A stretch of 64,000 nt of DNA from Rhodobiaceae bacterium (GTDB lineage: Bacteria; Pseudomonadota; Alphaproteobacteria; Rhizobiales; JAKPQE01). The position numbers and the translations under genes are program-made. How positions within the stretch are numbered: position 1 is the first letter of the stretch; the number at the start of each line of letters is the position of its first letter. Below the pieces are notes generated by a model that searched no databases, was not told the DNA's origin, and saw nothing but the letters and a program-made list of their open reading frames with translations. Below are positions 1 to 64,000 of this stretch, piece by piece. The stretch is from contig JANQEG010000142.1 in NCBI GenBank assembly GCA_028278505.1, positions 3,581 through 67,580 of the forward strand. Reading direction: 5' to 3'.

Positions 1-695
1 GCCGGATCGATCTCCCAGAGTTCCTTCAGCCCGAGGCCGAATTTCTGCGGCTGGCGCCCGGCCGACAGATCGTAGCGGTCGATCAACTGCTTGGCGAGCG
101 AGCCGCGGGCGCCCTCGCCGATCAGCACGTATTTGCCGACAAGCTCCATGCCGCGCATGAAACTGTCCTTCGCCGCGCCGTCGGCGCCGACGCCCATATC
201 GCCGGTGGCGACGCCGAGCACTTCGCCATTGTCGCCGTAGATCAGTTCGGCGGCGGCGAAGCCGGGATAGATCTCGACGCCGAGCGCCTCGGCCTTTTCG
301 GCGAGCCAGCGGCAGACATTGCCGAGGCTGACGACGTAGCAGCCGTGATTGTTCATCAGCGGCGGTAGCGCGAAATTGGGCAGCCGCAGGGCGCCGGCGG
401 GCCCGAGATAGTAGAAGCGGTCGTCGGTCACGGCGGTCTTGATCGGGCTGTCCTCGTCGCGCCAGTCAGGCAACAGCCGGTCGATGGCGATCGGGTCGAT
501 GACGGCGCCCGACAATATGTGGGCGCCGACCTCTGAGCCCTTTTCGAGCACGACGACGGAAATCTCCGCGCCGGCCTCGGCCGCGAGCTGTTTCAGGCGG
601 ATCGCCGCGGCGAGCCCGGACGGGCCGGCACCGACGATTACCACATCGAAGTCCATCCGCTCGCGCTCCGGCAGTTCCGCGCCCTCATCCGTCAT
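1..695 (-). CDS. electron-transferring-flavoprotein dehydrogenase (ETF-ubiquinone oxidoreductase), N-terminal part; 3' end outside window
   Basis: Own minus-strand translation from ATG 695-693: MTDEGAELPERERMDFDVVIVGAGPSGLAAAIRLKQLA...MNNHGCYVVSLGNVCRWLAEKAE. FAD GxGxxG and typical ETF-QO motifs. Absent from the ORF track because it runs off the window edge. Confidence 0.85.
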   Translation of the reverse strand, partial: MTDEGAELPERERMDFDVVIVGAGPSGLAAAIRLKQLAAEAGAEISVVVLEKGSEVGAHILSGAVIDPIAIDRLLPDWRDEDSPIKTAVTDDRFYYLGPAGALRLPNFALPPLMNNHGCYVVSLGNVCRWLAEKAEALGVEIYPGFAAAELIYGDNGEVLGVATGDMGVGADGAAKDSFMRGMELVGKYVLIGEGARGSLAKQLIDRYDLSAGRQPQKFGLGLKELWEIDP

Positions 696-831
696 TGCCA
701 CCCTCCAAACCGAAGCCGAAATTTTTTGTCGCGCTTCCCGGTTATCCCGCCGACACCCAAGGAATTCGCGGTGCAGCGAGAATTTAGTGCTATCGTCGGC
801 CGACTCTTATCGGAAAAGCACCGGCCGGGAA

Positions 832-1674
832 ATGACGGAAGCGGACGGAAATTTGCGGCGGGCGGCGTGGGCCCTCATCGAATGGTATGCGGAGGCGGGC
901 GTCGACGCCTTCCTCGCCGATGCGCCGCAGGACCGCTTTGCCGAAAGCGCGCGGCCGGCGCCGCGGCGGGAGGCGCCGTCGCGCCCGGCACCACCGCCGA
1001 GAGCGGCGCCCGCGCCACGGCCGCGGCAGACACCGCCGACGACGGCGATCACCGGCCGGGCGCAGATGCCGACCGACGAAAGCGTGCTGGCGGCGCGCGA
1101 GCGGGCGGCGGCCGCCGCCGATCTCGACGAACTGCGCCGGGCGCTCGCCGAATTCGAGGGCTGCGCGCTGCGCTTCACCGCCAAGAATTTGGTCTTTGCC
1201 GACGGCAATCCAGAGGCGCCACTGATGTTCGTCGGCGAGGCGCCGGGCCGCGACGAGGACATTCAGGGCCTGCCCTTTGTCGGCCGCTCCGGCCAGCTTC
1301 TCGACCGCATGCTCGAGGCGATCGGCCTGGACCGGCAAAGCGCCTATATCGCCAATGTCGTGCCGTGGCGGCCGCCCGGCAACCGGACACCGACGCCGAC
1401 CGAGACGGAAATCTGCCGGCCGTTCATCGCCCGCCAGATCGAGCTGGTCTCGCCGAAAATTCTCGTCTGCCTCGGCGCCGCCTCGGCGCGCCAGCTTCTG
1501 CAGACCACCGAAGGCATTTTGCGCTTACGCGGCAAATGGCTGAGCTATCGCGCCGGCGGCCTCGACATCCGGGCGATGGCGACGCTGCACCCGGCCTATT
1601 TGCTCCGCCAACCCCTGCAGAAGCGGCTGTCCTGGCGGGATTTTCGCGAAATTCAAAGGGTGTTGGGGGAATAG
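832..1674 (+). CDS. uracil-DNA glycosylase, family 4, with Pro/Ala-rich N-terminal extension
   Basis: ORF 439..1674. Core motifs LVFADGNPEAPLMFVGEAPGRDEDIQGLPFVGRSGQLL and ATLHPAYLLR. Start moved to in-frame ATG 832 because the upstream part overlaps the ETF-QO gene. Confidence 0.85.
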   Translation: MTEADGNLRRAAWALIEWYAEAGVDAFLADAPQDRFAESARPAPRREAPSRPAPPPRAAPAPRPRQTPPTTAITGRAQMPTDESVLAARERAAAAADLDELRRALAEFEGCALRFTAKNLVFADGNPEAPLMFVGEAPGRDEDIQGLPFVGRSGQLLDRMLEAIGLDRQSAYIANVVPWRPPGNRTPTPTETEICRPFIARQIELVSPKILVCLGAASARQLLQTTEGILRLRGKWLSYRAGGLDIRAMATLHPAYLLRQPLQKRLSWRDFREIQRVLGE

Positions 1675-1733
1675 GGGGCGGTCACTGCCTGGTGCGTCAA
1701 CCGCAACGCGTTCGCCGTTTTCGGCACTGCACC

Positions 1734-1761
1734 GGTGCGTTACGCCTGCGGCTAACGCACC
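1734..1761. repeat. REP-like hairpin GGTGCGTTA-N10-TAACGCACC
   Basis: Perfect 9-bp inverted repeat read directly in the UDG/M24 intergenic region. Confidence 0.5.
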
Positions 1762-1918
1762 CTACGATATCGCCCACACGCCGCCGTCACCCCCAGCCGC
1801 AGCCGAGGCAAGGAAAGCGCCCGTCTTTGCCGGCTCAAGCTAGCTGCCGCGGCAAAGACCGCCCGCGCGGTGATTGCCGAGCTTGATGCCGATCCGGCCG
1901 TCCGGCCGGCCGCACAGC

Positions 1919-3178
1919 TCAAAGCAGCGCGTCCTCGAAGGGAAATCTGGAGAGCAGTTCGATGCCGGTTTCGGTGATCAGCACCTGCTCCTCGAGCTTG
2001 ACGCCCTCGACGCCGCCGTCCTCGCCGACATAGCTCTCCACGCAGATCGTCATGCCGGGTTCGATCACGCCGTCATAGCCGGCATCCGGAAAGTCGCCGT
2101 GGTGATAGAGATAGGGGTATTCGCCGGTCAGCCCGCAGCCATGCGCCGATAAGTAATAGCGGTTCGCATAGTATTTTTCGGGGATCGACCAGGCGCGGTC
2201 GGCGTATTCGCGGAAAGTCAGGCCCGGCTTCAATACACCCATATTGTGGTGCACCTGCTCGTGGGCGAGCCGGTAGAGCGTCCTTTGCGCGTCGCTCGGG
2301 TTTCCGGGACCGGAATGGAAGGTGCGGGAGAAGTCGGAATAGTAGCCGTGGCAGCCGACGACGTCGGTATCGAGCGCGATCAGTTCGTTCTCGCCGATGA
2401 TGTTGGGCGCGGCCTCCTGGAACCAGGGATTGGTGCGCTGTCCGGCGTTGATCAGACGGGTCTCGCAATAATCGCCGTTCTGTTCGATTACAGATTGATG
2501 GAGCACCGACCACAGCGCGATCTCGGTGATGCCCGGCCGGATCGCCTCGCGCAGCTTGGCGACGGCGATCTCGGTGGCGCGCAATGAGGCGCGGACGCAT
2601 TTGATCTCTTCCGCCGATTTGATGGCGCGGGCCATCTCGACCGGCTCCTGGGCATCGACGATGTTGAGGCCGAGCTCGTTGAGCGCGATCGCCGTTCCGG
2701 CATTCAACCGCTCAAGCCCGAGGGTTGCGCCCCTGCCGGTCAGTTCCACGACGAGATCGGCCATTTCGGCGGCCCAGCGCCGCTCGCGCGCGGCAATCTC
2801 CGGGCCGGCGGCGACGAAGCTCGCGGTCATTGCCGGACGCACCTCGTCCACCGTCTCGAAGCCGTCGGCGAGGTGCAGGCAACCGGTAAACTCGAACAGG
2901 ATCGACCGGTCGGCGGTCATCAGCAGATAGCGCGACGGCGCATTGCGCATGGAAAACACCTGCATGTTGCGGGTGCCGGTGGCGTAGCGGATGTTGATCG
3001 GGTCGGACAGGATCACCGCATCGATGCCGCGCTTGGCCATTTCCCGGCGCACGCCGGCCTGGCGGTAGGCGCGGACCGCCTTCAGGTCGATGTCTTCGCT
3101 TTCGGGCGCGCAGTCGAGCCGGGCCAGCCCCGCCAAATCGCTGCGGTCGCCGTGCCAATCGAAATTCGCCATCGCCAT
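1919..3178 (-). CDS. M24-family metallopeptidase-fold protein (creatinase/prolidase/DddP-like subgroup)
   Basis: 419-aa ORF. N-terminal creatinase/prolidase-type domain (DPINIRYATGTRNMQVF) plus pita-bread C-domain (ALDTDVVGCHGYYSDFSRTF, SAHGCGLTGEYP, CVESYVG). Confidence 0.8.
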   Translation of the reverse strand: MAMANFDWHGDRSDLAGLARLDCAPESEDIDLKAVRAYRQAGVRREMAKRGIDAVILSDPINIRYATGTRNMQVFSMRNAPSRYLLMTADRSILFEFTGCLHLADGFETVDEVRPAMTASFVAAGPEIAARERRWAAEMADLVVELTGRGATLGLERLNAGTAIALNELGLNIVDAQEPVEMARAIKSAEEIKCVRASLRATEIAVAKLREAIRPGITEIALWSVLHQSVIEQNGDYCETRLINAGQRTNPWFQEAAPNIIGENELIALDTDVVGCHGYYSDFSRTFHSGPGNPSDAQRTLYRLAHEQVHHNMGVLKPGLTFREYADRAWSIPEKYYANRYYLSAHGCGLTGEYPYLYHHGDFPDAGYDGVIEPGMTICVESYVGEDGGVEGVKLEEQVLITETGIELLSRFPFEDALL

Positions 3179-3223
3179 CCCCCGAGCGGCGCTCTAGCCT
3201 CTCGTCTCGATGTCATCACCTAA

Positions 3224-3332
3224 CCCCTCCCTTGTCACCACCCGGTTTATCCGGGTGGTCCATTGGCGCGTCAACTTGCCAACGCTTTGGTGCAGGAATT
3301 CAAGCGCTTCTGAGCACCGAAAGGCCATTGGA
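3224..3332 (+). repeat. MITE/REP-like element, copy 1 (right arm truncated)
   Basis: CCCCTCCCTTGTCACCACCCGGTTTATCCGGGTGGTCCATTGG... aligns by eye with copies at 3385, 36658, 56354 (reverse) and 62321. Confidence 0.8.
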
Positions 3333-3384
3333 CACACTACACGACACAAACACCATCACCACGACCCCTCCCTCGTCACCACCA

Positions 3385-3530
3385 CCCCTCCTTCGTCACC
3401 ACCCGGTTTGTCCGGGTGGTCCATTGGCCCGTCCACTTGCCAACGCATTTGTTAAGGAGTTCAAGCGCTTCTGGGTGCCGGACCGCCATTGGATTGCCCG
3501 GATAAACCGGGCAATGACGACGGAGGAGAG
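3385..3530 (+). repeat. MITE/REP-like element, copy 2 (full length, ~145 bp)
   Basis: Left arm CCCCTCCTTCGTCACCACCCGG-TTTGT-CCGGGTGGTCCATTGG. Right arm CCATTGGATTGCCCGG-ATAAA-CCGGGCAATGACGACGGAGGAG. The termini are imperfect inverted repeats. An extra left terminus lies in tandem at 3365..3384. Confidence 0.85.
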
Positions 3531-3616
3531 ATCGAAACCATGCCAAAATGCCTGAACCGGGCAGCAGTGGGACATGCCCGGCAGGTCGAAAATATTCTGT
3601 TGGGTCGTGTAGTGTG

Positions 3617-3662
3617 GCCATCGGAATCCCCGCATGAAGCGGGCAATGACGACGGAGCAAGG
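3617..3662 (+). repeat. arm-only fragment of the same element family
   Basis: GGCCATCGGAATCCCCGC-ATGAA-GCGGGCAATGACGACGGAGCAAGG resembles the right arm. Confidence 0.6.
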
Positions 3663-3776
3663 ATCGACACCATCCGAAAACGCCTAAACCGAACGGCAAT
3701 GGGACAAGCCCGGGCATGACAAGACTATTGCGGTACTTCGATGTCGCCCGCCGACTCAATCGCGAAATCCAATGCC

Positions 3777-4883
3777 CTAACTCTCCTTGATCTCGGTTGC
3801 GGTGATCTCGATGCCGAAGCCTTCGAGGCCGACATAATGGCGCTCCCGCGAGGCGAGCAGCCTGATTGAGGAGATGCCGAGATCCTTCAATATCTGCGCG
3901 CCGAGGCCGATCTCGCGCCATTGCTCCTGACGGATTTCGGCGGCCGGGCGTTCGACGTCGAACTCCTCGCGCGGCCGGTGCGGGGCGCCGTAGGCGACGC
4001 CGGTCGATCCCTCGCGCAGGTAGACGACGACGCCGCGGCCGCCCTCGCCGATCCGCCGCATGGCGGTGCGGATGCCTTCGCAGTCGCCGAACACGTCGTC
4101 GATCACCGATTCCAGATGCAGCCGCACCGGAATGTCGCGGCCGTCGCGGATGTCGCCATAGACGATCGCCAGGTGCTGCATCGGATCCCATGGCGTTGAA
4201 TAGCTGACCGCCTTGGCCCGGCCGGCAAAGGTGTCGATGTCGACGACACCGACGCGCTCGATCAGATGCTCCTGGCGCTGGCGGTAGGCGATCAGATCGG
4301 CGACGGAGACCATCGGCAGGCCGTGCTCCTCGGCAAAGCCGGCAACTTCGGACCCGCGCTTGACCGTGCCGTCATCGTTGACGAGTTCGCAGATGACGCC
4401 GACCGGCGCGAGGCCCGCAAGGCGGGCGAGATCGACGGCGGCCTCGGTATGGCCGGAGCGCATCAGCACCCCGCCCTCCTTGGCGATCAGCGGGAAGATG
4501 TGGCCGGGGCGGACGAAATCCACCGACCCCGAATTGGGATTGGCGAGCCCGCGCACGGTGGCGCAGCGATCATCGGCTGAAATGCCCGTGGTGGTGCCGT
4601 GGCGGTAGTCGACGGAAACCGTAAAGGCGGTGCCGTGGGCGGAATCATTGTCGGCGACCATCGGCTCCAGGTGCAGGCGCCGCGCCTCCTCGCGGGGCAT
4701 CGGCGTGCAGACGATGCCGCAGGTGTGGCGGATGATGAAGGCCATCTTCTCCGGCGTGGCGAGCGCAGCGGCCATGACCAGATCGCCCTCGTTCTCGCGG
4801 TCGTCATCGTCGGTGACGATGACGATCTCGCCCCGTTCGAAGGCCCGGATGGCGTCGACGACGCGGGCGAAATCGATGGTCAT
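3777..4883 (-). CDS. ribB: 3,4-dihydroxy-2-butanone-4-phosphate synthase fused to a degenerate GTP-cyclohydrolase-II-like domain (RibBX-type)
   Basis: 368-aa ORF. DHBP synthase motifs DDDDRENEGDLVMAA and RSGHTEAAVDLARLAG. The C-terminal half has a GCH-II-like length but only one Cys where RibA has a Cys triad. Confidence 0.9.
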   Translation of the reverse strand: MTIDFARVVDAIRAFERGEIVIVTDDDDRENEGDLVMAAALATPEKMAFIIRHTCGIVCTPMPREEARRLHLEPMVADNDSAHGTAFTVSVDYRHGTTTGISADDRCATVRGLANPNSGSVDFVRPGHIFPLIAKEGGVLMRSGHTEAAVDLARLAGLAPVGVICELVNDDGTVKRGSEVAGFAEEHGLPMVSVADLIAYRQRQEHLIERVGVVDIDTFAGRAKAVSYSTPWDPMQHLAIVYGDIRDGRDIPVRLHLESVIDDVFGDCEGIRTAMRRIGEGGRGVVVYLREGSTGVAYGAPHRPREEFDVERPAAEIRQEQWREIGLGAQILKDLGISSIRLLASRERHYVGLEGFGIEITATEIKES

Positions 4884-4908
4884 ACGGTTCTCCTAGAGCG
4901 TCGGGCGG

Positions 4909-6000
4909 TCAGGCGCCGCCGGTCTGTCCCCGATGCCTTAGATAGTGATCGGCGAGCACGCAGGCGAGCATCGCTTCGCCGATCGGCACGGCGCGGATGC
5001 CGACACAAGGGTCGTGCCGGCCCTTGGTGACGATGTCGACCTCGCGCCCGGCGCGGTCGATCGTGCGCCGCGGCGTCAGGATCGACGAGGTCGGCTTGAC
5101 GGCGAACCGGGCGACGATCTGCTGGCCGGTCGAAATGCCGCCGAGGATACCGCCGGCATTGTTGGAGAGGAAATGCGGGCGGCCGTCCTCGATGCGGATT
5201 TCGTCGGCATTCTCCTCGCCGGTCAGCGCCGCGGCCGCAAATCCGGCACCGATCTCGACCGCCTTGGCGGCGTTGATCGACATCAGCGCCGCGGCGATGT
5301 CGGCATCGAGCTTGCCGTAGACCGGCGCGCCGAGGCCGGCCGGCACGCCGTCGGCGATCACCTCGACGACGGCGCCGAGCGAGGAGCCGTTCTTGCGGAC
5401 CTCATCGAGCCGGTCGGCCCATTTGGCGACCGTGATCGCGTCCGGGCAGAAGAACGGATTGCGGTCCAGTTCCTCCCACTGCCAGCGGCTGCGATCAACG
5501 GCGATGTCGCCGATCTGGATCAGCGCACCGCGCACGACGAGGCCCGGCACGATCTTGCGCGCAACCGCGCCGGCAGCGACCCGCATCGCGGTTTCTCGCG
5601 CCGAAGACCGGCCGCCGCCGCGATGGTCGCGAATGCCGTATTTCATGTCGTAGACGATGTCGGCATGGCCGGGCCGGTAGGTCTCGGCGATCTCGGCATA
5701 ATCCTTGGAGCGCCGGTCGACGTTCTCGATCTTCAAAGCCAGCGGCGTGCCGGTGGTCAGCAGCGGGCCGTCATCGTGTTCGCGGAACACCCCGGAGAGG
5801 ATCTTCACCTTGTCCGGTTCGCGGCGCTGGGTCGTGTAGCGGGACTGTCCGGGCCGGCGGCGATCGAGTTCGGCCTGGATTTCCGCTTCCGAGATCTCGA
5901 TCCGCGGCGGACAGCCGTCGATGACGCAGCCGATCTCCGGCCCGTGGCTTTCGCCCCAGGTGGTTACGCGAAACATATGGCCGTAGCTGTTGTGCGACAT
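4909..6000 (-). CDS. aroC: chorismate synthase
   Basis: 363-aa ORF with [32 protein letters not shown] and [18 protein letters not shown]. Confidence 0.95.
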
Positions 6001-6287
6001 GAGCTGTTTACTCGACTTCCCCGAAACCGCGATCGCCCTGAAAGCGGTCTGCCGGCGGAAACGCGCCGGTCAGACTGCCCCCACGCCCCGACCGCGCCCG
6101 CGCTCCCGACGTTCGTAGCGCGATGTGCTGCACCGGGCAAGCACGGGCCAAAGTGACGCGGGTGGATTGCGCCGGTCCGTTCCAGAGCTTAGACCTGTGC
6201 CGAAAAATCGCCACAGCAATTCTTTCCAATGGCGAGGATTGTGCGAATCGCGACGCACGCGCCTCGATTGGTATCGGAGTTGACAAA

Positions 6288-6542
6288 ATGCAAAAGCTTC
6301 TGTCCTGCGCCGCCTTCCTCGGCCTCCTGCTCACCGCCGGTGCCGCGGCCGCCGACGACGTTGACGGGACGATCAAGGCAATCGACACGGAAAACGGCAT
6401 GATCGTGCTGAACGACGGCAGCCAGTTCCAAATCCCCGACGAATTCAACATCGAGGGCCTCAATTCGGGGCAGAAGGTCGTCGTCTTCTTCGACGTGGTC
6501 GACGGCAAGAAGACGCTGGCCGATATCGATATTCTCGAATAA
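6288..6542 (+). CDS. small secreted DUF1344-like protein
   Basis: In-frame ATG 6288 within ORF 6123..6542. Signal peptide MQKLLSCAAFLGLLLTAGAAAA followed by GTIKAID...IVLNDGSQF. Confidence 0.7.
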   Translation: MQKLLSCAAFLGLLLTAGAAAADDVDGTIKAIDTENGMIVLNDGSQFQIPDEFNIEGLNSGQKVVVFFDVVDGKKTLADIDILE

Positions 6543-6550
6543 ACGCGTAT

Positions 6551-7138
6551 TTACAGCCAGCGGCAGCCGCCGTCGTCGATCGCCATCACCAGGTCCTGCG
6601 GCACGTGAAGCCGTATCGTCTCCGCCGGGGAAAGGCTGCCGATGTGGCCGCTGAGCACGCGGCCGACGCCGCCATGGGCGACGACAATCGCGGGGCCCGC
6701 AATCTCGCCATACCAGGCCCGCACACGCTCCGACAGCATCGCATAGCTTTCGCCGCCCGGCGGCCGATAGGACCATTTGTCGGCCTGGCGCAGCCGATGC
6801 GCCTCAGGGTCGTCACGCTTGATCTGGCGGTAGCTGCGCCCCTCCCAGTCGCCGAAGGCGATCTCCATGAGCCGCCGGTCGGTGCGGTAGCCGGCCGCTT
6901 CAAGCCCGAGTCCGCCGCGCAAAAGCTCCATCGTCTCGCAGGCGCGCCGGAGCGGGCTGGCGACATAGTCGAAATCGCGCGGATCGTGTCCGGCGTCGGC
7001 CAGGACTTCGGCCAGCCGCGCCGCATTGGCGCGCGCCTGGGCGCGGCCGGTTTCGTTGATCAGCGTGTCGGTCTGGCCCTGCAGAAGACCGTCAACATTC
7101 CAGTCGGTCTGGCCGTGGCGGAGGAAATAGATCGGCAT
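6551..7138 (-). CDS. histidine phosphatase (phosphoglycerate mutase) family protein
   Basis: ORF 6551..7240 with start moved to ATG 7138, giving MPIYFLRHGQTDWN (RHG catalytic motif). Confidence 0.85.
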   Translation of the reverse strand: MPIYFLRHGQTDWNVDGLLQGQTDTLINETGRAQARANAARLAEVLADAGHDPRDFDYVASPLRRACETMELLRGGLGLEAAGYRTDRRLMEIAFGDWEGRSYRQIKRDDPEAHRLRQADKWSYRPPGGESYAMLSERVRAWYGEIAGPAIVVAHGGVGRVLSGHIGSLSPAETIRLHVPQDLVMAIDDGGCRWL

Positions 7139-7148
7139 TGCGATGGCG

Positions 7149-8171
7149 TCAGATTTCCAGCACGAGCTTGCCGAAATTGCCGCCGCTGAACAGCAGGTTG
7201 AGCATGTCCGGATAGGCATCGACGCCGCCGGGGCGGACATCTTCGCGGAATTTCAGCAGTCCGGTCTCGTGCCAGTTCAACAGCGCCTCGACCCCTTCCC
7301 GGTAGCGATCGCGGTAGTCGAACACGATGAAGCCCTGCATCTTGAGCCGGTTGACGAGAATCGAGCGGAGATTGTGCGGACCGGGCTGCGGCTCGGTGGC
7401 GTTGTATACGGAGATCAGACCGCACACGGGGATGCGCCCGAACGCGTTCATGCGATCGAGCACGGCCTCCAGAATGACGCCGCCGACATTCTCGAAATAG
7501 ACGTCGATGCCGTCCGGCGTGGCGGCGACGAGATCGGCCTGCAGCCGGCCGGCCTTGTAGTCGACGGCGGCATCGAAACCGAGTTCTTCGGTCAAATACC
7601 GGCATTTCTCCTCGCCGCCGGCAATGCCGACGGCGCGGCAGCCGAGGATCTTGGCGATCTGGCCGACCAGCGATCCGACCGCGCCGGAGGCGGCGGAGAC
7701 GACCACGGTCTCGCCCTTTTTCGGCCGGCCGACATCGGTGAGGCCGAAATAGGCGGTCATGCCCGGCATGCCGAGGCCGCCGATCCAGCACGGCAGCGAT
7801 GCCCGCTCAGTATCGACCCTTTCGACGTCGCGGCCGTCGCTGACGGCATAGCGCTGAACGCCGAAGAGCCCGGTCACCGCGTCGCCGGGCGAAAACCCGT
7901 CATGGTTCGATGCGACCACCTCGCCGACGGCGAGCGCCCGCATGACGTCGCCGAGCGCAACGGGCGGAACATAGGACTTGCCCTCATTCATCCAGCCGCG
8001 CATGGCCGGATCGATGGACAGATAGCGCACGCGCACCACGATCTCGTTATCGCCCGGGACCGGCCGCGCCTCATCGGCGATGATGAAATCGTCGCGGGTA
8101 ACGGCGCCGATGGGGCGGCGGGCGAGGCGGACGGTGCGGTTGCGCTCGGCCATCGCGCTGCCCCGTCTCAT
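7149..8171 (-). CDS. NADP-dependent medium-chain dehydrogenase/reductase (YncB/CurA-like alkenal/enone reductase)
   Basis: 340-aa ORF with SAASGAVGSLVGQIAKILGCRAVGIAG nucleotide-binding motif. ATGA overlap with the fabI stop. Confidence 0.8.
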   Translation of the reverse strand: MRRGSAMAERNRTVRLARRPIGAVTRDDFIIADEARPVPGDNEIVVRVRYLSIDPAMRGWMNEGKSYVPPVALGDVMRALAVGEVVASNHDGFSPGDAVTGLFGVQRYAVSDGRDVERVDTERASLPCWIGGLGMPGMTAYFGLTDVGRPKKGETVVVSAASGAVGSLVGQIAKILGCRAVGIAGGEEKCRYLTEELGFDAAVDYKAGRLQADLVAATPDGIDVYFENVGGVILEAVLDRMNAFGRIPVCGLISVYNATEPQPGPHNLRSILVNRLKMQGFIVFDYRDRYREGVEALLNWHETGLLKFREDVRPGGVDAYPDMLNLLFSGGNFGKLVLEI

Positions 8172-8980
8172 ACGGCGGCGATGTCCGGGGCGTCAGGCGC
8201 CTTCATGCCGACCACGTGATAGCCGGAATCGACATGGTGGACCTCGCCGGTCACAGCGCGCGCGAGATCGGAAAGCAGGTAGAGCGCGGCGTCGCCGACC
8301 TCGTCGATGGTCACCGTGCGGCGCATCGGCGCGTTGTATTCGTTCCACTTCAGGATATAGCGGAAATCGCCGATGCCGGAGGCCGCCAGCGTCTTGATCG
8401 GCCCGGCCGATACGGCGTTGACGCGGATACTGGACTTGCCGAGATCGGCGGCCAGATAGCGGACGCTGGCCTCAAGCGCCGCCTTGGCGACGCCCATGAC
8501 GTTGTAGTGCGGCATTACCTTCTCCGCGCCGTAATAGGTCAGCGTCAGCATCGATCCGCCGTCCGTCATCAGCTTTTCGGCGCGCTGGGCGACCGCGGTG
8601 AACGAATAGGCCGAGATCAGCATGGTGTTGGTGAAGTTTTCGGCCGAGGTGTCGACATAGCGGCCGGTCAGCTCGTCCTTGTCGGAATAGGCGATGGCGT
8701 GGACGACGAAGTCGAGCCCGCCCCAGTTGCGGTCGATCTCGGCAAAGACGGCGTCGAGGGTTTCGGGCTCGGTGACATCGCAATGGCCGGCGACAATGGC
8801 GTCGAGTTCGGCGGCCAGCGGCTCGACGCGCTTGCGCAGCGCATCGCCCTGATAGGTGAGGGCGAGTTCCGCCCCCTGCATGCGGCAGGCCTTGGCGACG
8901 CCCCAGGCGATCGAGCGGTTGTTGGCCACGCCCATGACAAGCCCGCGCTTGCCCGCCATCAGTCCGCACGCCTCGGCCAT
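8168..8980 (-). CDS. fabI: enoyl-[acyl-carrier-protein] reductase (NADH)
   Basis: 270-aa ORF with GKRGLVMGVANNRSIAWGVAK, YNVMGVAKAALEASVRYLA and SAGPIKTLAASGI. An alternative start is at 8959. Confidence 0.92.
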   Translation of the reverse strand: MAEACGLMAGKRGLVMGVANNRSIAWGVAKACRMQGAELALTYQGDALRKRVEPLAAELDAIVAGHCDVTEPETLDAVFAEIDRNWGGLDFVVHAIAYSDKDELTGRYVDTSAENFTNTMLISAYSFTAVAQRAEKLMTDGGSMLTLTYYGAEKVMPHYNVMGVAKAALEASVRYLAADLGKSSIRVNAVSAGPIKTLAASGIGDFRYILKWNEYNAPMRRTVTIDEVGDAALYLLSDLARAVTGEVHHVDSGYHVVGMKAPDAPDIAAV

Positions 8981-9103
8981 GGGGCCCCCCGATCGTTCTT
9001 AAAAGGAAGCTTCCTATGGCACAGGGCCGCGGCCCCATCAAGCAGCGCCGATCCGCCGGATGCGCCTCGACGGGCGAAAAACGTGACTATAGAGTGCACC
9101 GCA

Positions 9104-10528
9104 ATGACCGCGCGCCAAGCCAATGCAGAGAACATCGTCGAGCGGATTTCCGCCGTCGTCGGCGCCGATCAGGTGCTGCTTTCGGCGGACGACATGGCGC
9201 CGCATCTGAGCGAATGGCGCGACCGCTATCAGGGCCGGGCGGCGATGGTGGTGCGCCCGAAGTCGACGGCGGAGGTCGCGGGCGTGCTGGCGATCGCCGA
9301 TGCGGCGCTCCGCCCGGTCGTGCCGCAGGGCGGAAATACCGGTCTCGTCGGTGGCCAGATTCCGTTTTCCGGCGCCGAAATCGTGCTTTCGCTCAATCGG
9401 ATGAACAAAATCCGCGCAATCGATGCCGCCGGCTACACGCTGACCGCGGAGGCCGGGGTCGTCCTGCAGCGCATCCAGGAGGCGGCCGACGAAGTCGACC
9501 GCCTGTTTCCGCTCAGCCTTGCCGCCGAAGGCAGTTGCCAGATCGGCGGCAACCTCTCCACCAACGCCGGCGGCGTCGGCGTGCTCGCCTATGGCAACAG
9601 CCGCGATCTGGTGCTCGGCCTCGAAGTGGTGTTGGCGAATGGCGACATCTGGGACGGGCTGCGGGCGCTGCGCAAGGACAATACCGGTTACGATTTGAAA
9701 CAATTATTTATCGGCGCCGAGGGCACGCTGGGCGTGATCACCGCCGCCGTGTTGAAGCTTTTCCCGAACCCGAAGGCGCAGGCGACCGCTTTCGTCGGCC
9801 TCGATTCGGCCGAGGATGCGCTGGCGCTGTTCGAGATGGCGCGGGCGGCAAGCGGGCCGATGCTGACCGCGTTCGAGCTGATCCCGCGGATCGGCCTCGA
9901 CTTCGTGCTGCGCCACGGTCCGGGCGCGCGCGACCCGCTTCGCGGCAGCCATCGCTGGTACGTGCTGATCGAACTGTCGTCGCCCGAGCCCGGCAATCGC
10001 CTCGACGAAACGCTGGAGACGCTGCTCGGCGAAGCGGCCGAGGCGGGCCGGATCGAAGATGCGGCGATCGCCGCCTCGGTGGCCCAGAGAGAGCAGTTCT
10101 GGGCGATGCGGCACGCCCTTTCGGAAGTGCAGAAGCCGGAAGGCGGCTCGATCAAGCACGACGTCTCGGTACCGATCGCGGCGATCCCGGCCTTCCTCGC
10201 CGAGGCGTGCGCGGCGGTGGAACGGGCAGTGCCCGGATGCCGGCCGGTGCCGTTCGGCCATATGGGCGACGGCAACATCCACTTCAACATCTCCCAGCCG
10301 GTCGGCGCCGACAAGGCCGAGTTCCTCGACCGCTGGGTCGAGGTCAACGCTATCGTGCACGGCATCGTCCAAAACCATTCGGGCTCGATCTCGGCCGAAC
10401 ACGGCATCGGCGTGATGAAACGCGACCTCCTGCCCGGCGTCAAAAGCGCGCTCGAACTGGACCTCATGCACCGCATCAAGCAGGCGTTCGACCCCAACGG
10501 CATCCTCAATCCCGGCAAGCTGCTTTAG
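9104..10528 (+). CDS. FAD-linked oxidase (GlcD / D-2-hydroxyacid dehydrogenase-like)
   Basis: In-frame ATG 9104 of ORF 8216..10528 (the upstream part is antisense to fabI). VVPQGGNTGLVGG FAD-binding motif and C-terminal HGIGVMK...DPNGILNPGK. Confidence 0.88.
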   Translation: MTARQANAENIVERISAVVGADQVLLSADDMAPHLSEWRDRYQGRAAMVVRPKSTAEVAGVLAIADAALRPVVPQGGNTGLVGGQIPFSGAEIVLSLNRMNKIRAIDAAGYTLTAEAGVVLQRIQEAADEVDRLFPLSLAAEGSCQIGGNLSTNAGGVGVLAYGNSRDLVLGLEVVLANGDIWDGLRALRKDNTGYDLKQLFIGAEGTLGVITAAVLKLFPNPKAQATAFVGLDSAEDALALFEMARAASGPMLTAFELIPRIGLDFVLRHGPGARDPLRGSHRWYVLIELSSPEPGNRLDETLETLLGEAAEAGRIEDAAIAASVAQREQFWAMRHALSEVQKPEGGSIKHDVSVPIAAIPAFLAEACAAVERAVPGCRPVPFGHMGDGNIHFNISQPVGADKAEFLDRWVEVNAIVHGIVQNHSGSISAEHGIGVMKRDLLPGVKSALELDLMHRIKQAFDPNGILNPGKLL

Positions 10529-10602
10529 GCTGGCGCGATTGTTGTTGCCGAAAGACGGCCCGCCGCTATGATCGGCCGCTTTCCGAATGGCCGGAGAGCG
10601 CA

Positions 10603-11049
10603 ATGGACAGCCATCTCGATATCGACGAAATCGGCGATGCCGACGCCCAAGCGATTGCCGATCTGTGGCGGCGCGCCGGGCTGACCCGCGCCTGGAACGA
10701 TCCGAAACGCGATATCACCTTTGCCCGCACCGGGCCGAGTTCAACGATCCTTGTCGGCCGGCTTGCCGGCGCGGCGACGCCGGTTGCCGCGGCCATGGTC
10801 GGCCATGACGGCCATCGCGGTGCGGTCTACTACCTCGCCGTCGATCCCGCGCTTCAGGGCCGCGGCCTCGGCCGGCAGATGATGGCTGCCATCGAGGCGT
10901 GGCTGCGGGCGCGCGGCGTGTGGAAGCTCAATCTGATGGTCCGTGCCGACAACGACGCCGTCGCCGCGTTCTATGAAGCGCTCGGCTATGCGCGGGAAGA
11001 ACGGATCAATTTCGCCAAACGGCTCAAGGCGCCGCCATCGGCGGGGTAG
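10603..11049 (+). CDS. GNAT-family N-acetyltransferase
   Basis: ATG 10603 in ORF 9016..11049. YYLAVDPALQGRGLGRQMM acetyl-CoA-binding motif. Confidence 0.8.
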   Translation: MDSHLDIDEIGDADAQAIADLWRRAGLTRAWNDPKRDITFARTGPSSTILVGRLAGAATPVAAAMVGHDGHRGAVYYLAVDPALQGRGLGRQMMAAIEAWLRARGVWKLNLMVRADNDAVAAFYEALGYAREERINFAKRLKAPPSAG

Positions 11050-11073
11050 AGCATCGGTAGCTATGGTGTGTAA

Positions 11074-11118
11074 CACCCCTTTCCGTTCAAGGGGACGGGT
11101 CGGGGGCGGGGGGGCAAT
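11074..11118. repeat. hairpin plus G-run fragment related to the element inside ileS
   Basis: CCCCTT-N7-AAGGGG followed by GGGTCGGGGGCGGGGGGG. Compare GGGGAGGGTCGG...GGGGTGGGGGG at 52362..52395. Confidence 0.45.
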
Positions 11119-11189
11119 TTCAGGAAGTACCCCTGTTCGAACGTCGCCAGATTGACGCGATGGTCAGTTGGCGTTGCCTTGCCTTGGTC

Positions 11190-11327
11190 CACCTTTCCCG
11201 CGAAAGCGGGAATCCAATTATCCCCTCGATACGCTATGTCGTCGGCTATTGCAGGTGGAGATTCGACTGAAAAAACAAGCGCTAACAGTGGCGGATCGGC
11301 CAATGGACACCCGCTTTCGCGGGTGAG
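11190..11327. repeat. two CCAATGG / CCCGC-N4-GCGGG hairpin units
   Basis: TCCCGC-GAAA-GCGGGAATCCAAT at 11196..11217 and CCAATGGACACCCGC-TTTC-GCGGGTG at 11299..11325. Confidence 0.55.
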
Positions 11328-11539
11328 GTGCCGAGAGGCTGTCCTTGCGCGCAGATTTCTCGCGCCCAGAGCGGCGCAAATCGGCAAGACGTGTGACTCT
11401 CATGGCCACAATCGGGAGGGTTTTCTTCCCGCGCCAGGTACACGCAGCGGACAGACAACACTTCGGGCGAAACAAAGCATTTACCCTTTGGCAACGGCGA
11501 TCGGACACCGTCTGACGACGGACATTTCGGAAGACGTCG

Positions 11540-11845
11540 ATGGCTGTTCGGACCTACGTATTGATGGTTGGGGGACTGCTTGCCGGCATTTCGTCGGGTG
11601 CGGGCCCGGCGCACGCGGCGGAGGCCGCCGCCGAGGCCGTCTGCACGCCCTATGAGGCCTGCAAGACCGCCTATCGCTGGACCCGGCAACCGCAGAGAAT
11701 CGAGAAATGCCGCAGCACCGGAGCAAGGCGCGCCTGCCGCTGGACGATCGAATTCCGGCGCACCAAGGTGCCCTACCAGATCTGCCGGACACGGCAGCGC
11801 TGCGCCGATGATTCGGTTGCCGACAGCGCCCCGGCGCAGAATTGA
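11540..11845 (+). CDS. hypothetical small secreted Cys-rich basic protein
   Basis: 101-aa ORF. Plausible signal peptide MAVRTYVLMVGGLLAGISSGAGPAHA followed by a basic region with six Cys. No family recognised. Confidence 0.4.
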   Translation: MAVRTYVLMVGGLLAGISSGAGPAHAAEAAAEAVCTPYEACKTAYRWTRQPQRIEKCRSTGARRACRWTIEFRRTKVPYQICRTRQRCADDSVADSAPAQN

Positions 11846-11900
11846 TACCAAGCGGCACCGTCTGCGAGTGGGTATTTGGTGAACACTGGGTCACAACTAT

Positions 11901-11995
11901 CGTCATTGCGACCCCGGCGGAGGCCGGGGGAAGCAATCCAGGGCCGCTGGCTCAGGTCTGGATTGCTTCGTCGCCTTCGGCTCCTCGCAATGACG
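11901..11995. repeat. 95-nt palindromic repeat (CGTCATTGCGA...GAAGCAATCCAG / CTGGATTGCTTC...TCGCAATGACG)
   Basis: The two halves are reverse complements at their ends. The motif class GATTGCTTCGTCGC...CTCGCAATGAC is widespread in Hyphomicrobiales intergenic DNA, as far as I recall. Confidence 0.75.
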
Positions 11996-12060
11996 GCGCA
12001 GAGATCGTCGGAAACGGCGCAAGTCTTTGAAGCGCCGTTTTATATGAATGCTCTACCCCT

Positions 12061-12804
12061 TCAGAACAGGCTGCCTTGCGGGTCGACATCGTCGTCGGCT
12101 TGCGGCGGATCGGTTTCCGCCTCCGCCGCGGCGGCCGCCGGCGCATCGGGTTCCTGCAGCGACGGATCGTCATTGGAGACGCGGTTGACCCGGCGGCTGA
12201 CCGGAACCGGCTCGAATGCGTCATCGGGCGCGGGTTTTAAGAGATCGGCAACGTCGCCCGGAGCGTGGCCGGCGGTGTCCAGCCAGGCGTCGAAGGCGGA
12301 CGGCGGGATGACCGCCGGCATGCGGTCATGGATGTCCGCAAGCCGCCGGTTCGACGCCGTCGTCAGGATCGCCGCCGTCTCGATCTCGCCGCCGTCGCGA
12401 TCCGACCAGATTTCCCACAAACCGGCAAAGGCAAGGAGGCGGCCATCGGCCGGCCGCACCCAATAGGGCTGCTTGCCGGCGGGCGTCTTCCGCCATTCGT
12501 AGAATCCGTTTGCCGGGATGAGACAGCGGCGATGGCGCATCGCCGCGCGAAAGGCCGGCTTTTCCGCCGCGGTTTCGCTGCGGGCATTGATCAGCAGCGG
12601 GAAGTCGCCCGGCTCCTTCACCCAGGACGGCAGCAGCCCCCAGCGCACCAGCGCGAAGCGGCGCGTCCCGGCATCGCCCCGGACGATCGCGATCGGCTGC
12701 GTCGGCGCGATGTTGTAGCGCGGCGGGAAGTTCGGCGTATCGGCATAGCCAAAGAATGCGCGCACCTTTACCGGTGCCGCGCTCAAACCGTATCTTCCGC
12801 ACAT
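12061..12804 (-). CDS. SOS-response-associated peptidase (SRAP/YedK; abasic-site processing protein)
   Basis: ORF 12061..13083 with start moved to ATG 12804, giving the invariant N-terminus MCGRY. NIAPTQ and RWGLLPSWVK motifs. Acidic C-terminal tail. Confidence 0.88.
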   Translation of the reverse strand: MCGRYGLSAAPVKVRAFFGYADTPNFPPRYNIAPTQPIAIVRGDAGTRRFALVRWGLLPSWVKEPGDFPLLINARSETAAEKPAFRAAMRHRRCLIPANGFYEWRKTPAGKQPYWVRPADGRLLAFAGLWEIWSDRDGGEIETAAILTTASNRRLADIHDRMPAVIPPSAFDAWLDTAGHAPGDVADLLKPAPDDAFEPVPVSRRVNRVSNDDPSLQEPDAPAAAAAEAETDPPQADDDVDPQGSLF

Positions 12805-12980
12805 GGGCGGGCTCCCACCGTTCCAGGCGTTGGCAATCCAACGCAAATCGGCGCCATTATAGAAATTAAACCCGACCGGCGTTATCAAAGACGACGGGAG
12901 ATGTGACGACATGACCGACGCGGAACAGACAGCGCCGGCGATCGACGCGCCCGGAACGCCATCGAAGGCCTCTTTCCCTG

Positions 12981-13424
12981 ATGCCTCATTCCGCTGAGCC
13001 CGATCGGCAATCGCGCCGCCCCGTGCTCGGCGCCAGCATTGCGGTGTGGCGCGGCAAGGACGTGCTGCTCGTTCAGCGCGCAAAACCGCCGCTCAAGGGC
13101 ATATGGAGCCTGCCCGGCGGCCATGTGGAATTCGGCGAGACCCTGGAAGACGCCGCGCATCGCGAGCTTTTCGAGGAGACCGGCGTTGAAGCGGAAATCG
13201 CCGGCCGCGTCGATCTGGTCGAGATCATCCGCGCCGATGACGCCGGCCGGCTCGACCGCCATTTCGTCGTCGCCGTCTTTGCGGCGCGCTGGCTGTCCGG
13301 CGAAGCGCGCGCCGGCGACGACGCCATGGACGTGCGCTGGGCGAAGCTCGACGCGCTTTCCGAAATCGCGATGACGGAGGGGACGGCGGAGGTGATCAGG
13401 CGGAGTTGGGCGATGGTGCTATGA
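12981..13424 (+). CDS. NUDIX hydrolase
   Basis: 147-aa ORF with Nudix box GGHVEFGETLEDAAHRELFEETGV. Confidence 0.88.
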   Translation: MPHSAEPDRQSRRPVLGASIAVWRGKDVLLVQRAKPPLKGIWSLPGGHVEFGETLEDAAHRELFEETGVEAEIAGRVDLVEIIRADDAGRLDRHFVVAVFAARWLSGEARAGDDAMDVRWAKLDALSEIAMTEGTAEVIRRSWAMVL

Positions 13425-13471
13425 GGCCGATCATCGCGGGATGAATTCGACGCCGACATAAATTGCACCAA

Positions 13472-13488
13472 GTAGGATTTTATCCTAC
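13472..13488. promoter_or_regulatory. candidate ParD operator GTAGGAT-TTT-ATCCTAC
   Basis: Perfect 7-bp inverted repeat 35 bp upstream of the parD start. Confidence 0.4.
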
Positions 13489-13522
13489 CATTTCGGAACA
13501 AAATTGGTCCGAAAGCGATGAG

Positions 13523-13792
13523 ATGACGGAAAAGCTCAGCATCACCCTGCCGGAAGATATGGCCAGCGAGATCAAGCGCCGGGTGAAGTCGGGCGCTTAT
13601 GCGTCGACCAGCGAAGTGTTGCGCGAGGCGATGCGCAACTGGCTGCGGCAGGAAGCGGAACACGAAGCGCGCATGGCCGCAATCCGCGCCAGAATCGAGC
13701 ATTCGGTCGATGACACGCGACCGAGGCTGAGCAGCGACGAAATGCGCACCTATCTCGATGCGCTCTATGCCAGCCAGGGAAACGACGAGTAG
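13523..13792 (+). CDS. parD: type II antitoxin, ParD family (ribbon-helix-helix)
   Basis: ATG 13523 in ORF 13463..13792: MTEKLSITLPEDMASEIKRRVKSGAYASTSEVLREAMRNW. Confidence 0.85.
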   Translation: MTEKLSITLPEDMASEIKRRVKSGAYASTSEVLREAMRNWLRQEAEHEARMAAIRARIEHSVDDTRPRLSSDEMRTYLDALYASQGNDE

Positions 13793-13795
13793 GCG

Positions 13796-14110
13796 ATGCA
13801 GCGTCTGCCGGTCGCGTACACGCAGATCGCAAAGGACGACTTGGCGGCGATCTTCGAATACGTGCTGGAAAAGAGCCGCGATTTGATGACCGCCATCGCC
13901 TATACGGATCGCATCTATGCCCGCTGCGAGACGATCGGACATGCTCCGCGGGGCGGCGTCATGCGCAACGATTTAGGCAACGGTATCCGCATGGTCCCCT
14001 TCGAGAGAAGCGCGGTCATCCTTTATCGGATCGAAGCTGGGACCGTCTTGATCACGAACATTTTCGCCGGCGGCCGGGATTACGAGGCGATTTTGCGGGA
14101 GGGCAGTTGA
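13796..14110 (+). CDS. parE: type II toxin, RelE/ParE family
   Basis: 104-aa ORF starting 4 nt after parD. Typical ParE layout (A..DL..I..Y......A......I......L...P..G). Confidence 0.85.
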   Translation: MQRLPVAYTQIAKDDLAAIFEYVLEKSRDLMTAIAYTDRIYARCETIGHAPRGGVMRNDLGNGIRMVPFERSAVILYRIEAGTVLITNIFAGGRDYEAILREGS

Positions 14111-14189
14111 GGTAGCGGAGAATCAAGGCCGTCGGGAAGAACATGTAACCGGCTCGTTTAACGTCGCCCTCACCCCCATTTGACTCACC

Positions 14190-15248
14190 GTGATTGGCGG
14201 TCGCGGCGCCGGCGCCATAGGCTCTTCTTGCATAAAATCCGCCGGAGCCCGATCGTCCGTGTCCCGTTTCGCGATACTCATTGCTGCCGCCCTCCTGGTC
14301 GGCGTCGTCGCGACCGCCGGCGCCAATCCGGCGCGATGGACGGCGGAAGGCTGGACCACGGATTTCTCAAAACACGCGGTGCCCTATTCGGAAATCCTTT
14401 CCGGCGGGCCGAAAAAGGACGGTATTCCGTCGATCGACGATCCCCAATTCATCGCCGCCAAAGACGACACGACGCTCGGCGACAAGGAGCCGGTCATCAG
14501 GCTTGCGATCGGCGACGATGTCCGCGCCTATCCCTTGCGGGTGCTGATCTGGCACGAGATCGTCAACGACACGGTCGGCGACCTACCGGTGGCCGTCACC
14601 TATTGCCCGTTATGCAATTCGGCGATCGTCTTCGACCGGCGCATCGACGGCAAAGCGGTCGAATTCGGCACCACCGGGCTGTTGCGCAATTCCGATCTCG
14701 TCATGTACGACCGGGCGAGCGAAAGCTGGTGGCAGCAGTTCACCGGCGAAGGCATCGTCGGCCGCCACAGCGGGCGCATGCTGAAGATGATCCCGGCCCG
14801 GGTCGAGGCGTTCGAGCGCTTCCGCCGCGACCATCCGCGGGCACAAGTGCTGGTGCCGAACCGGCCGAACCTGCGGCCTTACGGCCGCAACCCCTACGTT
14901 GACTATGACAGCCGCGCCCTGCCCTACCCGCTCTTTACCGGCGAACTGCCGGACGACGTGCCGCCGATGGCCCGCGTCGTCGTCGTCAAGGCGGGCGGGA
15001 TGCCGCGCGGCGTCATGATGTCGGTGCTGCGCAGGAAGGGCCGGGTGCGGCTCGGCGATGTCGAGCTGAGCTGGCAGGAGGGGCAGAATTCGGCGCTCGA
15101 TACCGCGCAGATATCGGACGGCTACGACGTCGGCAATGTCCGCGCCGTGCGCGCCGGCTCCGGCGGCGAAGACGAGGTCGTTCACGACGTCACCTTCGCC
15201 TTCGTCTTCCACGCCTTTCACCCGGACGGCGAACTGATGAAAGAGTGA
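14190..15248 (+). CDS. DUF3179 domain-containing exported protein
   Basis: 352-aa ORF with DGIPSIDDPQF, VTYCPLCNS and GTTGLLRNSDLVMYDR motifs. The true start may be GTG 14259, directly before the signal peptide SRFAILIAAALLVGVVATAGA. Confidence 0.8.
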   Translation: MIGGRGAGAIGSSCIKSAGARSSVSRFAILIAAALLVGVVATAGANPARWTAEGWTTDFSKHAVPYSEILSGGPKKDGIPSIDDPQFIAAKDDTTLGDKEPVIRLAIGDDVRAYPLRVLIWHEIVNDTVGDLPVAVTYCPLCNSAIVFDRRIDGKAVEFGTTGLLRNSDLVMYDRASESWWQQFTGEGIVGRHSGRMLKMIPARVEAFERFRRDHPRAQVLVPNRPNLRPYGRNPYVDYDSRALPYPLFTGELPDDVPPMARVVVVKAGGMPRGVMMSVLRRKGRVRLGDVELSWQEGQNSALDTAQISDGYDVGNVRAVRAGSGGEDEVVHDVTFAFVFHAFHPDGELMKE

Positions 15249-15321
15249 ATGCATCGCCACGGCTTGCCGGCCGCGGCTTCGCCCTATACATCCAAGAGGC
15301 GTATTGCAAAGGGTGGAGGCG

Positions 15322-16215
15322 ATGAGCAACGGCCGGTATGCGGTGCTCGCCGAGCGCGGCTTAGCCAAGATTTCGGGCCCGGAGGCGCGGTCCTTCCTGC
15401 AGGGCCTCATCACCACGAACATGGACCGCCTGGCGGCCGAAAACGGCGGCCAGGGCGCGCTTCTGTCGCCTCAGGGCAAGGTTCTGTTCGACTTCCTGAT
15501 CGCGATCGATCATGACGGCTATGTGGTCGACCTGCCGGCGGCGCAGATCGCCGATTTCGTCAAGCGTCTCGGCCTCTACAAGCTGCGGGCCAAGGTCGAG
15601 ATCGTCGATGTCAGCGACAGCTACCGGGTGATTGCAGCGTGGGGCGGCGAGCAGCGCCCGGCGCTGTTCGAGACCGTCATCTTGCGCGATCCGCGGCTGG
15701 CGGCGCTCGGCTGGCGCATCTACCTGCCGGCCGCAGCACCACTGACGCTCCTGGAGGAGTCCGGCTATGCGGAGGCCGACGACGATGACTGGCACGAGCA
15801 CCGGATCGGGCTCGGCGTGCCGATCGCCGGCCACGACTACGACTATGGCGAGGTGTTTCCCCACGATATCGACATGGACAAGCTCAACGGGCTCGACTTC
15901 GCCAAGGGCTGCTATGTCGGCCAGGAGGTGGTGTCGCGCATGGAGCATCGCGGCACGGCGCGCAAGCGCTGTGTCATGGTATCGGCCGACGTCGCGCTGC
16001 CGGCACGGGGCACGGAGATCGCCGCGGCCGGCAAGCCGATCGGCACGCTCGGCTCGTCGGCGGGTGCGCGCGGCATCGCCATGATCCGCCTCGACCGGGC
16101 CAAGGCCGCGCTCGACGCGGGCGACAAGATCACCGCCGGCGATACGCCATTGGAAATTGCGTTTCCGGACTGGTCCGGCTTTGCCTGGAGCGACGATGCC
16201 GGCGCGGCCGAATGA
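15322..16215 (+). CDS. ygfZ: folate-binding YgfZ-family protein (GcvT-like fold)
   Basis: ATG 15322 in ORF 15304..16215. Contains SGPEARSFLQGLITTN and KGCYVGQEVVSRMEHRG. Confidence 0.85.
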   Translation: MSNGRYAVLAERGLAKISGPEARSFLQGLITTNMDRLAAENGGQGALLSPQGKVLFDFLIAIDHDGYVVDLPAAQIADFVKRLGLYKLRAKVEIVDVSDSYRVIAAWGGEQRPALFETVILRDPRLAALGWRIYLPAAAPLTLLEESGYAEADDDDWHEHRIGLGVPIAGHDYDYGEVFPHDIDMDKLNGLDFAKGCYVGQEVVSRMEHRGTARKRCVMVSADVALPARGTEIAAAGKPIGTLGSSAGARGIAMIRLDRAKAALDAGDKITAGDTPLEIAFPDWSGFAWSDDAGAAE

Positions 16216-16249
16216 CCGGGACGACGCAATTCCGTTAAGACAGACCCCG

Positions 16250-16876
16250 ATGCCCGCACACACCCCGCCATTCCGCGCCTGGCAGCGCATGCTCTCCGGG
16301 CGCCGGCTCGACCTGCTCGATCCCTCGCCGCTCGACGTCGAGATCGAAGACATCGCGCGCGGCCTGTCGCGGGTCGCGCGCTGGAACGGACAGACCACCG
16401 GCGCCCATCCGCTCTCGGTCGCCCAGCATTCGCTGTTCGTGGAGTGGATTTTCGGGGCGCTGCAGCCGACGGCCGGCAGGGCCTGGCGTCGAGCTGCGCT
16501 TCTGCACGATGCCGCCGAATACGTCATCGGCGACATGATCAGCCCGTTCAAGGCGGTCATGGGCGGCGACTATAAATCGGTCGAAGCGCGGCTTTCGGTG
16601 GCGATCCATCTGCGCTTCGCGCTGCCGGCCGATCTGCCCGCCGACCTCGCCAAAAAAATCAAGCGCGCCGACCGGATTGCCGCCTATTTCGAGGCGACAT
16701 TGCGCGCCGGGTTCTCGACGGCCGAGGCCGGAAAGTTCTTCGGCCGGCCGACGGGGATCGGCCGCGACCGGCCGGAAGTCGAGGATTTGCTCGCGCCGAT
16801 CACCGCGACCAAGGCCGAACGCCTTTTTCTTACGCGCTTCGCCGACCTTTCCGGCGACGGCAGGTCCGGTGAGTAG
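16250..16876 (+). CDS. HD-domain phosphohydrolase (YfbR-like)
   Basis: ATG 16250 in ORF 16157..16876. Contains SVAQHSL...LLHDAAEYVIGDMISP. Alternative start at 16196. Confidence 0.75.
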   Translation: MPAHTPPFRAWQRMLSGRRLDLLDPSPLDVEIEDIARGLSRVARWNGQTTGAHPLSVAQHSLFVEWIFGALQPTAGRAWRRAALLHDAAEYVIGDMISPFKAVMGGDYKSVEARLSVAIHLRFALPADLPADLAKKIKRADRIAAYFEATLRAGFSTAEAGKFFGRPTGIGRDRPEVEDLLAPITATKAERLFLTRFADLSGDGRSGE

Positions 16877-16904
16877 GGTGGGGCAGCCCGCTCAAGCGCC
16901 AACC

Positions 16905-17058
16905 AAATTCACCGTTCCCGCGGAAGCGAGGACCCATTGCCCCGCTCAACACGGTATGCCGGCCGCGATCCGGTCGATCTCTCGAAATCATCAATAGGAC
17001 CGGAGCTTGTGGCCCACGCCAATGGTTCCCCGCTTTCGCGGGGAAGGTGCGGGTCGGG
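16905..17058. repeat. two further CCAATGG / CCCGC-hairpin units
   Basis: TTCCCGCGGAAGCGAGGACCCATTG at 16914..16938 and GCCAATGGTTCCCCGC-TTTC-GCGGGGAAGGTGCGGGTCGGG at 17018..17058. Confidence 0.5.
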
Positions 17059-17336
17059 AAATAAGCGGGCAAACCGGCACGTTCGAGGCGGAAAACCCAT
17101 TGCCTTGCCCAACACCCCATACTGGTACCGGACTTAACCACGACAGTAAAAGCGTCAACGTGCAGAACTCCACCCGCATTCATCGCGGCTGGAAAATGGC
17201 GACATCGAATCCATATGAAGATTGCTGCCCTATTTTTGACCGCGGCCGATCGGGCCCGCGGATGACCGACAGTGTCATCTGGCGTATGTGTTGGCATGAC
17301 AGGCTCGCGAATCGCCGCGCCGTTACCGAGACGATC

Positions 17337-17855
17337 ATGACGATATATGTCTGCTCCCTTGCCCGCCTGCACGAAACGGTCGAAGAATCGGGCGCAGAGC
17401 GCGTGGTCACGCTGATCAACGAGGGCACCGCGGTTCTGCGGCCGCCGGAAATTTCGCCGGAACACCACCTTTTTCTCGGCATGAACGACATCAATGAGCC
17501 GATCGACGGGCTGACGCCGCCGGGCGCCCATCACGTCTCGCGGTTCCTCGATTTCGTCGGCGGCTGGGAGCGCGAGGCGCCGATGGTGGTGCATTGCTGG
17601 GCCGGGATCAGTCGCTCGACGGCGGCCGCGTTCATCGCCGTCTGCGCCCTTGCCCCGCACCGGGACGAGATCGAGATCGCCTCGGAAATGCGCCGCAAAT
17701 CGCCGACGGCGACGCCGAACATGCGGCTGGTGACGTTCGCCGACGATCTGCTCGGGCGGCGCGGCCGGATGATCCGGGCCGTCAGCGGCATCGGCCGCGG
17801 CGCGTTCGCGTTTGAGGGCGATCCCTTCGCCATGACGATCGGCAATCGGGGCTGA
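17337..17855 (+). CDS. Cys-based protein-tyrosine/dual-specificity-phosphatase-like protein
   Basis: ATG 17337 in ORF 17007..17855 (the upstream part is repeat DNA). C-X5-R signature VVHCWAGISRSTAAAF. Confidence 0.75.
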   Translation: MTIYVCSLARLHETVEESGAERVVTLINEGTAVLRPPEISPEHHLFLGMNDINEPIDGLTPPGAHHVSRFLDFVGGWEREAPMVVHCWAGISRSTAAAFIAVCALAPHRDEIEIASEMRRKSPTATPNMRLVTFADDLLGRRGRMIRAVSGIGRGAFAFEGDPFAMTIGNRG

Positions 17856-17857
17856 GC

Positions 17858-18853
17858 ATGGAGCCGCGATCGAAATCGATCGAAATCGGCCTCAATGCGG
17901 CGATCGTCGCGGTTGAAAAACTCGAACCGCTGATCCTGGTGACGACGCGCGACGAGGCCGGCGCCGGCGATGCCCGCGACGCGCTGCCGTTCGGCCCGTT
18001 CAACCCGCTCGCCCACCGCACGCTGGAGATGGGCCTGCGCTCCTGGGTCGGCGAGCAGGCGGCGCTCGAGCTCGGCCATGTGGAGCAGCTCTACACCTTC
18101 GGCGATCGCGGCCGCCATGCCAGCCCCGGCGACGAGGGCCCGCACGTGGTCTCGATCGGCTATCTGGCGCTGTCGCGCATCCGCGAGAACACGCGTGCGA
18201 CGATCGCCGGCTATCGCGCCGAATGGCGGCCCTGGTACGGCTATTTCCCGTGGGAGGACTGGCGCGACGGCCGCCCGGAAATCCTCGGCGACGTGATCAT
18301 GCCGCTGTTGCACGACTGGGCCGGCGAGACGCCGGGCCCGGCGGAGCGGCGCCTGGCGCTGCCGCGCGCGGTGCGCTTAAAACTCGCCTTCGGCGAGGAT
18401 ACGAGCCATTGGGACGAGGAGCGGGTGCTCGACCGCTACGAACTGCTCTACGAGGCCGGGCTCGTCGAGGAGGCGCTGCGCGACGGCCGCGCAGCGGCGC
18501 TCGACCGGGGCGAGGCGCCGCGGCTCGGCCGGCCGATGCAGTTCGACCACCGGCGGATATTGGCCACCGCCATCAGCCGGCTGCGCGGCAAGCTCAAATA
18601 CCGGCCGGTGGTGTTCGAGCTGATGCACGACGCCTTCACCCTGACCGAACTGCAGAACACGGTCGAGGCGATTTCCGGCCGGCACCTGCACAAGCAGAAT
18701 TTCCGCCGTCTCGTCGAAAAGGCCGCATTGGTGGAGCCGACCGGCGCGGTCGCCGCCGCCACCGGCGGACGACCGGCGGCGCTCTACCGCTTCCGCCGCG
18801 AAATCCTGGAGGAGCGCCCGGCGCCGGGCTTGCGGGTCGGCGCACGGCATTAG
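17858..18853 (+). CDS. NadQ-like (COG4111) regulator: degenerate Nudix-fold N-domain plus NrtR-type winged-helix C-domain
   Basis: 331-aa ORF starting 2 nt after the PTP-like stop. Contains LPFGPFNPLAHRTLEMGLRSWV, VEQLYTFGDRGR and C-terminal FTLTELQNTVEAISGRHLHKQNFRR. Confidence 0.65.
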   Translation: MEPRSKSIEIGLNAAIVAVEKLEPLILVTTRDEAGAGDARDALPFGPFNPLAHRTLEMGLRSWVGEQAALELGHVEQLYTFGDRGRHASPGDEGPHVVSIGYLALSRIRENTRATIAGYRAEWRPWYGYFPWEDWRDGRPEILGDVIMPLLHDWAGETPGPAERRLALPRAVRLKLAFGEDTSHWDEERVLDRYELLYEAGLVEEALRDGRAAALDRGEAPRLGRPMQFDHRRILATAISRLRGKLKYRPVVFELMHDAFTLTELQNTVEAISGRHLHKQNFRRLVEKAALVEPTGAVAAATGGRPAALYRFRREILEERPAPGLRVGARH

Positions 18854-19256
18854 GGGGCCAAGCGGAGGATTGCGGCGGTGTGTCGGCAAATTGGCCGGCG
18901 GCGCGTGGGGTCGAGAGCCTGTCACAATTTGTTCAATTACAGACCGGCATTTCCGGCTTCCGCCAAATCCGGATGAGGGGCGGGAAGGGCGCGGAGCGGG
19001 TCTTTGATGCAGTCGAAACTAGCGGCCGTTATTCACCCAACTTCGGAGGAAAAATGCTCTAAATGGTGCAGTTGACCCTTGTCGGAAATTTGGGCGGAGG
19101 TGTTTCAAGGCAGCACCGCAGGACAAAGCCGACCTTTCATCGCGCTGCCGAGCACGCATGTGCAGATGATACGTTTTCATGAAAGCACAATTAAACAATT
19201 GTTAGCTTTGTAATCGCATCCGCAAAATCGAGAGTTATCGACTTTACCAAATAAAA

Positions 19257-20876
19257 ATGATTTCAATTTTTAATTGCCAAGGAATGGTAAATAAACATCA
19301 AGAGTTGAGTACTATGCTGGAGAAAGTACTTAAACCGAATGTTATCGAACCGACGCTGATTTTCGTTCTCGCGATCATAATCTGGATGATCGGAGCCGAA
19401 TACGAAGCGTTCGAGATGTTAGCGGAATTTATGGAAGACCATGAAAGCTGGGAACTCGACGAGCTTTTCCTTGCGGTCGTTGTGCTCGGCCTTGCCGGTT
19501 TCTTCAATGCATATCGCTATTATTCCGGTCAGCGCAAGGAAATCGAACGTCGCCTGCAGGCAGAAAGCGACCTCGATTGGCTCTCACGGCATGACAGCCT
19601 GACCGGCCTACCTAACCGCCACTATCTCAAACAATTCATCGAGCGCGCCGACCATAGCGCGAAGGAGGACAGCGGCAGGAAGTACGGTCTGGTATCCATC
19701 GACCTGGACGGCTTCAAGAAGGCCAATGACCTTCTGGGCCATGCCGGTGGTGACAAACTTCTTAAAGAAGTGGCCGAACGGATTACCTCGAACAAGGCGG
19801 TGAAAATGGCCTTCCGTCTAGGCGGAGACGAATTCCTCGCCATTGTTCGTCTCAAGCAGACCACCACACTCGACGAGATCGCCAGACAGCTGCATCGAGA
19901 CATATCCCAACCCATCCTGATCGACGGCATCACCAACCATATCGGCGCCAGCATCGGTCTGGCCAGATATCCCGAGGACGGCGACAAGCTCAAAGACGCC
20001 ATTCACTATTCCGACCTTGCCTTGTATAGCGCCAAAAGGTCCGGCAAGAACAACATTGCCTCCTTCGAAACATCCATGCTGGCATTGAGCATCGAGCGAT
20101 CCAAGCTGGAGCAGGATTTGCTGGCGGCCATGGCCAATGACGAGATCAAGCCTCATTATCAGCCGCTGATCGATCTCAAAACCGGTAAGCTGCGCGGTTT
20201 CGAGGCTCTGGCACGCTGGAACCGCAACGGACAAGGTTTCGTCCCACCGGATAAATTCATCTCGGTCGCCGAAGATATCGGTGTCATCACCGAGCTCGCC
20301 GACAAACTGTTGTTGGAGGCCTGTCGCGACGCCAAGACATGGCCGGACGATCTGACCCTGTCCTTTAACCTCTCGCCGGTTCAGCTCTCCGACCGTTTGG
20401 TCGGTCTGCGGGTGATTTCAACCCTTGCCAAGGCGGCATTCCCTCCGCAGCGTCTGGAGGTGGAAATCACCGAGTCCTCGCTGGTACAGGACATGGATAC
20501 CGCCAGCGCCATTCTCAAGGGCCTACATAATGCGGGCATACGTATCGCGCTTGACGATTTCGGTACCGGTTACTCCAACCTGTCGCAACTATCCCAGCTC
20601 AAATTTGACCGCATCAAGATCGACCGTTGCTTCATCTCCAATTTCGAAACGGACGAGAAACAGATGCGAATCGTAAAGGCGATCCTATCGTTGGGCGAAG
20701 GGCTCGGTCTGCACACGACCGCCGAGGGCATCGAGAAAATGGAGCAGTTGTCCATATTGAAAGAACTGGGCTGCCAATTCGGCCAAGGCTACCATCTTGG
20801 CAAGCCGGTTGACGCCGAACAGACCGTCCGTTTCATAGATGAACATTTGGGGCGGGACAAAGCCCGTTACGCGTGA
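19257..20876 (+). CDS. membrane-anchored GGDEF-EAL protein (diguanylate cyclase/phosphodiesterase)
   Basis: 539-aa ORF with two N-terminal hydrophobic segments. Intact GGDEF (FRLGGDEFLAIV), EAL (FEALARW), DDFGTGYSNL and EGIE. Alternative start ATG 19314. Confidence 0.9.
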   Translation: MISIFNCQGMVNKHQELSTMLEKVLKPNVIEPTLIFVLAIIIWMIGAEYEAFEMLAEFMEDHESWELDELFLAVVVLGLAGFFNAYRYYSGQRKEIERRLQAESDLDWLSRHDSLTGLPNRHYLKQFIERADHSAKEDSGRKYGLVSIDLDGFKKANDLLGHAGGDKLLKEVAERITSNKAVKMAFRLGGDEFLAIVRLKQTTTLDEIARQLHRDISQPILIDGITNHIGASIGLARYPEDGDKLKDAIHYSDLALYSAKRSGKNNIASFETSMLALSIERSKLEQDLLAAMANDEIKPHYQPLIDLKTGKLRGFEALARWNRNGQGFVPPDKFISVAEDIGVITELADKLLLEACRDAKTWPDDLTLSFNLSPVQLSDRLVGLRVISTLAKAAFPPQRLEVEITESSLVQDMDTASAILKGLHNAGIRIALDDFGTGYSNLSQLSQLKFDRIKIDRCFISNFETDEKQMRIVKAILSLGEGLGLHTTAEGIEKMEQLSILKELGCQFGQGYHLGKPVDAEQTVRFIDEHLGRDKARYA

Positions 20877-20935
20877 TCAGACAGTGATCCCGCAAATCAT
20901 AGTCCACCAAACATAACCGCTCGGCGGGAAGCCCC

Positions 20936-21727
20936 CTAATCACCAATAGCACGCTGTAGCCGCGCGGCATCGTTGCTGAATATCCATTCAACGCCCCGGT
21001 TCAATTCGCGGTATAGGCAATTGCGGGAGCGGATAAATCCGGTGCCGATTTTCTGGCCGGCGCGTTCGTGTTTGCGCCTGATGTCCTCGGTCAGCACTGC
21101 ATAGTGACCGGTCAAGCCGCCATATCCGGAAGACAGCGCCCTGTCGCTCATTGCGCGAAAATCCGCTTCCGCAACCGGCAGACAACACTGCCGGGGGCGA
21201 ATGTCGAACATCTCGAACAGGTCCGGTTCAAGCGCCAAGAGATGATAATCCTGCTCAGGTTTCAGCGCGGAAAGGTGGTGATCGAGTATTTGTCTTTGGC
21301 GCTCGATGTCGGGGAACCCTTCGCGCTTCAGTTCCAGCATCAAATGGGTTTTGCCGCCGAATTGCCCGACCAGTTCAGCAAGGCTGGGAATTTCGGGAAC
21401 GGCATGGCGAAGGCTGTCAAAGTCAATATCGGCAATTCTGATCTGCTTGCCGAACACCCGGCCTGCGTCAGGATCATGGATGATCACCGGGACAAGGTCT
21501 GCGGTCCAGCGAATGTCCGCCTCGATCCCCCACACACCGGCGTCGTGTGCAATCTGAAAAGCGCGCAGCGTGTTCTCGAAAACCGATCTTTCATGATGCT
21601 CGCCGCGATGCGACACGATCTTGCACTGTTTCAGAGCAGCGCGCGTGGGCTTCTTGCGTGGGATCACCGCCATCACAGCGTCGACGATCCCTATTGCGAT
21701 CCACTGAAGTATCCTGGTCATGGGCAC
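20936..21727 (-). CDS. glycerophosphodiester phosphodiesterase (GDPD) family protein with N-terminal membrane anchor
   Basis: 263-aa ORF with VSHRGEHH..ENTLRAF...GIEADIRWTADLVPVIIHD. Confidence 0.8.
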   Translation of the reverse strand: MPMTRILQWIAIGIVDAVMAVIPRKKPTRAALKQCKIVSHRGEHHERSVFENTLRAFQIAHDAGVWGIEADIRWTADLVPVIIHDPDAGRVFGKQIRIADIDFDSLRHAVPEIPSLAELVGQFGGKTHLMLELKREGFPDIERQRQILDHHLSALKPEQDYHLLALEPDLFEMFDIRPRQCCLPVAEADFRAMSDRALSSGYGGLTGHYAVLTEDIRRKHERAGQKIGTGFIRSRNCLYRELNRGVEWIFSNDAARLQRAIGD

Positions 21728-21818
21728 AGAATCCGATCACCGCTTGATATAGTGCCGTTGCGACAGCGGTTGTTCTAACACCGTGACCGGACATGCAGGC
21801 GAAATCGAGATCGAGCAA

Positions 21819-22586
21819 ATGGACCAAAAGCCATCGAAGCGGGAACTTATCCAGAAGCTGCTCAAGGGCATTGAGACCGGCGACGCAATGGCGGCGGCCG
21901 TCGTCAACGAAGCGAAATACATCCAGCACAATCCGCAGACCCATGAGGGAAGCGAGGGCCTCGCGGTGCTGTTTGCGCGGCTGGCGAAGACGGAACCGCG
22001 CGTCACCTTCGTGCGGGTCTTCGAGGACGGCGATTTCGCGTTTGCCCATAACGAGTACGATTTCGCCAGCCTTCGGGTGGCGTTCGAGGTCTTCCGTTTC
22101 GAGGATGGTCAGGCCGTCGAACACTGGGACAATATCCAGCCCAGCCGGGGCCCCAATCCCTCCGGCCGCGGGATGCTGGACGGCACAACCGAGATCACCG
22201 ATCTCGAAATGACCGAGGCCAACAGGGCATTCGCCCGCGCCTTCGTCGAAAACGTGCTTGTTCAACGGCGGCTCGATCTTCTGGAGGACTATGTCGACGG
22301 CGGACTGATCCAGCATAATCCGGCGATCGCCGACGGCCTCCCGGCGCTGCGTGCGGCGCTGGAGGCCGCCGACGGTGATGGCTTCGCCATCCAGTACGAC
22401 AAGCTTCACAAGGTGCTCGCCGAGGGCAATTTCGTTCTTTGCATGAGCGAGGGAACCCGCCGCGGCGTCCATTCAAGCTTTTATGATCTCTTCCGCATCG
22501 CCGACGGCTTAATCGTCGAGCACTGGGATACGATCGAGGCGATCGCCCCGCGCAGCGAATGGAAGAACGAGAACGGCAAATTCTGA
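21819..22586 (+). CDS. tandem SnoaL/NTF2-like domain protein
   Basis: ATG 21819 in ORF 21783..22586. Two similar halves, each ending in ...VEHWD(N/T)I.... Confidence 0.65.
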   Translation: MDQKPSKRELIQKLLKGIETGDAMAAAVVNEAKYIQHNPQTHEGSEGLAVLFARLAKTEPRVTFVRVFEDGDFAFAHNEYDFASLRVAFEVFRFEDGQAVEHWDNIQPSRGPNPSGRGMLDGTTEITDLEMTEANRAFARAFVENVLVQRRLDLLEDYVDGGLIQHNPAIADGLPALRAALEAADGDGFAIQYDKLHKVLAEGNFVLCMSEGTRRGVHSSFYDLFRIADGLIVEHWDTIEAIAPRSEWKNENGKF

Positions 22587-22602
22587 GGCCGGACCGTTTC
22601 AC

Positions 22603-23217
22603 TCAAACCCGGCCATTGACCTCCCCCCTCCGCCACCGTCGATATTCCGCCCCGGTATCGACGTCTTCCAGCACCTCCAGAAACCGCACGTTAAGGCCGC
22701 GGCAGTTGGCAAGCGTGTCGGCGAGCGCGTGCTCGGTCGACCAGCGGACATTGCCGAAGATCTGCGGCACGCGCGGGCGGCGCTTCAGCCCGATGAGCCA
22801 GTAGCCGCCGTCCGCGGCCGGGCCGAACACCGCATCGGCGGCGCCCAGAAAGCGGAAGGCCTTGCCGATGTGTTCGGGGCGGATGCCCGGAATGTCCGAG
22901 CCGATTATGACCACCGGTCCCGGCGGCAGAAGGTCCATCACGCCCTGCATGCGCCGACCCAGATTGCCGGGGCCCTGGCCGATGCGCGGCAAGTCCTGCG
23001 GCCAGAACGGTGCTGCGCGCATCCGGTCGGGGGTGACGGCGAGCACGGTCGACCAGCGCCGGTCGCGGCCGAGCCGGCGCAGCAGCGCTGCGGTCGCGAC
23101 CCGGTAGAAGCGGGCCGCCTCGACCGGCCCGACATCGCGGGCCAGCCGCGATTTCACCCGGCCGACCAGCGGCGCCTTGACCATCACCACAAGGCGGGGC
23201 CCGAACCGGTCGGTCAT
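22603..23217 (-). CDS. DUF2064 / TIGR04282-like nucleotidyl(glycosyl)transferase-fold protein
   Basis: 204-aa ORF with LVVMVKAPLVGRVKSRLA and GPAADGGYWLIGL. ATGA overlap with the upstream GT2 gene. Confidence 0.7.
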   Translation of the reverse strand: MTDRFGPRLVVMVKAPLVGRVKSRLARDVGPVEAARFYRVATAALLRRLGRDRRWSTVLAVTPDRMRAAPFWPQDLPRIGQGPGNLGRRMQGVMDLLPPGPVVIIGSDIPGIRPEHIGKAFRFLGAADAVFGPAADGGYWLIGLKRRPRVPQIFGNVRWSTEHALADTLANCRGLNVRFLEVLEDVDTGAEYRRWRRGEVNGRV

Positions 23218-23909
23218 CGATAGGCCCTGGCGATCCGCTCCGGCGCGGCGCCCATAAAATAGAGCAGAAGGCAGCGAGCGTTTTTCGTCATGCGGCGGAA
23301 ATAGCCGTCGCGGCGATAGCGCTCGGCTTCCGTCGTCGCGGTGGCGCGCAAAAGTTCGAGCCGGCGCCGGCCGAGCCGGCGGACGATATCGACATCCTCC
23401 ATCAGCGGCAGGTCGGAATATCCGCCGATCTCATCGTAGAGCGTTCGCGAGATGAGCAGGCCCTGATCGCCGTATGGCAGGGCGAAAAGCCGGCAGCGCA
23501 GGGCGACGATGCGCTCCAAAAAGCGCGGCTTCCAGCCGGCATCGGCGAGGCGAAAGGCGAAGGCATAAGCCCGGTCGCGGGCATCGGCGCTTCGCGCGCG
23601 CCGGGCGATTTCGTCATGCCAGCGCTGCTCCAAAACCGTGTCGGCGTGGAGGAAGAGCAGCCAGTCGCGGCGCGCCGCTTCGGCGCCGCGGCCAAGCTGT
23701 CCGCCGCGTCCGGGCGGTCCCGAAACGATTGTGCAGCCGGCCCGATCGGCGATTTCCAGGGTCTCGTCTGTCGATCCGCCGTCGCTGACGATGACCTCGC
23801 CGACAACGCCGGCCAGGGTGGCGGGGATGAGCGCCGACAGGGTCGGCGCCAGCGTTTTTTCCGCATTCAATGTCGGGATGACGACGCTGATCATAAGGCT
23901 CCGTAACAT
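23214..23909 (-). CDS. family-2 glycosyltransferase (TIGR04283-like)
   Basis: 231-aa ORF with ISVVIPTLNAEKTLAPTL, VSDGGSTDET and LFLHADT. Confidence 0.8.
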   Translation of the reverse strand: MLRSLMISVVIPTLNAEKTLAPTLSALIPATLAGVVGEVIVSDGGSTDETLEIADRAGCTIVSGPPGRGGQLGRGAEAARRDWLLFLHADTVLEQRWHDEIARRARSADARDRAYAFAFRLADAGWKPRFLERIVALRCRLFALPYGDQGLLISRTLYDEIGGYSDLPLMEDVDIVRRLGRRRLELLRATATTEAERYRRDGYFRRMTKNARCLLLYFMGAAPERIARAYR

Positions 23910-23975
23910 AAGCTTAGCGCCCGCCCCAACCGGTTATCCCCAGGCCGGGCCACCGGGCTTGCCGGATCGGCCGTT

Positions 23976-25112
23976 TTGCGCTATGTTCTCTTTATGTTCA
24001 CGCCGGATGCACAAAAGCGGGCCGAGACGGAGGCGGGCGGCGAGGCGATCGCGCCGGAGCGCCGGCGCGGGCGTGGTTCGGTGTCCAACAGAAGCGGCCG
24101 TTTCGAGACCGAGAATTACGTTGCCTTCGACGATGGCTGGGGCACGGTGGAGGAACTGCCGCCGTTTGTCACCGAGGTGCAGATCGAACGGCCGAAGACC
24201 ATCATCACCCGCAACACCTCGCCGGACATCGCGTTTGACCGCTCGATCAATCCCTATCGCGGCTGCGAGCACGGCTGCGCCTATTGCTATGCGCGACCGT
24301 CGCACGCCTTCATGGGGTTGTCGGCGGGGCTCGATTTCGAGAGCCGGCTTTTTGCCAAGCCCGACGCCGCCCGGCTGCTGGAGCGCGAACTCTCGGCAAA
24401 GGGCTATACGCCGAAGGTGATCGCGATCGGCACCAACACCGATCCCTACCAGCCGATCGAGCGCGAATACCGGATCATGCGCGAGGTGCTGGAGGTGCTC
24501 GACCGGGCCAATCATCCGGTCGCGATCGTCACCAAATCGGCGCTGGTCGCCCGCGACACCGACATCCTGGCATCGATGGCCGAGCGCGGCCTGGCCAAGG
24601 TGGCGCTGTCGGTGACCACGCTCGACGCCCGACTGGCGCGCCGGCTGGAGCCGCGCGCGGCCACGCCGCAGCGGCGGCTGGAGGCGATGCGGCGGCTTTC
24701 GGCCGCCGGTATCCCGACCGCGGTGATGGTGGCGCCGGTGATCCCCGGCCTCACCGACCAGGAGATCGAGGCGATCCTCGATGCAGCCTCCGTCGCTGGC
24801 GCGGTCGAGGCCGGCTACATCATGCTGCGGCTGCCGCGCGAAGTCGCCGATCTCTTCAAGGAATGGCTGCTGAAGCATTACCCGGACCGCTATCGGCGCG
24901 TCGTCGGCCTCGTCCGCGATCTGCGCGAGGGCAAGGACAACGATCCCGACTTCCACAGCCGCATGTCGGGAACCGGCCCGTTCGCCTGGATGATCGGCCG
25001 CCGCTTCGAGATCGCCTGCGACAGGCTGAAGCTGAACCGGACCAGGCCGGCGCTGCGCACCGATCTGTTCATGGCTCCGTTTTTCGACGATCGGCAACTC
25101 GCGCTGTTCTGA
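23976..25112 (+). CDS. radical SAM protein, PA0069-like family
   Basis: 378-aa ORF with GRGSVSNRSGRFE and the CxxxCxxC cluster INPYRGCEHGCAYCYARP. Confidence 0.85.
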   Translation: MRYVLFMFTPDAQKRAETEAGGEAIAPERRRGRGSVSNRSGRFETENYVAFDDGWGTVEELPPFVTEVQIERPKTIITRNTSPDIAFDRSINPYRGCEHGCAYCYARPSHAFMGLSAGLDFESRLFAKPDAARLLERELSAKGYTPKVIAIGTNTDPYQPIEREYRIMREVLEVLDRANHPVAIVTKSALVARDTDILASMAERGLAKVALSVTTLDARLARRLEPRAATPQRRLEAMRRLSAAGIPTAVMVAPVIPGLTDQEIEAILDAASVAGAVEAGYIMLRLPREVADLFKEWLLKHYPDRYRRVVGLVRDLREGKDNDPDFHSRMSGTGPFAWMIGRRFEIACDRLKLNRTRPALRTDLFMAPFFDDRQLALF

Positions 25113-25189
25113 ACCAACAGACATTCGGGCTTCGAGAACGTTTTTCGCAGCCGCTTGCGGTCGCGCGGCCAAGCGGCCACAGTCCGCCG

Positions 25190-25849
25190 ATGGTCCGCAT
25201 ACTGCCCGAATCGCCCACCCTGTTCGCCCTCGACAGCAGGCCGGACTATGCGGTCGAAACCGCGCTTCAGAAAACCGGCGCGGCGCGCATTGCCGGCATC
25301 GACGAGGCCGGACGCGGGCCGCTCGCCGGCCCGGTGGTGGCGGCCGCGGTCATCCTTGATCCGCGCCGCATCCCGGCCGGTCTCAACGATTCGAAAAGGC
25401 TGACGGCGCGCCGTCGCGAAAACCTGTTCGACGCCATCATCGCCTCGGCCGAGGTGGCGGTCGCCATGGCCCCGGCGGCGCGGATCGATGCCATGAATAT
25501 CCGCGCCGCAAGCCTGTGGGCAATGGCGCGGGCCGCCGCCGGGCTTGGTCCCGGATATGCGCTGATCGACGGCCGCGACGTGCCCGACGGCCTGCCCTGC
25601 GCGGCGCGCGCGCTCATCAAGGGCGACCGGCGCGCGCTGTCGATCGCGGCTGCCTCCATCGTCGCCAAGGTCACCCGCGACCGGCTGATGGTCCGGCTCG
25701 GCCGCGCCTTTCCGGCTTACGGTTTCGAGCGGCATATGGGCTATGGCACCGCGGCGCACCGGCGTGCGCTCGCCGCGCACGGCCCCTGCCCGCATCATCG
25801 GCGGAGCTTCGCGCCGGTGCGGGCGGCGGACACGCGCAGCGAAGAATAG
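25190..25849 (+). CDS. rnhB: ribonuclease HII
   Basis: ATG 25190 in ORF 24284..25849. Contains IAGIDEAGRGPLAGPVVAAAV, LNDSKRL and SIVAKVTRD. Confidence 0.92.
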   Translation: MVRILPESPTLFALDSRPDYAVETALQKTGAARIAGIDEAGRGPLAGPVVAAAVILDPRRIPAGLNDSKRLTARRRENLFDAIIASAEVAVAMAPAARIDAMNIRAASLWAMARAAAGLGPGYALIDGRDVPDGLPCAARALIKGDRRALSIAAASIVAKVTRDRLMVRLGRAFPAYGFERHMGYGTAAHRRALAAHGPCPHHRRSFAPVRAADTRSEE

Positions 25850-25878
25850 CCGACGCGGCGCGTCGCTGCCGCGGTGGA

Positions 25879-25918
25879 TTAATCGGCATTTTACCGATCG
25901 CTTTAAATCATCTTTTAC
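25879..25918 (+). promoter_or_regulatory. two tandem CtrA-box-like sites TTAA-N7-TTTAC upstream of ccrM
   Basis: TTAATCGGCATTTTAC at 25879..25894 and TTAAATCATCTTTTAC at 25903..25918. The Caulobacter CtrA consensus is TTAA-N7-TTAAC. Confidence 0.5.
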
Positions 25919-25954
25919 CCTGTCCGGTAACCATGACGCTCGAGTGTTGCGTAA

Positions 25955-27121
<1,167 letters not shown>

Positions 27122-27267
27122 AGCGTATTCCCCGCCGCTCATTCGGTCATTGCCGGTTGTCCGGACGATCCGCGGTGCCGTCTCATCGGAGGGGACCGTG
27201 CCGCCGGCCGTCGGTCACAGACAGGGCGGCCGATTGCGGCGTCGGCGCGATAAGGGCGCTCGGGCGG

Positions 27268-28392
27268 TTAGCGCAAATTCGGCGCGAATTTCTTCGCCAG
27301 CGATTTCAGCATCCCGCCACGGTCATAGACCTGCATCGCCGCGCGCCCGCCAAGGCCGTTGGGGGCAATGACGTTGTAGAGCGGGGTCCGCTCGCAGCCG
27401 AGCGACGATTTGTAGCCCTCGTTGCCGATCGTCAGATCGATCACCTCCATGCCGAGCCGTTCGCAGTCCTGAAGCAGTGCCGCGATCGACAGATAGCCGA
27501 TCGAGTATTTCTCGAAACCGTCGGCCGCCTCGAAGCCGGTGATGATGGTGTAGAGCCGCGTCCCGTTGACCAGGCAGAAATCGGCACACAGGATCCGGCC
27601 GTTGAGCCTGCATGCGAACGTCACGACATTGCCGGTTTCGGCTTCGTCGATCGCCAGTCCGAGATAGAATTCGTAGTATTCGTCGCGGTTGAACAGATCA
27701 CCCGGAAACCGCAGCGCCCGCACCCGGCGCAGGAACGCGAACGCCTCTTTGATCTCGTCCGGATCCTTGAGAACGCGGAAATCCGGCTTGCCGACCTCGC
27801 GTTCGAGCTTGCGCCGCTTGCGGGCGATGGTATGGCGCCGGGACGACGACAGTTTCGTCCTCGCCCACGCCTCGTAGCCCATGCTGAAATCGATCGCGTA
27901 GGCGGCGTTCTTGTTTTCCGAAACACGCGGCCGATCGAGCAGTTTTGCGATATCGAAGGCCGCCGGATGCTGTTTCCGGAACAGCAGCAGATCATAAGGC
28001 GCGAGTGCGGCGTTCAACTGCCGGCGAAACCCGGCCTGACGGCTCAGCTTTTCGAGCCGGTCGGCGTCGCCGACAATGGCGTTATAGTCGGAAACGCCGA
28101 TGTCTGCAGGTTGCAGGACGGTTACGCCGAACCGCGTCTGGCGGACGAGCGGCAGCACGAAGACGAGCTGCCGCGACACCACATCGCGGGCGACGACGAT
28201 CGCCGGTTCGGCGTCGAGCCTCGGCGCCAGTCGCCGATAGAGCGCCTCGAGCCAGAACGGGCTCTGGAACACCGAGGGGCCGCCGCGTTGAAAGAGGTCG
28301 GCATATCCCTTTGAGCGGAAGTCAAACCGCGGCTCGACGGTCAGGTCGACCGCGATATCCTCTCCCGCGACCGGGAATGCGAGATCGTTCAT
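27268..28392 (-). CDS. CelD/BcsL-like GNAT-fold acyltransferase of polysaccharide loci
   Basis: 374-aa ORF with the pattern of COG5653-type proteins (FQSPFWLEALY, LRFPGDLF, GYLSIAALLQDC). Confidence 0.6.
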   Translation of the reverse strand: MNDLAFPVAGEDIAVDLTVEPRFDFRSKGYADLFQRGGPSVFQSPFWLEALYRRLAPRLDAEPAIVVARDVVSRQLVFVLPLVRQTRFGVTVLQPADIGVSDYNAIVGDADRLEKLSRQAGFRRQLNAALAPYDLLLFRKQHPAAFDIAKLLDRPRVSENKNAAYAIDFSMGYEAWARTKLSSSRRHTIARKRRKLEREVGKPDFRVLKDPDEIKEAFAFLRRVRALRFPGDLFNRDEYYEFYLGLAIDEAETGNVVTFACRLNGRILCADFCLVNGTRLYTIITGFEAADGFEKYSIGYLSIAALLQDCERLGMEVIDLTIGNEGYKSSLGCERTPLYNVIAPNGLGGRAAMQVYDRGGMLKSLAKKFAPNLR

Positions 28393-28401
28393 CGTCCGAC
28401 T

Positions 28402-29868
28402 TCACCTCCCGAACAGCAGTTCCGGCCACCGGCGGGCCTGCACATGGCCGCGCCAGATGGCCGCCACGGCACCGACGCTGATCCCCAATGCCGCGCCCAT
28501 GATGATGAGAATGAGCGTGCGCGGCGGCCAGCTTCGCTTCAGCGGCGGCGACGGTTCGGAAATGACCTGGATATTGGTGGTGTTGATGCGCTCGCGTTCG
28601 TTCATCTGCTTGGCGCGGGCAAGGAACGCTTCGTAGATGGCCGCCTTGGTGGTCGCGTCGCGCCTCAATTCGCGCAGCCTGACCTCGGCGGCATTGTCGA
28701 CGGCGACATTTGACTGGGCCGCTGCCGCGTCCTGATTGAGGTCCTCGACCACCGCAGCCGCCTGCTCATAGTCCGCCTTGGCGTTCTCGACGATCCGCGC
28801 CATCTCCGTTGCAATCAGTTTTCGCGTGGTTTCGACGCGCGACCGGGCCGCAATCAGTGTCGGATGTCGCGCCCCAAGCGTCAGCGACAGCGTCTCGGCG
28901 TCCTGCAGCCGGTCCGAATATTCGTTGCGCAGGGCATTCAGGGTCGGCGAACCCGCCGCCGCCGCGGTGTAGACACCGTCCCGCATCTCCACGATCAGAT
29001 TGTCGTAGAAGGCCTTGGTCTCGGCCAGCTTCTGCTTCGCCGCCGCAAGCTGCCGGTTGAGCTGGGTCATGGAGATCGTGCTGACCAGTTCGCCGCCGCT
29101 GAGTTGCAGCCTGTTGTCCCGGCGGAAGCTCTCCATCGCCTCCTCGGCGTTGGTCACGTCATTCTTGAGTTGAACCAGCCGGGCGCTCAACTCCTGCGCC
29201 GCCCGGTTGGCGCGGTTCGAATCGGCGCGGGCCAGTTCGTCCCTGAACGCCGCAACGATCGCCTCCGACACCCGTACCGACTTGGCCGGCTCCTTGGTCG
29301 TCACCGACATCGTCACGACGAACGAGCGCTCGTCGCGGCTCGCCCGGACCTGCTGCAACAGCGTGTCGAGAGCGCGCAGATCGCGCGGCGTGTGGGCGCC
29401 GGTCAATCCCAGCAGTGATTTGATGTCGAATCCGCCGACATATTCGGGGTCCGATGTCAGCTCCAGATTGGCGATCGCCTTGTTGAGGACGTTGCTCGAA
29501 ATGAGGATGCGCATCTTGCTTTCGACATTCAGGATCTGCGCATTCCGCTGGGTGTCGGTCGACAGCAGATTGTCGCGCACGACGTTGAGTTCGGCCGGAT
29601 CGATGAGGATTTCCGTCGACGCCGTGTATTTCGCCGGCAGCACAGCCGACGCGCCAAGGGCGAGGCCGATGCCGAGTGCTGCACAGATGAACACCAGCTT
29701 GATGTTGTCGAGCAGATAGCCGAGCAGCGCTTCCAGATCGAACTGCAGATGAGAATCGTCGTCTTCCGGGGCGGAATGCCGCGGACGGTATCGCTCTCTA
29801 CGCCGGTTGTAGAGATGGGTCACTACGTCCGCCATCTGACCGTGTCCTTTGCTGCAGCCGCTTTGCAC
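28402..29868 (-). CDS. polysaccharide chain-length determinant / GumC-ExoP-like co-polymerase (no kinase domain)
   Basis: 488-aa ORF with N- and C-terminal TM segments flanking a long coiled-coil periplasmic region. Confidence 0.75.
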   Translation of the reverse strand: MQSGCSKGHGQMADVVTHLYNRRRERYRPRHSAPEDDDSHLQFDLEALLGYLLDNIKLVFICAALGIGLALGASAVLPAKYTASTEILIDPAELNVVRDNLLSTDTQRNAQILNVESKMRILISSNVLNKAIANLELTSDPEYVGGFDIKSLLGLTGAHTPRDLRALDTLLQQVRASRDERSFVVTMSVTTKEPAKSVRVSEAIVAAFRDELARADSNRANRAAQELSARLVQLKNDVTNAEEAMESFRRDNRLQLSGGELVSTISMTQLNRQLAAAKQKLAETKAFYDNLIVEMRDGVYTAAAAGSPTLNALRNEYSDRLQDAETLSLTLGARHPTLIAARSRVETTRKLIATEMARIVENAKADYEQAAAVVEDLNQDAAAAQSNVAVDNAAEVRLRELRRDATTKAAIYEAFLARAKQMNERERINTTNIQVISEPSPPLKRSWPPRTLILIIMGAALGISVGAVAAIWRGHVQARRWPELLFGR

Positions 29869-29913
29869 ATAGGATAAAAACGCTCCGACATCATTGTTAA
29901 CATTAGGATTTAG

Positions 29914-31188
29914 TTAATATCCGGGTCTGGCGAAAAGCGGCTCTACGACCGTGCTTCGCCGCGGTTTCGGGCGGACAACGCGGCGCACGAGCGAGAACGC
30001 GATTGCCAGATAGAGCAGGAAGAACAGATCGGTGGAGCGGCCGAAATCGTTCTCCATGAAATTGTGGGCGATGATCATGCAAAAGACGCTGAACCCGAAG
30101 ATGTCGTACCGGTCCCAGGTGAGGGCGCGCCGGTAGAGATGCATGAAATTCGCGACCAGGGTCGAGATCAAGAGCGCGATGCCGACCAGCCCGCCTTCGA
30201 TCAGAACGGTCAGATAGCCGTTGTGGAAATTGTCCAGCACCCAGCCATGATCCCGTTTGAACAGCGCCAGCCGCTCCGGCGTCCAGAAGCCCGAAAGGCC
30301 GTAGCCGAAAAATTCCTGCCCGCTCAGATGCTTCAGCCCGTAGGCCCAGATGGTGGTGCGGCTGCTGGTATCGAAGGTCATGCCGTAAATGCCGAGCTGC
30401 GTCGCGTCGCTGTAATAGGTGAAGACGCCGAGCGGAACGAGCGGCACGGCGACGATCGGCACCAGGAGGAGGATAACGGTCCGAAGGCGCGCCGGGAGGA
30501 AAAGGAACCCGGCCGAGGCGAGGCCCACGGCGCAGATGAACTGGCCGCCGCGCGAGCCCGACATCAGGAGGCAATAGACGAAAAAGAGAACGAGGCTCAG
30601 CGGCAGGAGCGTCGAGCGCCGTCCGTTCGCCTTGATGCGGCCGAGGCTCAGGATCACGATGCCGACGACGGCGAGCGCGGCGAGCGCGCCATAACCGTTC
30701 TTCTGGCTGGACAGGCCGCGCCATTTGCCCTCAAGCAGCCAGCCGGTCTCGACCCCGATCGAGGGCACGGCCAGGGCGACGACCGCGCCGGCGGCAACGA
30801 ACAGCGCGCACAGGACGACGACGATGGTGAGGAAGCTGCGCCGCGACCAGATGGCCGAGATCGCCAGGGTGACGGCGAGCGCGGTTGCGATCAGGACCGC
30901 CTTCATCCCCGCCGTCGCCAGGTTTGCGCTCCAGGCGGCGGACAGGCAGGTGTAGAGCACCGAGGCAAGAAGCAGGGCCGGGCCGGCCGGTATCTGCAGA
31001 ACCGAACCACTGCGGTAGGCGGCGGCGCCGCAGAGCAGAACGATCAGGGCGGAGAGGCCGGCGAACAGCGCATAGCGCACATATTCGGCGGCGTTGCGGG
31101 CCTCCGCGTCGACGCTTCCGGCATCCCAGATCACGGCGGCCAAGAACAGGACGACCAATATGGTGAGTAATCGACTTGCCGTAATCAT
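29914..31188 (-). CDS. O-antigen ligase/polymerase (Wzy-like) family membrane protein
   Basis: 424-aa polytopic ORF with the SGSRGG motif typical of the O-antigen ligase-like domain. Confidence 0.75.
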   Translation of the reverse strand: MITASRLLTILVVLFLAAVIWDAGSVDAEARNAAEYVRYALFAGLSALIVLLCGAAAYRSGSVLQIPAGPALLLASVLYTCLSAAWSANLATAGMKAVLIATALAVTLAISAIWSRRSFLTIVVVLCALFVAAGAVVALAVPSIGVETGWLLEGKWRGLSSQKNGYGALAALAVVGIVILSLGRIKANGRRSTLLPLSLVLFFVYCLLMSGSRGGQFICAVGLASAGFLFLPARLRTVILLLVPIVAVPLVPLGVFTYYSDATQLGIYGMTFDTSSRTTIWAYGLKHLSGQEFFGYGLSGFWTPERLALFKRDHGWVLDNFHNGYLTVLIEGGLVGIALLISTLVANFMHLYRRALTWDRYDIFGFSVFCMIIAHNFMENDFGRSTDLFFLLYLAIAFSLVRRVVRPKPRRSTVVEPLFARPGY

Positions 31189-31399
31189 CGCCGCGAATTC
31201 CGCATATCGATCAACCCGGATAATCCCGTGCTACCAGGCGCCTGAACTTTTTTCCCATCCGTTTCAACGCGTTAAGTTGTCCGGGCCGGCGCCGGCCGGA
31301 CGCAGTGATGCGCAGTGTCTGGTTTTCATGAAACGATGGCCTCACTCGTTGCCCTGGAGAAAACACCGTATTCGTGTTATTTTCAATGAATTGGAACTG

Positions 31400-31446
31400 T
31401 TAAGGTTATCAGTAAACCTTAAGCGTTCATGGTTAAGGTAACCATG
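31400..31446. promoter_or_regulatory. two palindromes in the divergent polysaccharide promoter
   Basis: TTAAGGTT-N7-AACCTTAA at 31400..31422 and CATGGTTA-AGG-TAACCATG at 31428..31446. Both are perfect and share a GGTTAAGG-type core. Confidence 0.5.
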
Positions 31447-31519
31447 CCCAAGACTATTGCTTCAGATTTACGCAGCTTCGTCTATAAGTTCTATCGAACG
31501 GAATTGCGGACGACCAATC

Positions 31520-32674
31520 GTGAAAATCATTCAGGTGCAGACCCAGGCCGAGGCCGCCGGCGCGCAGCGCATATCTGACATGGTCGGCGCCGGCCTGCAG
31601 GCGCGCGGCCACGATGTGCGCACCGTCTTCATGTACCGCAAGACGGATGTCTATGACGGCGACCCAAATGCGGATTTCATTCTGCGATCGACGCCGCGCG
31701 GTCCCGCCGGCCGGGCGCGGGCGGCCTTCGGCCTCATCCGCTATCTGATCCGGGAACGGCCGGACGCCGTCATCACCTATCAGTATTGGGGCAATCTGTT
31801 CGGCACGATCGGCGGCCGCCTCGCCGGGGCCCGGCATCTGATCGCCAATCAGAGCGGCCAGCCGATGACGCGCGGCCTTCTCGGCATCGCCTCCAGGCTC
31901 GACCGGCTGATCGGCGCCTGGGGCTTTTATCACCACAACATCGTCAATTCGGCCTGGACGCTCGCTCAATTCGCCGCCTATCCGGTTGCTTATCGCCGCC
32001 GCCTCCGCCGCATCGATCACGGCGTTGCCGGACCTGATCGCCGCACCAACAAGGCTGCGGCGCGCGCCGCGTTCGGCCTGCCGGCGGGGGCAAGGCTCGT
32101 CGTCAGCACCGGCCGGCTGACGCCGGAAAAGAACCCGCACGTGCTCGTCCGTGCGCTCGGCCTCTTGCCGGACGTCCATGTGGCGATTGCCGGCACCGGC
32201 CCGAGCCGCGACGACCTCGCGGCAATCGCAAAGGAAGCGGGCGTCAGCGACCGCCTGCATCTGGTCGGCGAAGTTCCGCCCGCCCGCATCTTCGAATTCC
32301 TCGCCGCGGGCGACCTGTTCGCCTTTGCCTCTAGGTTCGAGACCTTCGGCCTTTCAGCCGCCGAGGCGGCGATTTCCGGCCTACCGGTGGTCGCGAGCGA
32401 CCTGCCCGTGCTTCACGAAGTGCTGAAGACTAGTGACGGCCGCCCGGCCGCGCTTTTCGCCGCTGGCGGCAGCGTCACGGCGTTTGCCGAAAAGATCGGA
32501 ACCGTCTTCGCGGATCCGGAAATGGCGGCACGGCTTGCGGCCGCCGGCCGCGACCTGGCGGCCCGATACGCGCCTGAGGCCATGTGCCTTGAATATGAGA
32601 GATTGCTTCAGGTGGACGATCCGACGCGGTTTCGCGCCCACGGCGCCGGAAAGCTGAAGGTCGAAAGGCCCTAA
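31520..32674 (+). CDS. family-4 (GT-B) glycosyltransferase
   Basis: ORF 31457..32674. Probable GTG start at 31520 (VKIIQVQTQ...). C-terminal FAFASRFETFGLSAAEAAISGLPVV (E-X7-E region). Confidence 0.8.
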   Translation: MKIIQVQTQAEAAGAQRISDMVGAGLQARGHDVRTVFMYRKTDVYDGDPNADFILRSTPRGPAGRARAAFGLIRYLIRERPDAVITYQYWGNLFGTIGGRLAGARHLIANQSGQPMTRGLLGIASRLDRLIGAWGFYHHNIVNSAWTLAQFAAYPVAYRRRLRRIDHGVAGPDRRTNKAAARAAFGLPAGARLVVSTGRLTPEKNPHVLVRALGLLPDVHVAIAGTGPSRDDLAAIAKEAGVSDRLHLVGEVPPARIFEFLAAGDLFAFASRFETFGLSAAEAAISGLPVVASDLPVLHEVLKTSDGRPAALFAAGGSVTAFAEKIGTVFADPEMAARLAAAGRDLAARYAPEAMCLEYERLLQVDDPTRFRAHGAGKLKVERP

Positions 32675-34125
32675 CCTCTGATTGGCACCTCGGCGATCCC
32701 GTCGATGACTTCGAGCCGGCCGCACCGGTTGAGCGTGTGGATCATCGGATAAGGCCAGCAGCCTTCGGTTTCGATTGGCTTCGGCGGCGCAAGCTCGACC
32801 GCCTCGGTCGTCAACCGATGAAGCTGCGACAGGCCGAGCCCGCCGCCATATCTTCTGGTGCCGTCCTGCACCGGCAGCAGCAGCCGCCCTTCGGCCTTGA
32901 CGAACGCCCCGCCCGGTCGCGCCCTTCGGCAGTCGATCATCACCGGATTGGCCGGATGCGGCCGCCACGGCCCGTCGAGCCGGTCGGCGAAATAGACGAC
33001 AAGCATGTCCGACGTGCTGCCGCCGCCGTCCCGATCGGTGGCAAACAGCCACAGCCGGCCGTCATGGTCGAGCAGCGTCGCATCGGAGAGCGCGCGGCCT
33101 TCGACCAGAACAGCATGGCGGACCCAGCGATCGGGAAACTGGGTGCAGCGGTAAAGCACGAGGCGGTTCGCGGCGCAGCCTTCCGGCAGCATCCAGATGG
33201 CGCCGTCGCGCCAAAACACCTGCGGATAGGAGAGATGGTGATCTTCCGCGATCACCGGCCGCGGCGGCCCGGCATTGCCGGCCGCATCGAGCTCACTCAC
33301 CGAGATCACGGCCTTGCCGTCGGCGTGAACGAAATCCTCCACGAAGATGAACAATTGTCCGTCATGCTCGAACGGAAAGGGATCGGCGTAGAAGCGGCGG
33401 CCGTCATCGGGAAGCACCGACCATGAGAGGCCGGAAAGGTCGCCGGTTTCGGCGACACCAGGGCCGTCAATGAGGCGGTAGCCGACGCGCCAATGGGCCT
33501 GGCGGTAGCGCTGCCGCCGCACCATTTCGCGCGCCAGGCGCGGCAGGCTCCGGCCGAGATAGGCGCGGGCGAAGGAGCGCGGCGCGGCAGCATCCGTGTG
33601 ATCGGTTCCGTGGCTATCTGCCGGCGCCGAACCGCCGACGGCTGCATCAACAAGCGAAACCGCCCGGGCCAGCACGTCCTCGATGCCGTGCACCAGCGAG
33701 GCGCGATTGTCGATCATCGGCCGCGCCTCGGCGACGATCCGGCCGGCATGATCGACGACATGCATGCGCGGCAGCCCGCCGGCGGCGATCGATGCGGCGA
33801 TTTCCGTGAAACTGCGGCCGCCGTCGAAGACGAGGCGAAGCCACGGGCCGCGAAGGCTGCGGGCGGACCCGGTCAGGTCGATGGTGAGGTCGGCGGCGCC
33901 ATTCGATGCGGCCGTCTTTATCGCGACCGGATCGGAGAGACGTGCGCCGCTCGGGCCGGTCAGCCGGCCGCCATATTTGAGCACGCCGTCGACGAACGGG
34001 GTCTTCGGCTCGCGCACTCCGGCAATGCCGCGAACGGCGTGGCCGGCGCGCTGAAGTCGCCGCAGGATTTCCGCATGCCAGCGGCGGGCGCCGGCCTCCG
34101 GCACGACGATTTCAAGCACGCTCAC
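32671..34125 (-). CDS. two-domain polysaccharide-locus protein: degenerate formyltransferase-like N-domain plus GINT1-N/GH43-like beta-propeller-type C-domain
   Basis: 484-aa ORF with GTG start. C-terminal half has FYADPFPFEHDGQLFIFVEDF, HLSYPQVF..DG.IWMLPE, LYRCTQFPDRW, GPWRPHPANPV and RPGGAF. Confidence 0.55.
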   Translation of the reverse strand: MSVLEIVVPEAGARRWHAEILRRLQRAGHAVRGIAGVREPKTPFVDGVLKYGGRLTGPSGARLSDPVAIKTAASNGAADLTIDLTGSARSLRGPWLRLVFDGGRSFTEIAASIAAGGLPRMHVVDHAGRIVAEARPMIDNRASLVHGIEDVLARAVSLVDAAVGGSAPADSHGTDHTDAAAPRSFARAYLGRSLPRLAREMVRRQRYRQAHWRVGYRLIDGPGVAETGDLSGLSWSVLPDDGRRFYADPFPFEHDGQLFIFVEDFVHADGKAVISVSELDAAGNAGPPRPVIAEDHHLSYPQVFWRDGAIWMLPEGCAANRLVLYRCTQFPDRWVRHAVLVEGRALSDATLLDHDGRLWLFATDRDGGGSTSDMLVVYFADRLDGPWRPHPANPVMIDCRRARPGGAFVKAEGRLLLPVQDGTRRYGGGLGLSQLHRLTTEAVELAPPKPIETEGCWPYPMIHTLNRCGRLEVIDGIAEVPIRG

Positions 34126-35488
34126 CGGAGCCTCGCCCGGCGCTCTCCGGCGCCGCCTGTCGCGCTCCGCGGCCGAAGACCAGCCGGGCGATCGAGCCGT
34201 CGATCCCGGTCAGCCGCTTGGCCGAATGGCGCAGCGCGATCGCCATGAAGACGAAGGAGAAGGCGGTCGCGGCAACCGCGCCGGTCACCTGGAAGAGGGG
34301 GATGAGCACGAAGAAGCCGATCACCCGCATCGACAGGGTCGCGACCGTGATCATGAGGCTCCGGCTTTCATGTCCGGTCAGCATCAGCACCGGCGCCGAC
34401 GGTCCCGCTGCGGCGACGGCGGCGGTGCCGATGCACAGCAGGATCAGCACCGCATGATAGGAAACATAGGCCTCGCTGAAGATCAGCAGCATCCAGTGTC
34501 CGCCGAAGACGACGACGACGATGCCGGCGGCAATGAGCGCGAAGGTCGCCTTGGCGATCGAATCGAGCAGCAGTTCGAGGCGCTCGAATTCCGCCCGGTA
34601 ATAAAGGGCCGGGATGTGGCGGCTGGAGAACATGTACATGCCGTCGGCGGCGACCGCGAACATGTTGGCGAGCCGGGTGATGATGAAATAGGCGCCGGCC
34701 ACCGAAGGCGTCATCAACAGGCCGACGATCAGCACGTCCACATACTGGTTCGACGCTTCCAGCCCGTTGGAAATCCAAAGCTTCAGCGACCGCATCGGCC
34801 ACGCGGCCAGATCGAAGCGCGGTACGGTGCCGGCGAGGCCCGGGAACAGCCGGCGGATCTTGAGCGCTATGGCTCCGAGGTGAATGGCGACAGCGGCGCC
34901 GGTCCCGGCGGAAAACATGACGAAAAGCGTCGCCAGATCGCCGCCGCTGCCGGTCAAATGGCAGAAGAGCAGGTAGAGGATCGGCGGCGCCAGCGTCAGC
35001 GTGTTGCCGATGCCGTCGCCGACGCCGATGCCGATCGCGGTCCGCACCAGATGCATGGTCACGAGCTGCAGGCCGTAAAGCGCCATGTAGAGGGTGACCG
35101 CCACGGCAAGCACCGCCGGGACGATCGCCGAAAGGACGGCATAGAAGAGGACGGAGCCGATCAGCGCCGCGCCGGCATAGCCGGCCGCGGCGAACATCAG
35201 CGCGCCCTTCAGGCGCGGCAGATCCTCCTGTGCCGCATATTCGTTCCACGACCGCATCAACAGCACCTGCTGCCCGCTTGTGGCAAAGACCGAGACCAGC
35301 CCGGCGGCACTGAACAGCATCGAGAAGGTGCCGAAATCGTGGGCGCCGAGCACCCAGGCGGCGAGCGTGAACAGCGTCAAGGCGAGCACCACCGCGCCGG
35401 CCTTGAGGGCCAGGACGCCGCCGATGTCGACCAGCGCGCCGATGCGGCTCGCGGCGAGTTCGCGGAAAAAGGCGGTTGCGGCGGTCAA
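34112..35488 (-). CDS. Wzx-type oligosaccharide flippase (MOP superfamily)
   Basis: 458-aa polytopic ORF. Its last 14 nt overlap the start of the next gene. Confidence 0.75.
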   Translation of the reverse strand: MTAATAFFRELAASRIGALVDIGGVLALKAGAVVLALTLFTLAAWVLGAHDFGTFSMLFSAAGLVSVFATSGQQVLLMRSWNEYAAQEDLPRLKGALMFAAAGYAGAALIGSVLFYAVLSAIVPAVLAVAVTLYMALYGLQLVTMHLVRTAIGIGVGDGIGNTLTLAPPILYLLFCHLTGSGGDLATLFVMFSAGTGAAVAIHLGAIALKIRRLFPGLAGTVPRFDLAAWPMRSLKLWISNGLEASNQYVDVLIVGLLMTPSVAGAYFIITRLANMFAVAADGMYMFSSRHIPALYYRAEFERLELLLDSIAKATFALIAAGIVVVVFGGHWMLLIFSEAYVSYHAVLILLCIGTAAVAAAGPSAPVLMLTGHESRSLMITVATLSMRVIGFFVLIPLFQVTGAVAATAFSFVFMAIALRHSAKRLTGIDGSIARLVFGRGARQAAPESAGRGSGERA

Positions 35489-35510
35489 AAAATGTCCTTT
35501 CGGGGCGGCG

Positions 35511-36317
35511 CTAATGCGACCGCGTCAGCATCAAATACATCGCCGTCGGATTGGTGGTCAGGTAGCGCCAGGCGAGGCGCCTCGGTTCGAGCAGGACGCG
35601 GAACGCCCATTCGATCCCGATCCGCTGCATCCAGCCCGGCGCCCGCGGATTGGTCCCCGACAGGAAGTTGAACAGCCCGCCCGAGGTCTTGATCAGCCCG
35701 ACATTGGACAGTTTGGCGGCGTGGTCGCGCACGAACAATTGCTCGCGCGGCACGCCCATGGCGAGCCACAGAATGTCGGGCGCGAGCCGGTCGATCTCGG
35801 CGAGCTTGTCGTCGAGTTCGATTCCGGCGAGATAGCCGTGGCAGTTGCCGACGAGCCGCAGCCGCGGATAGGCGGCGCGGACGGCGGAAGCGGCCTGCGC
35901 GTTTTCATCGGGGTTCGCGCCGAGCATGTAGAAGGTCCGGCCGCTCGCCTCGGCCCGCCGCGCGACGTCGTGGAAAAGATCGGTGGTCGCGACCCGTTCG
36001 GGCAGCCGACATTGCGTCAGCCAGCGCGAGGCGATCACCATCGGCTGGCCGTCGGCGACGATCTGGTCGGCGCTGCGAAAGAGCGCATCGATCTCCGGAT
36101 CGGCATTCGCCCGGGCGATCACCTCGCCATTGGCGGAGGTGAAGTAGAGCGGCCGGTCGCCGCGCGCGTGGTTTGCCGCCGCGTCGAGCATGATTTCGGC
36201 CGCTTCGGCGCGATCGACCACGGCGATCGGCAGGCCGCCAATGGTCACGGTCGGCACCGCCGCAAGGCGCGCTGCGGCCGGGCTGTGGAGATCGAAGAGC
36301 GGCGCGTGACCGTGCAT
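35511..36317 (-). CDS. WecB/TagA/CpsF-family glycosyltransferase
   Basis: ORF 35511..36476 with start moved to ATG 36317. Contains PDILWLAMGVPREQLF and RAPGWMQRIGIEWAFRVLLEPRRL. Confidence 0.8.
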   Translation of the reverse strand: MHGHAPLFDLHSPAAARLAAVPTVTIGGLPIAVVDRAEAAEIMLDAAANHARGDRPLYFTSANGEVIARANADPEIDALFRSADQIVADGQPMVIASRWLTQCRLPERVATTDLFHDVARRAEASGRTFYMLGANPDENAQAASAVRAAYPRLRLVGNCHGYLAGIELDDKLAEIDRLAPDILWLAMGVPREQLFVRDHAAKLSNVGLIKTSGGLFNFLSGTNPRAPGWMQRIGIEWAFRVLLEPRRLAWRYLTTNPTAMYLMLTRSH

Positions 36318-36570
36318 TTTTTGCAAAGCCCTGTCATTGTCCGTTCGAAGGCGATCGCCGCCGCTGTCGCGGCGTTCGCCCATAGGCGGTCCGGCCGGTC
36401 CCGGCCGCCTCGGCGGTCGGTTTCGTGCAGCAATGGTGCCGGGATGTTCCGTCTTCAGGCAGGGGATGCGCCGCAAAGACCGTCAGCCGTAAACATCGCC
36501 GCAAATCTACCGTGACCGCCGTAGAAATACGGGCGCGCGGGCGCGATTCAAAGCTCGTTCGCAAGACGGG

Positions 36571-36595
36571 GTTAATATTAATCGTTAATTTTCAA
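36571..36595. promoter_or_regulatory. AT-rich block containing the perfect palindrome TTAATATTAA
   Basis: GTTAATATTAATCGTTAATTTTCAA stands out from GC-rich surroundings upstream of the WecB-family operon. Confidence 0.3.
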
Positions 36596-36657
36596 GGCCT
36601 TCCGTCGCCCGCGTCCAGGGCGCACCATTTTCGGGCAAATGCGCTCCGTTTCGCCGT

Positions 36658-36807
36658 CCTTCTCGGAGTCATCACCGGGCTTGTTATCCGGGTGGTCCAT
36701 TGGCTTGTCGGTTTGGCCAAAGCACTGGTGAAGATATTCAGGCGCTTCGGAGCGCGGAAAGGCCATTGGATTGCCCGCATAAAGCGGGCAATGACGATGG
36801 AGAGGGG
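36658..36807 (+). repeat. MITE/REP-like element, copy 3
   Basis: ...GTCATCACCGGG-CTTGTTAT-CCGGGTGGTCCATTGG...CCATTGGATTGCCCGC-ATAAA-GCGGGCAATGACGATGGAGAGGGG. Confidence 0.8.
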
Positions 36808-36863
36808 TCAGAAAGAGCGTGAATCCGCTTCAACCGGAAAGCGCCGGAGAAAGACCGGGTGCG

Positions 36864-37583
36864 TTACCGCCGGTCGCGGGTGGCGAGCTCGACCGTATAG
36901 CCGGCGAGCCCGTCGAGGGCGTCCCAGGCCGCCTTCATGTTGCCGGCCTCGGCCGCATCCGCGAGCGCGGTGTGAAAATCGGCGATGCGCTGGCGGTCGC
37001 GGCTGCGATAGGTGATCATGTTCATCAAGGGCTGCATCGCCTCGACGACGCCGGCCATCTGGAAGGAGAGCACCGGATTGCCGGCGGCATCGACCAGCGC
37101 CCGGTGAAAGCGCACATCGGAGGCGCAGAACTCCTCGTCGGAGAGGGAATCGCTCTGTTGCGCCTCGATTTCGCGGCGCATCGCCTGCAGATGGGCGTTT
37201 GAGCGACGCACGACGGCGAGCGGCAGGCAGGCGCGTTCCAGCGTGAAGCGCGCCTCGGCCACGGCCTCGAACGCGATCGCGTTCATGCCGAGCAGCAGCG
37301 TCGACACGGTGACCAGCGCATCATGGGCCTCGGACCAGGAAATGCGGTTGACGAAGGCGCCGCCGGCCGGGCCGCGCTGGGTGCGGATCAGATTCTGTGC
37401 GGCGAGCCGCTTCAGCGCCTCGCGCACGGTCGGCCGCGACACCCCGAAGCGCTCGGCAAGCTCGGTCTCGCTTGGCAGCCTTTCGTCGACGACAAGCCGG
37501 CCCTCGATGATCGCCGTCCGGATCTCGTCGGCGATCTGCGTGGACAGTCCCGCCTTGGTGATCGTTTCATATTCGATCGCCAT
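36864..37583 (-). CDS. GntR-family (FadR-subfamily) transcriptional regulator
   Basis: 239-aa ORF with N-terminal wHTH LPSETELAERFGVSRPTVREALKRL. Confidence 0.88.
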   Translation of the reverse strand: MAIEYETITKAGLSTQIADEIRTAIIEGRLVVDERLPSETELAERFGVSRPTVREALKRLAAQNLIRTQRGPAGGAFVNRISWSEAHDALVTVSTLLLGMNAIAFEAVAEARFTLERACLPLAVVRRSNAHLQAMRREIEAQQSDSLSDEEFCASDVRFHRALVDAAGNPVLSFQMAGVVEAMQPLMNMITYRSRDRQRIADFHTALADAAEAGNMKAAWDALDGLAGYTVELATRDRR

Positions 37584-37699
37584 GCCGATGCCTTTTCGCC
37601 GAACGTAGCCTCGCGCCTCTCCGAGGCCGGAAATCCGTTCAGCGCGTGAATCCGGCCCTCCGGCTCTTTTTTCTTAAGAGAATCGGGGTTGCCGGTCAA

Positions 37700-37726
37700 T
37701 TGTCTGACAAATTGTTGTTTGACAAC
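37700..37726. promoter_or_regulatory. two GT-Nx-AC palindromes (candidate GntR operators)
   Basis: TTGTC-T-GACAA at 37700..37710 and GTTGT-TTG-ACAAC at 37714..37726, in the divergent gntR/DUF2182 region. Confidence 0.5.
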
Positions 37727-37783
37727 TCCCGGGGTTTTCCCCACTCTCCCGCCGACGCGAGGACGGCGGGCGGGACACACCCC

Positions 37784-38554
37784 ATGTCACAATTGACGGC
37801 AGCGATAAACGGCAGCGTATGGCGCTGGTCCGGCTTTTTCGCCGCAATTATCGCCGCCTGGGCCGCGCTCTATGCCATGGCCGCGGACCTGTCCGCCGCA
37901 TCCGCGCTGTTCGGGCCGGAACTCTGGGCCGCGCTTTGCGCCGAGGATGCCGGTTTTGCCGCGCTCTTTGCCATGTGGGCGCTGATGGCGGCGGCGATGA
38001 TGGCGCCCTCCGTGCTGCCGATGCTGAAAACCTACGAGGATCTGATCTATGCCGGCGCCGGCACGGCCGCCGGCTTCTGGGCGCTCGTCGCCGGCTATCT
38101 TGCGGTGTGGATCGGCTTTGCGGCGCTTGCGGCGCTGGCGCAGATCGGCCTGTCCGATGCCGAAATCGTCGATGGGTTCGGCCGCTCGACCTCGCTCGGG
38201 TTCAATGCCGGCCTCTTCGCCCTTGCCGGGCTCTATCAGTTTTCGGCCTTGAAAGAAGCCTGCCTCAGCCGCTGCCGCTCGCCGATGATGGTGTTCATGG
38301 CCGACTGGCGGCCGGGCCTTGCCGGCGCCGCCCATATGGGCGTCCGCCACGGCCTTTACTGCCTCGGCTGCTGCGTCGCGCTGATGCTTCTCGCCTTTGT
38401 CGGCGGCACCATGAATCTCATCTGGATGGGTGTGGCGATGGTGCTGATGACGCTGGAAAAACTGCCCCGTCTCGGGCGGCCTTTGACGGTGCCGCTCGGC
38501 CTTGTGCTGATCGGGGCGGCGGCCGCTGCCACCGTCACCGCGCTTGTGACCTGA
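37784..38554 (+). CDS. DUF2182 (COG5486) predicted metal-binding integral membrane protein
   Basis: ATG 37784 in ORF 37646..38554. Contains FAMWALMAAAMMAPSVLPML and GLYCLGCCVALMLL. Confidence 0.75.
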   Translation: MSQLTAAINGSVWRWSGFFAAIIAAWAALYAMAADLSAASALFGPELWAALCAEDAGFAALFAMWALMAAAMMAPSVLPMLKTYEDLIYAGAGTAAGFWALVAGYLAVWIGFAALAALAQIGLSDAEIVDGFGRSTSLGFNAGLFALAGLYQFSALKEACLSRCRSPMMVFMADWRPGLAGAAHMGVRHGLYCLGCCVALMLLAFVGGTMNLIWMGVAMVLMTLEKLPRLGRPLTVPLGLVLIGAAAAATVTALVT

Positions 38555-38571
38555 TATTTTGGAGGAATGCG

Positions 38572-39183
38572 ATGGAATCCTGGGCGATCAAAGGGGAGCT
38601 GATCCTCAACTGTAACTGTACCGTGTTCTGCCCCTGCGTGATCTCGCTCGGCAAGCACCCGCCGACCGAGGGTGACTGCAAGGGCTGGGCCGGCATTCGC
38701 ATCGATGACGGGCACTATGGCGATGAAAGCCTCGCCGGGCTCAATGTCGGCCTGCTTCTGGAAATCCCCGGGCTGATGGCGCGCGGCAACTGGAAGGCGG
38801 CGGCCTATATCGACGAGCGCGCCAGCGAGGCCGCCTTTGACGGGCTGGTGAAAATCATGTCGGGCCAGGCACGCGGCACGACGGGCCTCTTCAAGGTTCT
38901 GGTCAGCGAGTTTCTCTGCGCCGAGCGGGCGCCGGTCGAGTTCGAGACCGAAGGCGACAAGCGCCGCCTGATCGTCGGCAAGACGATCCAGGGTGAGATT
39001 CAGCCGATCCGCGGCAAGCAGCCGGGCGAAGAGGTCAAAGTGGTCAACACCGAGTACTGGATGGGCCCGGAAGTTACGGTGGCCACCGCGACCAAGGGCC
39101 GGGTCCGCGCCTTCGGCCGGGTTTGGGATTTCGATGGCCGCTCGGCCGAGATCTGCCAGATCGACTGGTCGGGCCCCAATTGA
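38572..39183 (+). CDS. DUF1326 protein
   Basis: ATG 38572 in ORF 37819..39183. N-terminal Cys cluster ILNCNCTVFCPCV. Confidence 0.75.
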   Translation: MESWAIKGELILNCNCTVFCPCVISLGKHPPTEGDCKGWAGIRIDDGHYGDESLAGLNVGLLLEIPGLMARGNWKAAAYIDERASEAAFDGLVKIMSGQARGTTGLFKVLVSEFLCAERAPVEFETEGDKRRLIVGKTIQGEIQPIRGKQPGEEVKVVNTEYWMGPEVTVATATKGRVRAFGRVWDFDGRSAEICQIDWSGPN

Positions 39184-39235
39184 TCGGCCCCAAACCGCCC
39201 GCCTGAATCTGAAAAACACTTTCAAGGACACGCTC

Positions 39236-40231
39236 ATGACCTTCAATGCCCTGATCGTCGACAAGGCCGAGGACGGCCGCGTCAGCGCCGCCATCGAACC
39301 GATCACCGAAGACCGCCTGCCCGAGGGCAACGTCACCGTGGCCGTCGAATACTCGACGCTCAATTACAAGGATGGCCTCTGCCTGACCGGCAAGGGCGGG
39401 CTTGTGCGCAATTATCCCCATGTGCCCGGCATCGATTTCGCCGGCACGGTCGAGGCGTCTTCGGACGACCGTTATAAGCCGGGCGACAAGGTGGTGCTGA
39501 CCGGCTGGCGCGTCGGCGAGGTGCACTGGGGCGGCTATGCGCAAAAGGCGCGGGTCAAGGGCGACTGGCTGGTGCCGTTGCCCGACGGATTGACGCCGCG
39601 CCAGGCGATGGCCGTCGGCACCGCCGGGTTCACCGCGATGCTCGCCGTCATTGCGCTCGAGGCGCACGGCACGGTGCCCGGCGAGGGCGAGGTGCTGGTC
39701 ACGGGTGCGGCCGGCGGCGTCGGCTCGGTGGCGACCGCGATCCTCGCCAAGCTCGGCCACGGCGTTGCCGCGGTCACCGGCCGGCCGGAGACCGCCGATT
39801 ATCTGACCGGGCTCGGGGCGACGACGATCGTTCCGCGCGAGGAACTGGCCGAGGCGTCACCGAGACCGCTCGAATCGGAGCGCTGGTCGGGCTGCGTCGA
39901 TGCGGTCGGCGGCACCATGCTCGGCCGCGTGCTGAAGCAGATGCAATATGGCCGCGCGGTCGCCGCCGTCGGCCTTGCCGGCGGCGCCGCGGTCGAGGGT
40001 TTCACCGTGGTGCCGTTTCTGCTGCGCGGCGTCAGCCTGCTCGGCATCGATTCGGTGATGTGCCCGGCCGCGCCGCGGCTGGAGGCGTGGCGGCGGGTCG
40101 CCGCCGATCTGCCGCTCGACAGGCTCGAAGCGATGATCGAGGACCGGAAATTGTCAGACCTACCGGCACTCGGCCCGGCAATCTTGAAGGGCCAGGTCAA
40201 GGGCCGCGTCGTCATCGACGTCAACGGGTAA
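39236..40231 (+). CDS. acuI: YhdH/AcuI-type NADPH-dependent acrylyl-CoA/quinone reductase (MDR family)
   Basis: ATG 39236 in ORF 38993..40231. Contains VEYSTLNYKDGLCLTGKGGLVRNYPHVPGIDFAGTV and VTGAAGGVGSVA. Confidence 0.8.
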   Translation: MTFNALIVDKAEDGRVSAAIEPITEDRLPEGNVTVAVEYSTLNYKDGLCLTGKGGLVRNYPHVPGIDFAGTVEASSDDRYKPGDKVVLTGWRVGEVHWGGYAQKARVKGDWLVPLPDGLTPRQAMAVGTAGFTAMLAVIALEAHGTVPGEGEVLVTGAAGGVGSVATAILAKLGHGVAAVTGRPETADYLTGLGATTIVPREELAEASPRPLESERWSGCVDAVGGTMLGRVLKQMQYGRAVAAVGLAGGAAVEGFTVVPFLLRGVSLLGIDSVMCPAAPRLEAWRRVAADLPLDRLEAMIEDRKLSDLPALGPAILKGQVKGRVVIDVNG

Positions 40232-40303
40232 GGGATTGGGCCGTGGGAGGCGGCGGTCTTTCGGCCGCCTATTCCCGTTCCCTCCCGATAGGCCGGTCTG
40301 ATT

Positions 40304-40344
40304 ATGTACATTATTTCCTTGATGTTCACGCAAATAATGTACAT
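40304..40344. promoter_or_regulatory. two ATGTACAT palindromes upstream of brnT (candidate BrnA operators)
   Basis: ATGTACAT at 40304..40311 and 40337..40344 (33 bp centre to centre) in a short AT-rich patch. Confidence 0.45.
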
Positions 40345-40374
40345 ATTAAAGTCGTCGAAGGGGAACGGGGCGCC

Positions 40375-40635
40375 GTGCAGTATGCCGAAAGCAAGCGTCG
40401 GGCGAACATCGAAAAGCATGGTATCGATCTGAAAGACGCCGAACGGTTCGATTGGGATACGGTTGTGTTCATAAAGACCGATTTCATTGACCACGAGCAA
40501 CGCGAAACAGTCATCGGTTTTGTCGACGGCGAACTCCGCGCGCTGGTGTATGTCGAGCTCGACGATGATTGGCGCGCAATATCGTTGCGGCGCCCGACCA
40601 ACCACGAAATCCGCACCTGGGACAGGGAACACTGA
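40375..40635 (+). CDS. brnT: BrnT-family (DUF497) ribonuclease toxin
   Basis: GTG 40375 in ORF 40060..40635. Contains AESKRRANIEKHGIDLKDAERF and RAISLRRPTNHE. Confidence 0.75.
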   Translation: MQYAESKRRANIEKHGIDLKDAERFDWDTVVFIKTDFIDHEQRETVIGFVDGELRALVYVELDDDWRAISLRRPTNHEIRTWDREH

Positions 40636-40636
40636 A

Positions 40637-40963
40637 ATGGCCGAGCGACAGAAAATCCGCTTGAACACGCCGGAAGAGGAAGCGGAAATCCTCGCCGCGG
40701 CATTTGCCGATCCGGACAATCCTCCGTTGACCGAGGCGCAGCTCGCCAGGGCGCACCGCGATCCGGAAAAGGCGGCGCGCATGAAAAAGAAGACCCGCGG
40801 GCCGCAGAAGGCGCCGACCAAGGTCGACGTCCACATCAAGCTCGATCCGGACGTGATTGCGCACTTCAAGGCGGATGGCGGTGGCTGGCAGACGCGGGTG
40901 AATGCCGCGCTGCGCACGGCCGCCGGTCTCGACCGGCCGGCAAACGTGAAAAAGGCAGGGTAG
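40637..40963 (+). CDS. brnA: BrnA-family antitoxin (DUF4415/CopG-like)
   Basis: ATG 40637, 1 nt after the brnT stop. Contains KVDVHIKLDPDVIAHFKADGGGWQTRVNAALR. Confidence 0.8.
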   Translation: MAERQKIRLNTPEEEAEILAAAFADPDNPPLTEAQLARAHRDPEKAARMKKKTRGPQKAPTKVDVHIKLDPDVIAHFKADGGGWQTRVNAALRTAAGLDRPANVKKAG

Positions 40964-41008
40964 GCGCGAGCTTCCCGCAAACGGCGCCGGCTTCCCCTCT
41001 CGGGAGGA

Positions 41009-43165
41009 TCAGGGTGAGGGATCCGACTTCCGTCCTCGCTCCCCGTTCATGATCCCCGCAAGCCGCGTCACCCGCCGGTCGTCTCCGAGCTCTTCGACCG
41101 CGACCGGCAGCCGCCGGCACCAGTTCGGGTGCCCGTCGACGGTGCCGGGCAGATTGGCCTGCTCGACCTCGCCGAGCGCGTCTTCCAGGCGCAGGGCCGC
41201 GAGCGCGGCGGGCGATTGCGCCAGCCGCCGATGCAGCCGCTCGACGACCAAGTCGGGCACGACTTCGCCATCGGGCGCGCATGAAGCCGGATCGTTGGGC
41301 GAGAGCAACGCGGCGAGCTGCCGGCGCTCCTCCGCCCGTTCCCGGCGGTCGGCGGCAACCGCCTCGGCCGCCCGTCCGTTGCGCTCGCGCCAGTCGATGT
41401 CGCGGCCGGCCCAGAAACCGGCAAGCGTCGGCAGGTCGTGGGTGCCGATAGCGGCGATCACCCGGCACGGATAGTGCTCCGGCGGCCGGAACCGCCCGTC
41501 CCACTCCTTTTCGAAATAGACGACGCGGCAACCGAGAATGTCGGTTTCCTCCATCCGCCCGCGCAGGCCCTCGGGCACATTGCCGAGGTCCTCACCGACG
41601 ATCACGGTTCCGGCGCGGCGCGATTCGATCGCCGCCACCGCCAGCAGATCGTCGAGCGGAAACCGCACATAGGCGCCCGGCAGCCCGCCCTCCGGGATCC
41701 AGAAATTGCGGGCAAGACCCAGCACGTGGTCGATGCGGATGAGCCCGGCATGACGCATGACCGCGGCAAGCAGCGCTGCGAACGGTTCAAAGCCGCGGTC
41801 GGCGAGCGCCCGCGGGTTGAACGGCACGATCGACCAGTTCTGGCCGTTCGGCGCAAAGGCGTCCGGCGGCGCGCCGAGCGAGACGCCGCGGCCATAGGCG
41901 CCCGGATCGCTCCAGGTCTCGGCGCCGCCCGGCGTCGCGCCGATGGCAAGGTCGAGATAGAGGCCGAACGCCATGCCGGCGGCCTTCGCCCGCACCTGCG
42001 CCGTGTCGAGCTGTTCGTCGGCGAGCCATTGCAGATAGGTATAAAAGCCGACCCGGTCGGCGTGCTCGGCGGCGAAGCGGGCAACCGCAGGGTTTTGCGA
42101 ATTGCGATAGGCGTCCGGCCAGTCGCCGCTTCCCGAAAACCCTCGCTCAGGCGCGGCGAAATGCTCGGCCAGCGCGTCGTAGATCGCCTGGCGCCGCAGC
42201 CGAATGCCGCCGCGGGTGCAGAATGCCGTAAACGCCGCCCGGCGATCGTCGGCGGCTGCGGTCTTGAAACGGTCGTAGAGGATTTCGAAAAGCGGCCGCA
42301 GGATCGCGTCGACGGCGCCATAGTCGACGAGATCGCCGGCCCGCACGGCCTTAAGCCCTTCCGCGTTCCGAGCAAGATGGTCCTCGGCCGCCGCATTCCC
42401 GGCGAACTCGGCGACGCGGTCCGGCGCGATATGGGCGGTGTTGAGGAAAAGCCGGTTCGACGGCGAATAGGGGCTCGCGCGCCAGGGTTCGCCCGGATAG
42501 AGCGCGTGCACCGGATTGATGCCGAGGAAATCGGCGCCGCGCCCGGCAAGGACCTCCGCAAGCGCTGCGAGGTCGGAATAATCACCGATGCCGAAATTCC
42601 GGGCCGAGCGCAGGCCGTAGAGTGGCGCGGTCGCGCCCCAGAGCCGCGCGTCCTGCCCGGCGGCGGCGGCAACGCCATAGGCCTTGTCCGGCGGCACGAT
42701 CAGCGTGGTGAAAGTTTGCGCCGAGCCGAGCCGGAGTTCGAGCCGGTGGCGGCCGAGCGGCAGGGGATTTGGCGGCCGGAATAGCCGGCGGCCGGAAGTG
42801 TCGTCGCACCAGGGAAGCGCGGAGAAGAAATCGCCGCCTTCGACGACTTCGCCGGCTTCCGTCTCGATGCGCCAGTCGAGCGCATCGCGATCTCCGGCGC
42901 CGGCCGCCGGCAAGGGCAGCACCTGTTCGCCGGACGCCGGCAGCCGGTAGCACGGCGGCAGCAACCGCGTCCGCTCGTCCGCCTCAATTTCCTCAAGCGT
43001 TTCGCGCCGCTCCGGCGCGCTCCCCGCTTGAAATCCCATTGCCGAAAGGAGCGCGATCACCGTGTCGTCGGGTGCATGATATTCGCGGCCGGAGACATCC
43101 CAGTAGCGCCGCTCGATGCCGACGCGGTCGGCGAGGCGGTCGATCGGATCGGGCCCGCCGCTCAT
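41009..43165 (-). CDS. malQ: 4-alpha-glucanotransferase (amylomaltase)
   Basis: 718-aa ORF with GIGDYSDL, IDHVLGL and GTHDLPT. Confidence 0.9.
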   Translation of the reverse strand: MSGGPDPIDRLADRVGIERRYWDVSGREYHAPDDTVIALLSAMGFQAGSAPERRETLEEIEADERTRLLPPCYRLPASGEQVLPLPAAGAGDRDALDWRIETEAGEVVEGGDFFSALPWCDDTSGRRLFRPPNPLPLGRHRLELRLGSAQTFTTLIVPPDKAYGVAAAAGQDARLWGATAPLYGLRSARNFGIGDYSDLAALAEVLAGRGADFLGINPVHALYPGEPWRASPYSPSNRLFLNTAHIAPDRVAEFAGNAAAEDHLARNAEGLKAVRAGDLVDYGAVDAILRPLFEILYDRFKTAAADDRRAAFTAFCTRGGIRLRRQAIYDALAEHFAAPERGFSGSGDWPDAYRNSQNPAVARFAAEHADRVGFYTYLQWLADEQLDTAQVRAKAAGMAFGLYLDLAIGATPGGAETWSDPGAYGRGVSLGAPPDAFAPNGQNWSIVPFNPRALADRGFEPFAALLAAVMRHAGLIRIDHVLGLARNFWIPEGGLPGAYVRFPLDDLLAVAAIESRRAGTVIVGEDLGNVPEGLRGRMEETDILGCRVVYFEKEWDGRFRPPEHYPCRVIAAIGTHDLPTLAGFWAGRDIDWRERNGRAAEAVAADRRERAEERRQLAALLSPNDPASCAPDGEVVPDLVVERLHRRLAQSPAALAALRLEDALGEVEQANLPGTVDGHPNWCRRLPVAVEELGDDRRVTRLAGIMNGERGRKSDPSP

Positions 43166-45285
43166 GCGCTCATCGGCTCCTCGATGAAGGCGATGAGGCT
43201 CCGTTCGGCAAGCATGAAGGCGTCGCCGGGGCGGCGCGCCAATGGCGATGACGGCAGGCCGTCGGGGCGGTCGGTGGTCAGCACCGCCTGCCAGTGATGG
43301 CCCGGCAAGGCCCGGGGGGCAAAGAACCGGACCGGTTTTGCGCCGGCATTGAAGGCGAGGAACATCGCCTCGTCGCAGGATTCATAGTCAGGCGCTTCGG
43401 CGACGCCGCGGAGCACGGCGCCGACTGCATGCAGCGCCGGGTCCTGCCACGCCGCCGGGGTCATCTCGCCGCCGCCCGCCGCCACCCAGACCACGTCCTT
43501 GTGGCCGTCGGCGGGACGCTCGCGGCCGTGCAGGAACCAGCGCTGGCGCAGCACTTTGTGGGCGCGGCGGAAGCCGACGACACGCGCGAAAAATTCTCGG
43601 AACGCTTCATCGTCCGGGGCGAGATCGTCCCAGGAGATCCAGCCGGTTTCGTTGTCCTGGCAATAGGCATTGTTGTTGCCGCCCTGGCTGTTGCCGATCT
43701 CGTCGCCGGCCAAAAGCATCGGCGTGCCCTGGGCGACGAGCAGGGTGGCCAGCATGTTGCGCTTCTGACGTTGGCGCAGCGCCAGGATCGCCGTGTCGTC
43801 GGTGGCGCCCTCGACGCCCCAATTGGCGCTGAAATTGCGAGGATGGCCGTCGCGCCCGCCCTCGCCATTGGCGTCGTTGTGCTTGCGCTCATAGGCAACC
43901 AGATCGGCAAGCGTGAAGCCGTCATGGGCGGTGACGTAGTTGACGCTCGCGGTCGGGCGGCGGCCATAGCGGTCGAACAAATTGGCCGAGCCGAGCAGGC
44001 CGGTGGCGAAATCGGCCGCCACCCCGGAATCGCCGCGCCAGAACCGGCGCACCGTGTCGCGGAAGCGGTCGTTCCACTCGCCGAAGCCGGGTGGAAACCC
44101 GCCGAGCCGATAGCCGTCGAAACCGGTATCCCAAGGTTCGGCGATCAGCTTTTTGGTGGCAAGGATCGGATCCTGGCGCAGCGCATTGAGGAAATCCGAG
44201 GACGGATCGAAGCCGGCGTGCCCGCGGGCCAGCGCCGGCGCCAGATCGAAACGGAATCCGTCCACATGCATGACCGTGCACCAATAGCGGAGCGAATCGA
44301 GCACCAATTGGATGACCCGCGGATGGCTAAGGTCGAGCGTGTTGCCGCAACCGGTATAGTCGAGATAGCGGCGCGGATCGGCCGGATCGAGCCGGTAATA
44401 GCTGACATTGTCAATGCCGCGGAACGACAATGTCGGGCCGAACTGGTTGCCCTCGGCGGTGTGGTTGTAGACGACGTCGAGGATGATTTCGAGGCCGGCA
44501 TCGTGCAGCGCCCGCACCGCCGTCTGCACTTCGGCGATGCCGCCGCCGGACAGATAGCGCGGATCGGGGGCGAAGAAGCCGATCGAATTGTAGCCCCAGA
44601 AATTGACGAGGCCGCGCTCGACGAGGAAGCGCTCGTCGACAAAGGCGTGGACCGGCAGAAGCTCGATCGCGGTGACGCCGAGCTTGACGAAATGCTCGAT
44701 CATGGCCGGATGGGCAAGGGCGGAAAACCGGCCGGCGTCGGCATCGGCAACGCCTGGAAATCTCAGCGTCGCGCCGCGCAGATTCATCTCGTAGATCACG
44801 GTTTCCGACCACGGCCGGTCCGGCGGCGCGTCCGGCCCCCACGAAAAGCTCGGATCGACGACCACCGATTTCGGTACCGCAGAAGCGCTGTCGCGATCAT
44901 CGAAGGACAGATCGGCCTGGCTCGAGCCGACCCGATAGCCCATCAGCGCATCGTCCCAGAAGACGCGGCCGAAGAGCGCTTTCGCATATGGGTCGATCAA
45001 GAGCTTGTTCTTGTTGAAGCGATAGCCGGTCTCGGGCGCGTAAAGGCCGTCGACGCGATAGCCGTAGAGCGTGTTCGGGCCGATGCCGGGAAGATAGCCG
45101 TGCCAGACCTCGTCGGTGCGCTCCGGCAGCACCAGCCGCGCCGTTTCGCGGGCGCCGTTTTCGCTGAACAGGCAGAGTTCGACCGCGGTCGCATGGGCCG
45201 AAAACAACGCGAAATTGGTGCCGGCGCCATCAAAGGTGGCGCCAAGCGGATAGGGTCGGCCCGGGCGTAGCTCCAAAACGGCCAT
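43162..45285 (-). CDS. glgX: glycogen debranching enzyme
   Basis: 707-aa ORF with GVTAIELLPVH, WGYNSIGFFAP, DVVYNHTAEG, GFRFDLA and YVTAHDGFTL. Confidence 0.93.
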   Translation of the reverse strand: MAVLELRPGRPYPLGATFDGAGTNFALFSAHATAVELCLFSENGARETARLVLPERTDEVWHGYLPGIGPNTLYGYRVDGLYAPETGYRFNKNKLLIDPYAKALFGRVFWDDALMGYRVGSSQADLSFDDRDSASAVPKSVVVDPSFSWGPDAPPDRPWSETVIYEMNLRGATLRFPGVADADAGRFSALAHPAMIEHFVKLGVTAIELLPVHAFVDERFLVERGLVNFWGYNSIGFFAPDPRYLSGGGIAEVQTAVRALHDAGLEIILDVVYNHTAEGNQFGPTLSFRGIDNVSYYRLDPADPRRYLDYTGCGNTLDLSHPRVIQLVLDSLRYWCTVMHVDGFRFDLAPALARGHAGFDPSSDFLNALRQDPILATKKLIAEPWDTGFDGYRLGGFPPGFGEWNDRFRDTVRRFWRGDSGVAADFATGLLGSANLFDRYGRRPTASVNYVTAHDGFTLADLVAYERKHNDANGEGGRDGHPRNFSANWGVEGATDDTAILALRQRQKRNMLATLLVAQGTPMLLAGDEIGNSQGGNNNAYCQDNETGWISWDDLAPDDEAFREFFARVVGFRRAHKVLRQRWFLHGRERPADGHKDVVWVAAGGGEMTPAAWQDPALHAVGAVLRGVAEAPDYESCDEAMFLAFNAGAKPVRFFAPRALPGHHWQAVLTTDRPDGLPSSPLARRPGDAFMLAERSLIAFIEEPMSA

Positions 45286-45288
45286 GGA

Positions 45289-46749
45289 TCAATTGGTATC
45301 CACTTGGCCGCCATCGACAAGCCGGCGATAGAGTTCGGAATAGACCAGGGCCGAGCGATCCCAGTTGAACATCTGCGCCATGCCGTGGAGCTGCATCTGC
45401 CGCCAATTGGCGGCGTCGGCAAAAAGCTCAAACGCGCGTTCGATGGCAAAGCCGAGCGCCTCCGCGGTCACCGGCGAGAACTGCAGGCCGGTCGCCGCGC
45501 CCTCGGCAAGTGCGGCCGGATTGGCGTCGATGACGGTATCGGCGAGCCCGCCGGTGCGGCCGACGATCGGAACGGCGCCATAGCGCAGCGCGTAGAGCTG
45601 GGTCAGCCCGCACGGCTCGAACCGCGACGGCACCAGGAGCGCATCGGCGCCAGCCTGGATCATGTGGGCGAGCCCTTCATCGTAGTCGATGCGCACCCTG
45701 ATCCGTCCGGGATGCTTGGCGGCGGCGGCGCGCAGCCCCTGCTCCAGATGGCGTTCGCCGGTGCCGATCAGGGCGAGCTGACCGCCGCGCTCCAGGATCA
45801 GCGGCAGCGACTCGAGCAGCAGGTCGATTCCCTTCTGGTGAGTTAGCCGGCTTATGACACCGAAAAGCAATGCCGAATCGTCCGCATCGAGCCCGAATGC
45901 CTCCTGCAGCGCGATCCGGTTGCGATGCCGCGGCGCCATCTTGAACCGGGAAAAACTGGCGGCAAGATGCGGGTCGGACTGCGGATCCCAGACCGCGTCG
46001 TCGATGCCGTTCAACACCCCGACGAGGCGGTCGGCGCGTTCCTGCAGGACGCCCTCCAGGCCGTGACCGAAAGCCGGCGTACGAATCTCACGGGCATAGG
46101 TCGGGCTGACCGTGGTGATCATGTCGGCATAGACGAGCGCCGCCTTCAGCGCATTGATGCGGCCCCAGAACTCGACCCCGTCGGCGCTGTACTGATCGGT
46201 TTCGAGCCGGATGTCGGCGAGCACGTCGGCGGGAAAGATGCCCTGATAGGCCATGTTGTGGATGGTCGCGACGATCGGCGGGCGCGGCGCCGAGGACTGC
46301 GCGATATAGGCGGGGACAAGCGCCGCCTGCCAGTCATGGACGTGAACGATGTCGGGGCGCCAGCGTCCGGCGCCGTGGCGCGCCAGGTGCGCGCCGACCA
46401 GGTCGAGTGCGGCGAACCGCAGATGATTGTCCGGCCAGTCGTCGCCCGCCTCGTCGACATAAGGATTGCCGGGGCGGTCATAGAGGTGCGGCGCATCGAG
46501 CGCAAATATGGTCGTGCCGTTCTCGGCGCGGCCGAGGAGAAGCGTCGCATTGCCGCCGAACAGGCCGCGGAATTCGGCGATCTTGCGCGGCTTCGACAGG
46601 CCGTCGCGCACGCCCCGATAGGCCGGCAGCAGGACCCGCGTCTGGCAGTCATGGGCGGCGAGCGCGCCCGGCAGGGCGCCGACCACATCGGCAAGCCCGC
46701 CGGTCTTGATGAGCGGATAGCATTCCGAGGCGACGAACAATATCCGCAA
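45289..46749 (-). CDS. glgA: glycogen synthase
   Basis: ORF 45289..46794. Probable TTG start at 46749 (M/LRILFVASECYPLIKTGGLADV), 2 nt after the glgC stop. Confidence 0.92.
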   Translation of the reverse strand: MRILFVASECYPLIKTGGLADVVGALPGALAAHDCQTRVLLPAYRGVRDGLSKPRKIAEFRGLFGGNATLLLGRAENGTTIFALDAPHLYDRPGNPYVDEAGDDWPDNHLRFAALDLVGAHLARHGAGRWRPDIVHVHDWQAALVPAYIAQSSAPRPPIVATIHNMAYQGIFPADVLADIRLETDQYSADGVEFWGRINALKAALVYADMITTVSPTYAREIRTPAFGHGLEGVLQERADRLVGVLNGIDDAVWDPQSDPHLAASFSRFKMAPRHRNRIALQEAFGLDADDSALLFGVISRLTHQKGIDLLLESLPLILERGGQLALIGTGERHLEQGLRAAAAKHPGRIRVRIDYDEGLAHMIQAGADALLVPSRFEPCGLTQLYALRYGAVPIVGRTGGLADTVIDANPAALAEGAATGLQFSPVTAEALGFAIERAFELFADAANWRQMQLHGMAQMFNWDRSALVYSELYRRLVDGGQVDTN

Positions 46750-46751
46750 GA

Positions 46752-48017
46752 TTACAACTCCAGACGGTCGATCATCGCCTGGGTGACCAGGCAAATGCCG
46801 TTATCGGTGCGGCGGAAGCGGCGGGCGTCGTCCTCCGGATCCTCGCCGATCACCAGTCCCGGCGGGACCTCGACGCCGCGGTCGACCACCGCCCGCCGCA
46901 CCCTGGCGCCACGATTGATGGTCGCATACGGCAAGACAACCGCATGTTCAAGCCGGCTGTAGGAGTGGGCGTGGACGCCGGTAAACAGCAGCGATTTGTC
47001 GATGTGGGCGCCGGAGATGATGCAGGCGCCCGAGACCATGGAGCTCACCGCGCTGCCGCGCCGGTCGGTTTCGTCGTGAATGAACTTCGCCGGCGGCGTG
47101 ATCTCGGCATAGGTCCAGATCGGCCAGTTCTGATCGTAGATGTCGAGTTCCGGCTCGAAATCGGTGAGATCGATATTGGCCTCCCAGAAGGCGTCGATCG
47201 TGCCGACGTCGCGCCAGTATTCGGCGGTCGTGCCTGAGCGCACGCAGGAATCGGCGAAGCGATGGGCGATCGCCTTGCCGTTCTTGACCACATGGGGGAT
47301 CAGATCCTTGCCGAAATCGTGGCTCGAATTCGGATCCTGCGCGTCGTCATGCAGCAGGCCGGCGAGGAACGGCCAGTCGAAGACATAAATGCCCATGCTC
47401 GCGAGCGCCCGCTTCGGCTTGCCGGGAATGGCCGGCGGATCGGCGGGCTTTTCGACGAATTCGATGATACGGTCGCTGGTGTCGACCTTCATCACCCCGA
47501 ATTCGGTGGCCGCGGCGCGCGGCACGTCGAGACAGGCGATCGTCACGTCGGCTTCGGAATTGACGTGCTGCTCGAGCACGCGCGCATAGTCCATCTTGTA
47601 GATGTGGTCGCCGGCGAGAATGATCAGATGGTCCGGCCGCTGGTCGTTGATGATGTCCATGTTCTGGGTCACGGCGTCGGCGGTGCCCAGATACCATCTG
47701 TCTTCGGAGATGCGTTGTGAAGCCGGCAGAATGTCGAATATTTCGTTGCGTTCGGGACGGAAGAAGTTCCAGCCCATCTGCAAATGGCGGATGAGGCTGT
47801 GGGCCTTGTACTGGGTCGCCACGCCGATCCGGCGGATGCCGGAATTGACCGCATTGGACAGCGCGAAATCGATGATCCGACTCTTGCCGCCGAAATAGAC
47901 CGCGGGCTTGGCCCGCCGGTCGGTCAACTCCTTTAGCCGACTGCCGCGCCCGCCGGCCAGGACATAGGCCATGGCGCCGCGGGTCAGGCTGGAGGGCGGT
48001 TGGGTGTCGATGGGCAT
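46752..48017 (-). CDS. glgC: glucose-1-phosphate adenylyltransferase
   Basis: 421-aa ORF with [38 protein letters not shown] and WYLGTADAV. Confidence 0.95.
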
Positions 48018-48241
48018 GGCGTTCCTCGATCCTCGTGCTCAAAACTGAAGGCCCTGCGACGCCATAGGCCGGTGACGGGATAGCGCGCAAGGGTCCGTGA
48101 CGGCGGCCATTGTTGACGATCGCGGCGGCCGGCGAAAGAGCCATTAGACGCCGCACAGTGCTCCCGCCCGAAAAATTTTCGCTCGCCAACCGCACCCGGT
48201 CGGGTCGCGGCCATGGCGACTTCTTAACAGACATTAGAACC

Positions 48242-48262
48242 TGTGAATATAATGAATTCACA
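48242..48262. promoter_or_regulatory. perfect palindrome TGTGAAT-N7-ATTCACA
   Basis: Read directly in the 600-bp glgC/arsR-family intergenic region. Confidence 0.4.
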
Positions 48263-48621
48263 CGGTTTCGGCACCCCGCCCGGGCCGCCGGGGAGACATG
48301 CCGAATGGAGCAATTCTTCCCGTAAAACCATTGCTTTACGCCGAATCGGGGCAACCGTCAGGGGGTTCGAAACCGGCTTTTTGGTCCGGCAGGGGCGTTG
48401 CTGCCGGCACAGCGGCACTCAAGGTTGGTGCGGCAAAATGTTGCGCTTTGGGCCCGCTGATCATAGAGTTTCGGAAACGTCCTTTGCCGGCGTTTTCGAA
48501 TCGGACCGTTGGCCGCGTGCGCCTGGCCGGGCTCGATCACCGACAAGCGGGGCAAGCCGCCGGCACCGGCAGACCTTTTGGTCGCCCTATAATAGGCAAG
48601 GACGATCCGAAGGAGGAGCGC

Positions 48622-48981
48622 ATGCTCGATTTCGTCGCGGATATTTTCGAACTGGAGCAGAACGCGTCCCGGGCGACGGCATTGTTGAAATCAATGGCGA
48701 ACGAACGGCGCCTGTTGATTCTCTGTCATCTTGCCAACGGCGAAAAGACGGTCGGCGAGCTCGAACGGGTTATCGGCGTCAGCCAGTCGGCGCTGTCGCA
48801 GCATCTGGCGATCCTGCGCCGCGAGGGCCTCGTCGTCACCCGGCGCTCGGCGCAATCGATCTTCTACTCGATCGCCGACGGCAAGGCGACGGCGATGATG
48901 GACACGCTCTACGACCTTTATTGCAGCACCCCCGCGGCCTCCGTCCGCAGCGGGCGCGAACTGGTTGACGCGGCCGAATAA
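48622..48981 (+). CDS. ArsR/SmtB-family transcriptional regulator with a two-Cys pattern (SqrR/BigR/YgaV-like)
   Basis: ATG 48622 preceded by AGGAGG. Contains LLILCHLANGEKTVGELERVIGVSQSALSQHLAILRREGLV. Cys35 and Cys101 by my count. Confidence 0.8.
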   Translation: MLDFVADIFELEQNASRATALLKSMANERRLLILCHLANGEKTVGELERVIGVSQSALSQHLAILRREGLVVTRRSAQSIFYSIADGKATAMMDTLYDLYCSTPAASVRSGRELVDAAE

Positions 48982-49066
48982 GCGAAACGTCGGGGCAGAC
49001 AATCGCCGGCAGACCGGGATAGCGGTCCGCCTGCGGTCGCTATCGCTGTGAACACCGCCGCAGCGA

Positions 49067-49768
49067 TCACTCTGGTAACTGCCGTGCTGACTGACGTTCC
49101 TCGCGGCCGAGCACGGAAGCCGGCGGCCGCTCGTCGCGGATGCTCGGATCATACTCGGCGGTATCGGCCGGAACGCGGTATTCGGACGGCGGCTCCACCA
49201 GCCGGCGCCGCACCGGCAGCCCGTCTTCGCCGAGTTCCGGCGTCGGATCGAGATCCTTCTTGAAGCCCCGCAGTTCCAGCGGCGACAGGCGCGGATTTAT
49301 CCGCTCCTCGTTGGCGCGCACCGAAGCCGGCAGGTCGCCGGCGCCCGGAATGCCGGCGCCCGGGCTGCGCCCGGCCTGGATTTCCTCCGGTGTGAGCCGC
49401 GCGGAAACGCGGCTGTCGGGCTCTCGCTCCAGAACCGTCTTGTTGCGTTCGGCCTCGCGCTTGGCCCGGGCGATGGCGTCGGGATCGATGGGCCAGTCCA
49501 CGTCGTTGCGCGCGGCGGCGCCGGCATCCGGCGCCGGCAGCTCGGTCGAGGGCGGGATGACCAGCGGCGAGCGCGGGCTGTAGTCGATCGGCTCGCGCCT
49601 CTCGGAAGCGCCGAAACCGAGAATGGCCGTGGCCGCATCGAGAATGCCGGAACTCGAACCGGTGTCGTCGAAGGTCTGCGCGGCGACCGGCGCGGCGAGC
49701 CCCGCCGACAGCAGCGTCGCGGCGACCAGCACCGAGGTCCGGGCCCGCGAAGATTTCGTCATTGCCAT
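49067..49768 (-). CDS. hypothetical exported Pro/Arg/Glu-rich protein
   Basis: 233-aa ORF with signal peptide MAMTKSSRARTSVLVAATLLSAGLAAPVAAQ. Low-complexity body. No family recognised. Confidence 0.6.
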   Translation of the reverse strand: MAMTKSSRARTSVLVAATLLSAGLAAPVAAQTFDDTGSSSGILDAATAILGFGASERREPIDYSPRSPLVIPPSTELPAPDAGAAARNDVDWPIDPDAIARAKREAERNKTVLEREPDSRVSARLTPEEIQAGRSPGAGIPGAGDLPASVRANEERINPRLSPLELRGFKKDLDPTPELGEDGLPVRRRLVEPPSEYRVPADTAEYDPSIRDERPPASVLGREERQSARQLPE

Positions 49769-49836
49769 GTCGCAAATCCTGTTTCCGGTTCGCGCGCCCG
49801 GCCGCGGACGCAGCGATACTCTACCGATACTAGGCC

Positions 49837-50349
49837 CTACTTTGTATTTGCGGCGTTTTTTCGGCGATCGAACACCGACTCATACAGGAGACCGATCACG
49901 CCGGCAACGATGGCGACATCGGCCACGTTGAAGACGTACCACTCGAAACCGCGCCAGTGCAGCAGAAAGAAATCGGCGACGGCGCCGTGAACGATGCGGT
50001 CGATGGCGTTGCCGAGCGCGCCGCCGATGATCAGCCCGAATGCCAGAGCGGTGATCCGGCGGGAGGTACGGGCGAGCAGAAGGCCGAGAATGATCGCCGC
50101 CGACAGTTTAACGCCGACCAGCACCCAGCGGCCGAGATCGCCGTCCTGGGGAAACAGGCCGTAGGAGATGCCGCGGTTCCACACCAGCACGAGGTCGAAA
50201 AACGGGGCGACAGCGACCCGTCCCGCCGCGGCGATGTCGAATCGCTCAAGCAGCCAGAATTTGGTCGCCTGATCGACGATGAGCACCGCCGCCGCAATAG
50301 TGAGGCCGAGACGGCTCAGCGGCCCGAGCAGGCGAAGGCCCGCGGCCAT
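49837..50349 (-). CDS. lspA: lipoprotein signal peptidase (signal peptidase II)
   Basis: 170-aa ORF with DQATKFW, NRGISYGLF, GGALGNAIDR and FNVADVAI. Confidence 0.93.
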   Translation of the reverse strand: MAAGLRLLGPLSRLGLTIAAAVLIVDQATKFWLLERFDIAAAGRVAVAPFFDLVLVWNRGISYGLFPQDGDLGRWVLVGVKLSAAIILGLLLARTSRRITALAFGLIIGGALGNAIDRIVHGAVADFFLLHWRGFEWYVFNVADVAIVAGVIGLLYESVFDRRKNAANTK

Positions 50350-50355
50350 CTCCGC

Positions 50356-53300
50356 CTACTCCGCCGCCGCCCTGGCATCGTATTCGCGCATGGCGGCTGC
50401 GTCCCGCAGCGACAGGTCGGGATAGTCGGGATCGCTTCCAACCTCCGGCAGGACCTTCCAGGAGCGGGCGCATTTGCGGCCTTCGGCGCGATCCGGCACC
50501 ACCGCGACGCCGTCGACGTCTTCGAGCCGGAACGCATCGGCCGGCCCGTCTTCCGCGATGAGTACGGCCTGGCTGGTGATCGCGATTTCGGCCAGATCGA
50601 CCCCGGCGAGCGCCGCAAGCAGCGCCTCATCGGCCACGTAGATTCGCGGCGCGGCCTCGAGCGAGGAGCCGATGCGCTTGTCGCGGCGCTCGATTTCGAG
50701 CGCGCCGGTGACGACCCGGCGCAGGCGCCTTATGTCGGCCCATTTGTCGGCCAGCGCGTCGTCGCGCCAATCGGCCGGCACGTCAGGAAAGAGCTGCAGA
50801 TGCACCGAATCGTCCTCGGACGGAAAGCGGCTGAGCCACGCCTCCTCGGCGGTGAACGGCAGCATCGGCGCGAGCCACGGGATCAGATGCGCGAACAGGC
50901 GGTCGAGCACGGTCAGGCACGCCTTGCGCTTCAAGCTCGAAATCGGATCGCAATAGAGCGCGTCCTTGCGGATGTCGAAGTAGAAGGCCGACAGGTCGAG
51001 CACCATGAAGTTCGACAGCGCCGCGGTGATGCGCTTGAAATCGAAGCCGTGATAGCCCTCGCGCACGATTGCGTCGAGTTCCGCCAGCCGGTGCAGCATC
51101 AGCCGTTCGAGCTCGGGCATGTCGGCAGGCTCGACCCGGTCCTCGGGACGGAAATGGGCGAGCGAGCCCAGCATCCAGCGGATCGTGTTGCGCAGCTTGC
51201 GATAGGCCTCGACATTGGTCTTGAGGATTTCCGGGCCGATCCGCAAATCCTCCGAATAGTCCGAGGACACCACCCAGAGCCTCAGGATATCGGCGCCGGA
51301 CTGGTTGATGACGTCCTGCGGCTTGACCTGGTTGCCGAGCGATTTCGACATTTTTCGGCCGTCCTCGGCCATCACGAAGCCATGGGTCAGCACCGCGTCA
51401 TAGGGCGCGCGGCCGCGGGTGCCGCAGCTTTCCAGGAGCGAGGAATGGAACCAGCCGCGATGCTGGTCCGAGCCCTCCAGATAAAGGTCCGCCGGCCACT
51501 TCAGATCCCACGGGCTGTCGTCTTCCAGACAGAAGGCGTGGGTGGAGCCGGAATCGAACCAGACGTCGAGAATGTCGTCGATCTTCTCCCAGTCGTTCGG
51601 GTTATCGACGATGCCCTCCAGGAAGCGCGCCTTGGCGCCATCGGCGAACCAGGCATCGGCGCCCTCAGCCTCGAAGGCGGTGCCGATGCGCGCGATAAGC
51701 TCATCTGATTTGGCGAACTTCGCGTTCGGGATCACCTCGCCGGTATCGGTGTTGACGAAGACGGTGATCGGCACGCCCCAGGCGCGCTGGCGCGACAGCA
51801 CCCAGTCGGGCCGGTGCTCGATCATCGAATAGAGCCGGCGCTGGCCGCTGGCCGGCACGAAGCGCGTGGCGCCGATGGCGTTGAGTGCGCGGGTCCGCAG
51901 CGTGTCATTGGCGCCGTCGATCGGCCGGTCCATATGCACGAACCATTGCGGCGTGTTGCGGAAGATGATCGGCTTTTTCGAACGCCAGGAATGGGGATAT
52001 TGGTGTTTTAACCGGGCCCGGCCGATCAGCGCGCCGGCGGCGACAAGCGCATCGATGACGGCCTGGTTGGCGTCGCCCTTATTGCCGTGCTCATCGATAA
52101 CGCGGGCCGCGCCGCCCGCGCGATCCGGACCGAATCCCGGCGCGTCCTTGGTAAAAAAGCCGTCGGCATCGACCGGATGCGGGATCGTCGTGTCGATGCT
52201 TAGTCTTTCCAGATATTCCTTTTTTTCCATCCAGGCGTCGAAGTCTTCCGCGCCGTGGCTCGGCGCGGTGTGGACGAAACCGGTGCCGTCCTCGTCGGTA
52301 ACGTGGTCGCCGTCGAGCAGCGGCACGTCGAAGCCATAGGGCACACTACCCTCCCCCTTGTGGGGAGGGTCGGACCGCAGGTCCGGGGTGGGGGGATTTG
52401 TTGCCTTACCCCCCTCCTGTCGCTGCGCGACATCCTCCCCCGCAAGGGGGGAGGAGGGGGGCCATCCCGCCAGCGGATGGGCGCAGGTCAGGGCCGCCAA
52501 TTCCTCGGGCGCTACATCGCGAACGAATATATAGCCATCTTCCTCTATTCGCGCGGCCGCCATCACTTGCTTAGCAAGTGTTTTGGCCAGCAGATAAGTT
52601 TCACCCGTCTTTGCCCAATTGTCCGCCGGCGCGGCCGTCACCTTGTAGAGTCCGTAGCGGATCTTCGAGGAAAAGCTGATCGCCCGGTTGCCGGGAATCG
52701 TCCACGGCGTCGTCGTCCAGATGACAACATGAGCGTCCCAAAGTTCGTATGCGCTGTGACCTGGCCCCTGATTGAATGCGTCAACTGAACCAACAACTGG
52801 GTGCATTTTTCTTTGAATGGGGAACTTCACGAACACCGTATCCGACTGATAGTCCAGATACTCGACCTCGGCCTCGGCCAGCGCGGTGTGTTCGACCACC
52901 GACCACATCACCGGCTTGGAGCCGCGGTAGAGCTGGCCGGTCATGGCGAACTTCATCAGTTCGCGGGCGATCTTCGCCTCGGCCTTGAACGTCATCGTCG
53001 TATACGGCTTTTCGAAATCGCCCTCGACGCCGAGACGGCGGAATTCCTCCGTCTGCACCTTGATCCAGTGCTCGGCGAATTCACGGCATTCGCGGCGGAA
53101 ATCGTTGATCGGCACCTGCCGCTTGTCCCGGCCCTTGGCGCGATAGTCCTCCTCGATCTTCCATTCGATCGGCAGGCCGTGGCAGTCCCAGCCGGGCACG
53201 TAGTCGGAATCGTAGCCCAGCATCTGCATCGACCTTGTGATCACGTCCTTCAGCACCTTGTTCAGTGCGGTGCCGATATGGATGTGGCCGTTGGCGTAAG

Positions 53301-53499
53301 GCGGGCCGTCATGGAGCACGTATTTCTCACGGCCCTTGGCCGCCTCGCGCAGCCGCTTGTACATGCCGAGACTGTCCCAGCGGGCGATGAATTCCGGCTC
53401 GCGCTTGGGCAGGCCGGCGCGCATCGGGAATTCGGTTTTCGGCAGGAAGAGCGTCGTCGAATAGTCGCGCCCTTCGCTCGTCTTGGTGTTTTCGCTCAT
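50356..53499 (-). CDS. ileS: isoleucine--tRNA ligase (with an apparent ~40-aa insertion in the CP1/editing region)
   Basis: 1047-aa ORF with [16 protein letters not shown] (HIGH) and KMSKS (RKMSKSLGN). Confidence 0.96.
52344..52467. repeat. multi-hairpin repeat element embedded in frame in ileS
   Basis: Hairpins CCCTCCCC-N5-GGGGAGGG (52349..52369), CGGACC-GCA-GGTCCG (52371..52385) and TCCTCCCCC-N5-GGGGGAGGA (52433..52455), plus G6/C6 runs. Confidence 0.7.
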
Positions 53500-53783
53500 C
53501 GATCGTTTCCGGGCTCATCGCCGCGTATCGGACACGGCGGGCAAAACTTCCTTCGATACTGGAACTTGGCGGTCCGGCGGCGGCGAGGCCGCTGTCCCCG
53601 ATCGGTCAGTCCCGGCGCTTCGCGTCACGGGCGCCAGCACGCCCCGGCCTTACGCGAAGGCCGGGCCGGTAATTCGACGATGGCGCGTGGTCGCTGTCAT
53701 TTCGGTTCCGATCGAAAAACTCGCGCCGCTTTCTAGCAGTCTCGCGACGGCTTCGAAAGGGGCAAAGCAGCCGCAACCGCATC

Positions 53784-54716
53784 TCATGCGACGGGCTTCG
53801 GCGCGGCCCGTTGCTCGCGGTAGAGGATAAAGAGGCCCGAGCCGACGATGAGCGCGACGCCGAGCCAGGTCAACGGGGCGGGAAAATCGTCGAAGACGAA
53901 ATAGCCGAGCAGGGTCGCGGAGACGATTTCCAGATAGCCGAGCGGCGCCAGCACCGAGGACGGCGCCCGCGCAAAGGCGAGCACCAGCAGCAGATGGCAG
54001 GCAAAGCCGATCGCACCGACGCCGAGCAGCATGACGAGATCGACCACCATCGGCATCCGCGCGACCTGGCCTTCAATGCCGAGAAAGGTGGTCAGCGCCA
54101 AGAGGCCGCCCAGGATCACGCTGCCGTGCAGGCCGGTGCCGAACATCAGCGTCAGCGCCGATGCGGTGCCGGCGAGGAACCGGGTCAGCAGCAGATAGGC
54201 GGCGATGAAGACCGCGGTGCCGAGCGGCAGCAGCGCGCGCGGGCCGAACACGTCGACGCCGGGCTGGACGATCAGAAGCGCGCCGAGAAAGCCGATCAGC
54301 ACCGCGCTCCAGCGGCGCAGCCCGACCCGCTCGCCAAGCACGGTCGCCGACAGCGCGGTCAGGACCATCGGCTGGATGAAGTAGATCGCCAGCGCATCGG
54401 CGATCGGCATGACCTTGATCGCGGCAAAGAAGAACAGAATGGCGAACGCCAGGCAGGTGCTGCGCAGAAGGTGGAGGCCGAACCGGTCGGGCAGGATTTC
54501 GATCCGCTGGCCGAGCAGCCAGGCGGTCAGAAGCGCGAGCACGGTCTGGATCAGGCTGCGGGCGAAGGTGATTTCGAGCGCCGGCATCGTCTGGCCGAGG
54601 ATCTTGGCCAGCGTATCCATCGTCGGGACGACGAGCATGGCTGCGACCATCGCCGCAATGCCCGCCGGGGCGGTCATCGGCAGCAGCGCGCTGGTGTCGA
54701 AAGGGCGCGGCGGCAT
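53784..54716 (-). CDS. DMT-superfamily (EamA-like) transporter
   Basis: 310-aa polytopic ORF with two EamA-like halves. Confidence 0.8.
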   Translation of the reverse strand: MPPRPFDTSALLPMTAPAGIAAMVAAMLVVPTMDTLAKILGQTMPALEITFARSLIQTVLALLTAWLLGQRIEILPDRFGLHLLRSTCLAFAILFFFAAIKVMPIADALAIYFIQPMVLTALSATVLGERVGLRRWSAVLIGFLGALLIVQPGVDVFGPRALLPLGTAVFIAAYLLLTRFLAGTASALTLMFGTGLHGSVILGGLLALTTFLGIEGQVARMPMVVDLVMLLGVGAIGFACHLLLVLAFARAPSSVLAPLGYLEIVSATLLGYFVFDDFPAPLTWLGVALIVGSGLFILYREQRAAPKPVA

Positions 54717-54721
54717 GTCCG

Positions 54722-55738
54722 TTAATCGGCCGCGCCCGGCAAGAGGCCGAGATCGAGGTCGAGCGGCGACAACGGTTTCAGCGAGGCCAATATCGCCCGG
54801 GCCTCGTCGCTGTCCCGGTCCATCTGCGCAATCAGCGCCTCGACGCTGTCGAACTTCGCCTCCGGGCGGATGAAGCCGGCAAGGGCGACATCGACGGCCT
54901 TGTCGTAAAGGTCGCCGTCGAAATCGAACACGAAGACTTCGAGGAGCGGCGCGCCGTCATCGAAGGTCGGCCGCCGGCCATAAGAGGCGACGCCATTGTG
55001 CACGACGCCGTCGGCGCGAAGCGTGACGGCGTAGATGCCATGACGGAGCCGGCAATCGGCCGCAAGCGCCAGATTGGCGGTCGGATAGCCGAGCTCGCGG
55101 CCGCGCTTGTCGCCGTGGCGGACCAGGCTGCGGACGAACCAGCGATAGCCGAGCAGTGCGTTCGCCTCGACGACATCGCCGGCCTCCAGCGCCTCGCGGA
55201 TGCGGCTCGACGACACCGGTCCGCCGCCTTCATCTGCGAAGGCCTCGACGACGGTCACCCCGAAACCGCGCTCGGCGCCGCAGGCGGAAAGGAAGCTCGG
55301 CGAGCCCTGCCGGGCGCGGCCGAAATGGAAGTCGTAGCCGGTCACCACGTGATGCATGTCGAGGGCGCCGATCAGCACGGTTTCGACGAAGGCGTCGGCC
55401 GCCATCGCTGCAAAAGTATGGTCGAACGGCACTTCGAGCAGGCCGTCGAAGCCGAGCGTGCGGATGATCTCGGCCTTGACGTCGGGCGGCGTCAGCCGGA
55501 ACACCGGCGCCTCGGGCCGGAAAAGCGTGCGCGGATGCGGCTCGAACGTCATGGCGATGACCGGCAGGTCCTCGGCCCGGCCAAGCTCGCGCGCCGTGTC
55601 GAGCACCGCCTGATGGCCGCGGTGGACGCCGTCGAAATTGCCGATCGCAACGACACCCGATGTCAACGCCTCAGGGATGTCGGCAAGCGCGTTAAGCCGC
55701 AGGAACGGGCGTTCTCCGGGGGAACGGGAAGGAAGCAT
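54722..55738 (-). CDS. ribF: bifunctional riboflavin kinase / FAD synthetase
   Basis: ORF 54722..55783 with start moved to ATG 55738. Contains AIGNFDGVHRGHQAV, GYPTANL and FDFDGDLY. Confidence 0.92.
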   Translation of the reverse strand: MLPSRSPGERPFLRLNALADIPEALTSGVVAIGNFDGVHRGHQAVLDTARELGRAEDLPVIAMTFEPHPRTLFRPEAPVFRLTPPDVKAEIIRTLGFDGLLEVPFDHTFAAMAADAFVETVLIGALDMHHVVTGYDFHFGRARQGSPSFLSACGAERGFGVTVVEAFADEGGGPVSSSRIREALEAGDVVEANALLGYRWFVRSLVRHGDKRGRELGYPTANLALAADCRLRHGIYAVTLRADGVVHNGVASYGRRPTFDDGAPLLEVFVFDFDGDLYDKAVDVALAGFIRPEAKFDSVEALIAQMDRDSDEARAILASLKPLSPLDLDLGLLPGAAD

Positions 55739-55903
55739 CGAAACCTCTGGAGCGCAGCACCTGCCGAATGCGAAGATCGTCAACGCGTCTCCGCTGCACG
55801 TCTATACCGAACTGCGGCCGGATGCCATGCCGTGGCGCTGGAAATCGATCACTAACCCGCTTAAAGACGTTCTTGAAGCCGACATTACCGAAGGACAACG
55901 CCC

Positions 55904-56248
55904 GTGACCGTCACCATCTGGCACAATCCCCGCTGCAGCAAGTCGCGCCAGACGCTGCAGCTCATCCGCGACCGCGGCATCGAACCCGAAATCGTCGAAT
56001 ATCTGAAAACGCCGCCGCACGCCGACGAACTGCGCGCGGTGCTGGACAAACTGAAGCTGAAGCCGCGCGATCTGATGCGGACCAAGGAGAGCGTCTATAA
56101 GGAACTCGGCCTGGCCAACGTCGAGGACGACGATAGGCTGATCGCCGCAATGGTCGAAAATCCGGTGCTGATCGAGCGGCCGGTGGTGCTGAAGGCGGGC
56201 AAGGCGGCGCTCGGCCGTCCGCCCGAAAACGTTGCGGAGATACTTTGA
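55904..56248 (+). CDS. arsC: ArsC-family (glutaredoxin-type) arsenate reductase-like protein
   Basis: 114-aa ORF with GTG start. Contains IWHNPRCSKSRQTL and LIERPVV. Confidence 0.75.
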   Translation: MTVTIWHNPRCSKSRQTLQLIRDRGIEPEIVEYLKTPPHADELRAVLDKLKLKPRDLMRTKESVYKELGLANVEDDDRLIAAMVENPVLIERPVVLKAGKAALGRPPENVAEIL

Positions 56249-56353
56249 GGATTGCCGTTTAGGATTGAAGCGGCGGAAGCCGACAACGCCCTGCGTTTTG
56301 TGCATGGGCGTAGTCCCAAGCCGGCCGCGTTTATCCTCCGGGCCTGCATCAAT

Positions 56354-56497
56354 CCCTCCACGTCGTCATTGCCCGCTCCCAAGCGGGCAATCCAATGGCT
56401 TGTCTGCGCCCAGAAGCGCCCGAACTTCTTCACGAACGCTTTGATCAAGCTGACAAGCCAATGGACCACCCGGATAAACCGGGTGGTGACGAAGGGG
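56354..56497 (-). repeat. MITE/REP-like element, copy 4 (reverse orientation)
   Basis: The reverse complement aligns with copy 2 (...CCAATGGACCACCCGG-ATAAA-CCGGGTGGTGACGAAGGGG). It lies between convergent arsC and the GT4 gene. Confidence 0.8.
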
Positions 56498-56595
56498 CGG
56501 TGGTGGCGCCGATGTCAGAGTCCAAACCCGTGTCCGGCAATTACCGGGTAAAGAATGAACACCTGACTACGCTCGGATCCGAAGCCTATTTGCCC

Positions 56596-57666
56596 TCAGC
56601 GCCCGACAACAGCAGCGTAGATGTCGTCGAGCTTCGCCGCCGAGCGGCGGATGTCGAATTCGGACCGCGCCCGGGCAATCCCCGCAGCGGAAAGCGTCCG
56701 ACGCAATTCCGGATCGCCGATGAGCCGCGTGAGCGCGGCGGCCAAATCGCCGGCATCGCCCGGCTTGACCCGCAGCGCCGCATCGCCCGCCACCCGGTTG
56801 AGGCCGTCGATGCCCGTTGTGACCAGCGCCGCGCCCCCGGCCATCGCTTCCAGCGCGGTGCGGCCGAACGGCTCAAAGGTCGACGGGACAACGGCGATCG
56901 CCGCCCGCTCCAGCCGCGCCTTGACGGCGGCGTGCGGCGCCTGGAAGCGGATGTCGACGCGGTCGCCAAGCCCGGCGAGACGGGCAAGCACCGCATCGCG
57001 GTAGTCCGGGTCGCCGTCCTTTTCGGCGAGATGAAAGACGGCGCGCCAGGCCGGCGCGCCGTCCAGCACGGGCCCGAGCGCTTCGGCGAGGTCAAGCACG
57101 CCCTTGCTGCGCGCGAGCCGGCCGGCGAAAAAGATCTCGTCATCGCGCTCGGCGCTCGGCGCCCAAATGTCCACGTCGAGACCGTTGTCGACGACGTGGA
57201 GCGGCCTGTCGATGCGGGGAAAATCGGCGGAAAACGCGGTCCGGCAGACATCGCTGACGAAGATGATGCCGGCGAGCCGGCGATAGCGGCGCGACCGGTT
57301 CCAGCGGGAAAGCGGTCCGGGCGCGGGCTTCTCGAAAGTGTGGGTGTGATAGAGCACCGGCAGCGGCGCCACGCGGCACGCCACTTCCGCCGCCGTCGGC
57401 AGGTGCTGGTGCACGACGACCAGGTCGGCGCCGTCGGCGGTGATGCGGTCGGCGACCGCGCCGGCATTCGACCGCCAGCTTCTCTCCCTGTCGCCGACCA
57501 TGGCGATTGCGATGTCGGCGAACGGATCCGAGACCGGGCAGACGTAAGCCGTCGTGGTTTCGGCGAAACGGCTGAACCGGATGAAGTCGCGCACGCACAG
57601 ATCGACCGCCGTCGCGCCCTCCGGCGACATCGACATATTGCGGTTGGCGACGATTGCGATGCGCAT
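56596..57666 (-). CDS. family-4 (GT-B) glycosyltransferase
   Basis: 356-aa ORF with AVVPSTFEPFGRTALEAMAGGAALV. Confidence 0.8.
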   Translation of the reverse strand: MRIAIVANRNMSMSPEGATAVDLCVRDFIRFSRFAETTTAYVCPVSDPFADIAIAMVGDRERSWRSNAGAVADRITADGADLVVVHQHLPTAAEVACRVAPLPVLYHTHTFEKPAPGPLSRWNRSRRYRRLAGIIFVSDVCRTAFSADFPRIDRPLHVVDNGLDVDIWAPSAERDDEIFFAGRLARSKGVLDLAEALGPVLDGAPAWRAVFHLAEKDGDPDYRDAVLARLAGLGDRVDIRFQAPHAAVKARLERAAIAVVPSTFEPFGRTALEAMAGGAALVTTGIDGLNRVAGDAALRVKPGDAGDLAAALTRLIGDPELRRTLSAAGIARARSEFDIRRSAAKLDDIYAAVVGR

Positions 57667-57753
57667 GGTAAAGCCCGCTAGCCGTTTACAAGATCCCGGC
57701 GAAGACGCCTGTGCTTGTTGATATCAGCCGCTGAAATCCTCCGCATTAATCCA

Positions 57754-57769
57754 TATTTCGTTTGAAATA
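57754..57769. promoter_or_regulatory. palindrome TATTTC-N4-GAAATA upstream of the dsrE-like gene
   Basis: Read directly. It lies about 75 bp upstream of a (TA)5-containing AT-rich block at 57845..57865. Confidence 0.35.
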
Positions 57770-57884
57770 CAAGGAGATGTTTGACGGCGTCCGTCGATCA
57801 CGCGATCGTTGCTTCAGGCACTGGCGCTTCATGACAATTTTCTGATATATATATAAATGAAAACGAGATTGGGAGACTCGCGCC

Positions 57885-58388
57885 ATGGCGGATACGGATA
57901 CCGGTGACAATCGCAAGAGCATGTCCATCATCGTAACGAAGGGTAGCCTCGACTGGGCCTATCCGCCGTTCATTCTGGGCACGACCGCGGCGGCGATGGA
58001 CGTCGACGTGACCATGTTCTTCACCTTTTACGGCCTTCCGTTGCTGTTGAAGAAGCTCGACCTGCAGGTCACGCCGCTCGGCAATGCGGCCATGAAAATG
58101 CCGCTGGGCGGCATGCACATGACCATGCCGAACGTCGTCGGCATGATCCCCGGCGTCGATGCCGCCTGTTCGGTGATGATGAAGAACCTCATCAAGAAGA
58201 AGGGCGTTGCCTCAATCGAGGAATTGCGCGAGGCCGCGCAGCTCAGCGACGTCAACATGGTCGCCTGCCAGATGACCATGGATCTGTTCGAATACGATCT
58301 CGGCGACATGATCGACGGTATCCAGCTCGGCGGCGCCGCGACCTATATGGAAAACGCGCTGAAATCCGACATCAATCTGTTCATCTGA
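57885..58388 (+). CDS. DsrE/DsrF-like family protein
   Basis: 167-aa ORF with MSIIVTKGSLDWAYPPFILGTTAAAMDVDVTMFFTFYG and VACQMTMDLF. Confidence 0.75.
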   Translation: MADTDTGDNRKSMSIIVTKGSLDWAYPPFILGTTAAAMDVDVTMFFTFYGLPLLLKKLDLQVTPLGNAAMKMPLGGMHMTMPNVVGMIPGVDAACSVMMKNLIKKKGVASIEELREAAQLSDVNMVACQMTMDLFEYDLGDMIDGIQLGGAATYMENALKSDINLFI

Positions 58389-58524
58389 CCGGACGGGGAT
58401 TTCACATCGGCCTCGGCGATCGGTTTCTCTCAAGGGGAAAGATCGGCCGGTGAGGGAATGTGCCATACTGCCCCGGTCACCGGCACGCAGGTTTGGCTAA
58501 TCGCAACTTGAGGGAAAGACGAGA

Positions 58525-58752
58525 ATGGCTGATCAGACGCTTGATGCAAAGGGCTTGAACTGCCCGCTGCCGATTCTGAAGGCGAAGAAGGCGTTGAAGG
58601 GCGTGCCGGCCGGCGGCACGCTCGAAATCGAGGCGACGGATCCGGGATCGGTCGCCGACTTCGAAGCGTTCTGCCGCACCACCGGCAACGAATTGATGGA
58701 ATCCTCCGTCGATGGCGGCGTCTACCGGTTCCTGATCAAGCACGTCGCCTGA
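58525..58752 (+). CDS. TusA/SirA-family sulfur carrier protein
   Basis: 75-aa ORF with LDAKGLNCPLPILKAKKAL (CPxP active-site motif). Confidence 0.88.
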   Translation: MADQTLDAKGLNCPLPILKAKKALKGVPAGGTLEIEATDPGSVADFEAFCRTTGNELMESSVDGGVYRFLIKHVA

Positions 58753-58796
58753 CGCGTAATCGCGACAAGCGCTTTGCGGCAAGAGTTCATGGCAAA

Positions 58797-58826
58797 ACGG
58801 GCGGCGATATTCTCGCCGCCCGTTTT
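58797..58826. terminator. bidirectional rho-independent terminator between convergent tusA-like and ldt genes
   Basis: ACGGGCGGCGA-TATTC-TCGCCGCCCGT flanked by AAAA (5') and TTTT (3'). Confidence 0.75.
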
Positions 58827-58852
58827 CTGTCGGGACCGCTTTGGCCTGAGCT

Positions 58853-59485
58853 TCACAGCACGACGACGCGGCCGTTGATTTTGACCCGATTGTAAAGGTC
58901 GATGACGTCCTGGTTGAGCATGCGGATGCAGCCCGACGACACCGCCTTGCCGATCGAGCGCGGCTCATTGGTGCCGTGAATCCGAAACAGCGTGTCCTTG
59001 TTGCCCTCATAGAGGTAGAGCGCGCGGGCGCCGAGCGGATTCCGCGGCCCGCCGGCCATGCCGTTGGCGTATTTCGCGGCGCGCGGATCGCGGGCCTGCA
59101 TTTCCTTCGGCGGGAACCATTTCGGCCATTTCCGCTTGGCGCCGATGCGGGCTTTGCCGTCCCATTCGAAGCCGGCGCGGCCGACGCCGACGCCGTAACG
59201 GATCGCCCGGCTGCCGGATTGAATGTAATAGAGGTATTTATGGCGCGGATCGACGATGATGGTGCCGGGCTTTTCCTTCGTCCGGTAAGTGACGTATGTG
59301 CGTCGATATTGCGGCGGCACGTCGATCGACCGCACCGCCGGAATCCGGAACGGCTCGCCCGAAACCGGTGCATAGGCGAGCGCCGGATTGGACGGCGGCG
59401 CATAGGCCGCGTCCTGAGTGGTCTGGCACGCGGCCAGCATCACGATTGCCGCAGCGGCCAGAACAACACGTTGCCCAGAAAACAT
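58853..59485 (-). CDS. L,D-transpeptidase (YkuD domain)
   Basis: 210-aa ORF with a signal/lipobox-like N-terminus and catalytic [20 protein letters not shown]. Confidence 0.9.
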
Positions 59486-59656
59486 CGATTTCCCCGCCTG
59501 TTATCGACTGGCATCAGAGCCGAAATCGGGGCGGATCGTACCCCGCAATATCGTTTCCGGCAACAATGCGGCGCTCACAAATTGCTGATCGAACCCGCCG
59601 GCGGCGGCGGCGGCCGGGCCGGCTTCGCAAGCCCCGTCAGGACGGCGCCGCGCCGG

Positions 59657-62155
<2,499 letters not shown>

Positions 62156-62320
62156 TCATGCGAAATCCGGTTTTTCCCACGGTCCCGTCGAAACCGGCGC
62201 CGGCGCCCGGTTCAGTGGGCCAAGGTCATCATTGGCTGTTGCAGCGATGGTTTTCTTTCGAGGGAAGTGAAGCTTGGACACGGGGGGGGGGCAGCCTCTC
62301 CTCTCGACGTCACCACCCGA

Positions 62321-62468
62321 CCCCTCCCTTGTCACCATCCGGTTTATCCGGGTGGTCCATTGGCCCGCCGACTTGCCAATGCATTCGTAAAGAAATTCAG
62401 CCGCTTCTGGGTAACGGACCGCCATTGGATTGACCGCTTGGGAGCGGGCAATGACGACGGGCAAGGGG
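62321..62468 (+). repeat. MITE/REP-like element, copy 5 (full length)
   Basis: CCCCTCCCTTGTCACCATCCGG-TTTAT-CCGGGTGGTCCATTGG...CCATTGGATTGACCGC-TTGGGA-GCGGGCAATGACGACGGGCAAGGGG. An extra left terminus lies in tandem at 62296..62320. Confidence 0.85.
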
Positions 62469-62592
62469 AGATGGACCACCGAAACCGCTCCAACGGGACA
62501 GCGGTGTGTCGAAACCAAAGCACATGCCTTGCCGCAACCGAACGCACATTCCGGCAAGCGGACCGGTCTGTCAGCGCTCGGGACTGCCCCGT

Positions 62593-63204
62593 TCAGCGCG
62601 TCGCGACCGCAATCGCCGCGCCGGCCATGACCGTTCCCGCCGTTCGGTTGAGGCGGCGGCGCGCCCGCGGCGCCCGGAACAAGTCCCGCGCGCGGCCGGC
62701 GAGAAACGCATAGGTCGAAAGGATCGATGTCAGCAGCATCGCCGTCACCGCCACGAGCAGGATGTAGTCCGCCGTCCGGACGGCGCCGAGATCGATGACC
62801 GCCGGCAGCACCGCCAGATAGAACACGATGACCTTGGGATTGCCGAGCGTCACCGACAGGCCGGCAAGGAAAAGCGTCCCGTGGCCGGCCCTGCGCGGCG
62901 CGGCCAGGTCTTCCTCGCTGACCGGGGTGCGCCAGAATTTGACCGCCAGATAGACGAGATAGGCGACGCCAAAATATTTCAGCACGACAAAGACCGCGCC
63001 GAAGGTCTGGGCGATGACCGCGAGCCCGAAGACGGCGAGCGAAAGATAGACCATATCGCCGGCGACATAGCCGCCGATCATCGGCGCAGCGCCGCGAAAC
63101 CCCGTCACCAGCGCCCGCGCCACGAGCGCCGCGATGCCCGGCCCGGGGGCGGCCATCGCAAGGGCGGCGACGAGCATATAGGCGAGAAGTTCGGCAGCGG
63201 TCAT
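62593..63204 (-). CDS. LysE/RhtB-family amino-acid exporter
   Basis: ORF 62593..63279 with start moved to ATG 63204. Contains AMAAPGPGIAALV and LGNPKVIVFYLAVLP. Confidence 0.85.
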   Translation of the reverse strand: MTAAELLAYMLVAALAMAAPGPGIAALVARALVTGFRGAAPMIGGYVAGDMVYLSLAVFGLAVIAQTFGAVFVVLKYFGVAYLVYLAVKFWRTPVSEEDLAAPRRAGHGTLFLAGLSVTLGNPKVIVFYLAVLPAVIDLGAVRTADYILLVAVTAMLLTSILSTYAFLAGRARDLFRAPRARRRLNRTAGTVMAGAAIAVATR

Positions 63205-63275
63205 GGATCGGCTCGTTATGGTTGTACATTTCTTCTTACCAGCCGCGACACTAGAGCGCCAGGGGTCAGTTGCGG

Positions 63276-64000
63276 TCACACCGTCGCAACTGTTCCCTCG
63301 GCCACGGCAAAGACCTGCGCCTCGCCCTCAAGCGGCGCAAACAGGCTCCGATCCGTTCCCGTCATCCAGGCCTGGCCGCCGAGCGCCTTAAGCCGGGCAA
63401 AAAGCGCCTGGCGCCGCACGGCATCGAGATGGGCGGCGATCTCGTCGAGCAGGAGGATCGGTGCCAACCCGCTCGTCTCGCGCACCAGAAGGGCGTGGGC
63501 CAGCACGAGGCCGACCAGGAGCGCCTTCTGTTCGCCGGTCGAGCAGCGCGCCGCCGGCATCCGCTTCGGCCCGTGAACGACGATCAGATCGGCGCGGTGC
63601 GGACCTTCCAGCGTCCGCCCGGCGCGCGCATCGGCGGCACGTGCATCCGCCAGTCGGGCCCGGTAGGCATCCTCGATCTCGACCGCCGGAGCGGTGCCGA
63701 CCGCGGCCTCGATGATGCCGGAGAGCCCCAGTTCGGCGTAGGGAAACGGCGTTTCGGGATTACGCGCCGCATCGATGCCGGCGGCGAGCCGGCCGACGAG
63801 ATCGTGCCGCGCGGCGGCGACCGCAATAGCCAGTTCGGCGATCTGCGCCTCGATCGCGTCGAGCCAGGCCGCGTCCGGCCGCGGCGTCTCCAACAGGCGG
63901 TTGCGGCTGCGCAGCGCCCGCTCCAGGGCGTTGACCCGGCCGGCATGGGTCTTGTCGACGGCGAGCACCATGCGGTCGAGGAACCGGCGGCGCTCGCCGG
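63276..64000 (-). CDS. recF: DNA replication/repair protein RecF, C-terminal part; 5' end outside window
   Basis: ORF 63276..63971 stays open to the window edge. Contains GPHRADL, STGEQKALL and APILLLDEIAAHLD. Confidence 0.9.
   Translation of the reverse strand, partial: GERRRFLDRMVLAVDKTHAGRVNALERALRSRNRLLETPRPDAAWLDAIEAQIAELAIAVAAARHDLVGRLAAGIDAARNPETPFPYAELGLSGIIEAAVGTAPAVEIEDAYRARLADARAADARAGRTLEGPHRADLIVVHGPKRMPAARCSTGEQKALLVGLVLAHALLVRETSGLAPILLLDEIAAHLDAVRRQALFARLKALGGQAWMTGTDRSLFAPLEGEAQVFAVAEGTVATV

Follow-up and report, generated by a model that had tools for sequence, protein, structure and literature searches.

An in-frame palindromic repeat dimer in the CP1 editing domain of an isoleucyl-tRNA synthetase from Hyphomicrobiales

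The ileS locus and its additional codons

The window, i.e. the whole 64,000-nucleotide stretch of Rhodobiaceae DNA analyzed here, carries an intact ileS gene on the minus strand (50356..53499), encoding an isoleucyl-tRNA synthetase of 1047 amino acids that was assigned from its ORF and translation, Pfam and its orthologues. Directly 3' of ileS lies lspA, encoding signal peptidase II (49837..50349, minus strand; Pfam Peptidase_A8, 1.7e-35). Upstream is ribF, encoding FAD synthetase/riboflavin kinase (54722..55783, minus strand; Pfam FAD_syn and Flavokinase), with an EamA transporter gene (53784-54716; Pfam EamA) between ribF and ileS. The ileS product matched tRNA-synt_1 (3.8e-129) and Anticodon_1, and HIGH-type (HIGT) and KMSKS motifs were seen in its translation. 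The class I catalytic domain, the CP1 editing motifs and the anticodon-binding domain expected of an IleS are all present, and the IleS motifs were invariant across the orthologue alignments. In a tree of IleS orthologues, the protein groups with those of Rhodobium and Afifella, within the Hyphomicrobiales. A contig search recovered no contig encoding exactly this IleS.

Orthologue alignments revealed 42 extra codons (W346-P387; 52339..52464, minus strand) between the HPLAG and YGFDVP motifs of the CP1 editing domain. The original prediction had proposed that about 40 residues were inserted in this CP1/editing region and that their length left the frame open with no stop. Both points were borne out, since the stretch is an indel missing from most orthologues and from the nearest relative recovered, and the 1047-aa ORF crosses it with its frame unchanged and zero stops. 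The equivalent turn corresponds to residues 301-307 in PDB 8c9e/1ffy and spans about 5 residues in solved IleRS. The insert maps to this turn, and AlphaFold2 predicts it as a low-confidence loop on a confidently predicted domain (pLDDT of 48-57 in the insert vs >90 in the flanks). Rich in Pro, Gly and Ser, the 42 residues are predicted to form a disordered protrusion from the tight CP1 turn. When the insert peptide (43 aa) was searched against a set of 5.8 billion proteins, two weak short matches only were obtained.

Anatomy and relatives of the palindromic element

Five adjacent stem-loops occupy positions 52342-52461, in frame within ileS. Three of them had been recognized beforehand and were confirmed in place: hairpin A (ACCCTCCCC/GGGGAGGGT; 52348-52356/52362-52370), a perfect 9-bp stem with a 5-nt loop, hairpin B (CGGACC-GCA-GGTCCG; 52371-52385), and hairpin E (TCCTCCCCC/GGGGGAGGA; 52433-52441/52447-52455), also 9 bp and perfect. 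The other two had been overlooked. These are hairpin D (TGTCGC-TGC-GCGACA; 52418-52432) and a central pairing (52387..52417) of GGTGGGGGG (52387-52395) with CCCCCCTCC (52409-52417) across a 13-nt spacer. This central G-/C-run pairing is 89% complementary in the repeat search and was found in the minimum-free-energy folds of both RNA and DNA. The fold of the element was better than that of 200/200 dinucleotide shuffles (z=-3.6 as RNA, z=-5.3 as DNA). Perfect stems fit recent insertion and selection on structure alike.

The element is dimeric: two half-units of ~59 nt stand head to head in opposite orientations. Half-unit 1 (52342..52400, plus strand) consists of hairpin A (52348-52370), hairpin B (52371-52385) and then the G-run GGGGTGGGGGG, while half-unit 2 (52403..52461, minus strand) consists of hairpin E (52433-52455), hairpin D (52418-52432) and then the C-run (52409-52417). 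Using a covariance model of the half-unit (model R1), half-unit 1, a copy which itself belonged to the training set, scored 71.5 bits (E=4e-16), and half-unit 2, a copy outside the training set, scored 46.4 bits (E=8e-10). The model describes a first stem, CCCTCCCC/GGGGAGGG, closed by a 5-nt loop and followed by another stem that covaries and then by GGGGTGGGG; the conserved first stem measures 7-9 bp, and the second, 6-7 bp long, is variable in sequence yet complementary. Among 12 copies, four pairs of hairpin B were changed on both sides with pairing kept, each of these pairs in between 1 and 7 copies. The element of the window is a mosaic combining two half-unit types.

Relatives of the element were found outside coding sequences. 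Intergenic copies with the same five-hairpin plan are present on a plasmid of Rhizobium sp. 11515TR (L001, 1501-1618) and between ABC-transporter genes of Phyllobacterium, and related copies lie between genes on plasmids of Rhizobium, Sinorhizobium and Phyllobacterium. The plasmid search matched 61 records; among the matches listed in annotated records, none was under an annotated gene. Half-unit copies were recovered outside the ileS coding sequence at five loci (L001, L002, L039, L057 and L021), and the source metagenome run contains at least two further contigs bearing half-unit copies, with unlike flanks. These comparisons indicate that the element belongs to a palindromic repeat family that is dispersed and, in Hyphomicrobiales, normally lies between genes, in agreement with the rhizobial intergenic style of repeat that had been proposed from the letters of the window.

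Such nucleotide relatives, intergenic elsewhere and with compensatory stem changes, weigh heavily against the hairpins being incidental features of either an ordinary lineage-specific IleRS extension or an assembly chimera. The insert is indeed GC-rich and of low complexity, the window derives from the metagenome of a coral sample, and Logan contigs of the source run span the spot only as short pieces, the whole insert not being independently assembled. However, the source run contains 95% of the region's 31-mers, and the same architecture occurs at the same CP1 site in the isolate genomes of Nitratireductor arenosus, Oryzicola mucosus, Jiella avicenniae, Aureimonas glaciei and Mesorhizobium sp. 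AaZ16 (NZ_CP171729.1). We therefore regard an extension or a chimera as most improbable. Rfam contains no family matching the element and gave sub-threshold microRNA-like hairpins only. An intein or intron was set aside on the grounds that no Rfam intron or other known RNA matched and that the frame is kept in every lineage.

Within the 64-kb window, a second copy was found neither by BLAST nor, at significance, by the covariance model. The search for further copies that had been suggested as a check gave none in the window, and intergenic relatives on the plasmids of other genomes. In roughly 0.2 Mb of DNA around the other carriers, no other match to the half-unit was detected outside ileS at E<=0.1, which shows the family to be low-copy. 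A fragment at 11074-11118, previously thought to be related, scored 8.1 bits (E=3) against the half-unit model and is indistinguishable from chance. The hairpin at 17026-17045 is an unrelated simple stem-loop. The abundant REP family of the window is a different, CGTC-tagged one. The original prediction of a selfish element tolerated in ileS thus holds for a member of a repeat family inserted in frame. That it is a selfish element of this genome is unproven, since the window has no other copy and its abundant REPs belong to another family, and it is not a one-off. In one ileS (L005), an identical 50-nt half-unit is present in two different loops, which demonstrates duplicative spread.

Recurrence of inserts at the CP1 turn

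Inserts in the CP1 loop were detected in 14/80 related genomes, a set enriched for carriers since its loci had been ranked with an insert-bearing query, as well as in 6 metagenome contigs and in one Bosea MAG. The 66 other IleS, including the nearest relative recovered (Rhodobium orientis, L003), are without insert, and another sample had an insert in only 2/67 IleS. An exhaustive search of representative proteins returned mostly IleS fragments whose match was split around the insert, and added three carriers only, two at the CP1 site (P0198 and P0200) and one with a repeat-like insert at a second site (P0148). Every insert at the CP1 site is in frame without a stop, a count covering 14 genome loci besides the window, the 6 metagenome contigs and the Bosea locus, which argues for translation of the insert. 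The loop would be functionally neutral.

In its empty form, the turn reads HPL.G-L/F-GGG-Y, encoded by ...GGC CTC GGC GGC GGC TAY.... Filled alleles share a conserved left junction, G-W-(R/A/P)-P-x-S-P, and end with P-Y on the right. The residue following the conserved Y is acidic in 1/21 filled vs 38/68 empty alleles. Alignments of filled and empty sisters disclosed no clear target duplication.

Several observations favor a true hotspot at the CP1 turn, with independent landings resulting from target preference and/or from the difficulty of deleting a loop inserted in frame when the gene is essential. On the IleS tree, filled alleles have a scattered distribution, in at least 7 lineages whose sisters are without inserts; insert-free sisters accompany the filled alleles of the window (whose neighbor is Rhodobium), Jiella avicenniae, Aureimonas glaciei, L081, L005/L006 and a Mesorhizobium-like clade. 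The palindromic inserts at the site are of at least 4 sequence types, including that of the Bosea MAG, a ~105-nt long palindrome of unrelated sequence with a different junction. Among the 34 model matches in 1.48 Mb, 23 were at the CP1 site and two more in another loop of IleS, while the ribF-ileS spacer contained two dimers. Stages of decay are visible, from a half-decayed insert (L009) to a solo half-unit (L089) and a remnant (L020). Finally, in the window, L016, L038 and L081, both flanks of the insert stay nearest to their own sisters; horizontal transfer of an insert-bearing ileS tract was not seen in these four lineages. Against this stand the bias of the 80-locus set and the low count in the other sample, the fact that neither a target duplication nor a target motif could be defined, and the junction residues common to the lineages (a left-hand W and a right-hand P-Y-S/A), which could mean shared ancestry. 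We give the hotspot about an even chance.

Shared ancestry would be expected if one or a few ancient insertions had been maintained as a long-lived presence/absence polymorphism, spread or erased by homologous recombination, with gene conversion overwriting the arms from the repeat families of each genome. The conserved left junction, the P-Y on the right and the scarcity of acidic residues after the Y of filled alleles agree with this possibility. So do the terminal hairpins, which within one insert are exact inverted copies, locus-specific loops included, and the arms, which are 95-97% identical between loci with ileS flanks 77-88% identical, as fits conversion. Such a history would, however, require many independent restorations of a uniform empty GLGGGY, in four lineages no foreign tract was found up to 30 codons from the insert, and the Bosea element is unrelated and differently joined. 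We consider it rather unlikely.

The stem-loops could also be retained for a role in ileS expression, as mRNA or DNA structures involved in RNase protection, in ribosome pausing during CP1 folding or in binding of gyrase or another protein, and not as passengers. The ileS locus has a concentration of elements, in two of its coding loops and in the spacer upstream, the stems of the window are perfect, and in L007, L010 and L088 conservation is higher in the stems than in the coding sequence on either side, with unrelated spacers between the arms. This role appears improbable to us, as most IleS, close sisters included, are without insert, inserts decay (L009, L013 and L020), the same units adjoin unrelated genes and no Rfam family matches.

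Given the anatomy, the family membership, the indel status and the frame conserved across lineages, the element is probably a REP-like dimer of a normally intergenic Hyphomicrobiales family which was inserted in frame in ileS and forms a disordered CP1 loop, the enzyme being intact. A copy of the intergenic type would have entered ileS with a length that preserved the frame, and the translated insert would protrude from the CP1 turn, leaving the enzyme intact. It may have arrived by hairpin-dependent single-strand transposition or by template-switching during replication, at the G-rich (GGC)3 target. The G-runs of the two half-units are able to pair together. This class of repeats is not known to have a transposase. 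Recurrent capture at the turn refines this explanation rather than opposing it.

Protein-level conservation across genera with no nucleotide copies elsewhere would speak against a mobile element. The site is filled in many genera, but the inserts are not conserved as proteins and intergenic copies exist. Since the same loop is filled by several insert types in many genera, a purely random tolerated hit is insufficient, and for a low-copy family the repeated use of one codon-level site goes beyond random insertion. We tentatively propose, at somewhat below even chance, that otherwise intergenic palindromic repeats land, or are retained, recurrently and with codon precision at the CP1 turn across Hyphomicrobiales, that unrelated families entered it independently, and that the protein adjusts by a W on the left and the loss of the acidic residue after the Y. 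If so, these repeats either have a definable target or get trapped in an essential gene, and the locus would be a natural system for how transposase-less REPs move.

The best-documented protein-coding palindromes read in frame are those of Rickettsia, and scattered intragenic cases are also listed in a REP survey (PMC3733652). In-frame REPs are thus known, from the Rickettsia palindromic elements (RPEs) and from a REP dimer in Erythrobacter ileS; in literature searches, a hotspot in the CP1 region of ileS did not come up. Here the same phenomenon is met in free-living, GC-rich Hyphomicrobiales, in an essential enzyme with a well-understood editing domain, and a single orthologous loop has undergone the event repeatedly, with element types of several kinds and stages of decay that can be seen. 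These loci represent insertion experiments made by nature, which probe how much the CP1 domain tolerates, and offer a handle on the mobility mechanism and target choice of REP-like repeats. They also call for caution when IleS indels are used in annotation and phylogenetics, because the indels described here are mobile DNA and not signature indels.

Comparison with known repeat systems

RPEs are summarized in PMC10969869 and PMC3733652 (after Ogata et al. 2000, 2002) as ~100-150-nt palindromic elements of an alphaproteobacterium, in frame in housekeeping genes and translated, with surface loops suspected. The analogy originally drawn with them is apt, the element of the window being an in-frame palindromic repeat in a protein gene. 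The host order is Hyphomicrobiales here and Rickettsiales there, outside the host genus of RPEs. By description, the element is GC-rich with G/C runs, whereas RPE peptides are Lys/Asn/Phe-rich, and its family is mostly intergenic and low-copy. We know of no recurrence at one orthologous codon position across genera in the description of RPEs.

RIME and Sm-repeats, as reported in PMC2573895 (after Østerås et al. 1995), are ~100-nt palindrome mosaics, intergenic in Rhizobium, Sinorhizobium and Agrobacterium. The same taxa appeared in our plasmid search and the halves have a mosaic make-up, a likeness by description, but the element of the window is intragenic while RIMEs are defined in that account as intergenic. 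Bacterial MITEs that make in-frame fusions include ERIC, Nezha and Correia (review PMC10969869). Like them, the element is short, non-autonomous and readable through in a gene, with inverted ends, its half-units being inverted copies. No clear target-site duplication was seen in the alignments of filled and empty sisters. In contrast to MITEs, the structure of the element is one of REP-like stem-loops, not of IS-derived ends.

REPINs are mobilized by RAYT transposases (Y1) and have a conserved GTAG tag next to the stem. As in REPINs, two inverted REP units and a spacer can fold either into a single long hairpin or into local ones. Unlike REPINs, the window family is low-copy and has no conserved GTAG tag, CTAC preceding hairpin A in the window only, with variable columns in the other 11 copies.

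Further parallels are offered by the REP survey of Di Nocera, De Gregorio and Rocco (2013; PMC3733652), which describes CGTC- and GTAG-tagged REPs whose units carry a tag of 4 nt, a stem of 8-9 bp and a loop of 4-5 nt. Most of these REPs form head-to-head dimers; they are found chiefly in Alphaproteobacteria and have no known transposase. The survey reports REPs inside tRNA synthetase genes, including a CGTC-1 dimer in the Erythrobacter litoralis isoleucyl-tRNA synthetase ELI_13550 (residues 467-488; supplementary file 4). By residue numbers, that insert seems to be at a different IleS position, perhaps the second IleS loop (site 2). The element of the window resembles CGTC REPs by its 9-bp stems, 5-nt loops, opposite-strand units with tags inward and alphaproteobacterial host. 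It differs from them by its tag, CGAC (52428-52431; GTCG at 52369-52372) and not CGTC/TGTC/CCTC, by stems starting with TCC/CCC without A·T at stem positions 1-2, by a CCA found only past the G6 run (52462-52464) and not directly after the stem, and by the second covarying hairpin and G-run added to each unit. Type-2 relatives, with ATCTCCCCC stems, are nearer to the CGTC REPs than the window copy.

Architecture of the ileS insert

The ileS gene of the window, encoding isoleucyl-tRNA synthetase, is an intact ORF of 1047 aa on the minus strand (50356-53499; Pfam tRNA-synt_1, 3.8e-129, and Anticodon_1), and the frame expected to stay open across the segment indeed contains no stop. Pfam searches placed lspA directly downstream (49837-50349) and an EamA transporter gene (53784-54716) and ribF upstream. 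This EamA-family gene separates ribF from ileS, which are direct neighbours in L021, L057 and L090, the other loci looked at. The window originates from a coral metagenome, 95% of the 31-mers of the region being present in one run, and the IleS of its organism groups with those of Rhodobium orientis and Afifella.

Between the HPLAG and YGFDVP motifs, ileS carries 42 extra codons (W346-P387; 52339-52464, minus strand). They comprise hairpin A (52348-52370, a perfect 9 bp stem with a 5-nt loop), hairpin B (52371-52385, 6 bp stem), a central pairing of a G-run with a C-run (52387-52395 with 52409-52417), hairpin D (52418-52432, 6 bp stem) and hairpin E (52433-52455, a perfect 9 bp stem). Repeat and fold analysis showed that the original prediction was correct in its coordinates and its three hairpins, and had missed two more pairings. 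The fold of the insert beat 200 of 200 dinucleotide-preserving shuffles (z=-3.6 as RNA, z=-5.3 as DNA).

An alignment of 12 palindromic half-units (A3) was folded with RNAalifold, and searches used a half-unit covariance model (R1). The first stem is invariant across the 12 copies; in the second, four pairs change on both sides with pairing kept, each of them doing so in between 1 and 7 copies. R1 matched the insert twice: a plus-strand match of 71.5 bits covers 52342-52400, and a minus-strand match of 46.4 bits (E=8e-10), to a copy outside the training set, covers 52403-52461. Since these matches are oppositely oriented, the element is a dimer whose two half-units are arranged head to head, the left one type-2-like and the right one of type 1. 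Within the 64-kb window, R1 gave no match beyond these two and BLAST no second copy of the element; the fragment at 11074-11118, which had been put forward as a relative, scored 8.1 bits (E=3), a value indistinguishable from chance.

Dispersed relatives of the half-unit

Distant BLASTN matches were obtained in 61 plasmid records, including Sinorhizobium, Rhizobium, Phyllobacterium, Neorhizobium and Pararhizobium, with the two halves of the query matching separately; among the listed matches in annotated records, none lay under an annotated gene. The full five-hairpin architecture is found on a plasmid of Rhizobium sp. 11515TR (L001, 1501-1618), in which stems B and D differ in sequence from those of the window and keep their complementarity, and Phyllobacterium sp. 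628 has two half-units between ABC-transporter genes. Outside ileS, the type-2-like/type-1 heterodimer of the window recurs in Chelativorans salis (L039), and within ileS it recurs in a metagenome contig (L083). The predicted kinship with intergenic repeats is borne out by the plasmid relatives.

In the source coral run (X1), at least two other contigs of ordinary depth carry half-unit copies with unlike flanks and 2 mismatches over 32-39 nt (records 1 and 4). The family is therefore present in the source community at low copy number, which does not imply membership of the same genome. In one rhizosphere and one soil metagenome run (X2, X3), k-mers of hairpins A and B (52352-52393) had word depths of ~385-460, far above neighbouring ileS, which shows that half-units of this type are frequent in soil communities.

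Occupation of the CP1 turn of IleS

A scan with the IleS segment, keeping one genome per species, yielded 80 Hyphomicrobiales loci. The distance from TPWT to TGFVHTAP was 107-121 aa in 66 of them and 143-172 aa in 14, these carriers including the isolates Nitratireductor arenosus, Oryzicola mucosus, Aquibium sp., Mesorhizobium sp. AaZ16, Jiella avicenniae and Aureimonas glaciei. Rhodobium orientis lacks the insert, its IleS reading HPLADLGYDF. The ~40 residues are an indel, as had been suspected. In the IleRS structures 8c9e and 1ffy, the counterpart of the query HPL is residue 301 and that of PLLDGDHVT is residue 307, leaving a turn of ~5 residues versus 49 in the window. Residues 201-500 were modelled with AlphaFold2 from 68 homologues (mean pLDDT 85, editing domain >90); in this model the insert has a pLDDT of 48-57 and almost no secondary structure. 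The insert is thus predicted to be a disordered surface loop of CP1 on an otherwise confident editing domain.

In all 14 carriers the extra residues lie at this one turn and are encoded by stem-loops of the CTCCCC/GGGGAG type, with at least three sequence types (CCACCTCCCCCTTGTGGGGAGGTCG...GGGTGGGGG, GATCTCCCCCC...GGGGGAGATGTCGGCGCAGCCGACAGAGGGGGG and CCCCTCATCCGGCC...CTTCTCCCCG for types 1, 2 and 3, respectively). When metagenome contigs were scanned for the junction pattern, six of seven matches proved to be ileS with an insert at the CP1 turn. A Bosea MAG (L090, GCA_046292405.1) has in frame at the same turn a sequence-unrelated, near-perfect long palindrome of ~105 nt (CCTCATCCTGAGGAG...CTCCTCAGGATGAAGG) encoding HPEEARSAVSKDG...SFETQAAPAPQDEG. 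A unit related to it (SFEASLRSAPQDEG) is part of the insert of locus L005. Apparent decay was seen in L020 (10247-10309), where a 6-aa remnant holds one hybrid hairpin (AGWPTSSQGGGGY), in L009 and L013, where the right half or arm of the dimer has degenerated, and in L089, which retains a solo half-unit.

Every insert found at the CP1 turn, in the 14 genome loci besides the window, the six metagenome contigs and the Bosea locus, is in frame and free of stops, and on this evolutionary argument the insert is probably translated. Its peptide would be a neutral passenger. Insertion may have proceeded by a hairpin or single-strand route, or through a template switch at the target, a G-rich (GGC)3, and the elements would persist because an essential gene tolerates their loss only by precise in-frame deletion. 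That the stem-loops instead act in ileS expression seems to us improbable.

On a neighbour-joining IleS tree with insert columns removed, carriers are scattered, each beside insert-free sisters: the window by Rhodobium, three separate Aurantimonadaceae, L005 with L006, and several in a Mesorhizobium-like clade. Over 30 and 60 codons on both sides, the flanks of the window and of L016, L038 and L081 are closest to those of their own sisters and not to other carriers, so that a transferred ileS tract carrying the insert is not evident. These distributions, and the unrelated Bosea element at the same turn, argue for repeated independent capture, a reading to which we give an even chance. Against it, the left junction of filled alleles is almost invariably G-W-(R/A/P)-P, with W in place of L/F, and the right one P-Y, and an acidic residue after the conserved Y is present in 1/21 filled versus 38/68 empty alleles (p=2.5e-5, alleles being treated as independent of phylogeny). 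Such common junctions point to shared ancestry or to accommodation at the protein level; an old presence/absence polymorphism with conversion of the arms would explain them and is possible, if rather doubtful. In L090 the TGG CGC stands on the opposite side of the element and no W occurs at a second IleS site, which indicates that W belongs to the site and not to the element. The lack of an evident transferred tract speaks against such a polymorphism.

This second variable loop follows FVHMD (FVHMD...TLR, window aa ~529) and holds in-frame inserts of 39 aa in L004 (~6789-6816), 44 aa in L005 (2656-2781) and 20 aa in L016. Across the 80 loci (1.48 Mb), R1 gave 34 matches at E<=0.1: 23 at the CP1 turn, 2 at the second loop and 9 elsewhere, the last including half-unit dimers in the ribF-ileS spacer of L021 (4750-4906) and L057 (9056-9191), whose ileS coding sequences have no insert. 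Because the search sequence included the insert, carriers were favoured when these loci were ranked; in a different sample, only 2 of 67 IleS fragments had one. The density in the flanks is unbiased and shows a low-copy family: in ~0.2 Mb of DNA fetched around carriers, no other R1 match at E<=0.1 lay outside ileS. Chance therefore cannot account for repeated placement at one 30-nt target.

In L005, a half-unit is identical over 50 nt in both IleS loops, which at the sequence level we regard as direct evidence for duplicative spread. Within each insert of L007, L010, L088 and L038, the terminal hairpins are exact inverted copies, locus-specific loops included. Arms are 95-97% identical among L007, L010 and L088, and the central spacers, of 21 nt in both L007 and L010 and of 54 nt in L088, are unrelated; ileS flanks of L007 and L010 are 77-88% identical.

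Resident REPs and known palindromic repeats

The abundant REP family of the window differs from the ileS element. Its units, clustered at 3196-3697 (intergenic, between two minus-strand ORFs), 36669-36842, 56347-56512 and 62293-62473, read (C/T)GTC-ACCACCCGG-TTTRT-CCGGGTGGT-CCA, or TGG-ATTGCCCGG-ATAAA-CCGGGCAAT-GACG in a variant, and are embedded in longer repeated blocks of 110-137 nt. They fit the description of CGTC-tagged REPs, with a CGTC/TGTC tag, 9-bp stem, 5-nt loop and CCA tail (Di Nocera et al. 2013, PMC3733652). The ileS element shares with these REPs the 9-bp stem, the 5-nt loop and the head-to-head arrangement, but has a CGAC tag, other stems and extra parts.

Among established rhizobial repeats are the intergenic mosaic elements RIME and Sm-repeats (PMC2573895). 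The literature searched did not describe the IleRS CP1 turn as a hotspot used recurrently by several families, an absence that is no proof of novelty. Intragenic REPs are reported in many species, tRNA synthetase genes included (PMC3733652), among them a CGTC-1 dimer at residues 467-488 of the Erythrobacter litoralis isoleucyl-tRNA synthetase (PMC3733652, supplementary file 4), which by residue numbering may correspond to the second IleS site. The occurrence of palindromic repeats in frame is what characterises the Rickettsia RPEs (PMC10969869); such repeats are already known as a kind, of which the ileS insert is a further example.
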